A stretch of DNA of 64,000 bases from Oscillatoria sp. PCC 10802 (GTDB taxonomy: Bacteria; Cyanobacteriota; Cyanobacteriia; Cyanobacteriales; Oscillatoriaceae), in NCBI RefSeq assembly GCF_000332335.1, contig NZ_KB235948.1, positions 4,286,977-4,350,976 of the forward strand. The letters are read 5' to 3'. The translations under genes were made by a program, and so were the position numbers. The notes below the pieces were generated by a model. The model was given only the letters and a program-made list of their open reading frames with translations. It did not search any database and was not told the DNA's origin. This document shows, piece after piece, positions 1 through 64,000 of the stretch (the stretch's first letter is position 1; the number at the start of each line of letters is the position of its first letter).

Positions 1-152
1 GAGCCAGGGGATTGTACTCTGGGGGCGGCATAAAGGTGCGCCCCTGCCGGTGGCTGGCGTAGGCCACCCACTCGCCGCGCAGGGGGTGCCAGCGCAGGTG
101 GGGGTTTGCCGGCACCGGCTCGCTGCTGGGGCTGGGAGCTTGCAGTCCGCTG

Positions 153-2108
<1,956 letters not shown>

Positions 2109-2301
2109 ACTATCTACCTTAGCTGATATATAAAGGCTACCTTTTTTTGTCTTTGCTTAACGGAATCAAACCGGAAAATTGATTTTTCTTCACTTTCTAT
2201 TAGCGACCGCGAGTGTCTCAGCTATTCACGGGGAATTCCCCTGAGTTGAATAGCTTGCCTGCTTCCCCGTTATAGCGGTTTTCATCCGAGGTGAGGTACT
2301 G

Positions 2302-2334
2302 AGAAACCCGGTTTCTTAAAGAAACCGGGTTTCT
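2302..2334 (-). terminator. Palindromic hairpin AGAAACCCGGTTTCTT-AA-GAAACCGGGTTTCT, probable intrinsic terminator
   Basis: Perfect inverted repeat immediately downstream of the minus-strand cupin-like gene. It belongs to a dispersed hairpin family seen about 12 times in the window. Confidence 0.45.
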
Positions 2335-2371
2335 GGCATGTGTTTCATCCAACTGAAAACCGTTATATCCG

Positions 2372-2755
2372 CTATCTCCCCTCTCCAATCCCCTGCCGGC
2401 AAGAATCCCCCGGCTTCGATGGCCACCTGACCGTCAGGACGGTAGAGTCCAGCTCGGCAGCCCACGAATGGGGCACTCCGGGACACCAAAGAGCGTAATC
2501 CCCCGGGCGAGACAGCAGCACTTCTCCTTCGGGGAAGTGAATGCGAAATCGCCCTTCTATGAGGATAGAAAGTGTGGTCGCTTCCAAGTTGGTCGCCCAC
2601 TCCGATCTGCTCTCTCCAGCTTGATGAGCGCCCCATTTCACTTCCACAGCGGAGGTTGAGCGGGGGTCCCCGGTCGGGGATATAAAGTGACCGATGAACC
2701 AACCTCTCGCACCCTGAGCTTCTAGCGCGTTGGCAAAAACTACTTTAGACTCCAT
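2372..2755 (-). CDS. Cupin-fold small protein (hypothetical)
   Basis: 127 aa with two cupin-like motifs (GAHQAGESRSEW..E and GDYALWCPGVPHSW). The sibling ORF 2316..2702 in another frame is rejected. Confidence 0.45.
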   Translation of the reverse strand: MESKVVFANALEAQGARGWFIGHFISPTGDPRSTSAVEVKWGAHQAGESRSEWATNLEATTLSILIEGRFRIHFPEGEVLLSRPGDYALWCPGVPHSWAAELDSTVLTVRWPSKPGDSCRQGIGEGR

Positions 2756-2901
2756 TTGTTATTTCTGATAAACTCTCGTTACTTTCAGCAGTGCGGTATG
2801 CAAAACGCCCGCAAAAATGCGGGCTTACAAATATATTTGAGCGCAGGGAGAAAAGCAAAAACCGCCGCAATAAAAGCTCAATAAAATGCTTGCATTCAGA
2901 T

Positions 2902-3066
2902 TATAGCAGTATGCACTTAGGTTAGAAGATTAGACCTTCAGGGGGGGCGTCCCGCCTGCCCTACGTCTATATAGCAGTAAGCATTGAGGAAACCTACATT
3001 CCGGCCTACCTTGCTCCAGAGCTCCCGAAGCTTCTATTTTTCTAACCAATATGACTGTTGCTATAA
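2902..3066. repeat. MITE-like dispersed repeat, family A, complete ~165 bp copy
   Basis: Ends are TATAGCAGTATGCACTTAGGTTAGAA ... TTCTAACCAATATGACTGTTGCTATA. Internal perfect hairpin GTAGGGCAGGCGGGACGCCCCCCC. Near-identical copy at 29724..29886. Confidence 0.8.
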
Positions 3067-3280
3067 GCCTAAATTTCGTTGAGCCAGCCCAAAAGTTTGT
3101 TGTGAGATTACTTGACCGGTGATCCCCAGAGCCGGTCGAGCAATCTCCGAAGCCGGCTGTCTTTTGGAACGATGGCGATACCCCCTCCAGCGGAGCCACT
3201 TCAAAGCGCGGTCTTTACAGACTTGCGATCTAGCAATGGCAAGGGGTTCGGTTAACTCCTCAAATTAACAGCCGGTCCGC

Positions 3281-3490
3281 TCAGTGACTGAGAATGGGGG
3301 TTAATTGCTGCAGTTTGTTTCCCAGCCAATTATAGCCCTTCGCTACGCACTTTGGACAGAGTTCCCCGTAGCTGTCACCCCGCTCGTTGCAGACAATCAC
3401 TCTCGCTTTCCTCATCTGAAACTGCTCCTGGCAGAGCAAGCATGTTTCTTGATTGAAGCTGCCGTCGCACTCAATCTGGAATTGCATCAT
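3281..3490 (-). CDS. Small zinc-ribbon-like protein (two CxxC pairs), hypothetical
   Basis: 69 aa with CLLC..CPKC spacing typical of a zinc ribbon. No homolog recognisable by eye. Confidence 0.35.
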   Translation of the reverse strand: MMQFQIECDGSFNQETCLLCQEQFQMRKARVIVCNERGDSYGELCPKCVAKGYNWLGNKLQQLTPILSH

Positions 3491-4446
3491 ATATTCTTCT
3501 CCTTATTCCAAATGGTGATTCTACAGATTTCAGTACAGTGCCTGAAGTTACGCTAAAAAGCCTGATTTTACCCAAGTGGGGGCTAGCACACAAACGAGAA
3601 GAAGGGAGCTTGTTGAACTCAGGTTCTATAAACTTTTCCGGACTGCCGGTAAAACGCAGCCCCGATGTTTACAGCCAGGAGCAACTTTCCATTTCCGCCT
3701 CAGCAGAATGGATGGGCAGTTCTATCCCTTTCAGTTCCATCCTTGACCGCAAGCGAGAAAGAACTGCGGGTTTATAAAGCACGTCTCCTGTCGCATAGAT
3801 GAGATTTCGGAAGGGTTTTGAGCAATTTGGTATCCTTCAGGAAGGAGCTCTGCCTTTGCCGGTCACAGGAAGTGTTGGAAGTGAGCGGGGTGCGAGCGCC
3901 GGTGCGGATCTAGCGCAATCCAAAGCGCCTTAATTAGTTTAAGTCAGCCGTTCGCAATCCAAGTAGCCAATCATTTCAATTTCCTATCTTTTACAGGCTA
4001 GTTTATCACTGGTTTTTTCTATATCCTTCTACCTTGGGGCATGATTCTGTGTGAAATAAGTTTGTGATATTTAATACAAAGATACCCGAAAAGCCGTCGG
4101 TTGCGGTGATGGAGTGCCGGTGGGGTAAGCTATTTATACCTTTACTCTTCCTGAAGGCGTAAACCCCGAGGTTGTTGTCTCCTACCATTGGTCTGTGCGG
4201 TGTTATCTCTGTTACAGAGCTAACAAAAATCCCTGGCCGGCAGGTGGAGACAAATCGCAGCACCTTCCTCTCCGCCGGTTTCCAATACCTGATTTGAGCA
4301 CTGCCGCACCGGCCTTGTTTCTAGTGCGGTGCGCAGCGCTGCCGGTGCGAACGGACTCTGCTTGCATATCAGCCGGCGGGCAAGCAATTTTAACAGCTGT
4401 TCCAGAGGCGAGCTGGAGAATTCTTAGCTGAGGTCAATGGCCCGCA

Positions 4447-4478
4447 ACTAATTTCTCACCCCCTCACCCCCTCACCCC
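4447..4478. repeat. Heptanucleotide tandem repeat CCCCTCA x4 (STRR-like)
   Basis: ctcaccccctcaccccctcaccccctcagg. A shorter copy at 15510..15526. Reminiscent of cyanobacterial STRR heptamers. Confidence 0.5.
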
Positions 4479-4581
4479 CTCAGGATTTATAGTCATTAAT
4501 CAAACGCAGATGATAAAAGTGGGACAGTGAGTGGACCCCACACACCCACTCAGCCCAGTGTCCCGCCACTCGGCGAACTCT

Positions 4582-5946
4582 TCAGTTATAGGAACTCAGA
4601 GCTGCCTTTCGACTTTCAAACAGTTGCAGCACTCCTGAGACGATCGTCTCCACCACACGCTCGTCGCACTCAGAGAGAAATTCTTCCGACGAAATCGTTC
4701 CCGCAAAAAAGTCCTTGGCCGGCTTCAGGAGATTCCTCACCGAGTTAAACCCGATAGATTTGATGATAAAAGTAGTCGTAGGTGAATTTTTTATATCATA
4801 AGTGGATTCCCGGATTCGCCCCTTTGACAGCAACTCTAGCACTTCGCTTTCCAAGCCATTTGCTAGCTGGTGTCCGTTGGCTATATCGGGCAGGAGGCGT
4901 TCCAGAGCTGCGACCTTCCCGCCGGAACCCGGAAGCTCTCCCATCATGGCTGACAGGGGGATATCCCGTCCCATGCGATAGGAAAGCGCCTCCAGTATGG
5001 CGATCGCGACCAGCTTGCTCCCCAAATACAGCTTCGCCACTTCAATGTTCTTTCGCGTTCGCGCCACCAGGGCTTGGTAAGTCTCATCATCCGGCTCCTC
5101 CATGAACTGCTGGAACACCAACTCAGGTTTCAGGAAGTTCATAAACCCTTCCATCTTTTGCAGCGACCTGCGGAAGTCACGAACCGTGTAAGAATTGGTA
5201 TTTAACAGCTCGTGGTTGGTTTCGGGCAGCAGATTCCAGGTATTGTCCAAAAAATCCGCCGAAACGGAGCAGGCAAAATTTTCAACGTCCCGGTTCGCCA
5301 ATCGCACTGAGCGCTTCACCGCCGCAACGATTTGGGCATCTGTCCAGCCAAACTCGAACTGCCGGTTCGCTGAGGTCAAGCGGTGGTACAGCGCGTCGCA
5401 AGCAGTCAAACCGGACGGTAGCGGGGGGCGGAAGGGAATCGTGGCTTCGATACAGGCGGCGATCTGAGCGATGATATCAGGTTTGAGAAAGGGCTCTAGG
5501 GACTTGCCAGCAATCACAGCGCTGAGAAATTCGTTTTGCCCTGCGAATGGAGAGAGGTTCTGGCCGGCAGCAAACCCGAAGACCGCCGCCACAATCTCGA
5601 ACATGCGGTCTTTTGGCAGTTCCGCAGCCTCTCGAATTACCAGCTGTCCGCGCACCTCCCTGACAAAAGGAGCGATGAAACTGCCGATGTTGAGACTCAC
5701 TCCCTGATCGACTTGCACGTACACAAGGTCGTGAAACAAAGCTGCCAAGACTTCTATGGCATCTTTTGACCCGCCGACCTCAAAAATGTGATCCGGAGTG
5801 TGAAAATAGCGCCACGGGCCAGTCATTGTTTGAATAATCAGCTCAGCCGTCGTCTCCAGTTGCGCCGGCTCGACTTGACCCTGTAGCTGCTTGATGGCCC
5901 ACACCAAACTTTCCAAGCACCGTTGGCGATCGGCTTCCAAATCCAC
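4582..5946 (-). CDS. Hypothetical protein with possible HD-type motif
   Basis: 454 aa with protein-like composition. N-terminal H..(n)..HD pattern (FHTPDHIFEV...AALFHDLVY) suggests an HD phosphohydrolase-like fold. Not firmly identified. Confidence 0.55.
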   Translation of the reverse strand: MDLEADRQRCLESLVWAIKQLQGQVEPAQLETTAELIIQTMTGPWRYFHTPDHIFEVGGSKDAIEVLAALFHDLVYVQVDQGVSLNIGSFIAPFVREVRGQLVIREAAELPKDRMFEIVAAVFGFAAGQNLSPFAGQNEFLSAVIAGKSLEPFLKPDIIAQIAACIEATIPFRPPLPSGLTACDALYHRLTSANRQFEFGWTDAQIVAAVKRSVRLANRDVENFACSVSADFLDNTWNLLPETNHELLNTNSYTVRDFRRSLQKMEGFMNFLKPELVFQQFMEEPDDETYQALVARTRKNIEVAKLYLGSKLVAIAILEALSYRMGRDIPLSAMMGELPGSGGKVAALERLLPDIANGHQLANGLESEVLELLSKGRIRESTYDIKNSPTTTFIIKSIGFNSVRNLLKPAKDFFAGTISSEEFLSECDERVVETIVSGVLQLFESRKAALSSYN

Positions 5947-6367
5947 CGCAAGACCTCCCTTATTCCCTGATTCTTCCTTCTGTTTTGTAGCATAGTATCA
6001 AAGGAATGTCTAAAAATGCCAGATGTGGCTGCCCCGCGCACCCTCTTTTCCGGCTCCAGTCCGACCCTTGGCCGGCACTGCCATGTCCCCACACCCCCTC
6101 GCTCGAAAGCGCGCACTCCTCAAACAGAAGCCATAACTGCAGCGAACGCTTGCGGCTCTCCCCTGCTGTGGCTTTTTGCCGGCCCCACTGACGGAACTGC
6201 TTTCGGTTAATTCCTCCTAATTAATTTCTCCCCACGCTCCCGCACTCCCCCACTTCAGAGCGCACCCTAATTAGAAGGATTCAACCGAAATAGATATCAG
6301 CCGCCCCCTGCCGGCAGTGCCGGTGCGAACTCAAATATTGTGTTACCTGCAATACAAAAGCTCGCAT

Positions 6368-6520
6368 TATAGCATTAGGTTCGTACATTTCCGCCTCTTT
6401 TGCACCCCCGCACTCCGGCTTCTATTGTCCTAACCCATATTACTGCTGGGATATAGACGTAGGGCAGGCGTCCGCCGGGCCGGAAGGTCTAATGTCCTAA
6501 TCTAAGTGGCTACTGCTATA
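6368..6520. repeat. MITE-like dispersed repeat, family A variant (inverted relative to copy at 9943)
   Basis: TATAGCATTAGGTTCGTACATTTCCGCC...GGTCTAATGTCCTAATCTAAGTGGCTACTGCTATA. This is the reverse complement of the 9943..10102 copy. A partial third end lies at 6586..6622. Confidence 0.75.
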
Positions 6521-6848
6521 CGGCGTCGCGCTGGCGCGCCCGCACGGAACGGACGGGCCTCAATATTTCTGGGACAGCAGAGACTGTTGTCCTACGTCCT
6601 AACCTAAGTGCCTACTGCTATAATATCTGCTGCCTGCCTGACGAACGGTTAAATTCTCTGTCACTAGACAGAGGAAACATTAGCAATTTTTTGCTATAAT
6701 CCCACACTTTTAAAATCGGAGGGATAGTGTTGGGTTGTTCGCCTTGGCAAAAGCCTTTTAGCTGGTCGATCTCACTCCTGATTAGAGAGAGCAGCTCGGC
6801 TCCGGGGACAGTCCAATTGTTAATGTTTTATAGCATAACCGGCTCCCT

Positions 6849-8366
6849 TTACTGCACCCAGTGTTTTGCTCTCTCAACCGCTTGACGCCACACGGCGAAA
6901 TTCGCCTGCGCCAGGGAAGCGCCGTCTCCTGGCTGGAAAATCCGGTCAATCTGGCGGCGGGCGATTAGGGCGGAATAGTCTGGCCAAAAACCCGCCGCTA
7001 AGCCCGCTGCAAAGGCGGCTCCCTGTGCGGAGGCCTCTTTAACGACTGGACGCTCAACCGGCACTCCCAAAACATCCGCCTGAAACTGCATCAAAAAATC
7101 ATTGGGGCAGGCTCCTCCGTCCACCTTCAGCAGGGCGATATCGGTGCCGGTATCGCGGTTAATCGCCTCTACGACTTCCTTGACCTGGTATGCGATCGCC
7201 TCCAGCACGGCGCGCACCATGTGTTCTCGGCGCACGGAGCCGGTGATGCCGAAAAACGCCCCCCGCGCACTCATGTCCCAGTGGGGCGCACCCAAACCGC
7301 TCAAGGCGGGGACAAAGTAAACGCCGGCGGTGTCAGCCACCCGCTGCGCCATCTGTTCGGTATCCGCCGCCGCCTCAATCAGCTGGATGCCATCCCGCAA
7401 CCACTGCACGCAGGCTCCAGTGGTGAAAATGCTGCCTTCTATAGCATAGCCGGCTCGCACCGCACCGCTCTCAGCCGCCTGTGTCCAGGCAATGGTGGAG
7501 AGGAGCAGGTGGCGAGAGCGCTGCAAGGTATCGCCGGTGTGGGCGACCAGAAAGCAGCCAGTTCCGTATGTACACTTCAGCAAGCCGGGGCGGTCGCAGC
7601 CGTGAGCGAACAGGGAAGCCTGCTGATCTCCCAGGATAGCAGTCACCGGCACCGGCACGCCCAGCAATTCTGGCTCAGTGCTGCCAAAGAACCCCAAACT
7701 CGGCTGAATAGAAGGCATCATAAAAGCGGGAATCCCAAAAAGCTCCAAGAGTGACGCATCCCACTCCCGGGAAGCCAGATTCATCAGCATCGTGCGGCTG
7801 GCGTTGCTGCAATCGGTGGCGTGCACAGCCCCGCCGGTCAGCTTCCAGAGAATCCAGGTGTCAATGGTGCCGGCTAGGACATTATCCAGATTCGCCGGGG
7901 ACTCTTGCTTCTGGAGATACTCCTGCAACCAAGCGAGTTTCGTGGCAGAAAAATAGGCGTCCAGCACCAAGCCGGTGCGCTCGGCGATGTCTGGGGCGCA
8001 ACCGCGCTCGGTTAATTGATGGCACAGGGGAGCGGTGCGCCGGTCTTGCCAGACGATAGCATTGTGCAGGGGCCGCCCTGTGGTTTTGTCCCACAGCAGG
8101 CAGGTTTCTCGCTGCACCGAGAGCCCAATCGCCGCCACCTCCGCTGCAGCTACCCCCGCTTTCTGCAAAGCAGTCCGCATCGCCCAACAGGTATCCCGCC
8201 AAATTTCTTCAGGATCGTGCTCTAGCCACCCCGGCTGGGGGTAATATTGAGTCAGCTCTCTGTAAGCAGAGCTGACTGCCCTCCCCTCCGCATTGAACAG
8301 CATCGCCCGGTTGCCGGTGGTGCCGAGGTCTAGAGCCAGAATGTAGCCTTGAGTAAATTGACTCAT
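6849..8366 (-). CDS. glpK: Glycerol kinase
   Basis: 505 aa. N-terminal YILALDLGTTGNRAMLF..PQPGWLEHDPEEIW and the FGGY-family motifs throughout. Confidence 0.9.
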   Translation of the reverse strand: MSQFTQGYILALDLGTTGNRAMLFNAEGRAVSSAYRELTQYYPQPGWLEHDPEEIWRDTCWAMRTALQKAGVAAAEVAAIGLSVQRETCLLWDKTTGRPLHNAIVWQDRRTAPLCHQLTERGCAPDIAERTGLVLDAYFSATKLAWLQEYLQKQESPANLDNVLAGTIDTWILWKLTGGAVHATDCSNASRTMLMNLASREWDASLLELFGIPAFMMPSIQPSLGFFGSTEPELLGVPVPVTAILGDQQASLFAHGCDRPGLLKCTYGTGCFLVAHTGDTLQRSRHLLLSTIAWTQAAESGAVRAGYAIEGSIFTTGACVQWLRDGIQLIEAAADTEQMAQRVADTAGVYFVPALSGLGAPHWDMSARGAFFGITGSVRREHMVRAVLEAIAYQVKEVVEAINRDTGTDIALLKVDGGACPNDFLMQFQADVLGVPVERPVVKEASAQGAAFAAGLAAGFWPDYSALIARRQIDRIFQPGDGASLAQANFAVWRQAVERAKHWVQ

Positions 8367-8609
8367 CGTCAGCTGGCGTCAGTTATTAGTTGCTCTACCA
8401 TTGTGCCGGTGGCAGTGTGCTTTTACTCTCGGAAGGAGAAGAAGGGTGTCTGGGAACGAGAAAAAGCAACCGCCGCCAATAAAAATTATCCGCGAGCGCA
8501 GTTTCACCGGCTGCGCTCGCGGTTGTGCTCTCGTCTCAGGCAAAGACGCACGCTGATTGCGTCTCTACCGGCTTTTTTAGCAGGAATGCACCCAAACCCA
8601 CCGAATCGC

Positions 8610-9176
8610 TCACGATGTCGGAGCCGGTTCAGAGGCGGGAGTGGCTTCAGTCTGGCTCACGTCAGGAGCGTGTTGCTTGACACCTTCGCTCTCAGCTTCT
8701 AGAGTAGGCGTTGCTTCTCCCCCAGGGATTGCGCCAGAACTCTCACCCAAATTGATCCTCACCACTCGGCGCTGCGCTTCTTGCACCTTAGGCAGAGTCA
8801 GCGTCAAGATGCCATTCTTGTAATCGGCTCCCACCCGATCGTTCTGAACCGGCACAGGCAGGGGAATGGCCCGCTCAAATTTCCCGTAACGGAATTCCGA
8901 CCGGAAATAACCCTTTTCTTCCACCTTGTTTTCGTAGCGGTGTTCGCCGGCAATATAAACGGCGTCCCGAGTGACTCGGATATCCAAATCCTTTGGTTCC
9001 ATCCCAGGGATTTGCGCCCGCAGTAAGAGGTGGTCATCCGTATCTTGGAGTTCAACAGCAGGGGCCCAAGTCATCTCGTACTCGCGCCTGCCGCCTGACA
9101 GTTCCTCAAACAGTTCGTCAAACTGACGGCGTAACGTTTCGATTTCCCTGAAAGGTTGCCAACGTATTAATGCCAT
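8610..9176 (-). CDS. Hsp20/alpha-crystallin small heat-shock protein with Pro/Glu/Ala-rich C-terminal tail
   Basis: 188 aa. The alpha-crystallin domain spans APAVELQDTDDHLLLRAQIPGMEPKDLDIRVTRDAVYIAGEH...GKFERAIPLPVPVQNDRVGADYKNGILTLTLPK. Confidence 0.85.
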   Translation of the reverse strand: MALIRWQPFREIETLRRQFDELFEELSGGRREYEMTWAPAVELQDTDDHLLLRAQIPGMEPKDLDIRVTRDAVYIAGEHRYENKVEEKGYFRSEFRYGKFERAIPLPVPVQNDRVGADYKNGILTLTLPKVQEAQRRVVRINLGESSGAIPGGEATPTLEAESEGVKQHAPDVSQTEATPASEPAPTS

Positions 9177-9942
9177 ACGTTCAGTTCCCTCCGTTCCAGT
9201 TTACAGCTTTTCGGTTTTTGGTTTTTGGGTTTGATAGCTGCCAGTCAAATCGCTGCATATTTTGCTTGTCCGACCGGCATCAAGCGACCAACTGACCCGA
9301 CGCAAGAAAACCCGTTCAGCTGTCATATGAGCTGCGGATAACTCACGCCAATCGCCTCTCTCAAATGAGCCTTACTGGTTACTTCGATCTCAATTTCATT
9401 ATGTCTCGCCGCACAGTGTAGTCAGTGGGGAAAACCCTACTCTGTCAGTGGTATTGCCCGCACCTTTTGTGAGAGACACTGCTGCCGGCAGCTTGATGCC
9501 AATCCCTGGCTATTGTTGGGTTCGGCTAAACGGAAAGTGTTGCTGGAGTCTCACTCCGCCGCATCCTTTTCGATAAGCCCGACAGCCCTTAAGTGCGGCG
9601 ATCTGTGCCGCAACGCACCCTGCAGTGCGGGGAATCTTTCTTGGGAGTTTCATCTGTCCAGCTGCCTGTCTGAAAAAATCAAGGAACAGCTTGCCGGCAG
9701 CTAGAAACCCGGTTTTTTGCTCCCGCCGGCAGATTCAGATTTTTTGCGACCTCTTGCTGACTGGCGCTTACCGGCCTTTTCCTGATTCTGCCGGCACCGT
9801 AACCATTCCTGAGAGAAGTTACAGGAAAGAAATCAAGCTGCAGCGCCTTGCCAGCCGAGCCGGTTTGGTCGATGTAGGGCTTGAACTTGATTCAAAGACG
9901 TGCCCTAATATCGAAATAATATAGAGGAACGCTTACTATAAA

Positions 9943-10102
9943 TATAGCAGTATGCACTTAGGTTAAAACATTAGACATTCAGGGCAGCCAGACGCTGGCC
10001 TACGTCTATATCCCAGTAGTAATATGGGTTAGGACAATAGGAGCCGGAGTGCGGGAGTGCAAAAGAAGCCGAAATGTACGAACCTAAGTGGCTACTGCTA
10101 TA
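9943..10102. repeat. MITE-like dispersed repeat, family A
   Basis: TATAGCAGTATGCACTTAGGTTAAAAC...GTACGAACCTAAGTGGCTACTGCTATA. Inverted copy of 6368..6520. Confidence 0.75.
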
Positions 10103-10609
10103 TCCCCTCAAAACAGAGAACTATGATAAGTTGGCCGCCTAGCAATCACAAAGAATTTCTGTAAATTTATATTTTCTCTTTTCTTGGCGATCTTGGCGTC
10201 TACCCAACGGGCAAGCCGCTGGCGCGTCTATGGCGGTTTCTTTAAAAAAATATTTTCCAGACCCCAATTTAAATCGCTCTATAACTGTACCAAACTGGCT
10301 TTTGTTTCCGGCAGCAACCAGGAAAGGCCGTAGGGGCGAACAGGGGCGGTTTCGCGAGAAATCTCTCGGGGAAGCGGAGGAGATTTATCAACCCGTACCT
10401 ACAGCTGCCGGCTGGACTTTCCTGCTAATTTGGGGGTCAAAGGGAGTCAGGAGGCCATGTTATCCCTCGTTCCCAGCCTGAGGTAGGGAACGACTTCCTA
10501 GAGGCTCTGCCTCCTGTGGGCAGACAGGCAGCATTATTAGCCTAACAGCTAAGTTTCGCTGTGGCGGCCCAGCTCTGATGGGGAAAGAGTAATTTATTTT
10601 ATAGCAGCA

Positions 10610-10765
10610 GTCATATGGGTTAAGACAATAGGAGCTTCGGGAGCGGGGAAGCAAGGGAGGCCGGAATGTACCTTCCCTAAATGCCTACTGCTATATAGAC
10701 GTAGGGCAGGCGTCCCGCCCCCCCTGAAGGTCTAATGTTCTAACCTAAGTGCATACTGCTATATA
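10610..10765. repeat. MITE-like dispersed repeat, family A (CATATGGGTTAAGAC-type ends)
   Basis: TATAGCAGCAGTCATATGGGTTAAGACAATAGG ... internal ACGTAGGGCAGGCGTCCCGCC hairpin ... TTCTAACCTAAGTGCATACTGCTATATA. Confidence 0.75.
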
Positions 10766-12152
10766 GCTTATCTGCCATTCAATAATGTTAGTAAATCTAG
10801 CGTTTCTCATATTAGTGAGGGGCATAGAAACCCGATTTCCGGCCCCTAGCTCATCCAACTGAGAACCGCTATATAAAAATTGCCCGGGGGAGAAAGCGGA
10901 ACTTGGAGTGGCGGGCAGTTATGGCGCATAGATTTTGCACTACCCATCTCTATTCTCTCGTTACCAGGCTCTTCCTGGGAAGGCAATCTGGAGGCTCTGC
11001 CTCCTTTCAACGGAAAAGCAGGTTAAAAGCCGAAGAGCTTATTGACCGCCCTGCCGAACGCACCCGGCGGGTGGCGAGCTCTGTGGTGAGATGGGAAAAA
11101 TCCCAGAGGAGTCACAAGAAACCTGGTTTGTGGGGGTGGCTCAAAGGAGTCAGCTGGGTTGTGGGCGCGCAGGGAGCCGGCTGCCGGTTCTGGGGAACTT
11201 GGAGAGGGGTGCGCCTGCAGCCTGAGGCCAGTGGGGGGGAATTGGGCCTGTAGCAAGTGAATTTATGCCAAATCAGTTAGTTGGTGTTGATTGCCGTTTC
11301 TACTGCGAGACGACCGGCGTTGTTGAGATTGGGGAAATTGCTTGACGTTTTGCACGTTTTGCCCATTGCCGCCGGCAGCATCTCATGCGGCGAATGCGGC
11401 GGCAGGCGCTTGTGGCAAGCTGGCTTTTGTCGTATAGAGCGGTTCTCAGTCACAAAAACCGCACGGAAAGAAACTTCACCCGCCAGCCAATGCAGTTGCT
11501 CCCCTCCCCTGGAAGGGGAGAGGTCAATCTGTACTGCATCACACTAAAAATCCCTGTATGCAGCAGTGGCAGTCAGCTGATGCCCGCAATCAGCCCGAGA
11601 AAAAATCACTTCAGACCGGCAATAGCCAGAACAGCCGAGCTTGCAAAAAGCCGGCGCTACGCACCTGTAATCCCGCGTTGATAAAAGAGTTGTTTGCCGC
11701 ACTCTGTGCGAGTGCGGCTGTGCGCGGAAAGCGCCAGAGGCAATACGGGTGGGAGGAAGCATCAGGTGTGCGGTTGAAGAAACCGCCAGTATAGCAGAGA
11801 GAAGAGCGGATTTCGCATCTTTCTTCATGCGAGCTTTTGCCCACAGAATTAGCGCTCCTCTCTGAGCGGAAAGGGTTGATGTTGTTTGATGCCGCCAGAG
11901 GTGCGCCCAACTTTTCGGTCGGCGACACACTCCCGCCATCCTCCATTGAGCCGCCTGAACTTCTAGGGAACCGGGCGGACATCTCCCATTGCGAATTGTC
12001 GCGGTTCCCTGACAGAGAGTTGCAATGGTTTAGAGGGCCCGTCTGAACGTGGGGTGGGGGGAATTTTTTCATCGCGCTTCCTCCCGGTCGCCCCCCATGA
12101 CAGGCCATCCCCTTAACGGGAAAGGAAAGGGAGGGCAAGGCTCGGGCGCTTC

Positions 12153-12611
12153 TCAAGCAACAGCAGCGGTTTCTTCGCCGGATTCCGACTCCTCAGGGGC
12201 AGCGGATTCACCTACGTAGATGAGGTGAATATGTTTGTACCCGAGGCGGATTTCAAACTGATCCCCTGGCTTGAGTCCCATCTCTTTAGTATAATTTGAC
12301 CCAATTACCAGCTGACCATTTTTGTGGACACTGACGCGATAAGTCGCTTCGCGTCCCCGGCCATCTTTGGTTCCCGTTGGATCTAAGGCAATCCCCTTAG
12401 CCGCCAGCACCGCGTCGTAAAAATCGGTGAGATTGACTTTGACATTGCCACTGGAGCTGGTGCTGTAGTATCCGCAGCGCTTTGCTGTTTCCCGGCGGGG
12501 CAGGTGGGAAAGCTCTTTGACTTTTTGCAGGAGCGCCTTTCCGGTAAGGGTTGGGTATTCTTGTTCTGGTGCCATAGGTTCTCCGAAAATTGTTCTTGGA
12601 TCTCGCGACAA
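12153..12611 (-). CDS. AbrB-family transcriptional regulator (cyanobacterial cyAbrB/CalA-like)
   Basis: C-terminal SpoVT/AbrB swapped-hairpin motif VHKNGQLVIGSNYTKEMGLKPGDQFEIRLGYKHIHL. The true start is probably the internal Met at about 12575 (MAPEQEYPT). Confidence 0.7.
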   Translation of the reverse strand: MSRDPRTIFGEPMAPEQEYPTLTGKALLQKVKELSHLPRRETAKRCGYYSTSSSGNVKVNLTDFYDAVLAAKGIALDPTGTKDGRGREATYRVSVHKNGQLVIGSNYTKEMGLKPGDQFEIRLGYKHIHLIYVGESAAPEESESGEETAAVA

Positions 12612-14528
12612 TCTAATTTAAGCAAAAATAGGTGCTGTTTGACAATAGGGTTTTTCGGAAAAAGCCAAAAAAGCAGCCGGCAATGGGGGCAACGGGTCAA
12701 GTCTGACTCAGATTGCCCTCCTTGCAGCGGTTCGGGGCATCGCCGGACTTATGCCTTGGAATGTTGCGGCGGTTTTGTGCCCCCTCCTTGTTTTGCTGCT
12801 CGCGCAACCAGGAGTTGCGCTTGTCCGGGGTTGCCGGAAGGAATTGTGAGGAAGTTCTGGCAGTTTTCAACAGAGGCGCTCTCATGGGAAGCCCCTAAAC
12901 TGTTGAAGTTGTCTGGAAGCGGTCGCCCTTTTTAGGGGGTGGAGAGCGCCCCGGCTTTACAGGTGGCATCAAGGGCGGGTTTGCACAATCGGGTGCGGGC
13001 TGGTGCGTGGGGAGTGCAGATGGGGTCTTGCCGGACGCCGGGCTTTTTGGAATTCCGTCGGGGCGAGCCAACTGCTGCGCAGAGTGCCGGCGAGACTAGA
13101 GTGTCCAAAAAAGGCTCCCCCTTCCGCAATATAACGTCCAGTTGATTGTCCGGCAAGCGGGATTGAGGGCATCGGGCGGCGGCGGGGAAGGGCATTGAGG
13201 GGCAGCGGCTCTCGAGGGGGAGAGGAATTAATTGCGGTCAATTGACCGGACACTATATAAACGAGCAATTCTGGGGAGACGGGGGAATGGGGGAGGAGAA
13301 ATTTTCTTCGATTGCTGGCACGCTCAGACGCTTACTCGCCAGCCCTCAAGACGCTGCTGTGTCAGGACTTCTCCAATTTCGGCACTCCCGCCACAGCCGC
13401 CGCCTCCCCCGGAAGGCAGGTTTTTTTCCCCTTCAACAGCCCCCAAACAGCACCGGTTGAGGGAGCCAAAAGGCAAGCGCCACAACTGCAGCAATCCGCA
13501 CAGCTTGCAGCGCGCCGGCAGCGGATTGTCAGCCGGTGCTGACGCCCCCTGCCAGTTATGGTGCTCTCCAGACAATTCAAAGCAAGCAACTCCCTCACCT
13601 GGCAGCGCGCAACCCCACTGGCGGCAAGCGTACCGGCTAGGTGTTTAGCCGCACAGAAATGCCACTTTTGAGCCGAACTTCACCCGCCATACTGCCTCGC
13701 ACAGCCCGGCGGCACCGCTGGCAAAACTGGTTTTTTAATCGCCTGCGTGGCCACGCTGTTCTGTCGTCTCCGGTGAATTCACCTTAAAAAAGACCCTCAC
13801 CCCCATCCCCATCCCCAAAATGGTAGAGGGGAGAAAAATCCAGTCTTTTTCTCACTCCCCCTGACTGCCAGTGGGAGAGGGGCGCTGGGAGCCCCTCTGG
13901 GGATCGGCAGAGCGGGGGTGAGGGGGTGGGTTTTGCCGGTCAGCCGGCGCTATTAGATGAGTATTTTTTCTCGGCTCTCCCCCCGTCAAGCGCCAAAGGA
14001 AATTGCTCTGGTGAAGCGCCCGAATCTGGCAACCGCTGCCGCCCCACACAGGAGGCGATTTTGTCAGCCGGCAGCAGACCGGGCCTTTCAAACGGATCGA
14101 GGGCCGGCTTTGAGGATATCCTTTTTGCTAAAGTGCGGATTTAGGCTCCTCAGTCAAGCCGGCACTCTCGGGCCTGCAGCACTCATAATAGCAGTCGGTG
14201 ACGCTGGCACCGGCATAAAGAAAGTCTTTATCTTATCAGAAGTCACAGGCGCATATAATATTGATCGCCCCAACCGCTGCGTGCGCCCTTTGCCGCATTC
14301 CTCGCACAGGGGAATTCGCTCGCCACCGGGCGCAGATTTCCGGTTTCCATTCCGCCGGCGTGGCAAACGGGCAGCACTTTCTGAGATCCCCAGTTCCCGC
14401 AACTGCGGCTTTGGGCGCGCTGCCAGCCCCCAAACGGGGAAAAAGCCCGTTTGGGTGGGGACCTCTGTTGGATATTGCCGGGAAAAGCCTTCCGAAAGGC
14501 ATCTCTCTGGTTTATATTTGGACTGGAG

Positions 14529-15113
14529 TCAGCCAGCCGGCGCTTTGCCCCCTTTTCCCGAGGTGGCTGCAGTGTTTTTCTCCGGTTCGGGATCGGCAAA
14601 GGCCGGTTTGAGCAATTTCCAAGCCTCTTCTGCCTCTGGCAGCAACTTGTCGAACTCTACTTTGGCCGATGCCAAGCTGCTTAAGGTTTTAGCAAAAGCC
14701 TTATCTTGCGCCAGCTGGATTTGTTCAGCGCTTAAAGGTGTCATCGAAAAGACTGCTTCTATCAGCGCCATATATTCGCTAGCCTTTTTCTGCTGATCTT
14801 GCAAATCCGCTCTCTTTAAGGCAAATTCAGCTACGGTCCTAGCCGCCCTCTCTATAGGTGACAGGTCCTCGCTCCCCTCTGGAGGCTGATTTGACGGGGG
14901 TTTCGGTGCCTCTACGAAGATCAGATCCTTGGCTCCCAGTCCGTCAGGAAAACTATTGCTGTCGATTTCAGAAGTCTCTTCGCTCATCATGCGCATCACC
15001 TCATCTAGGGCTAGCGCCCGCGTTTTTTCGCTATCTTCTTTCCCCGGAACCGTAATGGTTAGACCGGGATGGTCTTTGACTGTGTAGGTTACCGTTAATT
15101 TACGCCGGCCCAT
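14529..15113 (-). CDS. Hypothetical acidic/coiled protein
   Basis: 194 aa with protein-like composition and no repeats. It overlaps a less plausible plus-strand ORF (13957..14796), which I reject. Confidence 0.4.
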   Translation of the reverse strand: MGRRKLTVTYTVKDHPGLTITVPGKEDSEKTRALALDEVMRMMSEETSEIDSNSFPDGLGAKDLIFVEAPKPPSNQPPEGSEDLSPIERAARTVAEFALKRADLQDQQKKASEYMALIEAVFSMTPLSAEQIQLAQDKAFAKTLSSLASAKVEFDKLLPEAEEAWKLLKPAFADPEPEKNTAATSGKGGKAPAG

Positions 15114-16192
15114 AAGTTATCCTCGGTGCAGACTCTTTGGTATTTTACATTCTAACAAATTCTCTCACAGGCGCGTGTGAGTGGAAATAGGCGCTGGGTA
15201 TCGGGTTGCTAAATGATGGGAACGCACCGGATTCCCCCTGGCGGCGTCCCCTGTCAAGCCCTTGCAGAAACTGCCGCCTATTTGATGCTTGCGCGTTCGG
15301 GATCTTTCGATTTTTACATCGCCGGCACAGGCGGGACGCCTGTTGCGGGACGCTCGCAAGGCACGCGACTGCTAGTTCGTGTAAATTTTCTCCCTTTTGG
15401 CCGGGACCCGCATTTTAGAATTGCGATCTCAGAACCGGCTCTTTAGGTGTTGAGTGAGTCAAACACTGAGAGCGCCAGCGCTCCCTCGAAGCCTCTTGGC
15501 GTGCGGTCTTTCTCACCCCCTCACCCCCTGCCTAAAGCCAGTTTTAATGCTTGCTCCTGCAACAGGTTACCGAAAATTCGGGATGACTCACGCTCCTGAC
15601 GCTCGCGTGTTTTGCCGATTCCACCGGCACAGCAATCTGGCCTTTCTATCCCCGCAACTGTGGGTGTTTCCCGCCCGACAAATCAAGTCAGTTGTGGGAA
15701 TTCCTCGGGGAGTTTAAGGGGTTGAAATTGCGCCTCCCTCACAGGCGCTTGCAGGAACACACTGATGCCGGCGCTGCCCCGAATTCGTTGGGCGCAAGCC
15801 TTATCTTCCAGAATACTTGACCGCTCAGGGGTGGCGCGATTGCCGGTGGCGATTGCCCAAAGCGCGGTGTGCCAGTGAGAGCGTTAACTAGCGCGCGCCG
15901 GTCAGCGATTAAACACTAGCTGAATTATGCGGGTTTCTCTGCCTGGAAAGACCGGTTTCTGGGATTGTCCCGAGCGGTCCTGTAGCGTGAAAGTGTCTCA
16001 GGTTGAATGCCAGACCGAAAAGCGCCGGTGGGAATCCTCACCGTTTGTCGCCCCACCGGCAATCGGGCGCTGATCTCATTTTTTCTGAACTGATCGTCAT
16101 ATCCCTCTTCTGTCACGTTGGGGCAATTTGACGAATTTGCGCTATTTCAGGGAACGACAGATCCGGCTTTCACCCTTGTTTGACAAAAGAGG

Positions 16193-16364
16193 GATATAGC
16201 ACTATGCACTTAGGTTAGAACAAGGGGTTTAACATGATGTAGGGGCGGGTTCACCCACAATCTGTGCCACACAGCTACAACACCGATAAACCCGCCCCTA
16301 ACCTCTGATAGAGCAGCCGGCAATTGGGCCATAGCGTGTCTTAACCAATATGACTGCTGCTATA
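16193..16364. repeat. MITE-like repeat family A with nested GGGGCGGGTT hairpin (family E)
   Basis: GATATAGCACTATGCACTTAGGTTAGAAC ... GTAGGGGCGGGTTCACCC...AAACCCGCCCCTAAC ... TCTTAACCAATATGACTGCTGCTATA. Confidence 0.7.
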
Positions 16365-16701
16365 TTTCTGAGCCGGTCAGCGGGCATTGGCTGGCAGCGC
16401 GCTGCCCATCCGCACCGCTCCGGCGTTACTACCAAGCAATCTACCGGAAATTTTATAAGATTTTATAAGAGAGTCTGGCGGGACGCCCCCTCCCTCACCC
16501 AGCCGGTGCATTTCCCCCCCCGCCCGATGGCACGGATTGCAGCAGGTGGCTCTAGGGTTTTATTGGAAGTAATCAAAAAGATTTTATTAAATTTCTTCCA
16601 AGAGGAGCAGTTGTGACAGTGCCGGCACAAGCGCCGGTGTTGTATTCTTCTGAAGCGGTGAGAAACCGGGGCGGGGGCAGGTGCAAAGGCTGCGCCGACA
16701 G

Positions 16702-16809
16702 CTATAGCAGCAGTCATATTGGGAACGGAGATCAGTGGCCTAGGGATAAGAGGCGTAGGACAGGCGTCCCGCCTGTCCTACTGTCCCGGTCTAAATAAAT
16801 ACTGCTATA
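16702..16809. repeat. MITE-like repeat family A, short copy with GTAGGACAGGCGTCCCGCCTGTCCTAC hairpin
   Basis: CTATAGCAGCAGTCATATTGGGAAC ... GCGTAGGACAGGCGTCCCGCCTGTCCTACTG ... AAATACTGCTATAA. Confidence 0.7.
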
Positions 16810-16842
16810 AGACCGGAATTTCCTTGCTCGTATTCTAAGGTA

Positions 16843-16930
16843 CTCGGTTTCTGGGAGAAGAAAAAACCGGGTTTCTTTGGGCGAGAGTGCCCGATTTACA
16901 GGCTCCCGTCCCAAGAAACCCGGTTTTTGG
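16843..16930 (-). terminator. Two GAAACCCGGTTTC-type hairpins downstream of recG
   Basis: CTCGGTTTCTGGGAGAAGAAAAAACCGGGTTTCTTTGG and CAAGAAACCCGGTTTTTGG lie 3' of the minus-strand recG stop at 17102. Confidence 0.4.
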
Positions 16931-17101
16931 CACAGATAAGAAATGATAAAAAATAAATAAAATTTGGTTGATTGCTCATTATGTAGCCGGTCGGGGCGTG
17001 CTGCCGGACGGACATCAGGAGCGCTCAACCGAACTGGCTATGGCGCAGGCACAGCCTGCGCCAAGCGGCAAAACCCCCACGAAAAACGCGGTCAGCCGCC
17101 G

Positions 17102-19636
17102 TCAAGTCCAAAGCGCCCCACCCATTAACTTTTGGTAGTGCCGCTCCAGTTCTGCCTTCATCTGCGGCCAGCTGTTCAGGGTTGCGTCCCCCTCCATCAC
17201 CTTCTCAGCGGCATCCCTAGCCAGGATCAAAACCTCCTGATCGTCCACTAAACTGGCCAGCATAAAATCAGGCAAGCCCGACTGGCGAGTGCCGAGCACC
17301 TCACCGGGCCCGCGCAGGCGCATGTCCATCTCGGCAATAAAAAAGCCATCTTGGGACTGCGCCATCACATTGAGCCGGTGGCGGGCGTCAGCTGACGCCC
17401 TGGGACTGGCCAGCAGCAAGCAGTAGGACTTGTCAGCGCCGCGACCGACGCGCCCCCGCAGCTGGTGCAGCTGGGACAGCCCGAATCTCTCCGCATTTTC
17501 AATGAGCATGACTGTAGCGTTGGGCACATCCACACCCACTTCCACCACGGTAGTTGCCACGAGAATTTGAGTCTTGCCAGCGCGGAATTTGCCAATAGCC
17601 GCCTCTTTATCAGCGGAAGACAGGCGTCCGTGGAGCAGCCCCACCTGGAATTCCGGGAAAACCACCTCCTGCAGGCGCTGGTACTCCTCAATGGCAGATT
17701 TCAAATCCAGCTTTTCCGATTCTTCCACCAGGGGAAGCACCACATAAACTTGGCGACCGCTCACCACTTCCCGGCGGATAAGATCGTAGGCGTGGGTGCG
17801 CTCTTGACCGGAAAGCACCGCTGTTTGAATCGGTTTCCTTCCAGGGGGCAACTCGTCAATTTGACTGACATCCAAATCGCCGTGCAGCGTCAGCGCCAGG
17901 GTTCGCGGGATGGGAGTGGCGGTCATGGTCAGGACGTGAGGCACCCCGTCAACGCCTTTTTGCTGCAATTTCGCCCGCTGCTCGACGCCAAACCGGTGCT
18001 GCTCGTCGATGACGATTAATCCCAGTTTGTGGAAGCTAACGGTTTCTTGAATCAGGGCGTGAGTGCCGACGAGCACGGGCAGCTCTCCCGTTTGCAGTCC
18101 GGCGTGGATTTGCCGGCGCTTCGAGGCTTTGGTCGAGCCGGTGAGCAGCTCCACCGGCAGGTGTAGCAAATTTAACCAAGACACCAACTTTTTGTAGTGC
18201 TGCTCGGCGAGCACCTCAGTGGGAGCCATCAGCGCCGCCTGGTAGCCAGATTGAATCGCCGCCAGCATCGCCACCACCGCCACCACCGTCTTGCCGGCAC
18301 CCACATCCCCCTGCACGAGCCGGTTCATCGGTTCCGGCTTTTGCAAGTCACTGAGGATTTCGTTAACCACCCGCTGCTGGGCATTCGTGAGCTTAAACGG
18401 CAGCAGCTTGTAGAACCTGTCAATCAGCTTGCCTTTAGAGCGAAGCTTGGTGCTATTCTGGGCAGAGCGCTGGCTGTAGCGGCGGCTGAGCAGTCCGAGC
18501 TGGAGGTAGAAAAACTCGTTAAAGACCAGCCGGCGTCTCGCCTCTTGCAGCAGCTCGCGATCGGGTGGGAAGTGGATATTGGCGATCGCCTCGTGCAAGT
18601 TCATCAGCCCGTAGCGATCGCGCACTTCCGCCGGCAGGGAGTCTTTGATCTGGCTGGCGGAGGGCAGCGCTGCGGAAACCGCCTTTCTCACCACCTCCGC
18701 CCCCACCCCTTCCGTCAGGGAGTAAACCGGCAGCAACCGCCCCACGGCCATCGATTCCATAGCGCCGTCGGCGTCATCAAGGACTTCCAATTGTGGGTCG
18801 TCCAGGGTTGTGCCGTATTTATTTTGTTTCACCAAGCCAGACGCAGCCACCGTAGCGCCGATCGGGTACAGGCGTTTTTGCTGCTCTTGCCAAGCCCGGG
18901 AGCTAAAGCGACCGGCAAAAAAGCGGCTTATTTTAAGCTGACCCGTGCGGTCTGTCAAGACCACCTCTAGAATGCTTAATTTCTTATTGCGCGGGCTAGT
19001 AAAGCAGTTGCATCGCTTCACCGTACCCACAACCGTCACTGTCTCTCCGGGCTCCAACTCCTGAATACTAACCTGGCGGGCGTAGTCAACATGGTCGCGG
19101 GGGTAGTAGAAAAGCAGGTCGCGCACACTCAACAGCCCCAATTTGGCCAGTCGCTCCGCATTTCTTGGCCCCACACCGTCCAGGCGAATCAGGGGTTGGT
19201 CGAGAGTGACCGTCGGAGTGCAGCCTACCGGACTCAGGGGGGCAGTTCGGGGCTGTTTCCCATTGGAGGTTGGGGATGGGGGGTTGCTGCCGCTCTCCTC
19301 CGCTTTCGCGATCGGCGGCTCCTTCTTTGCCTCAGAGCGCTCGCAAACCCGCTGCATCTGGAGGATGAACATGCGAGCGTTTGCGATCAGGCTCTGTCGC
19401 TCATCGAGATTCAGCTCGGGATAATTGCCAAATTGCGCCCCCATTTGCTGCCACCTGCGCCGGTAATACGGCGACAGCCCGGAGGGCGGTCGGCTAAAGC
19501 TCTCCCCAAGAAACTCACTAAAGCGCTTTTCTTTGCCTACTAAATCATTAAAGCCGCGTTCGGCTTCAATAGACAGCGCTTTTTGCAATCGGACCCAATC
19601 TGGTAATTCTGTTTCCACAGCCTTTCTCCTACACAA
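17102..19636 (-). CDS. recG: ATP-dependent DNA helicase RecG
   Basis: 844 aa with the helicase motifs I-VI (DVGAGKT, DEQHRFG, TATPIPRT, the QLRGRVGRG arginine finger region). Preceded by a long cyanobacterial-type N-terminal extension and wedge domain. Confidence 0.9.
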   Translation of the reverse strand: MCRRKAVETELPDWVRLQKALSIEAERGFNDLVGKEKRFSEFLGESFSRPPSGLSPYYRRRWQQMGAQFGNYPELNLDERQSLIANARMFILQMQRVCERSEAKKEPPIAKAEESGSNPPSPTSNGKQPRTAPLSPVGCTPTVTLDQPLIRLDGVGPRNAERLAKLGLLSVRDLLFYYPRDHVDYARQVSIQELEPGETVTVVGTVKRCNCFTSPRNKKLSILEVVLTDRTGQLKISRFFAGRFSSRAWQEQQKRLYPIGATVAASGLVKQNKYGTTLDDPQLEVLDDADGAMESMAVGRLLPVYSLTEGVGAEVVRKAVSAALPSASQIKDSLPAEVRDRYGLMNLHEAIANIHFPPDRELLQEARRRLVFNEFFYLQLGLLSRRYSQRSAQNSTKLRSKGKLIDRFYKLLPFKLTNAQQRVVNEILSDLQKPEPMNRLVQGDVGAGKTVVAVVAMLAAIQSGYQAALMAPTEVLAEQHYKKLVSWLNLLHLPVELLTGSTKASKRRQIHAGLQTGELPVLVGTHALIQETVSFHKLGLIVIDEQHRFGVEQRAKLQQKGVDGVPHVLTMTATPIPRTLALTLHGDLDVSQIDELPPGRKPIQTAVLSGQERTHAYDLIRREVVSGRQVYVVLPLVEESEKLDLKSAIEEYQRLQEVVFPEFQVGLLHGRLSSADKEAAIGKFRAGKTQILVATTVVEVGVDVPNATVMLIENAERFGLSQLHQLRGRVGRGADKSYCLLLASPRASADARHRLNVMAQSQDGFFIAEMDMRLRGPGEVLGTRQSGLPDFMLASLVDDQEVLILARDAAEKVMEGDATLNSWPQMKAELERHYQKLMGGALWT

Positions 19637-19652
19637 CTTTAAAATGCTCCAT

Positions 19653-19697
19653 TAAAAATTAAAAATGCAACGCTTATAACATTTTTAATTTTTAATC
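19653..19697. terminator. AT-rich perfect palindrome AAAAATTAAAAATG..CATTTTTAATTTTT
   Basis: Hairpin between the recG start and the 3' end of the 19710..20534 gene. A sister copy at 20557..20613 flanks the other side of that gene. Confidence 0.5.
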
Positions 19698-19709
19698 TTT
19701 ACTTGTTAA

Positions 19710-20534
19710 CTATCCGTCCGCCCAGCTAGATCGCCACGCAGACTCAGCTTCAGCGACTGCCCGCTCCCGCTGCTTTTTCTGATACTCCCGCACAAGCTTG
19801 CTAACCCGGACTGAAAGCTTGCGAATCTGCGAGCGCCACGCTCCTAGCTGCGAGTCGGAAAATTCAATCTCAGACAAGCGCAGATGTATGGCGAGCAGTT
19901 GAGTTACACTCGAGGCAGAGGAATCCTCAGGCCCCTCGGTTTCGATCAGTAAGTTTAATAAGTTGGGCGGTCCGGGCACAGTCTCTGCGGCAGCTTCTGC
20001 TTTTGCCGCCGCTTCTAGCACTTGTTCTGGCAATTTTTTCGGTAAAATGCCAGGTTGTTGCAATAAGCGATTCGCTCGGCGAGACGCTCCTTGCAGGATT
20101 TTTGCCAGCGACAAATCCAGGTGTTCCTGCCACTGCGCCAGTTGCTCTGGGCTGTTCAGCCGGCTGCCACAGGCGTCTTCCCGCAGGGAAAGCCCCAGTG
20201 GGGGCTCTGACTCCGGACTCTCGGGCGGCAGCTCTGGGGCTTTCTGCTCCGCATCTTTGCCGCCCGGTGAGTGCAGCATTTCCTGCAGCTGTTGCTGAGC
20301 GGAAGTTGCCAGCAACCGCAAGTCTTGCTGCAGCTGTTGCCGCTGGCTGTAAGACAGCTTGAGAAACTGCTCCGGATACCCCTGAGTGCAAATATGATAG
20401 CTAGCCAAGATTAGCTGCTGCCGCATCGCTTGCCCCAAGGCGGTCAAATAACTGGAGTAGGTGCTGTGCAATTCTTCTGCTAGCGCTAATGTCTCCCGCT
20501 CCAGCTCGGCGATTTCCTGCTCAATTTTATTCAC
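19710..20534 (-). CDS. Hypothetical Gln/Leu-rich coiled-coil protein
   Basis: 274 aa. Predicted coiled-coil N- and C-terminal parts with a Pro/Glu/Ser-rich middle. Bracketed by the two AT palindromes. Confidence 0.5.
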   Translation of the reverse strand: MNKIEQEIAELERETLALAEELHSTYSSYLTALGQAMRQQLILASYHICTQGYPEQFLKLSYSQRQQLQQDLRLLATSAQQQLQEMLHSPGGKDAEQKAPELPPESPESEPPLGLSLREDACGSRLNSPEQLAQWQEHLDLSLAKILQGASRRANRLLQQPGILPKKLPEQVLEAAAKAEAAAETVPGPPNLLNLLIETEGPEDSSASSVTQLLAIHLRLSEIEFSDSQLGAWRSQIRKLSVRVSKLVREYQKKQRERAVAEAESAWRSSWADG

Positions 20535-20556
20535 GGCGATGCCCCACTTTCTCCCG

Positions 20557-20613
20557 TTAAAAATTAAAAATTAAAAATGAACAGTATGCCCTGCCATTTT
20601 TAATTTTTAATTT
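20557..20613. terminator. AT-rich palindrome TTAAAAATTAAAAATTAAAAATG...CATTTTTAATTTTTAATTTT, tsf terminator
   Basis: Immediately 3' of the tsf stop at 20634 on the minus strand. Same motif family as 19653..19697. Confidence 0.5.
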
Positions 20614-20633
20614 TGCCTTTCTACTCTTTCTAC

Positions 20634-21293
20634 TTATTTGCTTCCCATCTGTGCGGCCACTTCTTCGGCAAAGTTGCTCTCTTGTTTTTCAATCCCTTCG
20701 CCCAGCACAAACCGCACGAAACGGCGCACCTGGATGTTTTCACCCAGCTGGGCGATGGCTTGCTTCACCAACTCCTCAACCGTGATATTTTGATCGCGAA
20801 TGAAGGGCTGGTCCATCAGAGACAGCTCTTTCAACCGCTTCTCAATCCGCCCTTGCACGATCTTTTCCCGGATGTTCACCGGCTTGCTAGCCAGGTCATC
20901 CCGCCCCATTTCAATCTCCTTTTCCTTTTCGATCATTTCAGCTGGGATGTCTGCAACCTTCACGTACTCCACATTCGGGCAAGCTGCAACTTGCATGGCG
21001 ATATTCCGCACCAGAGCTTGGAACTCTTTATTGCGGGCAACAAAATCGGTCTGGCAGTTCACTTCCACCAGCACGCCAATTCGCCCGCCGGTGTGAATGT
21101 AGCTATCCACCAACCCTTCTGCTGTCACGCGCCCCGCTTTTTTCTCCGCCGAGGTGATCCCCTTTTGCCGCAGCCATTCCATAGCTTTGGTCATGTCACC
21201 GTCGTTTTCCGCGAGTGCCTTTTTGCAGTCCATCATCCCCGCGCCGGTTTGGTCGCGCAGTTCTTTGACAGCTTTTGCAGATATTTCCGCCAT
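20634..21293 (-). CDS. tsf: Translation elongation factor Ts
   Basis: 219 aa. [45 protein letters not shown] (UBA-like N-terminus) followed by the EF-Ts dimerisation core. Confidence 0.92.
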
Positions 21294-21428
21294 CTGGTCT
21301 TATTCCTTCCTTCAATCAGTTTACAGGTGCCTCAATCCTCGGAAAGGATGAAGTGTGAAGTCTTCTGTGCGAACGGTATAATTAGTTCCCCCACCATGCC
21401 TTCATCCTCCATCCTTTCTAGCTACTTT

Positions 21429-22229
21429 CTAATCCTCAGATTCCTCATCGTCGCCATACGAGTCGCTGTCATCCATCTCCTCGTAGTCGAACTCCTCTTC
21501 TGCGGCTTCGTAATCTTCGTAGTCTTCTTCAGCTACTGCATCGAGCTGACCGTGACGCCCTTCATAAATGGCATCAGCCAGTTTCCCCAATATTAGCTTA
21601 ATCGAGCGGATGGCATCGTCATTCGCCGGAATCGGGATATCCACCAAATTGGGGTCGCAATTAGTGTCCAGCAGCGACACGATTGGAATATCTAGCTTCT
21701 GGCACTCTTGCACCGCGTTGTACTCCCGCCGCTGGTCTACGATGACCACTATATCGGGCACTTTCCGCATGCTTTTAATGCCGCCTAAATATTTTTGCAG
21801 TTTGCTCATCTCGCGGCGCAGCATTGAGCCTTCTTTTTTGGGCCGCAGCTCCAGAGCGCCGGTTTCCTCCATACGCTCCAGTTCTTTCAACCGATCCACC
21901 CGGCTTTTGATCGTGGCCCAGTTTGTCAGCATTCCGCCCAACCAGCGCTGGTTGACGTAGTACGCACCGCACCGCAACGCTTCTTGCGCGACAATGCCAG
22001 CGGCTTGGCGCTTGGTGCCGACAAACAGAAACTTCTTGCCCCCCTCCGAGGCCGTCCGCATGTACTCATACGCCTCCTCCATCAGCTGGGCGGTCTGCAC
22101 CAAGTCGATGATGTGAACGCCGTTGCGTTCTGTGAAGATGTACCGGGACATCTTGGGATTCCACCGGCGGGTCTGGTGACCGAAGTGTACCCCTGACTCC
22201 AACAGCTGAGCCAATGAAACAACTGGCAT
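21429..22229 (-). CDS. rpsB: 30S ribosomal protein S2 with acidic C-terminal tail
   Basis: 266 aa. [25 protein letters not shown] and [13 protein letters not shown] motifs. The rpsB-tsf pair is in conserved order. Confidence 0.92.
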
Positions 22230-22386
22230 ATCTTTCCTTCTCCTGATTCGGGTTCCCCTTCCATCCAGGCGTATTTCCCTGCGGAAACACCCGAACCCCT
22301 GGATGTGTGAGTTTAGACAACTTTACTAGAGTAGCACAAGTGCGCCCCCTGCAAGCAGAAAATTTTCCCTCGCCGGGGCAAGCCCT

Positions 22387-22920
22387 TCAGCAACCCAGGC
22401 GGCGCTCGCTCTCCGCAATCCCACCGGCTCTCAGCCATTCTATCGGTTCCTCCTCTGGTCTATCTGGGTTGACCCACACAATATCTCGGATTTCCGGCAC
22501 CAGTCCAGCAGCTTGGCCAAAAAGTCTCCTCACTCTCTCATCCAGAGAGATTACCGTCTTATCTGTTGCCAGTGCCGCCTCAATCAGGTGGAAATCCTTA
22601 AACATCGCTTCCCTCTCGCTGTCGAGCCCGGCAGTGCCTTCAATTTGCTTCCATAACTCTTCATTGGTTTGAATATCAGCTCGATATTCCAGCTTTTTCT
22701 TTGCGACCATCTGGCGTCGCCATGTACGAGCAAAGTTTGATTCGTGCTTAGTCCACTCATCTCTGATATCTGGTGTCATAACCACTCTGTGACATATATC
22801 CAGGACAGCTAGGAGAAAATCGCGGCAGTGTTTCGCTGTTGGGTGGGTTGCTTCCTCCCCCCCGGCAGCATTCGCAACAGAAGCATCAATCACTAGAAGT
22901 TGGGAAACTTTTTTGGCCAT
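22387..22920 (-). CDS. Hypothetical protein, PIN-like (predicted), partner of upstream ATPase
   Basis: 177 aa. LLVIDASVANAAGGEE (acidic residue after the beta1 strand) and FKDFHLIEAALATDKTVISLDERV (the D..T.D motif of PIN folds). Its start lies 2 nt after the stop of the ATPase gene, so translational coupling is likely. Confidence 0.45.
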   Translation of the reverse strand: MAKKVSQLLVIDASVANAAGGEEATHPTAKHCRDFLLAVLDICHRVVMTPDIRDEWTKHESNFARTWRRQMVAKKKLEYRADIQTNEELWKQIEGTAGLDSEREAMFKDFHLIEAALATDKTVISLDERVRRLFGQAAGLVPEIRDIVWVNPDRPEEEPIEWLRAGGIAESERRLGC

Positions 22921-22921
22921 A

Positions 22922-24310
22922 TCAGCCTTTTAACAGGCGAGCCTCCGCTGCGTCCAAATAGCGGCTTTCTAGTTTCAAAGACACATCCCCAAAGTCTTCT
23001 GGCCAGTCTCCAAACGCTCCCGCCTCATCCAGATCCGCGCTGCTGACTTCTGTAACACCGTCCTCTCGCCGTGTGAACCAGTGAAGTTTTACTGCGTCTG
23101 GCAACAGCTTCCCCTCTGCGACTAGAGATTGAACCGCCAGCAGCAGCACTTCGCTGTGGGTTTCCACAACGACTCGCACACCCCGAGAAGCCGCCTCGGC
23201 TAATACCTCTGCCAGAGCAGCTTGAGCCCGAGGATGCAGGTGAATTTCTGGCTGTTCTATGTAAACTAATTGGCCTGGTTCCGCTACCAGAAGGGCAACA
23301 AGCACCGGCAAAACCTGAGACACTCCGAACCCAACGTCAGCCACACTCACCATATCTATAACTCGACCTCGACGAGGCAAACGACCGACCTGCAGTTCAA
23401 CTTGCGTGTCATCAACCTGTCGGGCTCCCACTTTACAAGTCAGTCCCAGAGTTTCCAGAAAACGGCCCAAGTCTTGCAGACGTTTATCTTTAATTTTTTG
23501 CCATTGATTGACCACACTAGCAACGTAATTTTCAAACGTTCCCTGAAAGTCGCTGCCAACCGCTGTGATTTTGTAAGTTCGTTCTGGATTCCCTCGCAGT
23601 CCGGGAACGTGGATTACCTTTCTTATATAATTTTCAAATAACTCAGCTGGGCTTTTAATCAGCCGGAAAAATGACTGCTGCGCTAACTTCTCTCCCCCCG
23701 CACTTAATACGACTTCCAAAAAACATCTGTTCCTCCTCACACACCAATTCAATAAAATTTTTTGGCTTTCTGAAAAACTCACTTCAACTTCTTTCCTTTT
23801 AAATAAAGCTTCTTTTAAAGGATGGAAAGCTCCCGCCAACTTTTCTGCAGCCTGCCTAATATCCTCTTCCGCCATATTATACGAAATTGGAATTCGTTCG
23901 TCTTCATTCCTATAGGTCATTTCAGCCATTTCAATTCCTGTTTCGGGGTGCTTCTTAAAAAGCGTGCTGAGAAACTGACAATTGCTGATTTCAATCTTAA
24001 CACTAAAGCTATCACTGCTGTTCTTCTCAGACAGCTGAGAAAATAACTGTCCCGCTGAAGTAAACCTCACATTGGGCCCGGACAGCAGCAGCGGGCCAGG
24101 ATCGTAAGTTGCTTCCAGCGTTTGCTTGAGTAACAGCAGCGGCTGCATGATGCTGGATTTGCCGGAACTGTTGGCACCGGCAAGAATTGTCAGCGGACGG
24201 ATTTCCACACTGCACTCTTCGTACAGAGACTTGTACCCGCGTACTGAAATGCCGGCGATTCCCGGAGGGGAATCTTGCCTCTGACTTTTGGAATAGGTAG
24301 CTTGACTCAT
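22922..24310 (-). CDS. ABC/SMC-type AAA ATPase (AAA_21/DUF3696-like)
   Basis: 462 aa. Walker A ILAGANSSGKSSIMQ. Walker B/D-loop QLVYIEQPEIHLHP. H-loop VVETHSEVLL. No transmembrane or transporter partner nearby, as is typical of defence-island ATPases. Confidence 0.75.
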   Translation of the reverse strand: MSQATYSKSQRQDSPPGIAGISVRGYKSLYEECSVEIRPLTILAGANSSGKSSIMQPLLLLKQTLEATYDPGPLLLSGPNVRFTSAGQLFSQLSEKNSSDSFSVKIEISNCQFLSTLFKKHPETGIEMAEMTYRNEDERIPISYNMAEEDIRQAAEKLAGAFHPLKEALFKRKEVEVSFSESQKILLNWCVRRNRCFLEVVLSAGGEKLAQQSFFRLIKSPAELFENYIRKVIHVPGLRGNPERTYKITAVGSDFQGTFENYVASVVNQWQKIKDKRLQDLGRFLETLGLTCKVGARQVDDTQVELQVGRLPRRGRVIDMVSVADVGFGVSQVLPVLVALLVAEPGQLVYIEQPEIHLHPRAQAALAEVLAEAASRGVRVVVETHSEVLLLAVQSLVAEGKLLPDAVKLHWFTRREDGVTEVSSADLDEAGAFGDWPEDFGDVSLKLESRYLDAAEARLLKG

Positions 24311-24334
24311 GCTCTTAGCTCCGGCTCATCCCTC

Positions 24335-25303
24335 TCAGCATATCAATCTTTCCCCCTGCAGTTCAGCATAAGCTGAGTAGACTCCTCTCACATTATACCA
24401 GTTCAGGAAAATTCGCGCAATCTCCAGAGCTAACTGAGATTTCCCCCTGTCAATCAGCCACTGTAATAGAGGAGCCACTGTCCGCTCGTTCAGTCTTCCC
24501 CCCAGGGAGAGCGCCCCCCAAAGCAGCCGGTGCAGCCAAGTCATTTGAATCATCATTCGCACCTCCCAGGTGGGATGCTTTTGGTAGAACAGCACCCCCA
24601 TGCGACCGCGCTGAATTTCTTTATCAATCAGCGCCGGCAGCTGCTCCAAGGAAAAGGGGGGATGCCAGTGATAGCCGGCAGCGGCTGGGCATTTAATGAG
24701 TTTCAGCCCCAGCTGCTTTAGCCGCACCCCCAGTTCCAGGTCCTCCCAGCCGTAGAGTTGAAACCTCGTGTCAAACAGGCCGGCTTTTTCCAACCATTTA
24801 CGGGGGATAGCGACATTCCCTGTAGCGAAATACGCCGCAGAAAAATCGGTTATCTTGTAGCGCTCCGCCGTGGGGTTATCGAAGTTGGCGGTGTTGATAA
24901 CCCGACCGTATGTAAACACCCGATCCCCTCCCGACTCCTGAAATCCCCGCAGCAGCGCCTCAGCGTGCGCCGCGAGAAAATTCTCCGTGACGACTAGATC
25001 GCTGTCTATAAAAATAATAGTGTCACCGGCAGCCTTTTGTATTCCTAGATTCCGGGCAGCAGCTGGCCCACTGTGGTCTTGACAGAACCGGCGCAGGTGG
25101 GGAAACTCAGCGGAGTGTTCTTCCAGCCACTCGATCGTACCATCCGTCGAGCCATCATCCACCAGCACCACCTCGTAGCCGGTGACGGGGCTCTCACCCC
25201 CCAGCTGCTGGCGTTCCAGCGCGCGCAGGCACTTTTTCAGAATTGCCCTGCGATTGTAAGTTGGAATCACAACACTGAAAAACACTTCTTCCCCCCGCAG
25301 CAA
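24335..25303 (-). CDS. Glycosyltransferase family 2
   Basis: 322 aa. FSVVIPTYNRRAILKKCLRALERQ...YEVVLVDDGSTDGT, plus DxD (FIDSDL) motifs. Confidence 0.85.
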   Translation of the reverse strand: MLRGEEVFFSVVIPTYNRRAILKKCLRALERQQLGGESPVTGYEVVLVDDGSTDGTIEWLEEHSAEFPHLRRFCQDHSGPAAARNLGIQKAAGDTIIFIDSDLVVTENFLAAHAEALLRGFQESGGDRVFTYGRVINTANFDNPTAERYKITDFSAAYFATGNVAIPRKWLEKAGLFDTRFQLYGWEDLELGVRLKQLGLKLIKCPAAAGYHWHPPFSLEQLPALIDKEIQRGRMGVLFYQKHPTWEVRMMIQMTWLHRLLWGALSLGGRLNERTVAPLLQWLIDRGKSQLALEIARIFLNWYNVRGVYSAYAELQGERLIC

Positions 25304-26780
25304 ACCTTCTGAGCGGACGCACTTGACACCTGACCGCTAAATCGAACATTTACTTGAATACTCTTGAGATATCTAATCTTTGCGCTTCTCATTGTGAGCC
25401 CTCTAGCTAAACTCCCCACACACGCCTCCTTCGGGGGGTGCGCACACCTTCGCCTCACTTGACTGTTGGGCGCAGCGGAGACTTTCCGCCGCTTTTCCGT
25501 ACCGGGTGGGGGAATTGGGAGAGTGAGGTTTGCCATAAACTGACGGTCTGTTGCGATAGCCGGCAGCGCCGGGATTTCGGTAAATTTCAGGTTATTTCGC
25601 TCCACCGGCTTGATTCCCTGTTCCCACTCCCGATTGCAACCAACCCCCCCCTTGACAGTGAAGTTATAAAGGCAGCTCTTAATGATGTAGCGCTCAGTTT
25701 TCTTCAAGCTGTCTTTCCCCGGCGCTCTGTTGCAGTTTTTAACCTGCCGTTTCAGAAGCTCAGCACTCCCTCTAACTCTCTGCTTTTCATGGACTGACTT
25801 CCCTTTCCCCCTCCGTGAGGTGTGCCGCTGTTCTTTGAACACCTTTAACACGCTGTCATTGCCCCTCAATTCTGCCCCCTTACTTCCAGCACCCCTGCCA
25901 AAATTATCCCGCCTAAAATCGAGTGTTCTTATTAGGTCGTGCAGATTAACCGCACTCATAAACCCATGCCTCATGCCCCATGCCCCATGCCCGACATCAG
26001 AAATATTATGGATATACAGCCTGACGCGATCTAACGCCCTGTTTGTGCCTGACTGCGTTGGGTGAGCTGATAGCTCACAGACTTCTGCGATTTCTGCTTT
26101 CCTGTCCTTGCGGTGGAAAACCCCCTTTCTTGGGCGCAGGGCGCAGGTGCTGGGGAATGCCAAACACCGGCAATAGCAACCCTTTGAGTCAATCAATAAG
26201 TTTCGCTTATCGCCTGGAGTCTGGGAGTTTTCCTTTTTAAATAAATGAGCCCTGTCTGTGGGGCCTTGCGGCATGTAAGGGTTTTTCGCTATTCTTGGCA
26301 TCGGGGGAGTGGGAGTCGGCGGGGATGAATCGCCCCTGGTGGGTGTAATGCTGTCGAACATTGTAGAATACAAGACTGTATGGGTTTTTGCAGCTAAGCC
26401 TCTCAAGCGGTTTTTGGGAGTGGGAACCGGGGAATTCTGGAATCCATTGGCGTCATTATACCACAGACTTGGGCATTCCTCTGTCACCGGCAGATATTGT
26501 GACAGTATTCTGCCGGATTTTGCCGCTAGCGACCTGCTGGCCCACCGGCGAGAGCGAGGGAATGTCGGGACAGGTGCGGCCAGCGCAGATTTCTCCGCCT
26601 GAAACATCTATATTTGGCTTTGCCCTCTCTCCCTCTATCTCTTAACCGCACCGCTCAGATATTCAAAATTATTTTAGCGGAAGTGCTGTTCGGGTGGGGG
26701 CGGGTTGCACAGGGCGGATTGCGCTGCCCAGAGTGGGGACATGCGGCTCGCCCGCCCCGGAGTGCCGGCGAGCCCGAACC

Positions 26781-27398
26781 TCACAGCTTTTTGGGGGCGG
26801 CACGCCCCAGCAAGCGAATCAGGGCAACGCCGGTGAGAGCGGAGACAGCAAACCACGTCACCGCCAAACCCACTAACTCGCCGAGGAACAGGCGCGTGGA
26901 CAGGCGAACAGCCCAGCCCACAGCCCAGCCCAGGGGCAGCCCCAACGCCCAGCTGGCGGCACTGGCAAAGATCCAAGTCCCATCTCTGGCGACTTGCTTT
27001 TGGATGGTTAGCCACTGCGCCAGTCCAGTCAGAGCCCCCACCAGCGCTCCGTCGAAAACCCCATTAATCAACCGGAATCCGATATTTTCGCTTGTGGGTG
27101 CCATCCAGCCCAGGGCACCCACGCTGCTCGCCCCGATCAAGCCCCAGCTGAGGGCAGATGCCAATATCCACCGGCTCGCTTGGGGGAAGAGCTGTCTGAG
27201 GACAGCCCACTGCGCCAAGCCAATCGCCGCACCGCCGGCTAACCCTTGCACCACCCCCACATAAGGTCTGACACCGATTTCAACAAACAGCAGGCTCACC
27301 AAAAAGCCGGCTTGGGTGAGAGACACCCACTGCAACCAGAAAGCCCGTTCCTTGCTGGCGAGTTTGACAGGGGCATAGTAATAGAACGTTGCTGACAT
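26781..27398 (-). CDS. Hypothetical polytopic membrane protein
   Basis: Real start taken as the internal ATG at 27398 (MSATFYYYAPVKLASKERAFWLQW). About 205 aa with 5-6 hydrophobic helices rich in G/A/L/W. The long N-terminal extension in the ORF track overlaps the GHL10 gene and is rejected. Confidence 0.5.
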   Translation of the reverse strand: MSATFYYYAPVKLASKERAFWLQWVSLTQAGFLVSLLFVEIGVRPYVGVVQGLAGGAAIGLAQWAVLRQLFPQASRWILASALSWGLIGASSVGALGWMAPTSENIGFRLINGVFDGALVGALTGLAQWLTIQKQVARDGTWIFASAASWALGLPLGWAVGWAVRLSTRLFLGELVGLAVTWFAVSALTGVALIRLLGRAAPKKL

Positions 27399-27464
27399 TG
27401 GCGTTAAAAAAGTTCCGGGTAAAAGTGACGCAATCGAATCTGAGAGCTGCGCGGCCAGAAACCG

Positions 27465-27493
27465 GGTTTCTTTGAGAAACCCGGTTTCTCGGC
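27465..27493 (-). terminator. AGAAACCGGGTTTCTTTGAGAAACCCGGTTTCT hairpin, terminator of GHL10 gene
   Basis: Inverted repeat 12 nt downstream of the stop of the 27505..28857 gene. Confidence 0.5.
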
Positions 27494-27504
27494 TTCTATA
27501 AATT

Positions 27505-28857
27505 CTATCCCGCTGGAGTTGGCTTTTGCAAAAGTTTCGGTCGTGTGGCGGGCTCAGAAAAAATGTCCTGGAATGCCGCGCGGCGCTCCGGTGGCGACTC
27601 GGGTGCGATATAGCCCCACAAGCTCTCCCAGTAAAAAAAAGAGACGCCATTAAATCCGCGCTCGCGAGCCACCTGCACTTGCTTCTCGATTTGCTCCATA
27701 GCGACAGGACGCCCCCAGGTTCCGGTTGATATCCCCACGCCCACGGGAATCTTGCTGCGAGCCGCCGCCAGAGCCGGTTTTTGCAATTCCTCCACAAAAG
27801 TTGTCATGTCACCTCGATATACCTGCACCACCAATTCCTCTACCAAACCGCGCTGCACCCAAGTCGGCCAGTCTTGCAGATAGAGTTTGTATGAATAATC
27901 TTGCGAATTGGGAGACAGGGATATAATGCAGTTGGGGCTGACTGTTTTGACAGCCTGGTAGACCTTTTGCATGAAATCCGTAATCTTGTCGGCTCGCCAG
28001 CGCATCCACTCGGCGTCTCTGGGATTGTCAGGAGGGTTTTTGCCTGCGTGCTCTTGCTGGTAAAGCCGGAGCGTGAAAGGATCGTAACCGAATTCCACCG
28101 GCATGGCAAAGCGATCGTCAATTTGAATGCCAGCGACTCCATATTTACTGACAACTTCCACGAGCAAGTCGAGCATGAACTTCTGCACTTCTGGGTGGAG
28201 GGGGTTGAGCCAGACTTGGCTGATCTCCATCTGCTTGAGGATAAACTGCCTGACGTTTTCCCACACCGGCTTGGCGGTTGAATTGCCAGAGTCGATGCCG
28301 TTCTGTTCGTCGGCAATCTCCTTGAGAATCTGGCTGCTGTTGCGGCGAAAAGTCACCCACTCCGGGTGCCGGCGAACCAGTTCTGAGTTCGCCGGTGCCA
28401 TGAAGCCATACTCAAACCACGGGATAACGTCCATCTGGTAGCGGTATCCCTGTTTGATTATCTCCGCCAGGGAATCCTGCCCCAGCCGCACCAGCCCCAG
28501 CAGTGGCTCTCGATCTCGCCCCGTCACCTGTTTCGCCACCTGGCTCGGGTAAAAGGTCTGCCCCCGGTTCCACACGACCGGATATACTGTATTAAAGTTT
28601 AGTTGCGAGAGCTGCCGCATCGCTCGGTTCACCCCCCACGGGGCAAATAGCACTCCGCTAGTCACATTGGTCAGCCACACGCCCCGCACCTCTGTTCTAG
28701 CCGCCGGCGCGGCGGGAGAGCGGACTCCCACCGGACTCCCAACCCCTGAGATCCCATTGGGGTTGCTTTCGCTAAGTTGCCACAGCGCCGCCAGCAGCGC
28801 CAGTCCCAGGCATAGCAGGTACACCAGCCATCTCTTGTCAAATTTCTTCTTGCCCAT
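27505..28857 (-). CDS. Glycoside hydrolase-like family 10 (GHL10/DUF187) lipoprotein
   Basis: 450 aa. Signal peptide/lipobox region LVYLLCLGLALLAA. RGVWLTNVTSGVLF...NFNTVYPVVWNRGQTFYPS...VIPWFEYGFM TIM-barrel signature of the YngK/GHL10 family. Confidence 0.8.
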   Translation of the reverse strand: MGKKKFDKRWLVYLLCLGLALLAALWQLSESNPNGISGVGSPVGVRSPAAPAARTEVRGVWLTNVTSGVLFAPWGVNRAMRQLSQLNFNTVYPVVWNRGQTFYPSQVAKQVTGRDREPLLGLVRLGQDSLAEIIKQGYRYQMDVIPWFEYGFMAPANSELVRRHPEWVTFRRNSSQILKEIADEQNGIDSGNSTAKPVWENVRQFILKQMEISQVWLNPLHPEVQKFMLDLLVEVVSKYGVAGIQIDDRFAMPVEFGYDPFTLRLYQQEHAGKNPPDNPRDAEWMRWRADKITDFMQKVYQAVKTVSPNCIISLSPNSQDYSYKLYLQDWPTWVQRGLVEELVVQVYRGDMTTFVEELQKPALAAARSKIPVGVGISTGTWGRPVAMEQIEKQVQVARERGFNGVSFFYWESLWGYIAPESPPERRAAFQDIFSEPATRPKLLQKPTPAG

Positions 28858-29480
28858 CGTCCCTCAATAGCTGTGTTTACTGCTGTCAGAAGGTTTGAGT
28901 AACGAGCGCGCACCTTTGGTTCCGAGTCTCGCCCACCTGTGCCACCGGCAGCCGGGCGGTAACAGCGCTTTCAACCCTGGCGCTCCTGCAATTCCTGGCG
29001 AACCCCTTATTCCCTAAATCCCCCACTTGTCCCCTCTTTTTATAAATTTTGTTAATCTCGCACTGCCGGTCGAAAACAAGCTTGTCAATCGGTGAAATTA
29101 TAGAACGCGCTCTCAATCCGCTGCAACTGCGAGCGCGGCACCCTGAACCGGCACCGGCACCGAAACGCTCAAAAAATCCCCGCCAGAGCCTGACTTCCCC
29201 CCCTTCCTCCGGCTGGCTGCGCCGCGTTCTTCAACAAACCTCACTTTCCCCGCTCCCCCACTCGCGTTTTTCCAACAAAATCTTAACAATCGCCCCTCGC
29301 GCCAGACTCACAGCCATTCCCACTCGCCGGTCGGGACAGTTGCCATCCCGCCTGCCAAGCCGGGCACTTCTCTAAAACTTGCCGGCGTTCTAAAGAATTA
29401 TACAGAAATTAGCGGCCTGCCCTTTCATCCCCTCGTTCTGGGGCAGAAGCTGGGAACGCCGCTTTGGAGGCTCTGACTTG

Positions 29481-29579
29481 AACAGGACTTACGCTTGCGT
29501 CTCTATCTGTAGGGTGGGTTAGCGCTAGCGCGTAACCCACCACGCACCACATGAAGTGTCGCGGCCTAAGTCCTGTTGA
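29481..29579. repeat. Dispersed inverted-repeat element, family C (ACAGGACTTACGC...GCGTAAGTCCTGT)
   Basis: Termini are reverse complements enclosing GTAGGGTGGGTTAGCGCTAGCGCGTAACCCACC. A second inverted copy lies at 61403..61500. Confidence 0.7.
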
Positions 29580-29609
29580 AAATGTTTGTAGGGGCGGGTT
29601 CACCAACAT

Positions 29610-29726
29610 CTGATATAATAGTATGCACTTAGGTTAGGACATTATATCAAGAGGGTCGGAGGGAACGCCTGCCCTACGCCTTTTTCCCTAGGTCACGGAT
29701 GTCCTAACCAATATGACTGCTGCTAT
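29610..29726. repeat. MITE-like repeat family A, short copy
   Basis: TAGTATGCACTTAGGTTAGGAC...GTCCTAACCAATATGACTGCTGCTATA. Directly abutting the next full copy. Confidence 0.7.
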
Positions 29727-29886
29727 AGCAGTATGCACTTAGGTTAGAACATTAGACCTTCAGGGGGGGCGGGACGCCTGCCCTACGTCTATATCGCAGT
29801 AAGCATTTAGGAAACGTACATTCCGGCCTCCCTTGCTCCAGAGCTCCCGAAGCTTCTATTGTTCTAACCAATATGACTGCTGCTAT
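29724..29886. repeat. MITE-like repeat family A, complete copy (about 95% identical to 2902..3066)
   Basis: TATAGCAGTATGCACTTAGGTTAGAACATTAGACCTTCAGGGGGGGCGGGACGCCTGCCCTACGTC...GCTTCTATTGTTCTAACCAATATGACTGCTGCTATA. Confidence 0.8.
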
Positions 29887-30520
29887 ATAGCGTAGCGCAC
29901 CCGGACGGTGCTCCTTCGCAGAGACATTTTAGGTAAACCCGCCATTACCGGCAATCGGCGGGCCTCGTAGGGGCGCATAATTTTCATCGGTGGTGCGCAG
30001 TTCCGAAGTAACTGCTTGATTCGGCGCTTTTCTTGGGGTAAAGAATTATGGAGAAATTAGCTGCCTAACCTTTAATTTTTCAACCAATTCCAGTGGCGCA
30101 GTCTGTCACCGGCATCTCTTGACGCGCCTCGGGCAAATTGTGTGCAATTAAGAGATTTTCCCTCTCTCCCCCCCCTCCTAAAAAAGAAGCCAGAAGCAAG
30201 AATAAGCTGTTACGCTTTTAATATGCTTATTGTGGGAAGGAGGCATAGCCTCCAGAAGGGCGTTCCCAGCCTGAGGCTGGGAACGAGGGATAACGAGGGA
30301 TAGAGATGGATAGCAAAAATTAAATCGGCAACAGCTTAGTGCTGGCCGAGCGAGCGAGCTTCCCCGCGCCCCGGCTCTTTGAAGCTCCCCTGCTGCGCTC
30401 CGGGCACTCCTTTGCCGCCCGCCGGTTTCAAATCGTTAAGAATATCGGTAGTTTTTGCTGTCGCTTGGGTAAAATGGGTTAATAATACCTACTTGGTAGT
30501 TTTAGGAAATCTACATATCA

Positions 30521-31723
30521 ATGGGTCGCGCTAAAAAAGTTGTTCTGGCTTATTCCGGCGGAGTCGATACCTCAGTCTGCATTCCCTACCTGAAGCAGGA
30601 GTGGGGGGTTGAGGAAGTGATTGCCCTGGCTGCGGATCTCGGGCAAGGGGAAGAGCTCAAGCCGATACAGGAAAAAGCGCTCAAATCGGGTGCTGTTGAA
30701 TCCCTGGTGGTGGACGCCAAGGAAAGCTTTGTCAAAGACTACGGATTTCCAGCGATTCAGGCGAACGCCCTCTACGAAAATCGCTATCCGCTCTCGACTT
30801 CCCTCGCCCGCCCGCTGATTGCCAAGCTTCTGGTAGAAGCGGCTGAGAAATACGGCGCTGATGCGGTGGCGCACGGCTGCACCGGCAAGGGCAATGACCA
30901 AGTGCGCTTCGACGTTTCGATTGCGGCGCTCAACCCCAACCTGAAAGTCCTGGCACCGGCACGGGAGTGGGGGATGAGCCGGGAGGAAACCATCGCCTAC
31001 GGGGAGAAATTTGGCATTCCCGCGCCGGTGAAGAAATCCTCTCCCTACAGTATAGACCGCAACCTCTTTGGGCGCAGCATTGAGGCAGGCCCGCTGGAAG
31101 ATCCCGAGACGGAACCGCTCGAAGAAATTTATGCCATGACCCAGGCGATCGCCGACACGCCTGACGAGCCTGAATACGTGGAAATTGGCTTTGAGCGCGG
31201 CATGCCGGCCAGCCTCAATGGCCAAGTCCTGCCGGCGGTGGCGCTTGTCGAGCAGCTCAACCAGGTGGTTGGCAAGCACGGCTTCGGGCGCATCGATATG
31301 GTGGAAAACCGGCTCGTGGGCATCAAATCCCGCGAAATCTACGAAACACCGGCACTGCTGGCGCTGATCCTGGCTCACCGGGACTTGGAGAGCCTCACCC
31401 TCACCGCAGATGTCTCCCACTACAAGCGCGGTGTCGAAGAAACCTATGGCCAGCTAGTGTACAATGGCCTTTGGTACAGTCCCTTGAAGGCTGCCCTGGA
31501 CGCTTTCATTCAGCAAACCCAAGAGCGGGTGTCGGGGACGGTGCGGGTTAAGCTGTTCAAGGGCAGCGCCACGATCGTCGGTCGCCGGTCTGACTATTCC
31601 CTCTACAGCCCCGATTTGGCCACCTATGGCGCTGAAGACCAGTTTGACCACAAAGCCGCTGAGGGCTTTATCTATGTCTGGGGTCTGCCCACTCGCGTCT
31701 GGTCGCAAAAAACTAGGGGCTAG
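30521..31723 (+). CDS. argG: Argininosuccinate synthase
   Basis: 400 aa. [20 protein letters not shown]-loop, then canonical ArgG motifs ([24 protein letters not shown]). Confidence 0.93.
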
Positions 31724-31757
31724 AATGCCGGTGAAGTCATCCTAGAAACCTAGAAAC

Positions 31758-31794
31758 AAAGAAACCGGGTTTCTTGAAGAAACCCGGTTTCTGG
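31758..31794 (+). terminator. GAAACCGGGTTTCTTGAAGAAACCCGGTTTC hairpin, argG terminator
   Basis: Inverted repeat 35 nt after the argG stop. The mirror element at 31926..31961 follows the convergent dedA gene. Confidence 0.5.
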
Positions 31795-31925
31795 CCTCAT
31801 TCAATGACTTTATTTGTGTGAGCCCTCTCTTTTTTCTTTCCTTGGCGCGCTCTCACGGGGGCGGTTTATTAAAGAAGTAATTTTCACAAATCAAATATAG
31901 CCTTTCTCATCCTTTGTGAGGTGCC

Positions 31926-31961
31926 CAGAAACCCGGTTTTTTTAAGAAACCGGGTTTCAAA
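31926..31961 (-). terminator. AGAAACCCGGTTTTTTTAAGAAACCGGGTTTC hairpin, DedA gene terminator
   Basis: Inverted repeat just downstream of the minus-strand stop at 31970. Preceded by the conserved TTCTCATCCTTTGT box also seen at 51345. Confidence 0.5.
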
Positions 31962-31969
31962 GGCCATAC

Positions 31970-32599
31970 CTAGTCCCCACTTTCGAGTCCCTTGTTGCGA
32001 GACTCCAGCCAGAGGGGAACGGCAATCCAGGCGACTACCAGAACTAAGGCAACTGCAGCAAATCTGGCGGCTAAACTCACTAACTCCTCTAGGGGCACAA
32101 TTCGCCCGGCAAAGAAGGACAGCGTGACCATCACTGACGCCCACGCTGCTGCCCCAGCCAGGTTGTAGGCTGTAAATTTCAGGTACGGCATTTCCGCAAC
32201 GCCGGCTATGGGGCTAGCAAAAATCCGCAGTAAGGCAATGAACCTGCCCACAAATACCGTCTTGCCGGCGTTTTCGCTAAACCGAGTTTTGAGTTTTAGG
32301 AGCTGTTCTTCCGGAACGCGGAAAATTCGCCCCGCACTCACCAGCAAGGGCCAGCCGCCATACCTGCCTATCCAATAGCCAAAGTTGCCGCCTAAGGTTG
32401 CGCCCAAGATGGCGCTGCCCAGGACGAACCAGTAACTCAGCTCGCCGCTACCTGCCAGAAAGCCCCCGGCTATGGTGATGGTTTCACCGGGTAGCGGCAC
32501 TCCCAGGTTTTCTAGCAAGATTCCCAGAAACACTGCCCAGTAGCCGTATTGGTGGGCAAGTTGCTGAATGGTATCCAGCGATACAAATTCTAATGACAT
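31970..32599 (-). CDS. DedA/SNARE-associated family membrane protein
   Basis: 209 aa. YWAVFLGILLENLGVPLPGETITIAGGFLAG and FVGRFIALLRIFASPIAGVAEMPY motifs of the DedA family. Confidence 0.85.
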   Translation of the reverse strand: MSLEFVSLDTIQQLAHQYGYWAVFLGILLENLGVPLPGETITIAGGFLAGSGELSYWFVLGSAILGATLGGNFGYWIGRYGGWPLLVSAGRIFRVPEEQLLKLKTRFSENAGKTVFVGRFIALLRIFASPIAGVAEMPYLKFTAYNLAGAAAWASVMVTLSFFAGRIVPLEELVSLAARFAAVALVLVVAWIAVPLWLESRNKGLESGD

Positions 32600-32923
32600 T
32601 TAACACTGCCTTTATAATGTCTTAGTATTTTGTAACATATTGGCGTGCCGGTGGGGGTGGCCTCAGCCGGGCCGGCCATTCCCCCACCGGCAAAGGGCCG
32701 GCCCGGCACGTCCGCGCTCGGGTGGCTCTGGCCGATGGGAGAGCCGAACACCGTTTCCGGCAAAATGCCACCTTTTCCACCTGTTTTTCCGTTACATTAA
32801 TCACAGATCCCCCACACCGAAAAAGGGAAACTTATTTCTTACCAGAAGCATCTGAATAATGTTACTGTTTGGTTTTATTCAGCAGCAATCCGCACTTGCC
32901 AGTCTATTGAGTGAACAACAATT

Positions 32924-33283
32924 ATGATGGCCCGACAAGTCAGTCAACCGATCCTCCTCCAGCCCAAACAGCGTCTGGATTCAGAAGGCGGCTGCGCCCT
33001 CCAGCAACAGATTGCTGCCATCGCTCCCCAGTCCCACCAGATATGGGTCATTGATATGAGCCAGGTCGATTTCCTGGACAGCTCGGGGCTTTTTTCCCTG
33101 GTGGCCGGTCTTTCCACCGCTCGCAAACGCGGATGCCGCCTGGTTCTCTGCAATCTCAAAGCTGCAGTCAGGCTGGTCTTTGAAATCTCTCAGCTCGATA
33201 CTGTCTTTGAAATTTTTGACAGCTACGATACTGTTTTAGTTTCCCTCGATCGAGAGGCCGCCTCCCTAAGGAAGGCGGCTTAA
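32924..33283 (+). CDS. STAS-domain anti-sigma-factor antagonist
   Basis: 119 aa. VIDMSQVDFLDSSGLFSLVAGLSTARKRGCRLVLCNL is the SpoIIAA-like fold with the phosphorylatable Ser in the DSSGL motif. Confidence 0.75.
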   Translation: MMARQVSQPILLQPKQRLDSEGGCALQQQIAAIAPQSHQIWVIDMSQVDFLDSSGLFSLVAGLSTARKRGCRLVLCNLKAAVRLVFEISQLDTVFEIFDSYDTVLVSLDREAASLRKAA

Positions 33284-33377
33284 GTTTATTTATTCTTGAC
33301 TGAAAGCGCCCGCTGTGCTACAGGGTGCAGTTTTTGGCGTGAAAATTGAATGTTTAGAAAAGGGTTTTCTCCTCGTT

Positions 33378-34223
33378 CTAGGAATGCAGCAGGCACTCTG
33401 CTGAGTGAGCGACTGTCAAATCCAAGATCGGCCTGCCGGTCAGGCAGTGCCAGTGACAGCTAAATAAATCAGGATCTTGCACGCCGATGCTGGCCACCGC
33501 CGGCTCGGCTGGATAGGGCCACAAACGGTCAAAGCAAATCAGCTCCCCAAGAAATCCAAATTGCACTAAATAGGTCGCCGGCGGGGCGTCGAGGGAGCGC
33601 AGCAATCGGTACGCCAATTCGTACAGCTGCTGCCTCCAACTGTCCGAGACGTGCGCCGGCTGCCTGTAAATTTTACCATTTCCGGATATAGCGTTTGTTT
33701 TATCGCCTCGCTCTGTCTCGCTTGAGGCGGATTTTTTGGCTGAGTAATAATCCGGATTGCATATCACTTCCCCGTAGAGGGGCCCCTTTGCGGTGAGGAC
33801 AGCCGGCAGCCAGTGCTCGCCGGCACCCACCGGGTATCCCATTTGCTCGACGTGCCGGCGAAGTCCGGGGACATCGCGGCATGTCTGGTAGGTGCGCTGA
33901 GCGGGAAATGGGACAGTATCCGGTAAATTAAGCGTTAAAGGGCAGAGGAGCGCCTCACCGGCACTGAGGGCGCTGGCAATTCCCGGTTGCGTGAGGGATC
34001 TGGCGGAGAGGGCGCGGACGGGTGCCGGTGGGGCTTTGGGTGAAGCGGAGATAGCCTGCGTGAGAGCAGAAACCATTTGAGCTGTCGCCGGCGATGCCGG
34101 GATGAGTTCGCCAGAGTTCTCCGCTTCAGCATCGATTGCGATCAGGATTTCAGGCATTGCCAAACGAGGGCAAGTTGATAGGAGAGTTAGAAGGGGAGAA
34201 GCTGGGCAGATCCAGCTGGCCAT
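33378..34223 (-). CDS. Hypothetical protein
   Basis: 281 aa. Probable true start at MPEILIAIDAEAEN (about 34157). No recognisable domain by eye. Protein-like composition in the C-terminal half. Confidence 0.4.
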   Translation of the reverse strand: MASWICPASPLLTLLSTCPRLAMPEILIAIDAEAENSGELIPASPATAQMVSALTQAISASPKAPPAPVRALSARSLTQPGIASALSAGEALLCPLTLNLPDTVPFPAQRTYQTCRDVPGLRRHVEQMGYPVGAGEHWLPAVLTAKGPLYGEVICNPDYYSAKKSASSETERGDKTNAISGNGKIYRQPAHVSDSWRQQLYELAYRLLRSLDAPPATYLVQFGFLGELICFDRLWPYPAEPAVASIGVQDPDLFSCHWHCLTGRPILDLTVAHSAECLLHS

Positions 34224-34731
34224 TGCCGCGACGAGTGCGGACGGCGAGCCGGTAGTTGAGACTTTGCAGTTCGGCGTGAAGCTGGCGATTTTCGCGCTGG
34301 AGCATGGCCACTTTCTCTTTCACCGGCTCCATGCGCTCAGCAAACTTCTCGCGATAGACAATCGGCAATTCTTGCACGACTTGTTCCAGCATGCGGCTGC
34401 GGTCAGTCAATTCTTGCACAGACTGGCGCAGCTGGAAAAGCTCGGCATCGCGCTGGCCAACTTGCTCTTGGTAGAAGGCCAGCTGCTGCTCCAGACCTTG
34501 CAGCTGTTCGCGGATGGCCTTCATTTGGGCGCTGTTGCGTTCAGGCGCAGCCGGCTGCTGGGGCGGGACAAAGTTATTATTTTTGCCCTTGACGAGGCGG
34601 AACAGTTCCTGGGACAGCTGCTGGACGAGCTGGTCTTTCATCTGCAGCTCTTCCCGCAGTTGGGCGTTTTCGCTTTCCAGGGATTGCAGGGAGGGGAGTT
34701 CTGTTTGGCTCACGGTGGGTTGCAGCTCCAA
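34150..34731 (-). CDS. Hypothetical coiled-coil protein
   Basis: 193 aa. Heptad-rich QLREELQMKDQLVQQLSQELFRL...LQGLEQQLAFYQEQVGQRDAELFQLRQSVQEL with a Pro/Ser-rich tail. Confidence 0.5.
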   Translation of the reverse strand: MELQPTVSQTELPSLQSLESENAQLREELQMKDQLVQQLSQELFRLVKGKNNNFVPPQQPAAPERNSAQMKAIREQLQGLEQQLAFYQEQVGQRDAELFQLRQSVQELTDRSRMLEQVVQELPIVYREKFAERMEPVKEKVAMLQRENRQLHAELQSLNYRLAVRTRRGNGQLDLPSFSPSNSPINLPSFGNA

Positions 34732-34837
34732 AGATTAATAATGATTATGTCAGGAATGGGAGGCGGCGGGTGCCGGCTCTTCTATTCCTTATATTAGTTT
34801 TTCTGTTAATTTACCACTGGCGGCGGGTTTTGACCAT

Positions 34838-34925
34838 TCCGACGCAGGACAGGCGGGACGCCTGTCCTCCCGCCTGTCCGGTGCACAGGCGGGTGCGCAG
34901 GCGGGTGCGCAGGCGAGACGCCTGT
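34838..34925. repeat. GTAGGACAGGCGGGACGCCTGTCC palindrome plus 3x CAGGCGGGTGCG tandem
   Basis: gacgcaggacaggcgggacgcctgtcctcccgcctgtccggtgcacaggcgggtgcgcaggcgggtgcgcaggcgagacgcctgttgc. The same palindrome core occurs at 16755, 44645 and 52983. Confidence 0.6.
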
Positions 34926-34934
34926 TGCACTCCG

Positions 34935-35651
34935 TTAGGGGCTTCTGAGGCTCTCGACAAAGGCTGCGTGTGCCGGTGTGGCCAATCCCTGCTGCAGCAC
35001 CGCCAGCACCGCCGCCAAATCGCCGGCGAGCAGTGCGGGGACCCGAAGCCACAAACCGGGGAAAATCTCGCTGCGCAAAACACCGGCTTCATCTGGCTGC
35101 AGGGGGATATATTCGCCTTCTGTGAGTTTGTACCAGTCCACTCGACTGTCGTAAACCCGCCACACAAGATATTCTCGCACTCCATTGCGCCGGTAGGCTG
35201 TGAGTTTGTCGCCGACATCATAGGAAGCGCTGGAGGCGGCTACTTCAGCAATGAATTCCGGTGCGCCTTCCACATAGCCATCATCGCTGATGCGCGACTG
35301 TCCGCCGGCACTGGGTTCCAGTCGCAGGAGGGCATCGGGTTGGGGTTCGTTGTCCACATCCAGGCGCACTGTGGCATTGTCGCCCAACCGAACGCCGGGT
35401 GTGCCGGCAGTGTAGACACCCAACCAAGTAATCACCCGCGCGTGCGGTTCAGCGTGAGGCTCAAAACGTAACGGCGACGCCATATGCACCACTCCTTCAA
35501 TCAGTTCAGCTTTCTTAATGTGCGGCATTGCTTGGTAGCGCCGCTCGAATTCATAGCGAGTCAGGCGATCTCCATTCTCTAGGGGCGGCAATTTTTTCGG
35601 CTCTCCCGCCGGCAATTGCTCTGGGTTGCGCACTAATTTTTCGACTGTCAT
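34935..35651 (-). CDS. Uma2-family (DUF820) restriction-endonuclease-like protein
   Basis: 238 aa. RYEFERRYQAMPHIKKAELIEGVVHMASP...PDALLRLEPSAGG...APEFIAEVAASSASYDVGDKLTAYRRNGVREYLV (PD-(D/E)xK-like core). This family is hugely expanded in cyanobacteria. Confidence 0.8.
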   Translation of the reverse strand: MTVEKLVRNPEQLPAGEPKKLPPLENGDRLTRYEFERRYQAMPHIKKAELIEGVVHMASPLRFEPHAEPHARVITWLGVYTAGTPGVRLGDNATVRLDVDNEPQPDALLRLEPSAGGQSRISDDGYVEGAPEFIAEVAASSASYDVGDKLTAYRRNGVREYLVWRVYDSRVDWYKLTEGEYIPLQPDEAGVLRSEIFPGLWLRVPALLAGDLAAVLAVLQQGLATPAHAAFVESLRSP

Positions 35652-35943
35652 AAGATATTCCCTTTGCCTACCTGCTTCCAGTTTACCGGCTGGGGGGGAA
35701 ACCGGCAGATGTCACCTCCTGTAGAGACGCCACCCCGGCATTCGCACCCCAGGGGCTGTGAGCGGGGCCGCCGGCTCTAAATGTGCCGGTTCTGTGTGAC
35801 AGAAATTTTGGCAAAAATTGCACAATTTTCTGGATTTGTGCTATGCTAAGGATAATGGAAAAGGTGCGGCCATATAAGGTCATATTGGGCCACATTGGGC
35901 TAACGCCCAACTACAAACCTTTCCCCTCGCATTCCTAGAATCT

Positions 35944-36085
35944 GTAGGGTGCGTTCCGCCTGAGTGTACCCTTATTTGTGTGCGGAAATTGATCGGGCGG
36001 AACGCACCCCCCGGTTGCGGTGATCGGCTTTGCGAGCCGGCACCATTATGTGTGCGAGAATGGATGAGGCGGAACGCACCCTACT
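35944..36085. repeat. Palindromic dispersed repeat family D (GTAGGGTGCGTTCCGCC ... GGCGGAACGCACCCTAC)
   Basis: Termini are reverse complements. Other copies lie at 48011..48076 and 62203..62267, with a half-site at 61598..61622. Confidence 0.7.
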
Positions 36086-36098
36086 TTCTTTTGCTAGT

Positions 36099-36420
36099 TC
36101 CCCTGGCAATTAGCTAGGTTCCAGGCGATTGGAAATCGCGGCTATACAAACGAAGCCCGCCTTCGCGGGCTAAGAGTATATTGAGACTCTCAAAATCTGC
36201 GCGGTTTTCCTCGTTGCGCAGTTTTCCTTGTTCCTTCGTCCCCTGGCAATTAGCTAGGTTCCAGGCGATTGGAAATCGCGGCTATACAAACGAAGCCCGC
36301 CTTCGCGGGCTAAGAGTATATTGAGACTCTCAAAATCTGCGCGGTTTTCCTCGTTGCGCAGTTTTCCTTGTTCCTTCGTCCCCTGGCAATTAGCTAGGTT
36401 CCTGGTGATTGGAAAGAGAC
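36099..36420. repeat. Tandem direct repeat, 140-bp period x2.3, made of MITE family B units (GATTGGAAATCGCGGCTATACAAACGAAGCCCGCCTTCGCGGGCTAAGAG)
   Basis: CCCTGGCAATTAGCTAGGTTCCAGGCGATTGGAAATCGCGGCTATACAAACGAAGCCCGCC... recurs at 36101, 36241 and 36381. Copies 1 and 2 are identical. Confidence 0.85.
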
Positions 36421-36534
36421 TGTTGGCGAATTGATTGGGGGTTTTACCCCACCCCCAACCCCTCCCCGTTAACGGGGAGGGGAGCTTTCTGGTAACCCTT
36501 GTTTTCCCTTTTCCTTGTCTTTTCTGAAAAAAAA

Positions 36535-36720
36535 ACCGCGCAGATATTGAGAGTCTCGATCCACTCTTAGCCCGCGAAGGCGGGCTTCGTCTGTATAGCC
36601 GCGATTTCAATCGCCAGGAACCTGGCCAACTAGCCAGTGGTCTAACCCCTCACGCATTCGCCAACAGCTTCTTTCCAATCGCCGGAGAACTAGCAAAATC
36701 GCCTGGGAACTAGCTGTAAC
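36535..36720. repeat. MITE family B, inverted copy plus fragments
   Basis: CGCGCAGATATTGAGAGTCTC...CTTAGCCCGCGAAGGCGGGCTTCGTCTGTATAGCCGCGATTTCAATCGCC is the reverse complement of the units at 36120-36230. It lies 40 bp from the 3' end of the Gly-zipper/ATPase gene. Confidence 0.8.
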
Positions 36721-36761
36721 AGCTGAATATACAACGCCATCCTCAATGCGCTCAGATACGC

Positions 36762-39125
36762 TCATGCAAACCACCGGCGAATTAACTCCACCTGGAAGCG
36801 GAAACCGTCACCGGCATGTTCAATGAGTTCGCGGCGCAAAAGCAGGTTGAGGGTGCTGTCGAGGCTGTCGGGTTCCTCGCGGGAGAGAAATTGCCGGCTG
36901 GCTGTTGCGCGTTCCCCCTGTGCGGCGATGCAGCGCAATACGGCTAGCCCACCGGCATCTATTTGGTTGCGTTCGATGTCGGAGAAAAAGAAACTGCCAC
37001 TTTCTAAAGCACGCGGCACTGCAGCTTCTATATCGGCTAAGGTGGCAAACCGGCGCACTGAGGGATCTTGCTCGTTTTTGAGAATGACAATCTCGTTGCA
37101 GAGGAGTTGCACCAAAAAGGGGTGATGGCGGGTTAAATCTAGAATTCGCTGCACCGCATCGGGTTCATAGCGCAGGGTAAAATCTTTGATGGGGCGCTCT
37201 ATCAGCTGACGCGCTTCCGGTTCTCTCAGGTAGCTGATATGCACGACTTGCACGTTGATCAGGTAGCTCGCCCAGCGCTGAAATTCCTCTATCGTGTGGG
37301 AGCCGGCGAGCAGCACTTTGAAGCGGGGGCGGTGCTGGATTAAGTGGCGCAGCATTCCCAAAATTCGCTCTTCATCAAAGCGTCCTTTCCTGATGGCGCT
37401 GTCTAAAGCCTCGAATTCATCCAAGGCAAGCAGGGCGGTATTTTGTTCGAGTGTATTTTCGACTTCATCTAACCATTCGTCGAAGCCGGTGAAGGGATCT
37501 GCTGCTAGGGTTTCGCGGGGGAGGGGCGGCAGATTCAATTCGCTCTGTCGCTTGGCTGAGTTTATCATGCCTCTAGCGAGGTTGTAGAGAAAACCTGCCG
37601 GGTCACTCGCCTGTGATGCCGGTCCTTGCAAGTCCACAAACATGGGGATGATGCTGTTGGGGAGGAGGCGTCCGAGGTTGTTGAGAAGGGAGGTTTTGCC
37701 CATGCGCCGCTGACCGTAGAGTAGCAGAGGGGGGCGACGCCGGTCTAGCAGTAATTGCTCGATGCGCTTGCCAATCTCAGTGCCGCTGATATCAGCGGGT
37801 TTGACAAAGATTTCCTGCTGCTCATTCAGGGGGATGCCAGTGATGTAGGGGTTGTCAATCTCTTGGCGGAGTTCAGCTTCTTTTGCCAGTTCGGACACAC
37901 GCTCGGCAAGAATTTGATGCCAGCGGAGGGCGATGGGCTGAAACCGAACCGCGTATTTGTTGCTGCTGCGGGTTAAGTACCGCAACTGAGCTTCTAAACG
38001 GTCTGCAACAGCGCTGAGCGCTAGACGCTTGTTATAAGCACTTTCCTGATTGAGAGCAGCGTCTGCATCCTCGCTGATGCGACTGAAGATGCGGATCACT
38101 GCGCCGGCTGGGCTTTGCAGTTCGCTAATAACCAGACTGCGGTGAGCATTACGGATGGCTTCCACATCCGCACAGTTTTCTAAACTCCGTGCGTCCAGTT
38201 CAATTTGTGCCGCCTGTGCCGCCCAGCGCTGCCGGCTGGTACTCAGATATTCGATGGCAGCTTTTCCCTCAGCTGGGTTGCGCTCCATCACTAAAAGGAG
38301 ATGCTTGTCCAAGTCATATAGGGGAATGCGCTGCCACTCATCCCAAAAGGCAGAATGCCAGCGCAACAGACTGGGTTGAGTGCCTGTTCGTTTTTTGTCC
38401 AGTTGATACAGGAGGATATTCCATACGGTCAGGAAGGGATAGAGTACCGCTGGTAGCCACAAGTTTACAGTTACTCCCACGCCCGACGCCACGCCGAACG
38501 CCACGCCCCACGCCACGCCCGACGCCACGCCCAACGCCACGCCCAACGCCACGCCCAACGCCACGCCCCACGCCACGCCCCACGCCACGCCCCACGCCAC
38601 GCCCCACGCCACGCCCCACGCCACGCCCAACGCCACGCCCGACGCCACGGCCCACGCCACGGCGAACGCCACGCCCGACGCCACGGCCCACGCCACGGCG
38701 AACGCCACGCCGAACGCCACGCCGAACGCCACGCCCCACGCCACGCCCCACGCCACGGCCCACGCCACGCCGAACGCCACGCCCCACGCCACGCCGAACG
38801 CCACGGCCCACGCCACGACACGAAAAATTTTGTCAGCTGGCTCGCCCAACCCCCACAGCACCAATCCGAGAAGCAAGTTAGCCAGGACAGGGGAGAGCAG
38901 GTATCCTTGGAGCCGCAGCCGCCACAGAGCGAAGTTCCGCCAGCGCCCCTGTCTAATCAATAAAATCAGAGAGGAGTTAGGCTTCAAATCGGGGTCAATC
39001 CTGGTTATGTGATTGCGGAAAGCTGTGGGGCGGAAAAAAACCCAGAACATCAGTTGCAGCGTGCCCAGAATTAGGTTGGGGTGCTGCTCGGGTGCGTTGG
39101 TGTAGGCGTTGCGCGGGACGTTCAT
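36762..39125 (-). CDS. Membrane glycine-zipper tetrapeptide-repeat protein fused to C-terminal P-loop AAA+/STAND-like ATPase (novel architecture)
   Basis: 787 aa. Domain order:
- N-terminal conserved domain [39 protein letters not shown], shared with the paralog at 40861..42357.
- Hydrophobic helix [19 protein letters not shown].
- About 29 uninterrupted [G-V-A-(W/F/L/S)] repeats (aa ~141-259; about 35 units when flanking degenerate ones are counted).
- Conserved middle domain [67 protein letters not shown].
- ATPase with Walker [19 protein letters not shown] and Walker [12 protein letters not shown]. Confidence 0.8.
38476..38818. repeat. 12-bp tandem repeat (GCCACGCCCCAC / GCCACGCCGAAC variants), about 29 units, inside the CDS
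   Basis: Runs of identical consecutive units, for example cacgccccacgc at 38560-38620. On the minus strand it encodes [12 protein letters not shown]. Confidence 0.95.
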
Positions 39126-39141
39126 GCTAATTCTTTACCTG

Positions 39142-40233
39142 TCACTCCAACAAATGTTTGAAGCCCTGTATCTGCCGTAAACCTTCTTTGCGCCAGCCGT
39201 CTCCAGTTTCCCCATTTTCCAGACTAACCAATCGTTCTCGACAGAGGATTTGCAGCAGAAGTGGCCATCGTCCGCTCTGGGTGAGAATCCACTCTACATC
39301 CTCATCTGGGAAGGTCATCGGCGAACCGGCAATCAACTCACGCGCCTCTGCCTCTGTCAGCGGCCCCAAAGTCGCGCTATATCCGAAAATGTTGAAAAAC
39401 GGAGAACTGTGCTTGGTGTTGTGAGCCAGTTCAACCGGCGATTCCGGCGCTGCCAGCACAAACGCCAGATTTCCACCGGCATAATTGGTTGCCCAAGATC
39501 GCAAACACTCCCAGAACCCATCATCTAATTCTGGACAGCGTTGCAGTGCGACGCCTATCTCATCCAGCAGGATAACTGTGGGCGAGTGCAGCTTGTCGCC
39601 AACCGCATCCATGAAGCGATCCAAATCGCAGGGGTTGGGCACCGGCACACCCAGCTCCTTTAATATGTAGCTTAGCAACCCCTCCCGGCTGTGCCGGCGG
39701 GTATCTTGGAAGTCTGCGAAAATCCAGCGATAGCGTTGTGGATGCGGCAGCCAGTCGGACTTTTGGCCAGGGCGCAACTGTGCCGGTGGGGTGGTGGTGA
39801 TGTTTTTCAGGTAGTGCAGCAGGGAAGTCTTGCCGGTGCGCTTCTTGCCGATAATGGCGGCGTTTTGCAGGGGGTGGCGTTTCAGCAAGCCGAAAATGCG
39901 TTGAAGTTCGTAGTTGCGCCCAAAGAACTGGCGAGGGTAGGTGATGGGGTTGCCGGTGATGAAGGGCGAGAGTTCCTCAATGGGTGCCGGTGGGGGTTGT
40001 GGATCTTCCTCTTCTTTACAGGCTATTTCTTGCCAGTCAAACCCCAGTTTCTCGCTGAGTTCTACAAAATTCAGATAATCAACGGGTTGGCCACCGAGGA
40101 AGTTCTTGACGGTGGACAGAGATAGTCCTACCGCGTCAGCCAAAGCTGCCTGGCTGGCATGGCCCTTAAGCTTGAGGGCCGATTTTACTTCATTGATGTA
40201 CTCTGGGGCAACCTTGTTCGACCGCGACATCAC
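39142..40233 (-). CDS. HTH (XRE-type) DNA-binding domain fused to AAA+ ATPase domain
   Basis: 363 aa. N-terminal helix-turn-helix SQAALADAVGLSLSTVKNFLGG. Walker A NAAIIGKKRTGKTSLLHYL. Walker B PTVILLDEIGVAL. It ends 16 nt upstream of the Gly-zipper/ATPase gene on the same strand, so a two-gene operon is likely. Confidence 0.8.
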   Translation of the reverse strand: MMSRSNKVAPEYINEVKSALKLKGHASQAALADAVGLSLSTVKNFLGGQPVDYLNFVELSEKLGFDWQEIACKEEEDPQPPPAPIEELSPFITGNPITYPRQFFGRNYELQRIFGLLKRHPLQNAAIIGKKRTGKTSLLHYLKNITTTPPAQLRPGQKSDWLPHPQRYRWIFADFQDTRRHSREGLLSYILKELGVPVPNPCDLDRFMDAVGDKLHSPTVILLDEIGVALQRCPELDDGFWECLRSWATNYAGGNLAFVLAAPESPVELAHNTKHSSPFFNIFGYSATLGPLTEAEARELIAGSPMTFPDEDVEWILTQSGRWPLLLQILCRERLVSLENGETGDGWRKEGLRQIQGFKHLLE

Positions 40234-40386
40234 TGTTCCCAGGAAGGACTATCCGATTATAGAGCTTTTTTCCAGCCCAACCACAAGTCATCCCTAAGTC
40301 ATCTCAAAGTCACCTGTTTCCCACCCCGCATCTGAACCAGCGCTAGGTTTAGATGGAATTGTAGAGCTCAAACCGACTAAAACGCC

Positions 40387-40710
40387 ATGTTGAATGAAAC
40401 CCCAAACACCAACCAGACGTTACCCTCTACTTCGGAACCTGATGACGCTGTTCTGGACATGGAGCGAGAGTTCATGGAAGAACGTTTGCGTCAAGCTCGT
40501 CTCAGCTTCAACCTGACTCTCATACTGACAGCCGTGAGTGCTGTCATCAGTGTTGTGGGTGTCGGACTTTTGTTTGCGGGGAAAGTCCCGGAGGGAAGCG
40601 TCACGACAGCTGGGGGGTTGAGTTGCAACATTGTCAGCTTATTAAGGCTGACTAAGGAAACCAATGACCGGCTGGACAAAATGGCTCAGGAGTTCAAGGA
40701 CGAAGATTGA
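40387..40710 (+). CDS. Small membrane-anchored protein, hypothetical
   Basis: 107 aa. Acidic N-terminus, predicted amphipathic helix, one transmembrane segment LTLILTAVSAVISVVGVGLLFAG, short basic/acidic tail. Divergent from the HTH-ATPase gene and convergent with the paralog. Confidence 0.45.
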   Translation: MLNETPNTNQTLPSTSEPDDAVLDMEREFMEERLRQARLSFNLTLILTAVSAVISVVGVGLLFAGKVPEGSVTTAGGLSCNIVSLLRLTKETNDRLDKMAQEFKDED

Positions 40711-40760
40711 CAAAGTAGGGTGGGTTACGCGTCATCTATTATAGCACATAATGGGTTGGG

Positions 40761-40779
40761 TGAGAAACCGGGTTTCTTG
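40761..40779. terminator. GAGAAACCGGGTTTCTTGG half-palindrome between convergent genes
   Basis: Lies between the stop of 40387..40710 (+) and the stop of 40861..42357 (-). A member of the GAAACCCGGTTTC family. Confidence 0.35.
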
Positions 40780-40860
40780 GGGGCTGGGGGGTGGGTTCCG
40801 CCAAGCGAGATTTTCGCACACAAATCAGGGGTGCTGTCAGGCGGAACCCACCCTACTTAA

Positions 40861-42357
40861 CTACAGGGGGCGCTGTGTGTCCGGTAGCATGTGGGGGCTA
40901 CCGGCTTGTTGGTCAATTTTTGCCGCCAATTCGCGCACACAACCGGCTACAATCTCATACCAGCGAAGAGCAATCGGGTAAAAACGAAGGGCGTCTTTAT
41001 CGCCGCAGGCGGTTAACTCCCGCAAGAAGTTATCCAGATTCTGCGCGACAGCGCTGAGGGCTAGCAGCCGATTAAAGGCACTCTCCTGACTCACACCGGC
41101 ATCTACTTCTTGGCTAATCTGGCTAAAGCTGATCAGCCAAACACCGGCAGGGCTTTCTGAATCACCGGCACCCAAGTTTTGGTGTGCGTTACTGATATCT
41201 CGCACGCCCCCACAATTTTCTAAACTCCTGGCGTCTATTTCAATCTGCGCTGCCTGCGCCGCCCAGCGCTGCCGGCTGGATTTCAGGTAGTTAATTGCGG
41301 CTTTTGCTTCATCGGGATTGCGGTCCAGTATCAAAATCAGGTGTTTGTCTAATTTGGGGAAAGGCAAAAACTGCCACTCATGCCAGAATGCGGAGTGCCG
41401 GTGCAGCAAACTGAATTGACTCCCGGCAAATCGTTTATCCAGTTGATAGAGGAAGATATTCCATACTGTTAATAAAGGATAAAATACTACCGGCAGCCAA
41501 TAGTTGACAGACACTCCCAGCGCGAACGCCACGCCCGAAGATACCCCCGACGACAGGCCAAATGCTAAGCCCAAGGTGACAATCGACGCCAAGCGCCACC
41601 CGACGCGCCACGCGATGTCGGGCGAGACGCCGGGAACTGCGCCCGACACCACGCCCAAGGTGACGCCCAAGGTGAAGCCGGACATCACGCCCAACACCAC
41701 GCCCAAGGCAAGACCGGATGTCAAGCCCGACACCACGCCGGATGACATGTGAAACGCCACGCCCAACCCAACGCCAAACACGACGCCCAACCCGACGCCC
41801 CACCCCACACTCCGCCTGGCGCTGAACCCCGGACTCAAGGTGACGCCCAGGACTGCGCCCGACGCCGCGCCCAACCCGACGCCCCACCCGACGCCCCACG
41901 CGAACCCCAAGGCCAAGTTGAGGGCCACGCCCCACGCCATAGCTAACCCGACGCCCAAGGTGACGGCTAGGGCCACGCCTGAGGCCACGCCCCACTGCAC
42001 GCCCGACGCCACCCACGATGTCAGCCCCCACCACACGCCGGACGCCACGCGCCAGAAAATGATTTCTTTTGATTGGCCGAGTGCGGACAGTATTAAACCC
42101 AGGATTGAAAATGCCAGGAAAGGTAATATTAAATATTCCTGGATTAGCAGTCGCCACAAAGCCCAGTTGCGCCACCGCAAACGGGTGCCCTGTTGCCGAT
42201 TTGGGTCTAAGGCGGGGTCAATGCGGGTGAGGTGGTTGCGCCATGCTGAGGGGCGGAAAAAAAGCCAGAACAGCAGTTGCAAACTGCCCAGAATAATGTT
42301 AGGATGTTGTTCGGGGGCATCTGTGTATGTGCTGGGTGGAATAGTGGGAGAGGTCAT
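40861..42357 (-). CDS. Paralog of Gly-zipper repeat membrane protein, lacking the ATPase domain
   Basis: Start taken at the ATG at 42357 (MTSPTIPPSTYTDAPEQHPNIILGSLQLLFWLFFRP, which aligns with the N-terminus of 36762..39125). Degenerate GVxxGVxx glycine-zipper region of about 190 aa. Middle domain shared almost motif for motif (YWLPVVFYPLLTVWNIFLYQLDKR...[37 protein letters not shown]). Ends before any Walker motifs. The upstream 126 nt of the track ORF lie in a MITE and are rejected. Confidence 0.7.
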   Translation of the reverse strand: MTSPTIPPSTYTDAPEQHPNIILGSLQLLFWLFFRPSAWRNHLTRIDPALDPNRQQGTRLRWRNWALWRLLIQEYLILPFLAFSILGLILSALGQSKEIIFWRVASGVWWGLTSWVASGVQWGVASGVALAVTLGVGLAMAWGVALNLALGFAWGVGWGVGLGAASGAVLGVTLSPGFSARRSVGWGVGLGVVFGVGLGVAFHMSSGVVSGLTSGLALGVVLGVMSGFTLGVTLGVVSGAVPGVSPDIAWRVGWRLASIVTLGLAFGLSSGVSSGVAFALGVSVNYWLPVVFYPLLTVWNIFLYQLDKRFAGSQFSLLHRHSAFWHEWQFLPFPKLDKHLILILDRNPDEAKAAINYLKSSRQRWAAQAAQIEIDARSLENCGGVRDISNAHQNLGAGDSESPAGVWLISFSQISQEVDAGVSQESAFNRLLALSAVAQNLDNFLRELTACGDKDALRFYPIALRWYEIVAGCVRELAAKIDQQAGSPHMLPDTQRPL

Positions 42358-42460
42358 GGATGCTTCTGGTTGATTCACCTTAATAATGAACCGCCAAGAC
42401 GCGCCAGCGGTTTCCCGTAGGGTAAATGCCAAGTACGCCAAGTTTTGCCTGGTTCCGGGC

Positions 42461-42692
42461 GATTGGAAATCGCAGCTATACAAACGAAGTCCGCCTGCGC
42501 GGACTAAGAGATTTTGCTAAGTTCCAGGCGAATGGAATTCGCGGTTCCAGGCGAATGGAATTCGCGGCTATACAAACCAAGTCCGCCTACCCAACGGGCA
42601 CGGGCTTCGCCCAACGCGGACTAAGAAAAGAGGGAAATTCTTGAAACCCGCGCAGGCGGGTTTCGTCTGTATAGTTGCGGTTTCAACCGCCG
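42461..42692. repeat. MITE family B composite copy (direct 30-bp duplication plus inverted terminus)
   Basis: GGTTCCGGGCGATTGGAAATCGCAGCTATACAAACGAAGTCCGCCTGCGCGGACTAAGAG...GTTCCAGGCGAATGGAATTCGCG x2 ... CGCAGGCGGGTTTCGTCTGTATAGTTGCGGTTTCAACCGCC. It flanks the 5' side of the Gly-zipper paralog. Confidence 0.8.
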
Positions 42693-42707
42693 AGAGACTG
42701 CGGGTTA

Positions 42708-44567
42708 CTAAGCGCTGACAAAGGAAACGGCGACGCGAAATCCGAAGCGGTTATTCCGGATTTCTGGCACAACCCTGCAGCGGAAAGCGGAACGGCAATC
42801 CCTGGGGTTGCTGAACCAAGAACCCCCGCGCAGCAACCGGCGATTTTGATTGCCACCGGCATCCCAAACACCCCCATCCGCTAGCGCACCGGCATAATTA
42901 TCATGCCACGGATCGGCGCACCACTCCCAGACATTCCCGTGGGTGTCGTACAAACCAAAAGTGTTGGCTGGAAAACTCCCCACATCTGCTGTCTGTTTGC
43001 TATAGGTTCCTTTGGGTTCAGAAGCGTAAGTATAGTTGCCGTGATAATTAGCTATTTCAGTTGTAACTGTCTCGCCAAAGTGGAAGGGCGCAGTGCGGGT
43101 GTCCTCGCCGGCAGACGCACGACAGGCATATTCCCACTCAGCTTCGCTGGGTAAGCGGTAGTTGCGCCCGGTTACTTGGGAGAGTCGCGCACAAAATTCG
43201 ACAGCATCGTACCAGGATACATTCTCCACCGGCCTGTTTGCGCCTTTGAAATAAGACGGATCGGGATTTAAATCCAGGTACACCTTGGGTAGGGCTGCGA
43301 CAGCTTTCCACTGCGCCTGTGTTACGGCATATTTCCCCATAAAAAAGGGCTGCACTTTTACCAGGTGCTGCGGGCTTTCTTCATTATATCGCCCTGACTC
43401 AGTTTTTGGGGAACCCATCAGGAAAGTTCCCCCTGGAATCGACACCATTTCCAAGGGCACCCCACTGCCAGCGTCTTGGGCAAAGTATTCCGCTTGCCGG
43501 CGCGTGCGGCTGATTTCTCGCCCGTAAGTGTCTACGGTAATAGCGTCGAAGGCAAACTGCTGCAAGGGTGTTTTGCCTGAGGGGGGAGAGGTGCTAACCG
43601 AAAGGGGAACTCCCGACGTTAGCAATCCAATCCCGGCAAAACCGGCAGCTTTAAAAAGTTGCCGGCGTGTCGGGGAATCCTCTTTTATCAGGGAGGAAAC
43701 CGCTTGCAGCGCTTCCACTGCTGACGGGTAGCGCCGGCGGGAGTCACGGCGCACCATTGTGTCTAAAATCTTGGCCAGCTGGGGGCTAACTCGCACTTTG
43801 TTGCGCCAGATAATGTCACCCGTCTGGGGATTTTCTGGCAGTCGCCGGGGAAAGATGCCGGTGAGTGCTTGAATTGCTGTCATTCCCAGAGCGTACACAT
43901 CGCTGCTAAACTGGGGGTTGCCCTTCGCTTGCTCATTTGGCATGTATCCGGGGGTGCCAATCCCAACTGTTAAATTCGCCTGAGTTGGCGCACTCACCAC
44001 TTGGGTGCAGACTTGCTTAATTGCGGCAAAGTCTATCAAGACAATTTTACCATCTTGGCGGCGTCGGATTAAGTTTGCCGGTTTGATATCGCGGTGGATC
44101 GCACCCTCCTGATGCGCGTGAGAGAGGACTGTCAGCACATCCAGCAAAAAGGCAATCACCCGTTCTTCCGTCCACCGGCATCCCGGTTTGATTTCCGCGC
44201 ACAAGTCCTCGCCTTCTATAAAGTCTCGCACGAGATAGAACTCTTGATTCTCCTCGAAGTGAGCTAGGACTCGGGGAATTTGGTCGTGTTCGCCCAATTT
44301 GTGGAGGAGTTTAGCTTCCGTGTCAAATAGGGTTCTGGCAATCTCCAACGCGGACAGATTGTTGGACAGGGGTTTGAGCTGTTTGACGGCGCAGGTAGGA
44401 CTATCTGGCAACTGGGTGTCAGAGGCGAGGAAAGTTGACCCAAATCCCCCGCCTCCCAAGTGTTTGACGATCTTATATCGCCCCGCAATGGTTGTTCCCA
44501 ACATGTGTTTCATGCAGTTCAATGGCAAGTTTCGCTCTAGGATACAGCCTTTGCGCACAAATGTCAA
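42708..44567 (-). CDS. Ser/Thr protein kinase fused to C-terminal formylglycine-generating-enzyme (FGE/sulfatase-modifying factor) domain
   Basis: 619 aa. Kinase subdomains GGGGFGSTFLA, VKQL, HRDIKPANLI, DFAAIK, GTPGYMPNEQ. C-terminal FGE fold (YAVTQAQWKAV...NVSWYDAVEFCARLS...RLPSEAEWEYACRA...RGGSWFSNPRDCRSAFR). Confidence 0.85.
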   Translation of the reverse strand: MTFVRKGCILERNLPLNCMKHMLGTTIAGRYKIVKHLGGGGFGSTFLASDTQLPDSPTCAVKQLKPLSNNLSALEIARTLFDTEAKLLHKLGEHDQIPRVLAHFEENQEFYLVRDFIEGEDLCAEIKPGCRWTEERVIAFLLDVLTVLSHAHQEGAIHRDIKPANLIRRRQDGKIVLIDFAAIKQVCTQVVSAPTQANLTVGIGTPGYMPNEQAKGNPQFSSDVYALGMTAIQALTGIFPRRLPENPQTGDIIWRNKVRVSPQLAKILDTMVRRDSRRRYPSAVEALQAVSSLIKEDSPTRRQLFKAAGFAGIGLLTSGVPLSVSTSPPSGKTPLQQFAFDAITVDTYGREISRTRRQAEYFAQDAGSGVPLEMVSIPGGTFLMGSPKTESGRYNEESPQHLVKVQPFFMGKYAVTQAQWKAVAALPKVYLDLNPDPSYFKGANRPVENVSWYDAVEFCARLSQVTGRNYRLPSEAEWEYACRASAGEDTRTAPFHFGETVTTEIANYHGNYTYASEPKGTYSKQTADVGSFPANTFGLYDTHGNVWEWCADPWHDNYAGALADGGVWDAGGNQNRRLLRGGSWFSNPRDCRSAFRCRVVPEIRNNRFGFRVAVSFVSA

Positions 44568-44730
44568 TCACCTTTTTTGCCAAAGTTTTCACCCTCACCC
44601 CCTACCTCTCTCTCCCTACTTCGGATAGGGGGTTCTTGGGTTAAGACGTAGGACAGGCGTCTCGCCTGTCCCTATCCTTGCTAACAAGTGAGATGCCTTG
44701 TCTGGGAAGGTGTCCCCTCCCGCAATAAAT

Positions 44731-46386
44731 CTACCGGCTCTCAATGCTCAAATCCACATCTGCCGGTGTAAAATATAACTGGGCGCTGCCCTCACTCAAG
44801 GCGGCAATGGCATCCTGTTTCCGCAAAGTATTAAAAATCGCCAGCTTCTCCGATGCTGGCATGCCATTCCCCAACCCGTCAAAGAACGCCCTGACGCGAA
44901 TTGCCTCCGCCTCACCGGCAGTTACCGCCTCGGTTTGCGCGTGCTGCCGGCGCAAGTCCAGCAGCTGTCCCTTCAGCCGCTCAACTTCAATCTCCCCCTC
45001 TATCTCCTTAAGTTTAACATCATTATCGCCCTCCTGTTTCTGCAGCCGGTTCAGCCGGTTTGTCGTCTCCTGGATAATCTCTAGCAAAATCCGCTGCGTG
45101 TCCGGATCTTTGCAAGCGACTGAGCGCACTTCCACCGCATGAAGCGCCACCCCACGCTCGGCATAAAAGCTGTCCTCCACGCCCAGCACCGCCTGTCTGA
45201 CTATGGCATTAAACCCCGCCAGAAATCTTTCCAGCGATACCTGCGATACGGACTGAATAATCAGGCTGCGAGCGTGGGCGCAAATCGCGCCGGTGGTATC
45301 ATCTGTCGCCTGAATCATGGCAGCTACATCCACAATCTGCCAGAAAAACGTCAAGCCGATAATCAATTCTACATTATCCTGCGTTCGCGCTTCAAACTCG
45401 TACCACATGAATTTGGGTCGCCCGTCAATGTGGGTGAAGATGAGGTTTTTCTCGTTTTTGTGCAGCCCGCTGGCCCACCGGAATTCCACCAGCTCCTCAT
45501 ACGGCTGCAAAAAGAAAGACCGTTCATCACCTGTTCCCCGTTTTATGCTATAATCTCCAAAGCGGTCTTTGACGACGACCGTTTCGTGATTCTCCAGCAA
45601 AATGCGCTGGCGCACTTCTACGATTTCTTGATTCGCCTCCGGACAGAAAACCTGCGTCTCTGTTATCAATCGTAGCGTGCCAGTTTGCGTGTCCCGCACC
45701 AGGACTGCAGTGTGTTCGTCAATATTGACCCCTTCCCCGATGCTGCTTAAAATATCTTCGATAATCTCTTCCGCAGGAGTCAGGTAGAAACTCCTCTCGC
45801 CGCGCTCCACGCGAATCATGCCGGTGCTTTTATCAATCACCTTGACATACTGATTTTGCTGCAGTAAAATAGGAGTGCGGAGTTCGACAATTTCCTGATT
45901 GGCAGCTGGAATGAACACTTGGGGGTCGGAAATCAGCTGCAGTTGGCCGGTGGAAATATCTCGCACCAGCACCGCTGTTCCCTCATCAATATTGACACCC
46001 TCCCGCACCGGCTCTAGAATCTGTTCAGTGGGGTTGAGACAGACACTGCGATCTCCTCTTTCCACCCGAATCGCGCCGGTGCGCTTGTCAATTAGCCGGA
46101 TGTACTGGTTGCTTTTCAGGGGGATGGCGGAAAGCTGTTCCAGGATTTCCTCACTCGCCGCCGGGAAGTACAGCTTGGGGCCAAATTCGTTGCGCAACTC
46201 GCCGGTGAGGGTGTCGCGCAGGCGCAGGTATTCGGTTGGCCCAAGGGTTTTGGCCTTGCGGCGCTGCACCCGCCACCAGGGCTGGGAGTAAAACACAGCG
46301 GGCCCATTCACTGTCCACCGGCGCGTGAAGCCCTCGACGAGCAGCTGTTCGTCTTCTTTGAGATAATATATCCAGGGCAAAAACAT
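44731..46386 (-). CDS. Major vault protein (MVP) homolog: MVP repeats, band-7-like shoulder and cap-helix
   Basis: 551 aa. At least 5 MVP repeats of about 45 aa (YIRLIDKRTGAIRVERGDRSVCLNPTEQILE, VKVIDKSTGMIRVERGERSFYLTPAEEIIEDI, KRGTGDERSFFLQPYEELVE; compare eukaryotic MVP KGEKSFFLQPGEQLE). Shoulder region GAICAHARSLIIQSVSQVSLERFLAGFNAIVRQAVLG (compare [37 protein letters not shown]). Then a coiled-coil cap-helix. Confidence 0.8.
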   Translation of the reverse strand: MFLPWIYYLKEDEQLLVEGFTRRWTVNGPAVFYSQPWWRVQRRKAKTLGPTEYLRLRDTLTGELRNEFGPKLYFPAASEEILEQLSAIPLKSNQYIRLIDKRTGAIRVERGDRSVCLNPTEQILEPVREGVNIDEGTAVLVRDISTGQLQLISDPQVFIPAANQEIVELRTPILLQQNQYVKVIDKSTGMIRVERGERSFYLTPAEEIIEDILSSIGEGVNIDEHTAVLVRDTQTGTLRLITETQVFCPEANQEIVEVRQRILLENHETVVVKDRFGDYSIKRGTGDERSFFLQPYEELVEFRWASGLHKNEKNLIFTHIDGRPKFMWYEFEARTQDNVELIIGLTFFWQIVDVAAMIQATDDTTGAICAHARSLIIQSVSQVSLERFLAGFNAIVRQAVLGVEDSFYAERGVALHAVEVRSVACKDPDTQRILLEIIQETTNRLNRLQKQEGDNDVKLKEIEGEIEVERLKGQLLDLRRQHAQTEAVTAGEAEAIRVRAFFDGLGNGMPASEKLAIFNTLRKQDAIAALSEGSAQLYFTPADVDLSIESR

Positions 46387-46552
46387 GCTAAAATCTCTGA
46401 AAGAACTACAGATATTCTGCCCGTTTGCTCGCCCCCGGTTAGCAGCGCCCCCACCGGCACAGGGGAAACCCGCCGCTGGGGCCAGAAACCGGGTTTATTC
46501 GGCGAAACCCGGTTTCTATTAAAATGTAGAGGGTGTAAGGTTTTGTGAGAAT

Positions 46553-47173
46553 TTGATGATGATTTCCGGGTTGCGGTTGGTGAAAAGTTTTCTTGCGGGT
46601 GCGGGACCGGGCTGCCGGTGGCGGCAGGCTGTGTCTGGCTTCCTGCGGTTGCTCGTCGTTGCGGCGATCTGCCTGCTGCTGGTGCTAGCACAGCCGGCAC
46701 AAGCCGGTATAAACGATGACAAATTCGACGGCAATATTTTCGTCCTGTATGCCGGCAACGGCTCTCTGGTGCCGCCGAAAGTGACGCTGGCAGAGTCCCT
46801 CAAGCAAAGCAAGCCGGCCATCGTGACATTCTATCTCGATGACAGCAGCGACTGCAAGCAATTTGCCTCCCTCGTCTCCCGACTGCAAGCTTTCTACGGG
46901 CGTGCGGCGAATATTATCCCAGTAAATGTGGATGCCATTGCGCCCAAATCGAGTTATGACAGGACGGAACCGGGCTATTATTACGAAGGCGCAGTCCCCC
47001 AAACCGCGATAATCGACCAGTCGGGCAACGTGGTGTTTAACGCCAAGGGGCAAGTTCCCTATGAGGAAATAGACGACGTGTTGCGGAAAGTATTTGATTT
47101 GCTGCCCCGTTCCGAATCGGTTGAGCTGAAGCGCCGGTCCTTCAACGAGTTTAACAGCGAGTTGAGTAAGTAG
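46553..47173 (+). CDS. Thioredoxin-like fold protein with signal peptide (hypothetical)
   Basis: 206 aa. Signal-like LLVVAAICLLLVLAQPAQA. PAIVTFYLDDSSDCKQFASLV and TAIIDQSGNVVFNAKGQV resemble the thioredoxin/TlpA-like fold with an SxxC site. The start may be downstream of the annotated Met. Confidence 0.5.
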   Translation: MMMISGLRLVKSFLAGAGPGCRWRQAVSGFLRLLVVAAICLLLVLAQPAQAGINDDKFDGNIFVLYAGNGSLVPPKVTLAESLKQSKPAIVTFYLDDSSDCKQFASLVSRLQAFYGRAANIIPVNVDAIAPKSSYDRTEPGYYYEGAVPQTAIIDQSGNVVFNAKGQVPYEEIDDVLRKVFDLLPRSESVELKRRSFNEFNSELSK

Positions 47174-47371
47174 GCAGAAAACATGCCCTTCCGGGCACCC
47201 CTTCCTTAAGAGCCGGCTGTGAAAAATCAGCATTTCCTGACAGCCGGCGCTTAATTGTGCGCTCGCAGACAGAACTGAAAATCTCCCCTGCCGATAATGT
47301 CCGGAACTTAGATAGCAGCCACCGGCATACAGAGGTTAAACTATCCGAAACTGCGACCAGAAGGTGTTCTG

Positions 47372-47980
47372 ATGACAAAATACAGCACGCAGGAGCTAAT
47401 CAAAATCTTGGCTGACGAGCGCCTCGCCTGCCTGAAGGGACAGCGCCTGAACCTGGCTGCGACTCCTTCTACCGGCAACCCTGTAATCGACAAGTTTCTC
47501 AAAGCGGAGGGGTTGCAAAAGTTCACAGCCTATCAAGATTTTAAAGCCACTGTCCACCGCTACCAGCTCGAACATCAAGTATCCGGGATTGTCTGGCGTC
47601 AGCTGGCGCTCAAGGGCAAAACTGTGGGAATCCCCGAAGTGGACGACCAGCTGATTGCCCTCCCCAGTGACATCCAGACGCTGAAGAAGGCTAAGCCTAA
47701 AATCCTGGCATTCTGGAAGGAAGTTACAGCGGGGATGGACTTGTACCTGAGCGTTCACGGCGGCAAAGATTACCGGCAAGTCGAGCCGGCTGATGTAAGC
47801 CAGATTGCCCTGGGCACAGAATGGGCCGGCTTGTGCGCGTGGGAGCATAGAAATTTCCTGGAAATCGTCTTGCAGCTGGCATGGGGGAAGCCAGAAGAAG
47901 CCGCTTACCGGCGGGGGTGGCCAGATTCGGGCAGCGAGTATATCCATGCTGTAAATCCGGGCTGCCGGCCTATTTGTTAA
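47372..47980 (+). CDS. Hypothetical protein
   Basis: 202 aa with protein-like composition. Clean start with an upstream AG-rich region. No recognisable domain. Confidence 0.45.
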   Translation: MTKYSTQELIKILADERLACLKGQRLNLAATPSTGNPVIDKFLKAEGLQKFTAYQDFKATVHRYQLEHQVSGIVWRQLALKGKTVGIPEVDDQLIALPSDIQTLKKAKPKILAFWKEVTAGMDLYLSVHGGKDYRQVEPADVSQIALGTEWAGLCAWEHRNFLEIVLQLAWGKPEEAAYRRGWPDSGSEYIHAVNPGCRPIC

Positions 47981-48088
47981 TATCAATATTTAACTAACTC
48001 GATCCCAGAAGTAGGGTTCGTTCCTTGAGTTCCGCATAGAATCACGGTGCGGAAAAAGCGCGGAACGCACCCTACTGCGGATAGAATT

Positions 48089-49132
48089 TTAGGGCAAACG
48101 CTGGCACAGCAGCAAGCCAACCCACCGCTGCGGGTCAGTCCAAACGCGCACCGGCACTAAACCTCGCCCTTGCAGGTACTCCCGCATCTCATCCAAATCG
48201 AACTTGCGCGAAATTTCTGTTAGAATCGTCTCACCGGCCCCCAACTCAACACTTAAATCCAGAGCGCGTAAGCGAACGTTTTGCGCTCGCAAACTCCGCA
48301 AGTGCATCTCAATTTGGCGCTGACCTTCATTATAAAACGCCCAGTGTTCAAATTGAGACGGATCGAAATTTCCCTCAAAACGCCAGTTCAGGTGGCGCAG
48401 CATATTCAGATTGAACTCAGCCGTCACCCCTTGAGCGTCACTATACGCCGGTTCCAGCACCTCCTTTGATTTGTGCAAGTCAATCCCCAGCAGGAAAAAA
48501 TCACCCGCCTGCAGAGCGCCCGCAATTTGCGATAAAAACACATCGCACTCCTGGCGCTTCAGATTCCCCAAACTGCTGCCGATAAAACAAATCATCCGCG
48601 CCTTCAGGGGCGAAGGTGCCAGTTTTGACAGCGCCAGCTCGTAAGTGCTCACCAACCCGTGAACCTCCAGCTGCGGGTAATCCGCCAGCAGTGCGCGGGC
48701 GCTGCTTTCCAGGATGCCGGCACTGACATCAATTGGCAGATAGCGCAGCCGGTAGCCCAACTCGCTGTAAGCATCCAGAAGAATGCGAGTTTTCGTCGAA
48801 CTCCCACTCCCCAGTTCCGCGATTTCGCACTCGCCGGTCAGTTCGGCAATCTCGCCGGCACACCCGCGCAAAATCGCCGCCTCCGTGCGCGTCACATAAT
48901 ATTCCGGCAGCTCGCAAATCCGCTCGAACAGCATCGAGCCCCGATCGTCGTAAAAATAGCGCGGCGGCAGAGATTTCGGACTCTCACTCAGCCCGCTGAC
49001 AATATCGCTGCCAAGAGTCAATTCTGTTTCCAAAAGCGCAGTCGGGGTGAGCAGATGCTCTATGCGCAAACGTTCCTCAGTGGTTCCCGGTTTGCGAATA
49101 CCGGTAGAAGTTAAATTGTTTGGCGATTGCAT
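48089..49132 (-). CDS. egtD: L-histidine N-alpha-methyltransferase (ergothioneine biosynthesis)
   Basis: 347 aa. PKSLPPRYFYDDRGSMLFERICELPEYYVTRTE and ELGSGSSTKTRILL are EgtD signatures. Confidence 0.88.
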   Translation of the reverse strand: MQSPNNLTSTGIRKPGTTEERLRIEHLLTPTALLETELTLGSDIVSGLSESPKSLPPRYFYDDRGSMLFERICELPEYYVTRTEAAILRGCAGEIAELTGECEIAELGSGSSTKTRILLDAYSELGYRLRYLPIDVSAGILESSARALLADYPQLEVHGLVSTYELALSKLAPSPLKARMICFIGSSLGNLKRQECDVFLSQIAGALQAGDFFLLGIDLHKSKEVLEPAYSDAQGVTAEFNLNMLRHLNWRFEGNFDPSQFEHWAFYNEGQRQIEMHLRSLRAQNVRLRALDLSVELGAGETILTEISRKFDLDEMREYLQGRGLVPVRVWTDPQRWVGLLLCQRLP

Positions 49133-49242
49133 GATAATTCTGCTAGACGCACCAGCGGCTAAACAACACAGCCTTTCCCGTCACCCTCACAAGCGCGATT
49201 TTCCAGGCTGCTCTATTCTCCCACACCGCAGTAGGGATTCTA

Positions 49243-49279
49243 CAGAAACCCGGTTTCTTTAACAAACCGGGTTTCTTGG
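49243..49279 (-). terminator. AGAAACCCGGTTTCTTTAACAAACCGGGTTTCT hairpin downstream of egtB
   Basis: Inverted repeat 9 nt 3' of the egtB stop at 49288, between egtB and egtD. Confidence 0.45.
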
Positions 49280-49287
49280 CACTCCTC

Positions 49288-50613
49288 CTACCTAGCGCAG
49301 CGAAAACCGACAAAAAGCTGCCTCACCCAAGGGTGATACCAGTTGCGGAAGCTGCCTCGCAGCGCCCTGGGGCGAGTCGCCCAGCTCCCCCCTTTGAGAA
49401 CCCGGTGCTGCCGGTCAAAATACACCTGGGAATAACCGGCATAGGGGTAGAACTCAAACCCCTGATAGCCCTCAAACCAGCTGGATGTCCACTCCCAGAC
49501 ATTCCCCAGAGCGTCGCACACGCCCCAAAAGCTCGCCCCTGCGGGGAAAGCACCGGCAGGCGTCGTCTGAGCGTACAGATTGTCGTGATTGCACCGGCTG
49601 GCGTCGGGAGGATCTTCCCCCCAGGGGTAGGTGCGCCGGCATCGAGCACTCGCATCCCAGCAGACGGCTTTTTCCCACTCCGCCTCGCTGGGCAACCGCT
49701 TGCCGGCAAACCGCGCAAAGGCATCCGCTTCATACCAGCTCACCCCGCACACGGGATGGCTGTCAAAACACGAGTCACCCGACCAATATAAAGGCTGCCT
49801 GACCGAATTCTTTTGCACCCACTCCCAGCCCTCGCTTGACCAAAAGCTGGAATTGTGATATCCTCCCGCCTCGATAAATTGCCGGTACTGCCCGCAAGTT
49901 ACAGGATAGCGGTCAATCCAGTAGGTGTCCAAATAGAGCCGGTGAGCCGGTCGCTCATTATCAAAAGCGTCGGTGGAGTCAGAACCCCGCTCAAATTCCC
50001 CAGCAGGAATTTCAATCATTTCAGCTAGGGCACCGGGCGCTAGGCATGGGGCATCGGGTGCGAGCACTCTCCCCTGTTGCGGAGAAATCCCCTGCCAGCC
50101 GACTAGCCTGGTCAGGAATGTTACCGTTTCGCAGTGCTGGCTTTCGTGCTGGACAATAAAGCTCCAGAGGCGCTGTTGCTCCCCCACCGGCGCGATTTCC
50201 AGATAGTCCAGCACTTTTGAGCGCACCGTGTCCAGATAGTGGCGCAGCTCACCTAGCGAAGGCAGGTACACCCGTTCCGCTTTCGGCAAACCATTCGCTG
50301 GGAACAGCCTGTGATATTCTGGAAACACCGGCGGATAGCCGGCGGTGCGCTGCAGCAGCCACAGCGCTTCGGTGTAGGCGATGTGCCCCAAATGCCAGCC
50401 AGGGGGGCTGAAGTCGGGATGGGCTTGCTGGCTGAAGGTGGCGCGATCCATACCTTCAAACAGTTTTAGGGTGGCGGTGCGGCACTCCTGCAAGGCGTTG
50501 CGAATGGCGTCTCTAGAGTTGATAGATTTGGATTTCAAGGTTCTCTCCCACACTGATAATACTCTGTTCTGGGCAGCGATTCCAGCTGCCGGCGAACAAA
50601 GGTTCAGAAGCAA
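49288..50613 (-). CDS. egtB: Hercynine oxygenase / sulfoxide synthase EgtB (DinB-like N-domain plus FGE-like C-domain)
   Basis: 441 aa. DinB_2 region (ECRTATLKLFEGMDRATFSQQAHPDFSPPGWHLGHIAYTEALWLL, His triad). FGE-sulfatase fold (GDSCFDSHPVCGVSWYEADAFARFAGKRLPSEAEWEKA...KGGSWATRPRALRGSFRNW). The first ~100 nt of the track ORF overlap egtC, so the true start is probably an internal GTG/TTG near 50540. Confidence 0.85.
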   Translation of the reverse strand: MLLNLCSPAAGIAAQNRVLSVWERTLKSKSINSRDAIRNALQECRTATLKLFEGMDRATFSQQAHPDFSPPGWHLGHIAYTEALWLLQRTAGYPPVFPEYHRLFPANGLPKAERVYLPSLGELRHYLDTVRSKVLDYLEIAPVGEQQRLWSFIVQHESQHCETVTFLTRLVGWQGISPQQGRVLAPDAPCLAPGALAEMIEIPAGEFERGSDSTDAFDNERPAHRLYLDTYWIDRYPVTCGQYRQFIEAGGYHNSSFWSSEGWEWVQKNSVRQPLYWSGDSCFDSHPVCGVSWYEADAFARFAGKRLPSEAEWEKAVCWDASARCRRTYPWGEDPPDASRCNHDNLYAQTTPAGAFPAGASFWGVCDALGNVWEWTSSWFEGYQGFEFYPYAGYSQVYFDRQHRVLKGGSWATRPRALRGSFRNWYHPWVRQLFVGFRCAR

Positions 50614-51295
50614 TAATCACCGCATTCGGGAACGTTGGGTCGTCTCGCAGCCAGTATAGAGAAGGCACCGCCGCCCCAGTGGCAAACCGGCTGGCAGCCA
50701 GCGTCTGTCCGTCACTGAGGAGCAGGTTTGCTGAGACGCTGGTTTGATGGGAGGTTGCCAATTCTCCCAAGACGGCTAGCCCCGAGCGCAAAGCATTTTC
50801 TAGAGTGCCTTGGCTCGCCAATTCCTCAGTCAGCAAGGCAAAAATGTGCTCCGAATCGGTCGTGCCGTCAATCCCCTGGTAGGCTGTGTCGCTGAGGCGA
50901 TCTCGAATTGGCCGGTAAAGGCTGGAGCGGAAGTTTTGAATGAAGCCGTTGTGAGTGCCTAAAATCTTGCCGTGGCGAAAGGGCTGGCAGTTGCTCAAAT
51001 CTACGGCTTGTCCGGAGGTGGCGCTGCGGACATTCGCCAGCACGCACCCTGACTCAATGTACCGGCTCAATTGGGGAAGGTTAATATCGCTCCAGATGGG
51101 CAGGGTGTTTTTGTAGGTAAAAGGATCTGTGTCTCGCTGCGGGTGATACCAGCCTATGCCAAAGCCATCGGCGTTGAGCAAGCCGGCTGTCATTTCCCGG
51201 GGTTGGTAACTTTGGGCAATCAGGGAGTGTTTGGGTTTGTACAGGAGATAGTCCAGCAGGATAGGCGGGCCAAGGTAGCCAAGTAAGCGGCACAT
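50513..51295 (-). CDS. egtC: Class-II glutamine amidotransferase EgtC (gamma-glutamyl-hercynylcysteine sulfoxide hydrolase)
   Basis: 260 aa. N-terminal MCRLLGYLG with catalytic Cys2. GFGIGWY and HNGFIQNF motifs of Ntn-type GATase. Confidence 0.8.
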   Translation of the reverse strand: MCRLLGYLGPPILLDYLLYKPKHSLIAQSYQPREMTAGLLNADGFGIGWYHPQRDTDPFTYKNTLPIWSDINLPQLSRYIESGCVLANVRSATSGQAVDLSNCQPFRHGKILGTHNGFIQNFRSSLYRPIRDRLSDTAYQGIDGTTDSEHIFALLTEELASQGTLENALRSGLAVLGELATSHQTSVSANLLLSDGQTLAASRFATGAAVPSLYWLRDDPTFPNAVIIASEPLFAGSWNRCPEQSIISVGENLEIQIYQL

Positions 51296-51360
51296 GTTTT
51301 GGGGGTCTGTTTGTGGGTTTTGTATCAGTGTATTTTAGAGCGTTTCTCATCCTTTGTACT

Positions 51361-51396
51361 GAGAAACCCGGTTTCTTTAAGAAACCGGGTTTCTGG
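51361..51396. repeat. GAGAAACCCGGTTTCTTTAAGAAACCGGGTTTCTGG palindrome with flanking conserved boxes
   Basis: Preceded by TTCTCATCCTTTGT and followed by TTCATCCAGCTGAGAACCGCTATAT. The same composite occurs at 2290-2360 and 10800-10880. It sits in the divergent egtC promoter region, so it is not a terminator here. Confidence 0.7.
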
Positions 51397-51465
51397 GCAA
51401 ACACGTTCATCCAGCTGAGAACCGCTATATTTGAACCGCCCCCGTGAAGGAGCGCCAAGGAAGAT

Positions 51466-52017
51466 GTGGTATGGTTTGATATTTTTTGGTTTGGGGTGTG
51501 TTTTAATCCGGGTTGGTCTGCAGGGGGGTGGTGCCGCTGCTGTTGTGGGGCGGTGCTAGTTTTTGGGCTGCCGGTGCGGCATACGGCTGGCTGGGGGCGA
51601 GGGTGTTTGGCAAGCGCTCAGATGGGAGTCTGGCAAAGCCGGCAGCCAGTTTGTTGCTGCCTTGTCCTGTTATTGATTTGGGAAATTTGGCATGTTCAAA
51701 GGTTCATTGGGGCTGAGGAGTGCTATAATGAGATAGCGCCGGGAATCTGGCTGGGGCGCACACCTCTTGCCAATGAGCTGCCGGCTGAGATTAGCTTGAT
51801 AGTGGATATGACCGCTGAATTTCCTGCGGTGCGAGAGGCGATTACCAGCAGGGCTTATATCTGCGTTCCTGCGCTCGACGCTTGCCGGTATCAGGCGCAT
51901 GGGGCATGGCGCATGGGGCTGCGCTTTGCCCTTTTCTACCGGCGACTTTTCTGTTTCTTTCTGAAGAAAGATGCCGCCTCAATAATTGTAGCAGCTATCA
52001 TGGAATTAGTCAAGTAA
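51466..52017 (+). pseudogene. Possible gene fragment with dual-specificity-phosphatase-like N-terminal half, or hypothetical protein
   Basis: The first 75 codons are GT-rich low-complexity DNA (Cys/Trp/Gly-rich, unlikely to be coding). The distal part (IAPGIWLGRTPLANELPAEISLIVDMTAEFPAVREAITSRAYICVPALD) resembles the front half of a DSP/PTP-like fold. It terminates before any HCxxGxxR catalytic loop. Confidence 0.25.
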
Positions 52018-52040
52018 ATTTCGCTTGAAAAGAGGGAAAA

Positions 52041-52376
52041 ATGAGAAGTTTTCTCAGCAAGATTTTACCCAAGTTCCCTAGAAGCTCAGCACGGGCGCTG
52101 ACAGGAGTAGCGCTCCTGGGTGTCGCCACCTCGGCGCTCCCGCCCCAGCGAGTTATCAACGGGCTGTATTATCCGACAAGCGCCCAATACTTTTTTAGGG
52201 AAGGACAGCAGAAGTTTGACAGGGAAATTGAAAGGCTCACCCAGGGCAAGCTGTCCACTGCCGACGAGCGTCTGCTTGAGATTAATCAGGAACTGCGGAA
52301 ACATAAAGATATATTGCGACTGGAACATCCCGATAGCAAACCGGGGGGTGCCGGTGAATCTGGCTCGCAGCAATAG
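52041..52376 (+). CDS. Small secreted hypothetical protein
   Basis: 111 aa. Signal-like N-terminus (LTGVALLGVATSALP) followed by a charged helical region. Confidence 0.4.
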   Translation: MRSFLSKILPKFPRSSARALTGVALLGVATSALPPQRVINGLYYPTSAQYFFREGQQKFDREIERLTQGKLSTADERLLEINQELRKHKDILRLEHPDSKPGGAGESGSQQ

Positions 52377-52579
52377 GTGTGATATCATGTCCGCTTGTAT
52401 GGGTTGTGTGCACATACCCTTGTAGGGGCGGGTTCTGCCAATATATTTTTGCCACAGATCAGAATAAGAATAAACCCGCCCCGACCTCGCGTACAACAAC
52501 GGTGCTACCGGACATGGTGTGAAGTGTGAGGTGGTGAGCTGTCATAAAGTAGGCTGGTTGAAGCAAAGCGTCACCCACC

Positions 52580-52960
52580 CTACTTAAAACTGAAAGCTGC
52601 AGCCGCCAGACAGCCCCAGCCAATGATAAATGCCGCTCCCCCCACCGGCGTGACTGCACCCAGCCACTTGATGCCGGTGAGGCTGAGAGCGTACAAACTC
52701 CCCGAGAACATCGCCACACCGGCAATAAAAGCAACCCCCGCCGCGACGAGAGCTGGCGGTGCCGGGGATTCAGTGCGAGTTAACAGCAAAACTACTGCTA
52801 GCAGGGCTAAGGCGTGATACATTTGATAGCGAGCGCCGGTTTCAAAAATGGACAGCGCCCGCTCACTGAGCTGTTCCTTCAAAGCGTGAGAGGCAAAAGC
52901 ACCGGCAGCCACAGACAGTCCGCCGAAAATTGCCGCAATTGCCAAAAAAATCCGAATCAT
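52580..52960 (-). CDS. DUF423 (YgdD-like) small membrane protein
   Basis: 126 aa with 4 TM helices. GAFASHAL...YQMYHALALL...GSLYALSL motifs are typical of DUF423. Confidence 0.75.
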   Translation of the reverse strand: MIRIFLAIAAIFGGLSVAAGAFASHALKEQLSERALSIFETGARYQMYHALALLAVVLLLTRTESPAPPALVAAGVAFIAGVAMFSGSLYALSLTGIKWLGAVTPVGGAAFIIGWGCLAAAAFSFK

Positions 52961-53023
52961 ATTGATATTTTACAAACGATTGTAGGGGACAGGCGGGACG
53001 CCTGTCCTACGTCTAGAAAAGCT

Positions 53024-53713
53024 CTAGCGGCGAGTTGCTTCCAGAAGGCGCGAGAAATAAAAGCGAGTGCTGGTCATCGTCTGCCGGCCAATTGAAAAGC
53101 CATTGCTTTCCAGAATTTTGACAAGATCGGCTTCGCGATGCTGGTAAGCGCGGGTGGTTTTGCTCGGTCCGGGGAACAGCTCCCCGACTTTCTTGAGCAA
53201 ACTCAGAGCAAAAGTCTTCGGCGCAAAACTGAGAATCACGCGCGACTCCGCCATAGAACAGAGGTGCCCGATCATCTCAGCAGCCTTATCTTGCGGGTAG
53301 TGAATCAGCACGTCCAGACAAATCACCGTGTGGTAGCTACCGCTCAAGGTTTCCAAATCCTGCGCCGTGAAGGTGACATTGTTGGCAGCGCCCAGAACTC
53401 CCCTCGCTCTCTGGTAGGCTTCTGCAACCATTTTTTCCGAGATATCGCTCCCGTAGACGATTGCTCCCGCTTGAGCCAGGGGAATGCTCAGACTGCCAAC
53501 ACCGCAACCGGCATCACACACCGACAGCCCCCGCAAATTGCCATCAGCACTCAGCCAGCTAATGACTGTATCCACCGTCTGCTGGTGTCCGGAGCGGATG
53601 TCCAGCTGGACTTTGCTCACCTCGCCATCGCCATAAATCCGCCGCCAGCGCTCAAAGCCGGTGGCGTTAAAATATTCCCTGACGATGGTTTTGTCATCAA
53701 CTGCGTTCATCAA
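53024..53713 (-). CDS. chlM: Mg-protoporphyrin IX O-methyltransferase
   Basis: 229 aa. KTIVREYFNATGFERWRRIYG N-terminus. SAM motif VCDAGCGVGSLSIPLA. C-terminal DVLIHYP. Confidence 0.9.
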   Translation of the reverse strand: MMNAVDDKTIVREYFNATGFERWRRIYGDGEVSKVQLDIRSGHQQTVDTVISWLSADGNLRGLSVCDAGCGVGSLSIPLAQAGAIVYGSDISEKMVAEAYQRARGVLGAANNVTFTAQDLETLSGSYHTVICLDVLIHYPQDKAAEMIGHLCSMAESRVILSFAPKTFALSLLKKVGELFPGPSKTTRAYQHREADLVKILESNGFSIGRQTMTSTRFYFSRLLEATRR

Positions 53714-53954
53714 TCTGCCTGCGGTTCAACTGTTTCCAACTTTCAACTTACCACGCCCAGTCGCCTTTCCCATCTGATGCCGGGGAAACCCAACCGGCTC
53801 CCCCTTTTTCTTGGGCACCGTACAGGGGGCGGTTAGGCTAATAATGCTGCAAGTGGTCGAAAGGGGCGAGCCTTTGGGCTACGCTGAACTTACAAACGAA
53901 AACTTGGCCTATTGGCGGGGCCAGCCTTTGGGCTACGCTGAACTTACAAACATG

Positions 53955-55136
53955 CTATAATTTCAACCTCTGCCAGCTCAACTCTCCTGTCGCCTCATCC
54001 AAATGCCAGCGCAACAAATGAGCCGGCTGCCCTGCCGCCATTGCCGGCAAGCCAATGGCGCGTCTGGGCGCTTCTGTGGCGAGGGCTATGGCACGCTCCG
54101 CCCCACAAATGTCCCACTTGACCAGATTTTCCACCCCGGCTAGCAGGGGTAGCGCCGTGCCGGCAAGGGTTCCGTCCTGCAGCCGGCAGGTCCCGCCCCG
54201 AACCTCCATCTGCCTGGTGTCCCAAGGGTAAACCCCATCCGGCAATCCCACCGGCGCTAGGGCGTCGCTGACGAGAAACACTCCTTTTTCGTAGAAACTC
54301 GCCCGCAGCAGCAAATCCATCGCCGTCGGGCAAACGTGCTCCCCATCCGCAATCAAGCCGCACCAGACATCCGGATGGACAATCGCCGCACCCAGCAATC
54401 CGGGCTGCCGGTGGTGCAGCGCCGGCATGGCATTGAAAGCGTGTGTCACCATCGACGCACCCCGGGCAAAGGCTTCCCGGGCTGCCTCAGCTGTGGCCAT
54501 AGAGTGGCCCAGACTCACCGTAATTCCCAGAGCGCGCAAATAGGAAATCGCCTCGCCGGTGGGGTCTAGCTCCGGCGCTAGGGTGACGACTTTCACAATA
54601 CCGGCGTAATCTCCCAAAACCCACTTGACGTTTTCCACCGTAAGCGGTATAATATGCTCCGCCGGGTGAGCGCCGCGCTTTTCAGGATTGAGAAAAGGCC
54701 CTTCCAGGTGGACGCCGAGAATTCTGGCTGCCGGTGCGCCGGCACGCTGCGACGCGGCAAAATCCGCCAAGACAGCGAGGGCGCGGTGAAACTTCTCTAT
54801 AGAAGTGGTGACAAGGGTGGGCAAAAATCCATCCACACCCTGATTCCAGAGGAACTCGCAGATAGCAGGCAGCCGGTGGGCACTGTCGGGGCCGAGGTCG
54901 GGAAAGGCCAAACCCAGGGCCCCATTAATTTGAACATCCACCCCACCGAGAGAAATCCAGTCCCCCGAAACATCCACAACCGCAGGCGGTGCGGGCGCTT
55001 CCGATTGGCCCTCCGCAACGCCAGCCGGCACAATCGACCGAATCACCCCAAGGCCATCAATCCGAATTCGGTGCCTGCCTTCCCAACCGGGCACCCGAGC
55101 GTTGATAATATCCATCGCAGCAACAACCAATAGCAC
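53955..55136 (-). CDS. nagA: N-acetylglucosamine-6-phosphate deacetylase
   Basis: 393 aa amidohydrolase. [29 protein letters not shown], metal-binding His/Glu pattern. Confidence 0.85.
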
Positions 55137-55191
55137 ACTTAATCAACCCAATTATTCCTTCTTGGCGCTCTCGGCGTCTTGGCGGTTCAAA

Positions 55192-55749
55192 ATGACTCAA
55201 CCAGAAATCGGCATCATCATGGGCAGCGACTCCGACTTGCCCACCATGCAGGGCGCGATCGCCATCTGCGAACAATTCCAAATCCCTTGCGAAGTGGCCA
55301 TCGTCTCCGCCCACCGCACGCCCGAACGCATGGTAGAATACGCAAAGCTTGCCCACCTGCGGGGCCTGAAAGTGATTATTGCCGGTGCCGGCGGTGCCGC
55401 CCACCTGCCCGGAATGGTGGCCTCCCTGACGCCGCTGCCGGTGATTGGAGTGCCGGTGCCCAGCCGCCACCTCCAGGGTGTGGACTCGCTCTATTCCATT
55501 GTCCAAATGCCGGCGGGGGTGCCGGTGGCTGCCGTGGCCATCGGCAGCGCCACCAATGCGGGCCTCTTAGCCGTGCGGATTCTGGCGACTCATAAGCCAG
55601 ACTTATTAGAGCGCGTGCGGGTGTATCAGGCTTCTCTGGCTGAATCTGTAATGCAAAAGCAAGCGCGGCTCGACATTTTGGGGCATAAGGAATACTTATC
55701 AGAGATGGGACTCGCACCCACACCGGCAGGAGGTGCCGGTCGGGCGTGA
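55192..55749 (+). CDS. purE: N5-carboxyaminoimidazole ribonucleotide mutase
   Basis: Start at the internal ATG ([19 protein letters not shown]). SAHRTP and [16 protein letters not shown] motifs. The upstream 30 codons of the track ORF overlap nagA and are rejected. Confidence 0.9.
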
Positions 55750-56128
55750 GGGCGGCAACTTTGTAAAAAAAATCGCCAGAAGCGGGCAAAATGTAGTCTG
55801 TTATACAGAAAGGGGATTTTATAATTGCTGGAATCGTTGTGAGTTCTATCTAGTCGGTCTATATTTAGTCTTTTGCGCAATTGGAGGGCAAGGGGCAAGG
55901 GGCATTGAGCATGGAATTTTCATGCTTTTGTTGCGCCAAATTGGGGAGGGGGGACTGACCGGCAGTTCCTCAAAGAGAACCGTTTAGCTGTGTTTGGCTC
56001 GTCGGGGTAAAAACATCGAAGTTATGTCTAATGTAACGAAAAAAAAGTTAAAAAATAGACAAAAGCGGCGGTCTGCCCGGTGGGGCGCGGCGCTACCCCT
56101 AGGGAGCCGAACTGTCAAACGGTTGCAA

Positions 56129-57772
56129 ATGGCTATTCACCGGCTAACTCGTGGCGGGCAAGCGTGCATCCCCCTGGTGGCGCTGATTTTGCTGGCGTGG
56201 GGGTGGGCAGCAGTTGCCCAGATGGAAACAGCACAGGCCCCAGAAACAGCACCGGCAGCGATTGAGGAAACAGCACCGGCACCGGCAAAGGGAACAGCAC
56301 CGGCACCGGCACTGGAAACCGCACCGGCAAAAGGAACAGCACCGGCACAGGAAACAGCAACAGCGCCGGCAGCAACACCAACGGTGGCAGAGCTAAAGGT
56401 AGCGCTGGACACGCTGTGGGTGGCGATTGCCGCCTTCCTGGTATTCTTTATGAACGCTGGGTTTTGCATGCTGGAAACGGGATTGTGCCGGCAGAAAAAC
56501 GCCGTCAACGTCCTCTCAAAGAACTTGATTGTGTTCGCTCTCGCCACCGTCGCCTTTTGGGCGATTGGGTTTGGCTTGATGTTTGGGGATGGGAATGCTT
56601 TCATTGGGCTGAATGGGTTTTTCCTGACCGGCGCGGACAACAGCCCCGCAACAGGAGCGGCTTACGATGGGGTGTTTGACGCGCTCAACTGGACGGGAGT
56701 GCCCCTGAGCGCCAAGTTTTTGTTCGAGCTGGCGTTTGCCGGCACCGCCGCCACAATTGTGTCAGGGGCGGTGGCGGAGCGAATTAAGTTTGTTGACTTC
56801 TTAATTTTCAGCCTTTTACTGGCGGGGATTTCCTACCCGATCACCGGGCACTGGATATGGGGCGGGGGCTGGCTGCACAAAGCGGGATTCTACGATTTTG
56901 CCGGTTCGACTGCAGTGCACTCAGTCGGGGGCTGGGCGGCTTTGATGGGAGCGGCTTTCCTCGGTCCGCGCTGGGGCAAGTATGAAGAGGGGCAGTCGTT
57001 TGCCATGCCGGGGCACAACATGAGTATTGCCACTTTAGGCTGTTTGATCCTGTGGTTGGGCTGGTTTGGCTTCAATCCAGGTTCGGTTATGGCGGCCAAT
57101 CCGGAGGCGATATCGCATATCGCTGTCACAACGAACATGTCCGGTGCCGCCGGCGGAATTGCGGCGACAATAGCATCTTGGCTTTATCTTGGCAAGCCGG
57201 ATCTTTCGATGATTATCAACGGCATTTTGGCAGGGCTGGTTAGCGTCACAGCATCCTGCGCTTACGTCAGCATTGGCAGCGCTTTTGCGATTGGCTCGAT
57301 TGCCGGCATTCTGGTCGTTTTCTCTGTGACTTTCTTTGACCGGCTGAAGATTGATGACCCAGTGGGGGCGACTTCGGTTCACCTTGTCTGCGGCATCTGG
57401 GGCACTCTGGCTGTGGGTCTTTTCAGTGTTGGCCCGGGGGGGTTCCCTTGGATGGTGGACTTGCAGGGCAATCCAGCCGGTCCGCACGGTTTGTTTGTGG
57501 GGGGGGGTTTGGAAACCTTGGGGGCTCAAATTCTTGGCATTGTATCTGTGGGAGGTCTGACTGTTCTGCTGAGCACCCTGTTTTGGCAGGGGCTGAAAGC
57601 AACTCTAGGCATCCGCGTTTCGCAACAGGAGGAATTCGCAGGTTTGGATATTGGCGAACACGGGATGGAAGCTTACAGCGGGTTCGCTAAAGAAGCCGGT
57701 GCGGGCGGTTTTATTCCCGAACGCCCCAGTGGGATGGGGGGTGGCAGTGGGGGAATGCCTAAACGTCCTTAG
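56129..57772 (+). CDS. amt: Ammonium transporter (Amt family) with Ala/Pro/Thr-rich N-terminal periplasmic extension
   Basis: Start chosen at [10 protein letters not shown]. Signal/TM then AAVAQ, then repeated TAPAPA(K/L)GTAPA units, then the Amt core ([25 protein letters not shown] ... twin-His region). The upstream 45 codons in the track are basic low-complexity and less likely. Confidence 0.88.
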
Positions 57773-58161
57773 GCGCTGAGAAAGAGAGGGGAAAAGAAAA
57801 AATGCTCGCCCGATATCTGCCGGAGTGCTGCAGGGGTTCCCCCGACCTATTTGTGCCGCACCGGCAAGGGGATTAATAAATCCGCCCGCGCGCCGGCAGC
57901 ATGGGGCGAAGGTCAGTGGGGGCGCGCTCACCCAACATATTTGTCCCACAGGGAAGAAGATGAATCAACTCGCTCCCGCCCCTGCCTGAGATCAAACCGT
58001 CTGGAATAGATATCACGCAGTGCTGAAATTTTATGAGCGTCGAGCGAAAGGTTTTCAGGAAATTTGCGAGGATTTGCAGTGAATTGTTCAAGCGGCATCT
58101 GAGGATGATAAATTTTTCAAATGGCATTCATTGATAGTTTCAAATTAGAGGGCAACAATAA

Positions 58162-59838
58162 GTGCTAAAGAAAGTTCTGATTGCCGGGATAGTTTCGGTG
58201 TGTCTGCTGAGTGGCCTGCTGATGGGCAGGGTGGTGGCTCAAGATCCGAGTCCTTCTCCTGAGCAGAGCGCACCGGCAGAGGTTGCTCCCGAGGGGGCTG
58301 CACCGGCAGAGGGTGCTCCCGAGGGGGTTGCGCCGGCGGCGGGTGTGTCTCCGCAACCGGCAGCGCCGGCGGCGGGTGTGTCTCCGCAACCGGCAGCGCC
58401 GGTAGAGGTTTCTCCGCAACCGGTCGCGCCGGCGGCGGGTGTCTCTCCGCAGCCGGTGGCTCCCGCACCAGTGTTTCCTGAACCTGTCGTTGCGCCGGCA
58501 ACAGGGGAAGAAACGGCTGCAGCGGCGGCGTCTCCGATTGACACCGGCGATACCGCCTGGATGCTGATCTCGTCAGCGCTGGTGCTGCTGATGACTCCGG
58601 GGCTGGCATTCTTCTACGGGGGACTGGTGCGATCGCGCAACGTCCTCAATACGATGATGATGAGTTTGATTTTGATGGCGGTTGTCGGCGTCGTCTGGGT
58701 GCTGTGGGGCTACAGTCTGGCGTTTGCGCCGGTGTCTGTAACGCCGCCTGCAGCTCCGGGAGAAGCGGCGACGTTCGATGCTAATCCGATTATTGGCAGC
58801 TTGAACTGGATGTTTTTGGGCGGCGTCGCTTTTGACGCGCCCGATCCGGTGGGCTACGCGCCAACGATTCCCCACCAGCTGTTTATGGCTTACCAGATGA
58901 TGTTCGCCATGATCACGCCGGCGCTGATCTCTGGGGCGATTGTGGAGCGGATGAGCTTTAAGGCGTATTTCTGGTTCATCCTGATTTGGGCGACGTTTAT
59001 CTACTCTCCCCTGGCGCACTGGGTTTGGGGCAAGGGCTGGATTGGGGCGATGGGAGCGCTGGACTTTGCCGGCGGCACGGTTGTTCACATCAGTTCTGGA
59101 GTTTCGGCAGTGGTAGCGGCTTGGATGATTGGCCCCCGCAAGACCTTCATGGTGCAGCCGGCGGCTCCCCACAATGTGCCCTATGTGCTGCTGGGGATTG
59201 GCATCCTCTGGTTTGGCTGGATGGGGTTCAATGCCGGCAGCGCTTTGGGCGCTGGCTCCCTGGCCGCAGTGGCGTTTGTGGCCACAACGGTGTCTGCTGC
59301 GGCAGCCGGTCTGACCTGGGTGATTTTGGAGTGGGTGCTGCGGGGCAAGCCAACGGCGATTGGCATTGCTAGCGGTTTCCTGGCCGGTTTGGTGGGCGTT
59401 ACCCCTGCAGCGGGATTCGTGACTCCCATCGGGGCGCTCCTGATTGGGTCAATTACCTCGGTGTGCTGTTTCTTTGGGGTGAGCTTGCGCGCCAAACTGC
59501 AGTTTGACGATTCGCTGGACACCTTCCCCGTCCACGGTCTCGGCGGTACGGTGGGGGCGCTTCTCACCGGCATCTTTGCCACGAAAGAGGTCAATGCGGC
59601 GGGGAATAATGGCTTGCTGTTCGGCAACCCGTCGCTATTGGTAACTCAGATCGTCGGTGTGGTTGCTACCTACATTTTTGCGGCGGCGGGCACCTTTGTG
59701 ATCCTGAAAGCGCTGGGAGCGATTATGGAGCTGCGCGTGAAGCCGGAATCGGAAGACCAAGGGTTGGATATCAACGAGCACGGCGAAGAGGGTTACGGCG
59801 AGGAGTTCGCTTCTGGGCTGAGTTTCCCTGGGAAGTAG
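58162..59838 (+). CDS. amt: Ammonium transporter (Amt family), second tandem paralog with Pro/Ala-rich repeat extension
   Basis: 558 aa. Signal peptide MLKKVLIAGIVSVCLLSGLLMGRVVAQ. Then AAPAAGVSPQPAAP-type repeats (about 90 aa). Then the Amt core (DTGDTAWMLISSALVLLMTPGLAFFYGG...). Confidence 0.9.
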   Translation: MLKKVLIAGIVSVCLLSGLLMGRVVAQDPSPSPEQSAPAEVAPEGAAPAEGAPEGVAPAAGVSPQPAAPAAGVSPQPAAPVEVSPQPVAPAAGVSPQPVAPAPVFPEPVVAPATGEETAAAAASPIDTGDTAWMLISSALVLLMTPGLAFFYGGLVRSRNVLNTMMMSLILMAVVGVVWVLWGYSLAFAPVSVTPPAAPGEAATFDANPIIGSLNWMFLGGVAFDAPDPVGYAPTIPHQLFMAYQMMFAMITPALISGAIVERMSFKAYFWFILIWATFIYSPLAHWVWGKGWIGAMGALDFAGGTVVHISSGVSAVVAAWMIGPRKTFMVQPAAPHNVPYVLLGIGILWFGWMGFNAGSALGAGSLAAVAFVATTVSAAAAGLTWVILEWVLRGKPTAIGIASGFLAGLVGVTPAAGFVTPIGALLIGSITSVCCFFGVSLRAKLQFDDSLDTFPVHGLGGTVGALLTGIFATKEVNAAGNNGLLFGNPSLLVTQIVGVVATYIFAAAGTFVILKALGAIMELRVKPESEDQGLDINEHGEEGYGEEFASGLSFPGK

Positions 59839-60030
59839 GGGTAGCTTGCCGGTTTCAGGGAGGGAGAACCCCACCCCCCAACCCCCTCCCCGCAAGCGGG
59901 GAGGGGGAGAAAGAGGAGGGGGTTTTTCTCGTTCCCAGGCTCCTTATGGGAGACGCCTGAAAGGAGGCTCCGCCTCCGTCTCTTCTCGCAATTCCTTCCA
60001 GGCGGCGCGCACCTGCCGGCTTTCACCGGC

Positions 60031-60939
60031 ATGCTGGTTGCGGAGGGTGCCGGTGAGCGTTCGGAATTAAGATCGGATTCAAACAGTGTTGAATTAGATC
60101 TCGTGGCGATTCGCTTTAAAACTACTGTTCCGACTTGGGCGTTTGTCGCCCTGGCTTCCAATGTGTTACTGATGCTGGCCGTCTTCGTGGTGCTGCAGCG
60201 GGAGGCCAGGTTGCTGGGGGCTGCCAGAGCTAATGCCCAGGCGGCGCAAGTGCAGTCTCAGTCCCAATCGGCACAGGCACCCACCTTAGGGCCACGCCTC
60301 CAGTGGACTTACGAGCAGTGGGTGGGGCAGCTAAAGCGGGAGGCTGATGCTGCAGCGGAAAAGAAACCCCAGCGGTTGAGCATCCTGGCGGGGGATTCCA
60401 TCACTATGTGGTTTCCGCCGGAACTGTTGCCCCCGGGGCGCATTTGGCTGAACCAGGGGATTTCTGGAGAAACGTCCGAGGGGCTGCTCAAGCGGCTGAC
60501 GCTGTTTGACCGCACTGAACCGGAGACGGTTTTTGTGATGATTGGGATTAATGACTTGATCCGGGGGGTGGCGGATGATACGATTCTCAATAACCAGCGG
60601 CTGATTATTCAGGATTTGCGCTCGGTTCATCCCTACACGCAGATTGTAGTCCAGTCGATTTTGCCCCACAGTGCCGATAAGGCAACCTGGGAGGGGCGAG
60701 AGCGCTTGCTGGCAATTCCGAATCAGCGGATTCGCAAGTTGAACAAGGAACTCGCTGCGATTGCGGCGGAACAAGGTGTGGAGTATTTGGATTTGTATCC
60801 TTTGTTTGCGGACGCCCAAGGCAATCTGCCGATGTCATTCAGTACGGATGGCTTGCATTTGAATTCTCAAGGCTATTTGGTGTGGCGTTCCGGGCTGCTG
60901 CTGTTCAGCCAGTTGAGGCTGGAAGAGCCGGCTTTTTAG
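60031..60939 (+). CDS. SGNH/GDSL-family hydrolase
   Basis: 302 aa. N-terminal TM helix. GDSIT block I (ILAGDSITMWF), block III GINDL, block V DGLHLN..GY. Confidence 0.75.
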   Translation: MLVAEGAGERSELRSDSNSVELDLVAIRFKTTVPTWAFVALASNVLLMLAVFVVLQREARLLGAARANAQAAQVQSQSQSAQAPTLGPRLQWTYEQWVGQLKREADAAAEKKPQRLSILAGDSITMWFPPELLPPGRIWLNQGISGETSEGLLKRLTLFDRTEPETVFVMIGINDLIRGVADDTILNNQRLIIQDLRSVHPYTQIVVQSILPHSADKATWEGRERLLAIPNQRIRKLNKELAAIAAEQGVEYLDLYPLFADAQGNLPMSFSTDGLHLNSQGYLVWRSGLLLFSQLRLEEPAF

Positions 60940-60991
60940 GGATTGACAAATTGTAATTTCTATGCTTATAAGACTAGGGAAATAGGTTAGT

Positions 60992-61133
60992 TTCCGGGCG
61001 ATTAGCTACTTTTCGGGCGATTGGAAATCGCGGCTATACAAACAAAGTCCGCCTGCGCGGACTTAAGAGAAGAGCGGCAGCGTAAAACCCCTTGTCTTGC
61101 CGGTTTTATCTGTATAGCTGGGGTTTCAATCGC
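60992..61133. repeat. MITE family B copy
   Basis: TTTCCGGGCGATTAGCTACTTTTCGGGCGATTGGAAATCGCGGCTATACAAACAAAGTCCGCCTGCGCGGACTTAAGAG ... CCGGTTTTATCTGTATAGCTGGGGTTTCAATCGC (inverted terminus). Confidence 0.8.
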
Positions 61134-61402
61134 TTATTTTCATAGCCCAAATATAGCTGCGCCTCAAAAAATAGATGTTTCTTAGGGGCTGTACAGATAA
61201 CGGTCGCGGCTAATTGCGCCATCTTTTACATCGCATTCCACAGGATTTGAACCTAAATCCCAAATAGAAGATGTTTGGTTGAGGGGAATAATAATAATTT
61301 GCCCCCCTCTTGAATAATCTCAAATTCTTGATGGTCTCCTAACAGCTCTTTAGGAATTAATAAGCCTTGTTCTGTTGCTATTAACTTCATGGTAAATTAC
61401 TA

Positions 61403-61500
61403 ATGCAGGACTTACGCAGCGACTCTTAATGTGGTGTGGTGCCGGTTACGCTATCGCTAACCCACCCTACAGATAGGGGCTTTGCGTAAGTCCTGTTCAA
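61403..61500. repeat. Family C inverted-repeat element (GCAGGACTTACGC...GCGTAAGTCCTGT), inverted relative to 29481..29579
   Basis: atgcaggacttacgcagcgactcttaatgtggtgtggtgccggttacgctatcgctaacccaccctacagataggggctttgcgtaagtcctgtt. Confidence 0.7.
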
Positions 61501-61515
61501 TATATTTTGTAGCCC

Positions 61516-61960
61516 CCCACCGGCATTCTATCACAGAGGTGCCGGTGCATACCGTTTGTAGTTGGGCTTTAGCCCTAAAAGACTTCTACTTCTAGGGAAT
61601 ACTCTGAAGGCGGAACGCACCACCGGCACTCGTTGGGGCGGGTTTATTCAGATGTTGGGTTGTGGGGGAAAGATTTCGCGTGAGCCCGCCCCCACCGGCA
61701 TTCTATCACAGAGGTGCCGGTGCGTGCGAGACACCGGCACTCGTTGGGGCGGGTTTATTCAGATGTTGGGTTGTGGGGGAAAGATTTCGCGTGAGCCCGC
61801 CCCCACCGGCATTCTATCACAGAGGTGCCAGCGGGTGCAAGATGCCGGTTTTCGTGGGGTGGGGGCGGGTTTATTTAGATGTTGAGTTGTGTGGCAAATA
61901 TTTCGGGCGAACCCGCCCCTACAATATTCGGCATTCTATCACAGAGGTGCCGGTGCGTGC
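61516..61960. repeat. Tandem repeat, period about 112-122 bp x4, each with a GGGGCGGGTTTATTCAGATGTTG...GCCCGCCCC hairpin
   Basis: The anchor CGGCATTCTATCACAGAGGTGCC recurs at 61521, 61696, 61808 and 61930. Confidence 0.85.
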
Positions 61961-62102
61961 CGTTTGTAGTTGGGCTTTAGCCCAAAAAGGTTTGTAGTTG
62001 GGCTTTAGCCCAAAAAGGTTTGTAGTTGGGCTTTAGCCCAAAAAGGTTTGTAGTTGGGCTTTAGCCCAAAAGTTTGTAGTTGGGCTTTAGCCCAAAAGTT
62101 TG
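61961..62102. repeat. Minisatellite GTTTGTAGTTGGGCTTTAGCCCAAAAAG, 26-28 bp x5, each with a GGGCT-TT-AGCCC hairpin
   Basis: Directly abutting units with no spacers, so not a CRISPR array. A solo unit lies at 61556..61583. Confidence 0.85.
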
Positions 62103-62262
62103 TAACACTCGTTGCGGCGGGTTTATTCAGATGTTGCGTTATGTGGCAAATAGTTCGGGCGAACCCGCCCCAAGAGGCATTCATGGGGGCGCTAAAAGCG
62201 CGGTGCGTTCCGCAGAAGCGCGACTTCTACTTCTGCGGAATCCTCTCAACGCGGAACGCACC

Positions 62263-64000
62263 CTACTCTTTGAGCAAGCGCTTCAGTTCCTCATCCGTGA
62301 AGGGATTCGTCCCCGCTTTCAGGACGTCAACCCAGCGCTGCCTTTGCGATTTTGCCTTCTTATAATAATCCTTCATCCAAGAAGGCTGATTGTCAATCCA
62401 AGCGATAAATGCCTGGAAGTCCTCAATCGCGCCTTTTGGGTTGCCGGTGAGCGCCCGGGCAATGCCGCGACTATCCCGATACTCTATATTATAAGGCTGA
62501 AGCGCCACGGATTTGTCGCAGACAAATAGCACGTCTTTGGCGTGCCGGTGCAAACTGCCGTACCGGCAGAGAGTATTCCAAGAATTCGCTGAAATGTCAA
62601 AGTTTGGGTCGAACTTTTGGGCTTGTGCGTAAGCGGCGATGGCTTCCCTCACCTTGCCTTTCCGGACAAGCGCTTCTCCCTTACTCACTAAAACGGGTGC
62701 CGGCTCAAAGTCGGGGTCGAGTTGCAATGCCTTCTGAAATTCCGCCACCGCAGCTTCAATATTGCCCTCTTCGGCAAGCTGTTCGCCCTTCTTAACTCGT
62801 TCGGAAGCTTCTGCTAATTGCTTGGCTTTGGTTTCTGGATTGAGGGGTAAGCCCGGATTCCACTTTAAGGCGGTGCGGAACGTAGCAACTGCCTCCTCAA
62901 CATTGCCTCCTCTCGCTTCCGCCTCCCCTTGCTCAACCAAAAATGGCGCGGCTGCCAGCCGGTTGGATTGGGTTTGGCACACTTCTAGTTTTTCCAAGTC
63001 TTTGGGATGGGTGACAAGGTAATCGTTCAGCCAGTTGCAACCGCGCGCCAGCAGTTCATCTAAGCTGTCAGCCCGCCACAGCCGGATTGTACCGTCAGAG
63101 GAGGCGGTGACGATGCGCTTTCCGTCGGGGCTGAAACTGGCGCTGATGACAGGACCCTGATGCCCTTTTAGCTCGGACAGCAGCTTGCCGGTGCTGTCCC
63201 ACACCCGGGCTGTATTGTCAGAGGAGGCGGTGACGATGCGCTTTCCGTCGGGGCTGAAACTGGCGCTGATGACATAACCCTGATGCCCTTTTAGCTCGGA
63301 CAGCAGCTTGCCGGTGCTGTCCCACACCCGGGCTGTTTTGTCAGAGGAGGCGGTGAGGATGCGCTTTCCGTCGGGGCTGAAACTGGCGCTGGTGACAGGA
63401 ACTTTTAGCTCGGACAGCAGCTTGCCGGTGCTGTCCCACACCCGGGCTGTTTTGTCCCAGGAGGCGGTGAGGATGCGCTTTCCGTCGGGGCTGAAACTGG
63501 CGCTGATGACATAACCCTGATGCCCTTTTAGCTCGGACAGCAGCTTGCCGGTGCTGTCCCACACCCGGGCTGTTCTGTCAGAGGAGGCGGTGAGGATGCG
63601 CTTTCCGTCGGGGCTGAAACTGGCGCTGATGACAGCACCCTGATGCCCTTTTAGCTCGGACAGCAGCTTGCCGGTGCTGTCCCACACCCGGGCTGTACTG
63701 TCATAGGAGGCGGTGAGGATGCGCTTTCCGTCGGGGCTGAAACTGGCGCTGATGACATAACCCTGATGCCCTTTTAGCTCGGACAGCAGCTTGCCGGTGC
63801 TGTCCCACACCCGGGCTGTTCTGTCAGAGGAGGCGGTGAGGATGCGCTTTCCGTCGGGGCTGAAACTGGCGCTGATGACAGCACCCTGATGCCCTTTTAG
63901 CTCGGACAGCAGCTTGCCGGTGCTGTCCCACACCCGGGCTGTTTTGTCATCGGAGGCGGTGAGGATGCGCTTTCCGTCGGGGCTGAAACTGGCGCTGGTG
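62263..64000 (-). CDS. WD40-repeat protein with C-terminal TPR-like region (N-terminus beyond window end)
   Basis: At least 12 near-identical WD40 units (ARVWDSTGKLLSELKGHQGxVISASFSPDGKRILTASSD). Then TPR-like helices (GNIEAAVAEFQKALQLDP, GKVREAIAAYAQAQKFDP). Then a conserved tail. The repeat DNA continues to base 64000, so the real start lies outside the window. Confidence 0.85.
   Translation of the reverse strand, partial: TSASFSPDGKRILTASDDKTARVWDSTGKLLSELKGHQGAVISASFSPDGKRILTASSDRTARVWDSTGKLLSELKGHQGYVISASFSPDGKRILTASYDSTARVWDSTGKLLSELKGHQGAVISASFSPDGKRILTASSDRTARVWDSTGKLLSELKGHQGYVISASFSPDGKRILTASWDKTARVWDSTGKLLSELKVPVTSASFSPDGKRILTASSDKTARVWDSTGKLLSELKGHQGYVISASFSPDGKRIVTASSDNTARVWDSTGKLLSELKGHQGPVISASFSPDGKRIVTASSDGTIRLWRADSLDELLARGCNWLNDYLVTHPKDLEKLEVCQTQSNRLAAAPFLVEQGEAEARGGNVEEAVATFRTALKWNPGLPLNPETKAKQLAEASERVKKGEQLAEEGNIEAAVAEFQKALQLDPDFEPAPVLVSKGEALVRKGKVREAIAAYAQAQKFDPNFDISANSWNTLCRYGSLHRHAKDVLFVCDKSVALQPYNIEYRDSRGIARALTGNPKGAIEDFQAFIAWIDNQPSWMKDYYKKAKSQRQRWVDVLKAGTNPFTDEELKRLLKE
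63090..64000. repeat. Coding tandem repeats, about 123-bp period, over 90% identical (WD40 blades)
   Basis: GCGCTTTCCGTCGGGGCTGAAACTGGCGCTGATGAC recurs about every 121-126 bp. Confidence 0.9.

Follow-up and report, generated by a model that had tools for sequence, protein, structure and literature searches.

The open reading frame at 39142–40233 of the window (the 64,000-nt stretch of Oscillatoria sp. PCC 10802 DNA analysed here) encodes a predicted helix-turn-helix (HTH) head fused to an ATPase, and lies directly upstream of a gene for a second ATPase, which carries a glycine zipper. This arrangement raises the question of what a DNA-binding ATPase would do beside a membrane-linked one. We refer to the two genes as A and B. 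Our analysis favours, with slightly more confidence than doubt, the reading that A binds DNA, is switched by ATP, and delivers the output of a conserved, membrane-linked module of three genes.

Gene A encodes an intact P-loop ATPase with a predicted HTH head

The features of gene A are as follows.

39142–40233, minus strand: gene A (HTH-ATPase), 363 aa counted from GTG 40233
40018–40212, minus strand: N-terminal domain of predicted Cro/C1-type HTH, about residues 8–72; helices 2 and 3 (residues 28–35 and 39–46) are the HTH
39145–39969, minus strand: ATPase-A module, about residues 89–363; P-loop domain and helical lid, opening with conserved SPFITGxPI
39823–39849, minus strand: Walker A GKKRTGKTS, residues 129–137; G129, R132, and G134-K135-T136-S137 invariant in 24 orthologues
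39553–39576, minus strand: Walker B VILLDEIG, residues 220–227; D224 and E225 invariant in 24 orthologues

Gene A ends with TGA (39144–39142). Its true start is probably ATG 40230, adjoining GTG 40233, which would give a product of 362 aa; this start is preferred because the RefSeq entry WP_017718320.1 (Oscillatoria sp. PCC 10802 / Kamptonema formosum, named "ATP-binding protein") has exactly the 362-aa sequence and because A orthologues have the N-terminus M[ASG]RSL. All motifs originally read from the frame are present in its translation, namely the HTH motif QAALADAVGLSLSTVKNFL, GKKRTGKTSLL, and VILLDEIG. The gene is real and under selection, as indicated by 1438 homologues at E ≤ 1e-3 (the best 120 at 68–92% identity) and by 259 relatives in GTDB species genomes. 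The module is present in many Nostoc, Calothrix, Microcoleus, and Oscillatoria genomes, and its genomic location varies between genera. The family median dN/dS is 0.31 in the HTH and ~0.17 in the ATPase. Between window A and its closest relative, dN/dS is ~1.5 in the HTH and 0.57 in the ATPase; these elevated values, together with the sub-threshold Pfam scores of its own HTH, indicate that the window copy may be under relaxed constraint. An NCBIfam search with A returned nothing, and an Rfam scan of 36–43 kb gave no match.

The head had been assigned to the XRE class, an assignment that is supported for the family and falls short of Pfam thresholds for the window protein itself. Specifically, window A reaches the cut-off of no Pfam HTH family and, at E ≤ 0.1, matches no XRE family, its only match being a sub-threshold one to HTH_24 (20.4 bits, cut-off 21.9). 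Among 24 orthologues at E < 0.01, HTH_3 is matched by nine (best 2.8e-6), HTH_19 by six, and HTH_26 and Phage_CI_repr by two each. The AlphaFold model places a compact five-helix domain at the N-terminus (helices 10–22, 28–35, 39–46, 53–62, and 67–70), with pLDDT of 86–89 over 10-residue blocks across residues 11–70. The Cro/C1 (XRE) assignment is based on the orthologue matches and the five-helix model. PDB sequence searches with A, as a single sequence and as a profile, found no relative; the profile gave a weak match to an MBF1-like HTH (E 0.28).

A Pro/Glu-rich linker joins the HTH to the P-loop ATPase; the linker and P-loop region (residues 75–136) have AlphaFold pLDDT below 50. A carries a family-conserved Walker A (GxxxxGK[ST]) and Walker B (hhhhDE), as expected of a P-loop ATPase. 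The part of the original AAA+ claim that stood is thus an intact P-loop with both Walker motifs, and the part that did not is membership of the classical AAA family: PF00004 is matched neither by window A nor by any of the 24 orthologues. An arginine finger was looked for in A and not identified. The ATPase matches AAA_22, AAA_16, ATPase_2, AAA_35, TniB, and nSTAND1 weakly in Pfam. For nSTAND1 (PF20703), A scores 13.6 bits and B 24.5 bits, both below the cut-off of 27.1, and 22 of the 24 orthologues of A match weakly (best E 1.7e-4). The best Foldseek matches of A are a PF01637-type archaeal ATPase (2qen), ORC/Cdc6, DnaA, a plant NLR, and TnsC, with TM-scores of 0.14–0.35 that are low because the model is poor outside the HTH, so that they support only a broad ORC/STAND-like class. 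On its profile matches (AAA_16, ATPase_2, and sub-threshold nSTAND1), the A ATPase is ORC/Cdc6/STAND-like rather than classical AAA. A departs from the STAND layout of NBD, helical domain, winged helix, and C-terminal repeat or sensor: it terminates at residue 363, after an all-helical lid, with no winged-helix, repeat, or sensor domain.

Genes A and B form a conserved pair of paralogous ATPases

The partner gene and its surroundings comprise the following.

36762–39125, minus strand: gene B, 787 aa; N-terminal transmembrane (TM) segment, glycine zipper, middle domain, ATPase-B
39126–39141, minus strand: A–B spacer, 16 nt; gene B ATG at 39125
40861–42357, minus strand: B′, truncated B paralogue with N-terminal TM part, glycine zipper, and middle domain, and without ATPase

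B comprises, in order, a conserved N-terminal segment with TM helices, a hypervariable (G-V-A-x)n glycine zipper, a conserved helical middle domain, and the paralogous ATPase-B with a C-terminal extension. Its TM region is hypervariable in both length and sequence. Under the nSTAND1 profile, B has ~100 additional C-terminal residues, with no repeat sensor. GQRRMGKT is present in all 53 of 53 B proteins, and A and B both retain intact Walker A and Walker B motifs. The B′ gene is shared only with O. princeps and is possibly a remnant; no remnant of a second B ATPase was found within the window.

A and B had been taken for two different ATPases. Instead, their alignment spans 345 aa with 24% identity (E 9e-5), and they have in common P[FY]ITGxP, a GxxRxGKTSLL Walker A, LDE, and PxLxQxLC; by this alignment, the two ATPases are paralogues.

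Re-measurement placed the stop of A 16 nt before the same-strand gene 36762–39125, as first described, so that in the window an A-type ATPase adjoins a B-type protein. Scanning of the minus strand revealed no terminator-like site in the spacer, whose 16 nt are too few for a promoter plus a terminator; from this gap, we infer that A and B are co-transcribed. The original prediction named a lack of co-occurrence in other genomes as its refutation. We looked for co-occurrence and found it: among the 62 related cyanobacterial loci whose downstream sequence reaches 5.5 kb or more, 61 have B downstream of A in the same orientation. An arrangement that had been called unusual is a conserved, widespread module. 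In other genomes, the A–B gap is 0.1–3 kb and often contains toxin-antitoxin or nuclease genes, including PIN, GIY-YIG, HNH, and HicB genes.

The A chassis carries exchangeable N-terminal heads

In 150 representatives of A relatives (50% identity clusters), a constant C-terminal part of ~275 aa is preceded by N-termini of many unrelated classes. XRE heads account for ~57 representatives, OmpR for 11, and SARP for 8; the heads that replace the HTH are CHAT, TIR (EAD1-TIR), kinase, TCAD9, OmpR, and SARP. From these domain assignments, the N-terminus of A is a swappable head, either of predicted DNA-binding type (HTH, OmpR, SARP) or CHAT, TIR, kinase, or TCAD9. B adjoins A in all eight informative loci with non-HTH or non-cyanobacterial A: L081 (TIR), L082 and L083 (CHAT), L085 (ParA-like), L086 (kinase, in divergent orientation), L088 (OmpR), L089 (XRE), and L090 (SARP). 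One A–B pair is inserted between two permease genes of an ABC transporter operon.

These features bear on whether the pair serves conflict or housekeeping. The pair could be a housekeeping signalling system, with A as a MalT- or SARP/LAL-like transcription factor that depends on ATP and B as a membrane sensor or anti-activator, controlling membrane homeostasis, stress, or development in filamentous cyanobacteria. Consistent with such a role, A identity across cyanobacterial orders (Oscillatoriales to Nostocales) is 67–73%, unusually high for a defence gene, and the ATPase dN/dS is ~0.17; gene A is chromosomal, with no full-length copy found on plasmids and no copy found in phages; most A-family heads are of DNA-binding type; and catalogued defence systems are not matched beyond the P-loop level by A or B (best PADLOC-DB v2 matches PDC-S27 for A and PDC-S01 for B, each at E 1.6e-3 over ~25–40 residues around the P-loop). 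We nevertheless consider this reading unlikely, since the same chassis carries CHAT, EAD1-TIR, and TCAD9 heads typical of conflict systems, one pair has entered an ABC transporter operon, the A–B gap is a preferred insertion site of toxin-antitoxin and nuclease genes, the B TM region is hypervariable, the small partner gene described below has a TRADD-N-associated membrane domain, and genomic location differs among genera. The proposal that the locus belongs to a conflict system is backed by the CHAT, EAD1-TIR, TCAD9, and kinase heads, by the CyanoTRADDas_TM neighbour, and by the insertion in the ABC operon.

An 11-nt-phased repeat array precedes gene A

The region upstream of gene A contains three elements.

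40286–40312, minus strand: direct-repeat array GTGACTT / ATGACTT / ATGACTT with 11-nt spacing, proposed operator for the A HTH
40256–40261, minus strand: TATAAT, −10-like hexamer of a putative A–B promoter, as read from the letters
40358–40368, no strand assigned: 11-nt element ATT(A/G)TAGAGCT, copy 2 (copy 1, at 40256–40266, contains the TATAAT)

The array lies 53–79 nt upstream of GTG 40233. The −35 consensus match 17 nt upstream of TATAAT is poor, which accounts for the absence of this hexamer from the output of a promoter consensus scan, and the region abuts the repeat array. The repeat core resembles the σ70 −35 hexamer (TTGACA), which counts against our favoured reading. The two ATT(A/G)TAGAGCT copies flank the array and are 102 nt apart. 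Comparison of the intergenic region with that of O. princeps by phylogenetic footprinting was of no help because the genomes are ~95% identical at all codon positions.

The motif CTCTACAAT recurs in other loci. In 35 dereplicated A upstream regions, TGACTT is enriched 12.7-fold and GTTGAC 11.9-fold, and the spacing between motifs has a sharp peak at 11 nt (38 of ~120 intervals) over a flat background. In-phase TGACT arrays are present upstream of ~22 of the 35 dereplicated A genes. Triple arrays number 27 in 1.44 Mb, 16 of them within 260 nt upstream of A, and the window contains only one. Triple direct repeats with 11-nt spacing also precede the high-GC XRE-A (L089) and SARP-A (L090), those of L090 lying downstream of a putative −10. 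No array was found upstream of CHAT-, TIR-, ParA-like-, or kinase-headed A variants.

The HTH of A also heads NB-ARC, AAA_35, TIR, WD40, TPR, DUF4384, and DUF1822 proteins on cyanobacterial plasmids, as copies of ~70 aa with 36–51% identity. A search with the 76-aa HTH alone against a 5.8-billion-protein set collected only six candidates and was not informative, and tblastn with the HTH revealed no further copy in the window or in the locus flanks. Upstream of plasmid genes in which an A-type HTH is joined to another body (NB-ARC, AAA_35, WD40, TIR, DUF4384, and others), in-phase pairs are present in 8 of 10, an effective sample of ~9 because the upstream regions of L094 and L096 are visibly homologous. 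The corresponding rate is 2.6% for windows drawn at random, 2.3% for windows rich in AT, and 0.8% (5 of 648) ahead of other ORFs; after shuffling, in-phase pairs are present in a mean of 0.24 of 10 sequences and never in more than 2. In the sequences compared, the HTH of A co-occurs with TGACT-core direct repeats, set 11 nt or one turn of DNA apart, upstream of its own gene, whatever the body to which it is fused.

The array is probably the control site of A itself, and this conserved, 11-nt-phased element in the promoter region newly backs the regulatory role first proposed for A. The co-occurrence could instead mark a promoter-plus-5′-exon cassette that moves as a unit. The recognition helix (STVK[NS]F) and the TGA repeat core are both nearly invariant, which leaves no covariation signal between helix and repeat.

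The spread of the domain invites another interpretation, that the HTH is a homotypic adaptor (in the manner of effector-associated domains) or a sensor of invading DNA, linking A to proteins with the same head. Occurrence of a ~70-aa domain on so many bodies is an adaptor-like pattern, and in relatives of A the same slot is held by EAD1 or effector domains. The arrays upstream of HTH-bearing genes (8 of 10 such genes and ~22 of 35 A genes, against 1–3% in controls) argue for recognition of the own promoter and against an adaptor, and the fold and Pfam matches are those of DNA-binding Cro/C1 domains, so that we regard this interpretation as improbable.

The direct repeats are also iteron-like, and A could in principle serve a mobile element, as a TniB/TnsC-like transposition ATPase or as a Rep/ORC-like initiator on the iterons of an integrated element. 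Weak TniB matches are given by 20 of the 24 orthologues (best E 2.3e-6), the name "TniB family" stands on some NCBI records, and ORC, DnaA, and TnsC are among the fold matches. Window A, however, reaches 15.4 bits for TniB where the cut-off is 22.4; in neither the window nor the loci examined is A flanked by a transposase, integrase, or replication gene; its constant partner is a membrane ATPase rather than TnsB or TniQ; and the searches of plasmids and phages recovered no full-length A. We rejected the TniB and initiator readings because the partner genes are missing, and give a mobile-element function hardly any weight.

A small membrane-protein gene lies divergently upstream of gene A

The third gene of the module lies on the opposite strand, upstream of gene A.

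40387–40710, plus strand: small membrane-protein gene, 107 aa; CyanoTRADDas_TM (Pfam E 1.5e-18); WP_017718321.1

CyanoTRADDas_TM is a two-helix transmembrane domain. A small membrane-protein gene is divergently upstream of A in 68 of 80 loci. The CyanoTRADDas_TM type accounts for 24 of these, a type of ~75 aa with one helix for 39, and a type of ~50 aa for 5. No locus has both of the first two types, and the ~50-aa type was seen only in loci with neither. Two other genes in the window neighbourhood, one encoding a kinase-FGE-sulfatase and one a Uma2 protein, add to the signs of a conflict locus. The window was also searched for a DGR template repeat serving the neighbouring FGE-domain genes, and none was found.

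The locus could also be a toxin-antitoxin-like pair, in which B, and possibly the small membrane protein too, would be a pore-forming toxin and A its repressor and direct neutraliser, making the module mainly self-stabilising. An HTH autorepressor upstream of a toxic membrane protein is a common layout. Glycine zippers are typical of membrane-perturbing proteins, and B carries one. The position of the repeats fits repression both here, where they adjoin or overlap the −35, and in L090, where they follow the putative −10. Against this, A and B keep strongly conserved, intact ATPases (~275–350 aa) that would be superfluous for a simple pair, the A head is replaced in relatives by enzymes unable to repress, and up to 3 kb of inserted DNA can separate A from B. 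We hold such a pair to be a poor prospect.

Proposed mechanism

We infer that A, under its own control, provides the transcriptional output of an undescribed membrane conflict module built on paired ATPases, with DNA binding, A–B assembly, and the trigger all predicted. The module would run from the small membrane-protein gene through a divergent promoter with the 11-nt-phased array to gene A and gene B. An ATP-dependent oligomer of A would bind the repeats head-to-tail and autoregulate the A–B operon, and probably also the divergent small membrane-protein gene. The paralogous ATPase modules would bring A and B together in one assembly. With its hypervariable glycine zipper as anchor, B would perceive a membrane-level signal (phage attack, a toxin, or neighbour-cell damage) and alter the occupancy of the operator by A, by sequestering or activating A. 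More small membrane protein and B would then lead to membrane damage or depolarisation, and membrane damage to an abortive or cell-death type of response that protects the filament. The CHAT-, TIR-, and kinase-headed relatives would provide enzymatic output from the same chassis in place of transcriptional output.

A bolder version, which we offer tentatively and judge to have less than an even chance, is a widespread, as yet undescribed three-component system leading from membrane to DNA, in which ORC/STAND-like paralogues form a hetero-oligomer with B as sensor, by way of its hypervariable glycine-zipper membrane region, and A as swappable output. In this version, the HTH form of A would cooperatively bind the 11-bp repeats head-to-tail and switch on a small membrane-toxin gene, and the HTH and array would together be a portable, self-regulating cassette carried also by NLR-like, TIR, and other conflict proteins.

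If the model is true, it would represent a new architecture for NTPase-centred immunity and cell death in multicellular bacteria, with sensing and output split between two paralogous ATPases and with output that is transcriptional rather than enzymatic. The candidate operator, RGYTGASTT every 11 bp, appears to accompany one HTH family across NLR-like, TIR, and related genes, and would provide an experimental handle on how dangerous genes are silenced and switched on. Some members of Nostoc, Calothrix, Microcoleus, and Oscillatoria are genetically tractable, so that the predictions are testable.

Comparison with known systems

The nSTAND2 system of Kaur, Iyer, Burroughs, and Aravind (eLife 2021, PMC8195603) consists of two genes in one mobile operon, each encoding a protein with a STAND-type NTPase core. 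The A/B module is similar in having adjacent genes that each encode a paralogous STAND-like NTPase, and differs in that both A and B are intact, whereas one nSTAND2 NTPase has eroded NTP-binding motifs, the usual fusions being to GT4 or HEPN. No match to PF20702 (nSTAND2) at E ≤ 0.1, and none to GT4 or HEPN, was found in window A or B. The heads also differ, being HTH, CHAT, TIR, or kinase in A and a TM glycine zipper or EAD1 in B. The small membrane gene and the repeat array belong to the A/B module and are not mentioned for nSTAND2 in the passages of PMC8195603 consulted. More broadly, A/B shares with the NTP-dependent conflict systems of multicellular bacteria, which have EAD, TCAD, nSTAND1, and TRADD-N components (Kaur et al., eLife 2020, PMC7159879, and 2021), a vocabulary of EAD1, TCAD9, CHAT, TIR, kinase, CyanoTRADDas_TM, and sub-threshold nSTAND1, an enrichment in filamentous cyanobacteria, and a variable effector slot with a constant NTPase core. 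In neither of these two papers was a description of the A/B pair, the divergent small membrane gene, or the repeat array found, and our literature search, including a 2026 Nature STAND survey, found no published description of the pair. Conflict-system STAND proteins typically have C-terminal sensor repeats, which A lacks, and A and B are below the nSTAND1 cut-off.

ORC/Cdc6, DnaA, and PF01637 ATPases (PDB 2qen) are the closest folds to A, are AAA+-like, and assemble on short DNA repeat arrays; A differs from them in that its sequence similarity is not significant, its TM-score is ~0.3, and it has no replication context. The ParR protein of plasmid R1 binds the ~11-bp direct repeats of parC, around its own promoter, cooperatively on one DNA face and is autoregulatory. 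ParR differs from A in being a small ribbon-helix-helix protein with no ATPase and no homology to A, and in its role in plasmid segregation.

MalT, AfsR/SARP-LAL proteins, and GutR join a DNA-binding domain to an ORC/STAND-like NTPase, and bind their promoters under the control of oligomerisation driven by nucleotide. Domains of the SARP and OmpR type recognise direct repeats with ~11-bp periodicity beside the −35/−10 region; Cro/C1 HTH domains normally bind palindromes as dimers. A is unlike these regulators in having a Cro/C1 head, no TPR or sensor domain, and no winged helix after the lid; sensing would come in trans from B. It is like them in joining a predicted DNA-binding head to an ORC/STAND-like NTPase, in having SARP- and OmpR-headed relatives, and in the three repeats that precede its SARP-headed relative (L090).

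Domain organisation of the HTH-ATPase

The original prediction described a gene for an XRE-HTH protein fused to an AAA+ ATPase, co-transcribed with the gene for a Gly-zipper ATPase. The genes and sites considered here are:

39142..40233, minus strand: A, the HTH-ATPase gene
36762..39125, minus strand: B, the gene for the partner 787-aa Gly-zipper ATPase
40286-40312, minus strand: array of TGACT-core direct repeats upstream of A
40387..40710, plus strand: small membrane gene, divergent from A
40861..42483, minus strand (probable start 42357): B', paralogous to the transmembrane N-terminus, Gly-zipper region, and middle domain of B

The predicted ORF of A is real and contains all three motifs quoted for it, and its TGA (39144-39142) is followed after 16 nt by the ATG (39125) of B, as predicted. 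The true start of A is likely the ATG at 40230, which yields a 362-aa product identical to WP_017718320.1 ('ATP-binding protein', Oscillatoria sp. PCC 10802, alternatively listed by NCBI as Kamptonema formosum); A orthologues begin with M[ASG]RSL. A comprises a five-helix N-terminal domain (the "head"; residues ~8-72; AlphaFold pLDDT 86-89), a Pro/Glu-rich linker (residues 73-88), and a P-loop ATPase (residues 89-363) with invariant Walker A and Walker B residues. The Cro/C1 (XRE) assignment is valid at the family level, since 24 orthologues include matches to HTH_3 (9), HTH_19 (6), HTH_26 (2), and Phage_CI_repr (2), but the window sequence itself falls below the Pfam HTH threshold (HTH_24, 20.4 bits versus a cut-off of 21.9). 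The AAA+ assignment holds for the P-loop and Walker motifs and not for the family: PF00004 was matched in Pfam by neither the window protein nor the 24 orthologues, and the weak matches are to AAA_16, AAA_22, ATPase_2, AAA_35, TniB, and nSTAND1. PDB sequence searches returned no solved relative of the ATPase. Its top fold matches are the PF01637-type archaeal ATPase 2qen, ORC/Cdc6, DnaA, the NRC4 resistosome, and TnsC, with TM-scores that are low (0.14-0.35) because the model of A is poor outside the HTH. The C-terminus is a helical lid, without a winged-helix or repeat sensor domain. The most fitting description of A is a minimal ORC/STAND-like ATPase bearing a Cro/C1 head, and the original interpretation of A is supported and can be extended.

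A and B form a linked pair of paralogous ATPases

A and the C-terminal part of B, originally regarded as two different ATPases, are paralogues (24% identity over 345 aa, E 9e-5) having in common the motifs P[FY]ITGxP, GxxRxGKTSLL, LDE, and PxLxQxLC. We compared 80 loci from GTDB species genomes (A identity 67-92%), whose titles, where they include a taxon, name filamentous cyanobacteria, except for one 'Actinomycetota' bin. B lies downstream on the same strand in 61 of the 62 loci having at least 5.5 kb of downstream sequence, which bears out the expected co-occurrence. GQRRMGKT is invariant across 53 full-length B proteins. In the 43 B proteins carrying an HSAFW anchor, the distance from the anchor to the protein end is constant at ~524 aa, and (G-V-A-x)n repeats make the N-terminal part vary in length between 164 and 420 aa.

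No terminator-like hairpin was found on the minus strand between A and B in the window. Across loci, the A-B gap ranges from 20 nt to ~3 kb, and in other genomes (L002, L008, L029, L031, L033, L056, L061, L063, and L090) it contains insertions, including PIN plus a ~72-aa antitoxin-like ORF, GIY-YIG, HNH, HicB, and PD-(D/E)xK. The gap is a hot spot at which small genes of mobile or toxin-antitoxin type insert, and the tight coupling seen in the window is thus not universal, whereas linkage is. The L061 gap also contains a tandem array of ~137-nt repeats.

B', common only to the window genome and O. princeps, is 58-59% identical to B in the conserved parts and ends exactly where the ATPase would be expected to begin; no ATPase remnant for it was found within the window. 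B' may have arisen as a duplicate that was truncated, or it may serve as an accessory subunit that has no ATPase.

Comparison of the window copy with its closest relative, O. princeps RMCB-10 (L001 10001-11089), gave dN/dS values of 1.46 for the A HTH and 0.57 for the A ATPase, against family medians of 0.31 and 0.17 (245 close pairs), and of 0.16 for the B ATPase, 0.97 for the B middle domain, and 0.72 for whole A, in which substitutions are even across the three codon positions. The counts behind these values are small, but relaxed or diversifying selection may be acting on the window copy of A.

The head of A is exchangeable

An exhaustive HMMER search of 1.84 billion cluster representatives returned 2500 relatives of A at E<=1e-3, including 258 at E<=1e-30. 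The match in nearly all of the best 150 covers residues ~85-363 and is C-terminal, in proteins of 300-1300 aa, preceded by various heads.

Heads on the A-type ATPase among the best 150 representatives, with loci having flanking DNA
Head; representatives; locus; partner
XRE-type HTH; ~57; L089 (64% GC); B adjacent
OmpR-type winged helix; 11; L088; B adjacent
CHAT; 9; L082, L083; B adjacent
TCAD9 and/or Ser/Thr kinase; 8; L086 (kinase); B adjacent, divergent orientation
SARP/BTAD; 8; L090 (SARP); B adjacent, PDDEXK_3 gene in between
EAD1-TIR; 6; L081 (TIR); B with EAD1 replacing the transmembrane part
ParA-like; 2; L085; B adjacent, genes overlap
Other; many singletons

A B homologue adjoins A at every one of these loci that has flanking DNA. 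The variety of heads and the constancy of the adjacent B indicate that, in a general two-ATPase module, the output slot is filled by the HTH in the window. At L081 (4235-7736), the TIR-A and EAD1-B pair separates the two permease genes of an ABC sugar-transporter operon that is ordinary in other respects, an arrangement suggesting that the pair moves as a cassette.

A repeat array accompanies DNA-binding heads

Between A and the small membrane gene lie 153 nt, which contain the only TGACT array of the 64-kb window: three repeats (GTGACTT, ATGACTT, and ATGACTT) with 11-nt spacing, abutting a weak -35 region, with TATAAT downstream at 40261-40256. In 35 dereplicated upstream regions of A, TGACTT is enriched 12.7-fold and GTTGAC 11.9-fold, and the spacing of successive motifs peaks at 11 nt (38 of ~120 intervals) over a flat background. 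Triple arrays number 27 in 1.44 Mb, 16 of them no more than 260 nt upstream of A. Each unit has the consensus RGYTGASTT followed by two bases, and 2-9 in-phase copies make up an array that ends 27-176 nt before the A start codon.

Residues 2-71 of A also head proteins annotated as NB-ARC, AAA-like, WD40, TIR, TPR, DUF4384, and DUF1822 on plasmids (tblastn; 36-51% identity), providing an independent test of the association. At least one in-phase motif pair is present in the upstream 250 nt of 8 of 10 plasmid genes with an A-type HTH (effectively ~9 regions, since two of the ten are mutually related), compared with 2.6% of random 250-nt windows, 2.3% of AT-rich windows, 0.8% (5/648) of regions upstream of other ORFs of at least 200 aa, and a mean of 0.24 of 10 (maximum 2) in dinucleotide-preserving shuffles. 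At the loci examined, no array was found upstream of CHAT-, TIR-, ParA-like-, or kinase-headed variants of A; L089 (high-GC XRE-A) and L090 (SARP-A) each have three 11-nt direct repeats just 5' of the start codon. The array, being present with DNA-binding heads and absent with others, follows the head and not the ATPase.

The simplest reading of these sequences is that the head would bind the array. Alternatively, the promoter and the HTH-coding 5' end could travel as one unit. If the head binds, repeats set one helical turn apart and arranged head-to-tail suit an oligomer held together by the ATPase rather than a dimer that recognises a palindrome. The array position (in the window it abuts the -35 region; in L090 it lies downstream of a -10-like element) is slightly more consistent with repression than with activation.

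Two direct copies of ATT(A/G)TAGAGCT (40256-40266 and 40358-40368), 102 nt apart, bracket the array; both read AGCTCTAYAAT, -10-like, on the A-sense strand and may represent tandem promoters. Several other loci likewise contain the CTCTACAAT motif in the corresponding region. In L013, L050, and L060, triple TGACT arrays with 11-nt spacing lie in the A-B gap, ~30-230 nt past the A stop on the opposite strand; the region upstream of A in L050 and L060 has no array.

Small membrane gene and other neighbours

The product of the small membrane gene is a CyanoTRADDas_TM protein of 107 aa (Pfam E 1.5e-18; RefSeq 'TRADD-N-associated membrane domain-containing protein'). The divergent position is occupied by this type in 24 of the 80 loci, by an unrelated one-helix ORF of ~75 aa in 39, and by a third type of ~50 aa in 5; the first two are mutually exclusive per locus, and the third is found only where both are absent. 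L089 and L090 also have small divergent ORFs upstream of A, in which no obvious transmembrane segment was seen.

Adjoining this conflict-gene cluster, 44731..46386 (minus strand) encodes a 551-aa bacterial MVP-like protein matching Vault_3 (Major Vault Protein repeat), MVP_shoulder, and SPFH/Band_7. The product of the gene at 42708..44567 (minus strand) joins a Ser/Thr kinase to an FGE-sulfatase domain of the C-type-lectin fold, and proteins of this architecture are known to be targeted by diversity-generating retroelements; the O. princeps counterpart of the gene is present in two tandem copies, and an FGE-like domain is also encoded at 49288..50613 (minus strand). No template repeat of such a retroelement was found for the FGE genes within the window. 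A dispersed 60-140-nt repeat element (36099-36415, 36532-36640, 42451-42588, and 60994-61133; a 140-nt unit in 2.3 copies at 98% identity, plus an inverted copy) lies on both sides of the block comprising B, A, the small membrane gene, and B', and again at 61 kb. In L058 (Kamptonema), too, A and B have copies next to them, and the element may be MITE-like or a recombination hot spot.

Proposed mechanism and comparison with known systems

A belongs to a widespread and uncharacterised kind of paired-ATPase module; it represents the form with an HTH head, and its operator is predicted. The comparisons show linkage of the genes, their paralogy, exchange of heads, and the accompaniment of the HTH by the array, whereas DNA binding, assembly, signal, and phenotype belong to a proposed model. 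We infer a mechanism in which A would bind the array in its own promoter, autoregulating the A-B operon and probably also controlling the divergent small membrane gene. A and B would assemble through their paralogous ATPase modules, with B, anchored by its hypervariable glycine-zipper region, supplying the input signal; nucleotide-dependent assembly would alter the DNA occupancy of A, and the resulting increase in B and the small membrane protein would damage the membrane. A housekeeping signalling role for A-B stays a serious rival, because conservation of the A family is unusually high for a defence gene and neither plasmids nor phages yielded a full-length copy of A.

MalT- and SARP-type ATP-dependent regulators possess a sensor domain; A would be similar to them in function but lacks that domain. 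The module has EAD1, TCAD9, CHAT, TIR, CyanoTRADDas_TM, and near-threshold nSTAND1 domains in common with NTP-dependent conflict systems, and this common vocabulary places it among such systems of multicellular bacteria (Kaur et al. 2020, PMC7159879; Kaur et al. 2021, PMC8195603). The available portions of these two papers and of a 2026 STAND survey contain no description of the A-B pair, the small membrane gene, or the predicted operator, and no entry for the module was found in PADLOC. Pfam lists the nSTAND2 profile for neither A nor B. The closest published parallel, as far as the accessible text of Kaur et al. 2021 (PMC8195603) extends, is the mobile nSTAND2 two-gene operon, both products of which are STAND NTPases thought to be hetero-multimeric. 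The families differ, and one nSTAND2 NTPase is inactive and fused to GT4 or HEPN, whereas A and B both appear active from their sequences.

Follow-up and report, generated by a model that had tools for sequence, protein, structure and literature searches.

The 64-kb window (the whole stretch of DNA analysed here) carries a gene for a soluble, stand-alone protein which, judged by sequence comparison, belongs to a conserved MVP-like clade, present in bacteria and protists, within the SPFH superfamily. The protein is probably a soluble subunit that self-assembles into a cup of the SPFH/MVP type and acts on its own, the adjacent kinase-FGE gene being merely syntenic. The family is already known: Daly et al. 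2013 (PMC3762200) included its Herpetosiphon member, A9AUD4, among MVP-fold proteins, and five-repeat prokaryotic (Asgard) MVP homologues were published in 2026 (Nat Microbiol, PMC12962969); the original prediction overstated its novelty. Since such homologs had been described before, the gene adds one more member and comparative detail, not a new type of system.

Some 40 years on, neither the function nor the origin of vaults is settled. A bacterial relative that is small, encoded by one gene and free of obligatory partners would be a convenient handle on these questions, and the gene described here bears on whether cups or cages were formed before eukaryotes, whether particle height depends on repeat number, and whether the human vault's nucleotide pocket is ancestral.

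Domain architecture and relationship to MVP

The open reading frame of about 550 codons proposed earlier was borne out and lies on the minus strand (Table 1). Its product is identical to WP_017718324.1 (Kamptonema formosum / Oscillatoria sp. PCC 10802), and the assigned start codon is right, because the N-terminus MFLPWIYYLKEDEQ fits the family consensus MxIPWIYFLKEDEQ. In the predicted monomer (AF2, mean pLDDT 83.6), seven MVP-type beta repeats are followed by a shoulder of the MVP type, a cap helix of 77 residues, a second, short helix and a highly conserved C-terminal tail. No TM-like segment was found in the protein, the peak 19-residue hydropathy (1.72) lying inside the beta strands of the shoulder. 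The first 70 residues of the 120 closest homologs contain no hydrophobic stretch, and neither these homologs nor the protein itself have a hairpin or lipidation motif.

Table 1. Positions in the window of the MVP-like gene, the segments of its product and the neighbouring features
Feature	Position	Strand	Remarks
MVP-like gene	44731..46386	-	ATG start, 551 aa, 62.7 kDa, pI ~5.05
Repeat R1 (aa 1-50)	46237..46386	-	N-terminus M-x-[IL]-P-W-x-Y-F, conserved to the residue
Double-repeat module 1 (R2-R3, aa 51-136)	45979..46236	-	Pfam Vault_3 match at aa 91-123
Double-repeat module 2 (R4-R5, aa 137-225)	45712..45978	-	not present in the common five-repeat forms (462 aa)
Double-repeat module 3 (R6-R7, aa 226-318)	45433..45711	-	weak Vault_2 match
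Most conserved motif of the family (aa 304-349)	45340..45477	-	W304xxG307xHK310...L315...D321xR323PKFM327WY329...R334T335xD337N338V339...T346xF348W349
Shoulder, SPFH-like alpha/beta domain (aa 319-426)	45109..45432	-	Pfam MVP_shoulder above gathering cut-off
Cap-helix equivalent (aa 427-504)	44875..45108	-	one 77-residue helix in predicted model
Loop, second helix (aa 511-532), C-terminal tail (aa 533-551) and stop codon	44731..44874	-	
GC-rich palindromic hairpin GGACAGGCG-NNN-CGCCTGTCC	44651..44671	.	~60 nt past the MVP-like stop codon
Ser/Thr kinase-FGE fusion gene, downstream neighbour	42708..44567	-	longest ORF, TTG start

The assignment as a shortened bacterial MVP homolog was confirmed by Pfam, by sequence search of the PDB and by Foldseek, and the similarities to MVP that had been noticed in the repeats, the shoulder and the cap helix all proved to be far beyond chance. 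Vault_3 and MVP_shoulder (PF11978; 29.6 bits versus a cut-off of 25) both scored above their Pfam gathering cut-offs, and the generic Band_7 model was marginally under its own (23.2 versus 23.6). The only sequence matches in the PDB were to MVP (E 2e-9 with the single sequence, E 1e-18 with the family profile), and this search returned no non-MVP SPFH protein at E <= 0.01. When the predicted model was submitted to Foldseek, the top 12 matches were full-length MVP chains (E 1e-26 to 5e-22), and the best SPFH cage protein had an E value of 2.7e-10. The repeats thus match MVP repeats rather than an unrelated beta fold, and the shoulder passes the MVP-specific Pfam model. With its seven repeats and 551 residues the protein is smaller than canonical MVP, which has nine repeats and ~850-900 aa. 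In agreement with the earlier statement that vault-like particles have never been characterised in bacteria, no experimental report of a native one was found in the searchable literature.

The repeats had been estimated at five to six; the count is seven, comprising R1 and three double-repeat modules of ~85 aa. R1 has a net charge of +4 and the remainder of the protein is acidic; family-wide, the mean charge is +3.2 for R1 versus -17.6 for the rest of the protein. Module 2 shares 52-54% identity with modules 1 and 3, and is therefore the result of an old duplication, whereas a 95%-identical duplicated module found in one close relative represents a very recent one. Module 3 carries ERSFFLQPYEEL, which aligned to EKSFFLQPGERL of rat MVP. 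Across the clade the repeat number ranges from ~5 to ~14, the module counts of distant relatives being approximate as they were taken from the distance between R1 and the shoulder; bacterial and metagenomic relatives have 5, 7, 9 and ~11 repeats. Both this variation and the recent duplication are new observations of the present analysis.

In the C-terminal part, the helix predicted by AF2 for residues 428-504 aligns with the cap helix of rat MVP, to about residue 749. The rat cap helix comprises ~155 residues, that of the MVP-like protein roughly half as many. The tail AQLYFTPADVDLSIE (aa 533-551) is the most conserved segment (0.81, compared with 0.79 for the shoulder and 0.74 for the cap helix), though in the monomer model it has low pLDDT and is disordered. 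In the proposed assembly it is a candidate for closing the apex and would fold only in the oligomer. The same C-terminal module of ~125 aa is kept in relatives with ~5 to 14 repeats.

The most conserved motif of the family (aa 304-349) lies, in the profile alignment, opposite the 'keyhole loop' and the NAD+ pocket of human MVP (G503, K506, P520, F522, D533 and W545), with a residue register that is tentative, the pairwise alignment being shifted by one residue. Residues G307, K310, R323, D337 and W349 are invariant across the family and P324, K325 and F326 nearly so, and all of them stand opposite human pocket residues; the pocket residues replaced in the MVP-like protein are R504, R507, H509, R511 and D521. 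This overlap, at the tentative register, is a new observation. The conserved basic motif suggests a putative binding site for a small anionic ligand between neighbouring shoulders.

Family distribution and gene context

The family was found at 74 genomic loci (species genomes), mainly in Chloroflexota, Riflebacteria/Ozemobacter and Cyanobacteria/Sericytochromatia, with some in Cloacimonadota and a few elsewhere; the earlier description of MVP homologs as mostly cyanobacterial is wrong for this clade. None of the 74 loci is archaeal. Close relatives also occur in dinoflagellates and in one euglenid. The protein is 55-68% identical to 57 family members from several phyla and 93-95% identical to two close relatives, and it has the architecture shared by the clade: the M-x-[IL]-P-W-x-Y-F start, R1 followed by n double repeats, the WxxGxHK...DxRPKFMWY shoulder and the ~125-aa C-terminal module. 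At NCBI the short, A9AUD4-type MVP-like clade is labeled 'SPFH domain-containing protein'. An N-terminal extension is present in 32 relatives, 24 of which have a hydrophobic, TM-like anchor immediately before R1. The anchored relatives with a named source (Polarella, Symbiodinium, Gymnodinium and MMETSP protists) are all eukaryotic and, where measured, 32-41% identical, so the bacterial forms need not share their topology. A defence-system reading was dropped since the MVP-like protein had no PADLOC hit. The same applies to a phage origin: there was no PHROG match, and BFVD yielded only giant-virus and phage SPFH proteins, none of them named MVP.

The kinase-FGE gene is, as had been described, adjacent to the MVP-like gene and co-directional with it. 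The distance of 163 bp given earlier rests on the longest kinase ORF, whose TTG start codon coincides with the first three bases of a -35-like hexamer, TTGACA. Comparison with orthologues indicates that the true start is probably the ATG at 44504 or 44513, and the gap is likely ~217-226 bp; in the syntenic locus L075 it is 225 bp. A sigma-70-like promoter match (44567-44539, 10/12) is located just upstream of the likely kinase start. The intergenic hairpin is stable (z = -3.4) and may terminate or stabilise the transcript; its interpretation as a gene-specific terminator was rejected, as it is a dispersed palindromic repeat. The matches of the kinase to PADLOC PD-T4-6 (E 1e-95) were likewise rejected as evidence for defence, since they cover only the generic Ser/Thr kinase domain.

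It is very improbable that the two genes form a functional pair, as hinted in the original prediction, with the MVP-like protein serving as substrate, scaffold or cargo shell for a co-expressed kinase-FGE fusion. The arrangement is found in the window and at loci L001 and L075, and eukaryotic MVP has been reported as a scaffold of kinase signalling (summarised in bioRxiv 10.1101/872010). However, these three loci are a single egtCBD-to-kinase synteny block of closely related Oscillatoriales, with MVP-like proteins 85-93% identical, and the kinase is absent at the other cyanobacterial loci examined (L003-L007, L021 and L072) and in all other phyla. Family-wide, Pkinase accounts for 2 and FGE for 3 of the 112 immediate neighbours. 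The gap of ~220 bp, with its dispersed-repeat hairpin and the promoter match before the likely kinase start, also speaks against the pair. On these comparative grounds we regard the kinase-FGE gene as only a syntenic neighbour, outside the MVP-like system.

No other gene takes its place: in the 74 genomes neither sequence clustering nor a Pfam scan of the flanking genes revealed a conserved neighbour, only lineage-specific synteny, as with the genes for beta-CASP RNase and pseudouridine synthase of Riflebacteria. When Pfam families were ranked by frequency among the 112 immediate neighbours (~73 loci), the top 25 contained no NfeD, FtsH or other membrane-protein partner, and TROVE, PARP or vWA-type neighbours were not enriched among these 112. 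In the Rfam scan of the window nothing reached threshold, vault RNA and Y RNA included.

Proposed assembly and alternatives

In the assembly that we consider probable, subunits would stand side by side, joined through the shoulder, the cap helix and the tail, to give a ring-shaped cup, as homology with MVP and the SPFH cages suggests. The stacked repeats would build the cup wall, whose height would depend on the number of double-repeat modules, and the open rim would be formed by the basic R1 domain. We infer the oligomer, its subunit number and its closure purely from homology, the predictions being of the monomer. In MVP and SPFH cages the particle is held together by the shoulder, the cap helix and closing elements (PMC12624060), and the conservation peaks in the shoulder, the tail and the cap helix coincide with these elements. 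Against a cup stand the half-length cap helix and the tail, which has no demonstrated equivalent in MVP.

If a cup is formed, docking of its R1 rim to a membrane appears slightly more probable than the joining of two cups. A single dome, seated on the plasma or thylakoid membrane by a basic, aromatic R1 rim and fencing a patch like flotillin, stomatin or HflK/C do, would have a much taller wall than these, and it is a possibility to be taken seriously, though one on which we would not rely. R1 is the sole basic domain and the N-terminus is rich in aromatic residues, the anchored relatives have their TM-like segment right before R1, and membrane association is found in every other SPFH cage whose structure is known (PMC12624060). 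On the other hand, neither the protein nor its 120 closest homologs have a membrane anchor of their own, AF2 places residues 6-9 as a strand within R1 and not as a free amphipathic segment, and membrane partners are missing from the frequent neighbours. The alternative in which two cups are joined rim to rim by R1-R1 contacts, to give a sealed cytoplasmic compartment enclosing cargo as in the eukaryotic vault, is somewhat less likely. It would agree with MVP being the closest relative in structure and sequence, with the solubility of the anchorless protein, with the residue-level conserved N-terminus P-W-x-Y-F-L-K-E-D, which resembles the start of rat MVP R1 (IPPYHYIHVLDQN), and with the in silico lateral 'docks' of A9AUD4 reported by Daly et al. 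2013 (PMC3762200). However, relatives with a TM anchor right before R1 cannot pair at R1, and two identical R1 domains, both uniformly basic, would repel each other in the absence of compensating acidic patches. Among the SPFH complexes studied so far the vault is apparently exceptional in its complete enclosure without membrane association (PMC12624060), and there is no vault-cargo homolog nearby and no vault-like or Y-like RNA in the window.

That the protein has an MVP-like fold and yet stays a monomer or small oligomer, for example an elongated adaptor, without forming a cage, is improbable. Such a reading could draw on the short cap helix, on oligomerisation being so far a prediction from homology, and on the low confidence of the multimer model of a five-repeat Asgard homologue (ipTM 0.525; PMC12962969). 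Against it, all retrieved proteins of known structure in which a long helix follows the SPFH domain belong to rings or cages, and the strongest conservation is in the assembly elements and in the tail that is disordered in the monomer.

Beyond the self-assembling cup itself, the clade might form genuine bacterial vault-like cups, with a wall height tuned over short evolutionary times by gain and loss of the ~85-aa module and with a conserved basic pocket between shoulders that is the ancestral counterpart of the NAD+/ADP-ribose site recently discovered in the human vault. We regard this combination as speculative and rather unlikely; if true, such bacteria would offer an accessible way to study what vaults originally did.

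Comparison with known systems

Classical SPFH cages (HflK/C, QmcA, stomatin, prohibitin, erlin and flotillin) resemble the MVP-like protein, with its SPFH-like shoulder, cap helix and candidate closing tail, in having an SPFH domain, a wall helix and a C-terminal closing element, and the protist members of the clade are N-terminally anchored as these cages are. In contrast to the MVP-like protein, they have no wall of beta repeats, are membrane-anchored and are often paired with NfeD or FtsH, whereas the MVP-like protein lacks both an anchor and such neighbours.

Rat and human MVP (PDB 4V60, 6BP7 and 9BW5), the best match in sequence and structure, have the same order of beta repeats, SPFH-like shoulder and long cap helix, and are likewise soluble and without a membrane anchor. 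The motif ERSFFLQP / EKSFFLQP is common to the MVP-like protein and eukaryotic MVP, and several residues framing the MVP NAD+ pocket appear to be retained. The differences are substantial: identity is ~18%, there are seven repeats versus nine and ~43 versus ~55 aa per repeat, and a family-specific C-terminal tail is found where MVP has the cap ring. The minor vault components TEP1, PARP4 and vault RNA have no counterpart near the MVP-like gene (window and immediate neighbours), and the eukaryotic vault is a closed particle of 78 subunits (2 x 39), whereas particle formation by the MVP-like protein is a prediction.

Full-length bacterial and phage MVP homologs have been described from Moorea/Lyngbya (F4Y3B4), Oscillatoria acuminata, Saprospira, Microscilla, myxobacteria and gut phages, the cyanobacterial ones reported to be >50% identical to eukaryotic MVP, probably as a result of horizontal transfer (PMC3762200; bioRxiv 10.1101/872010; 10.1101/2023.11.10.566534). 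They share the MVP architecture and, like the MVP-like protein, are experimentally uncharacterised, but at ~810-880 aa they differ from the 551-residue protein, which belongs to a separate, more divergent clade. The Asgard MVP homologues, compared by description only, are also short, with a cap helix, a shoulder and fewer repeats, and are archaeal; closed cups were proposed for the five-repeat forms from multimer modelling only (PMC12962969). The 'band 7 protein' A9AUD4 of Herpetosiphon aurantiacus is 60% identical to the MVP-like protein over 439 aa and matches it in N-terminal motif, shoulder, helix and tail; it has five repeats in 462 aa, and the MVP-like protein contains one extra double-repeat module.

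Fold and repeat structure of the MVP-like protein

The predicted reading frame was confirmed exactly (Table), and its product is a 100% match to WP_017718324.1, annotated as a hypothetical protein (Kamptonema formosum / Oscillatoria sp. PCC 10802), of a filamentous cyanobacterium of the Oscillatoriales. The ATG is the correct start, because the N-terminus (MFLPWIYYLKEDEQ) agrees with the consensus of the family, in which most close homologs start 1-3 residues before the conserved proline.

The protein matched the Pfam models Vault_3 (32.6 bits, cut-off 28.8) and MVP_shoulder (29.6 bits, cut-off 25), and generic Band_7 scored slightly under its cut-off (23.2 vs 23.6 bits). When all PDB sequences were searched, MVP chains only were retrieved both with the single sequence (E 2e-9) and with a family profile built from 60 sequences (E 1e-18), positions 61-427 of which aligned to rat MVP 353-749, i.e. 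from the last repeats through the shoulder to the cap helix. In the AF2 model (mean pLDDT 83.6) seven small beta domains are followed by the shoulder, two helices and a tail. Judged by these matches and the predicted fold, the gene encodes an MVP homolog, as originally predicted; the repeats did not turn out to be another beta fold, nor the C-terminal part generic SPFH. Self-comparison and a module HMM gave seven repeats, R1 and three double-repeat modules, instead of the five to six claimed before. With a pI of about 5.05 the protein is acidic, R1 (+4) being its sole basic domain, and no TM-like segment was found in it. The C-terminal tail (0.81), followed by the shoulder (0.79), is its most conserved part.

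Table. Features of the window, of the MVP-like protein (aa) and of a syntenic locus
Feature	Position	Strand	Remark
MVP-like ORF	44731..46386	-	ATG start, 551 aa
R1	aa 1-50		self-comparison and module HMM
Three double-repeat modules, ~85 aa each	aa 51-136, 137-225, 226-318		self-comparison and module HMM
Shoulder, alpha/beta	aa 319-425		AF2 model
Single 77-residue helix	aa 428-504		AF2 model
Second helix, then tail	aa 511-532		AF2 model
Kinase-FGE ORF	42708..44567	-	Pkinase E 1e-30, FGE-sulfatase E 7e-58
egtD	48089-49132	-	NCBIfam equivalog
egtB	49288-50613	-	NCBIfam equivalog, 360.3 vs cut-off 360
egtC	50513-51295	-	NCBIfam equivalog
21-nt palindrome, exact copies	16758-16778, 34847-34867, 44651-44671, 52987-53007		variants at 15325 and 26737
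GTTCCAGGCGATTGGAAATCGCG repeat	36099-36415, 42452-42566, 61010-61032		6 copies
12-bp unit	38477-38817		about 28 copies
ORF with 12-bp repeats	36762-39125	-	787 aa
Adjoining ORF	40861-42483	-	540 aa
P0001 gene	L075 8001-9899		JGI/ENA metagenome contig, syntenic with the window

Family distribution and module number

A pattern scan across GTDB, with one genome for each species, yielded 74 loci of the family. Cyanobacteria (Oscillatoria, Leptolyngbya, Allocoleopsis, Hormoscilla and others) and Sericytochromatia are among them, many belong to Chloroflexota (Herpetosiphon, Oscillochloris, Anaerolineae, Thermoflexales), and further loci come from Riflebacteria/Ozemobacter, Cloacimonadota, one genome each of Elusimicrobia and Muiribacteriota, and others. 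In an exhaustive HMM search, 1,313 of 1.84 billion cluster representatives matched at E <= 1e-3; the stricter limits of E <= 1e-10 and E <= 1e-30 left 728 and 292. The strong matches include eukaryotes: Ploeotia vitrea (P0124, 41% identical), Gymnodinium smaydae (P0153), Symbiodinium natans (P0181, a 3381-aa gene model), Polarella glacialis (P0127) and MMETSP protists (P0135, P0248). Four proteins compared directly (P0124, P0141, P0153, P0181) were 32-41% identical to the window protein. The protist members have 7-14 repeats, and in most of them, though not in P0124, R1 is directly preceded by a TM-like, often Cys-rich segment; no membrane-anchored MVP-like form was found in the vault literature searched. 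Large extra regions are fused to the MVP-like unit in the metagenomic P0216 (1525 aa; about 980 aa, N-terminal) and in P0181 (about 2760 aa, C-terminal), the latter of which may be a merged gene model.

The module count covered 121 proteins, namely the window protein and the 120 relatives closest to it. Most of them (93) have two modules and hence 5 repeats in about 462 aa, 23 have three modules and five have more than three: four each in P0001, P0006 and P0026 (the middle modules of P0026 being half-length hits in the scan), about 3.5 in P0037 and about five in P0010. P0001, encoded in the same syntenic block and 85% identical to the window protein, has nine repeats. The near-identity of its two middle modules (96% in protein, 95% in DNA) indicates that about 255 bp were duplicated in tandem and in frame very recently. 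The modules of the window gene share only 52-54% identity, so by the same sequence measure its extra module is old. Among the best 150 HMM matches the approximate repeat number runs unbroken from about 5 to about 14, and a C-terminal module of about 125 aa is common to all.

Genomic surroundings

The surroundings of the gene are ordinary chromosomal, with egtD, egtB, egtC, a thylakoid photosystem I accumulation factor, chlM and nagA upstream, and the kinase-FGE gene and STAND-like NTPase genes downstream. The ergothioneine biosynthesis cluster egtD-egtB-egtC (48089-51295, minus strand) is complete, each gene scoring at or above its equivalog cut-off, egtB barely; the listed egtB and egtC ORFs share about 100 bp, presumably a product of longest-ORF calling.

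The kinase-FGE gene had been placed 163 bp downstream on the same strand. The direction was right, whereas the distance is a longest-ORF figure. The longest ORF starts at a TTG that forms the first three bases of a TTGACA -35-like hexamer; TATCCT comes 17 nt later (44504-44567, minus strand), and the two make a 10/12 promoter-like match just upstream of the likely start. Comparison with orthologues suggests that the true start is probably ATG 44504 or 44513, in which case the genes are about 217-226 bp apart; in the syntenic L075 the distance is 225 bp. Since the TTG overlaps the hexamer and the real start probably lies further in, the kinase-FGE gene probably has its own promoter. The intergenic region folds stably (z = -3.4), although its hairpin is a dispersed repeat (see below), and taken together the data lean weakly towards transcription apart from the MVP-like gene.

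No conserved neighbour of the family was found, either by sequence clusters or by Pfam domains of 112 immediate neighbours; Pkinase occurred in two and FGE in three of these, and NfeD and STAND domains were absent from the 25 most frequent Pfam families. Kinase adjacency was seen only in the window, in L001 (Oscillatoria princeps, 93% identical) and in L075 (85% identical), which have the entire egtCBD-to-kinase block in common, and the proposed functional pair is thus unsupported. The kinase domain (aa 27-293) matched PADLOC PD-T4-6 models (E 1e-95); this was regarded as generic Ser/Thr kinase similarity and a defence system was set aside. The MVP-like protein had no PADLOC or PHROG match, and the 64-kb window no Rfam match.

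The hairpin between the two genes is not a gene-specific element: it is one of four exact copies of a dispersed 21-nt GC-rich palindrome, GGACAGGCG-NNN-CGCCTGTCC (0.01 expected by chance). The two copies examined (44651 and 52987) are intergenic, just past gene ends, and the palindrome resembles a REP-like terminator or stabiliser hairpin. A second dispersed repeat, GTTCCAGGCGATTGGAAATCGCG, contains a GCGATT...AATCGC hairpin; of its copies, two fall within 36099-36415, a 140-bp tandem duplication with 98% identity, and another two make up a perfect 23-bp tandem pair at 42521-42566. The 12-bp units encode a long hydrophobic (G-V-A-W/F)n array in the N-terminal half of the 787-aa protein, the C-terminal half of which is a STAND/AAA-type NTPase; the adjoining ORF has a related N-terminus with a degenerate array.

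Possible assembly, ligand site and relation to known vault proteins

All the solved proteins retrieved in which a long helix follows an SPFH domain build rings or cages via those elements (PMC12624060). The MVP-like family conserves these assembly elements together with a tail left disordered by the monomer model. Taking into account this habit and this conservation, the most likely function of a protein with such a fold, domain order and conservation pattern, and with neither membrane anchor nor conserved partner, would be self-assembly into a cup, the wall of which would be the repeat stack. The cap helix of rat MVP has about 155 residues; as a rough inference from helix length alone (77 vs about 155), the cup would be narrower than the 39-mer half-vault.

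Two such cups may pair at R1, as the closest relative is MVP and the bacterial members are soluble. Alternatively, a single cup may dock on a membrane: R1 is basic family-wide (mean +3.2 vs -17.6 for the remaining protein), and the TM-like, often Cys-rich segment directly before R1 in 24 of 32 N-terminally extended relatives (all eukaryotic where the source is named) would put the cup rim at the membrane, although none of the 120 closest homologs has a TM-like N-terminal segment.

In human MVP, NAD+/ADP-ribose sits between neighbouring shoulders, bound by a basic 'keyhole loop' (R504, K506, R507, P508, H509, R511) and D521, F522 and W545 (PMC12280208; bioRxiv 10.64898/2026.05.01.722283). In the profile alignment the most conserved motif of the MVP-like family faces this region, pairing human G503, K506, P520, F522, D533 and W545 with G307, K310, P324, F326, D337 and W349; these equivalences are tentative because in the pairwise alignment this stretch is out of register by one residue. 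The six family residues are invariant or nearly so across the 60 sequences, H309, R/K313, R323 and K325 are family-specific conserved basic residues, and several human basic residues of the site are substituted. The motif is a possible ligand site.

Bacterial MVP homologs have been under discussion since 2013, when Daly et al. listed the Herpetosiphon 'band 7 protein' A9AUD4 as MVP-like in folding and docking, and pointed out that Naegleria and Chlamydomonas have short sequences, about 530 aa in length (PMC3762200). A9AUD4 belongs to the present family (60% identical to the window protein). Later in-silico studies dealt with full-length bacterial and phage MVPs (bioRxiv 10.1101/872010; 10.1101/2023.11.10.566534), and Asgard homologues with five repeats and low-confidence cup models were published in 2026 (PMC12962969); the literature search found no experimental work on a native prokaryotic vault-like particle. 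Since these homologs are already published, the window gene is one more member of a known, experimentally uncharacterised kind. What the present comparison adds is the dynamics of the modules, the finding that no partner is conserved, the membrane-anchored relatives in protists, the basic charge of R1 and the conservation of the pocket motif. The gene offers a solid, potentially useful way into vault biology.
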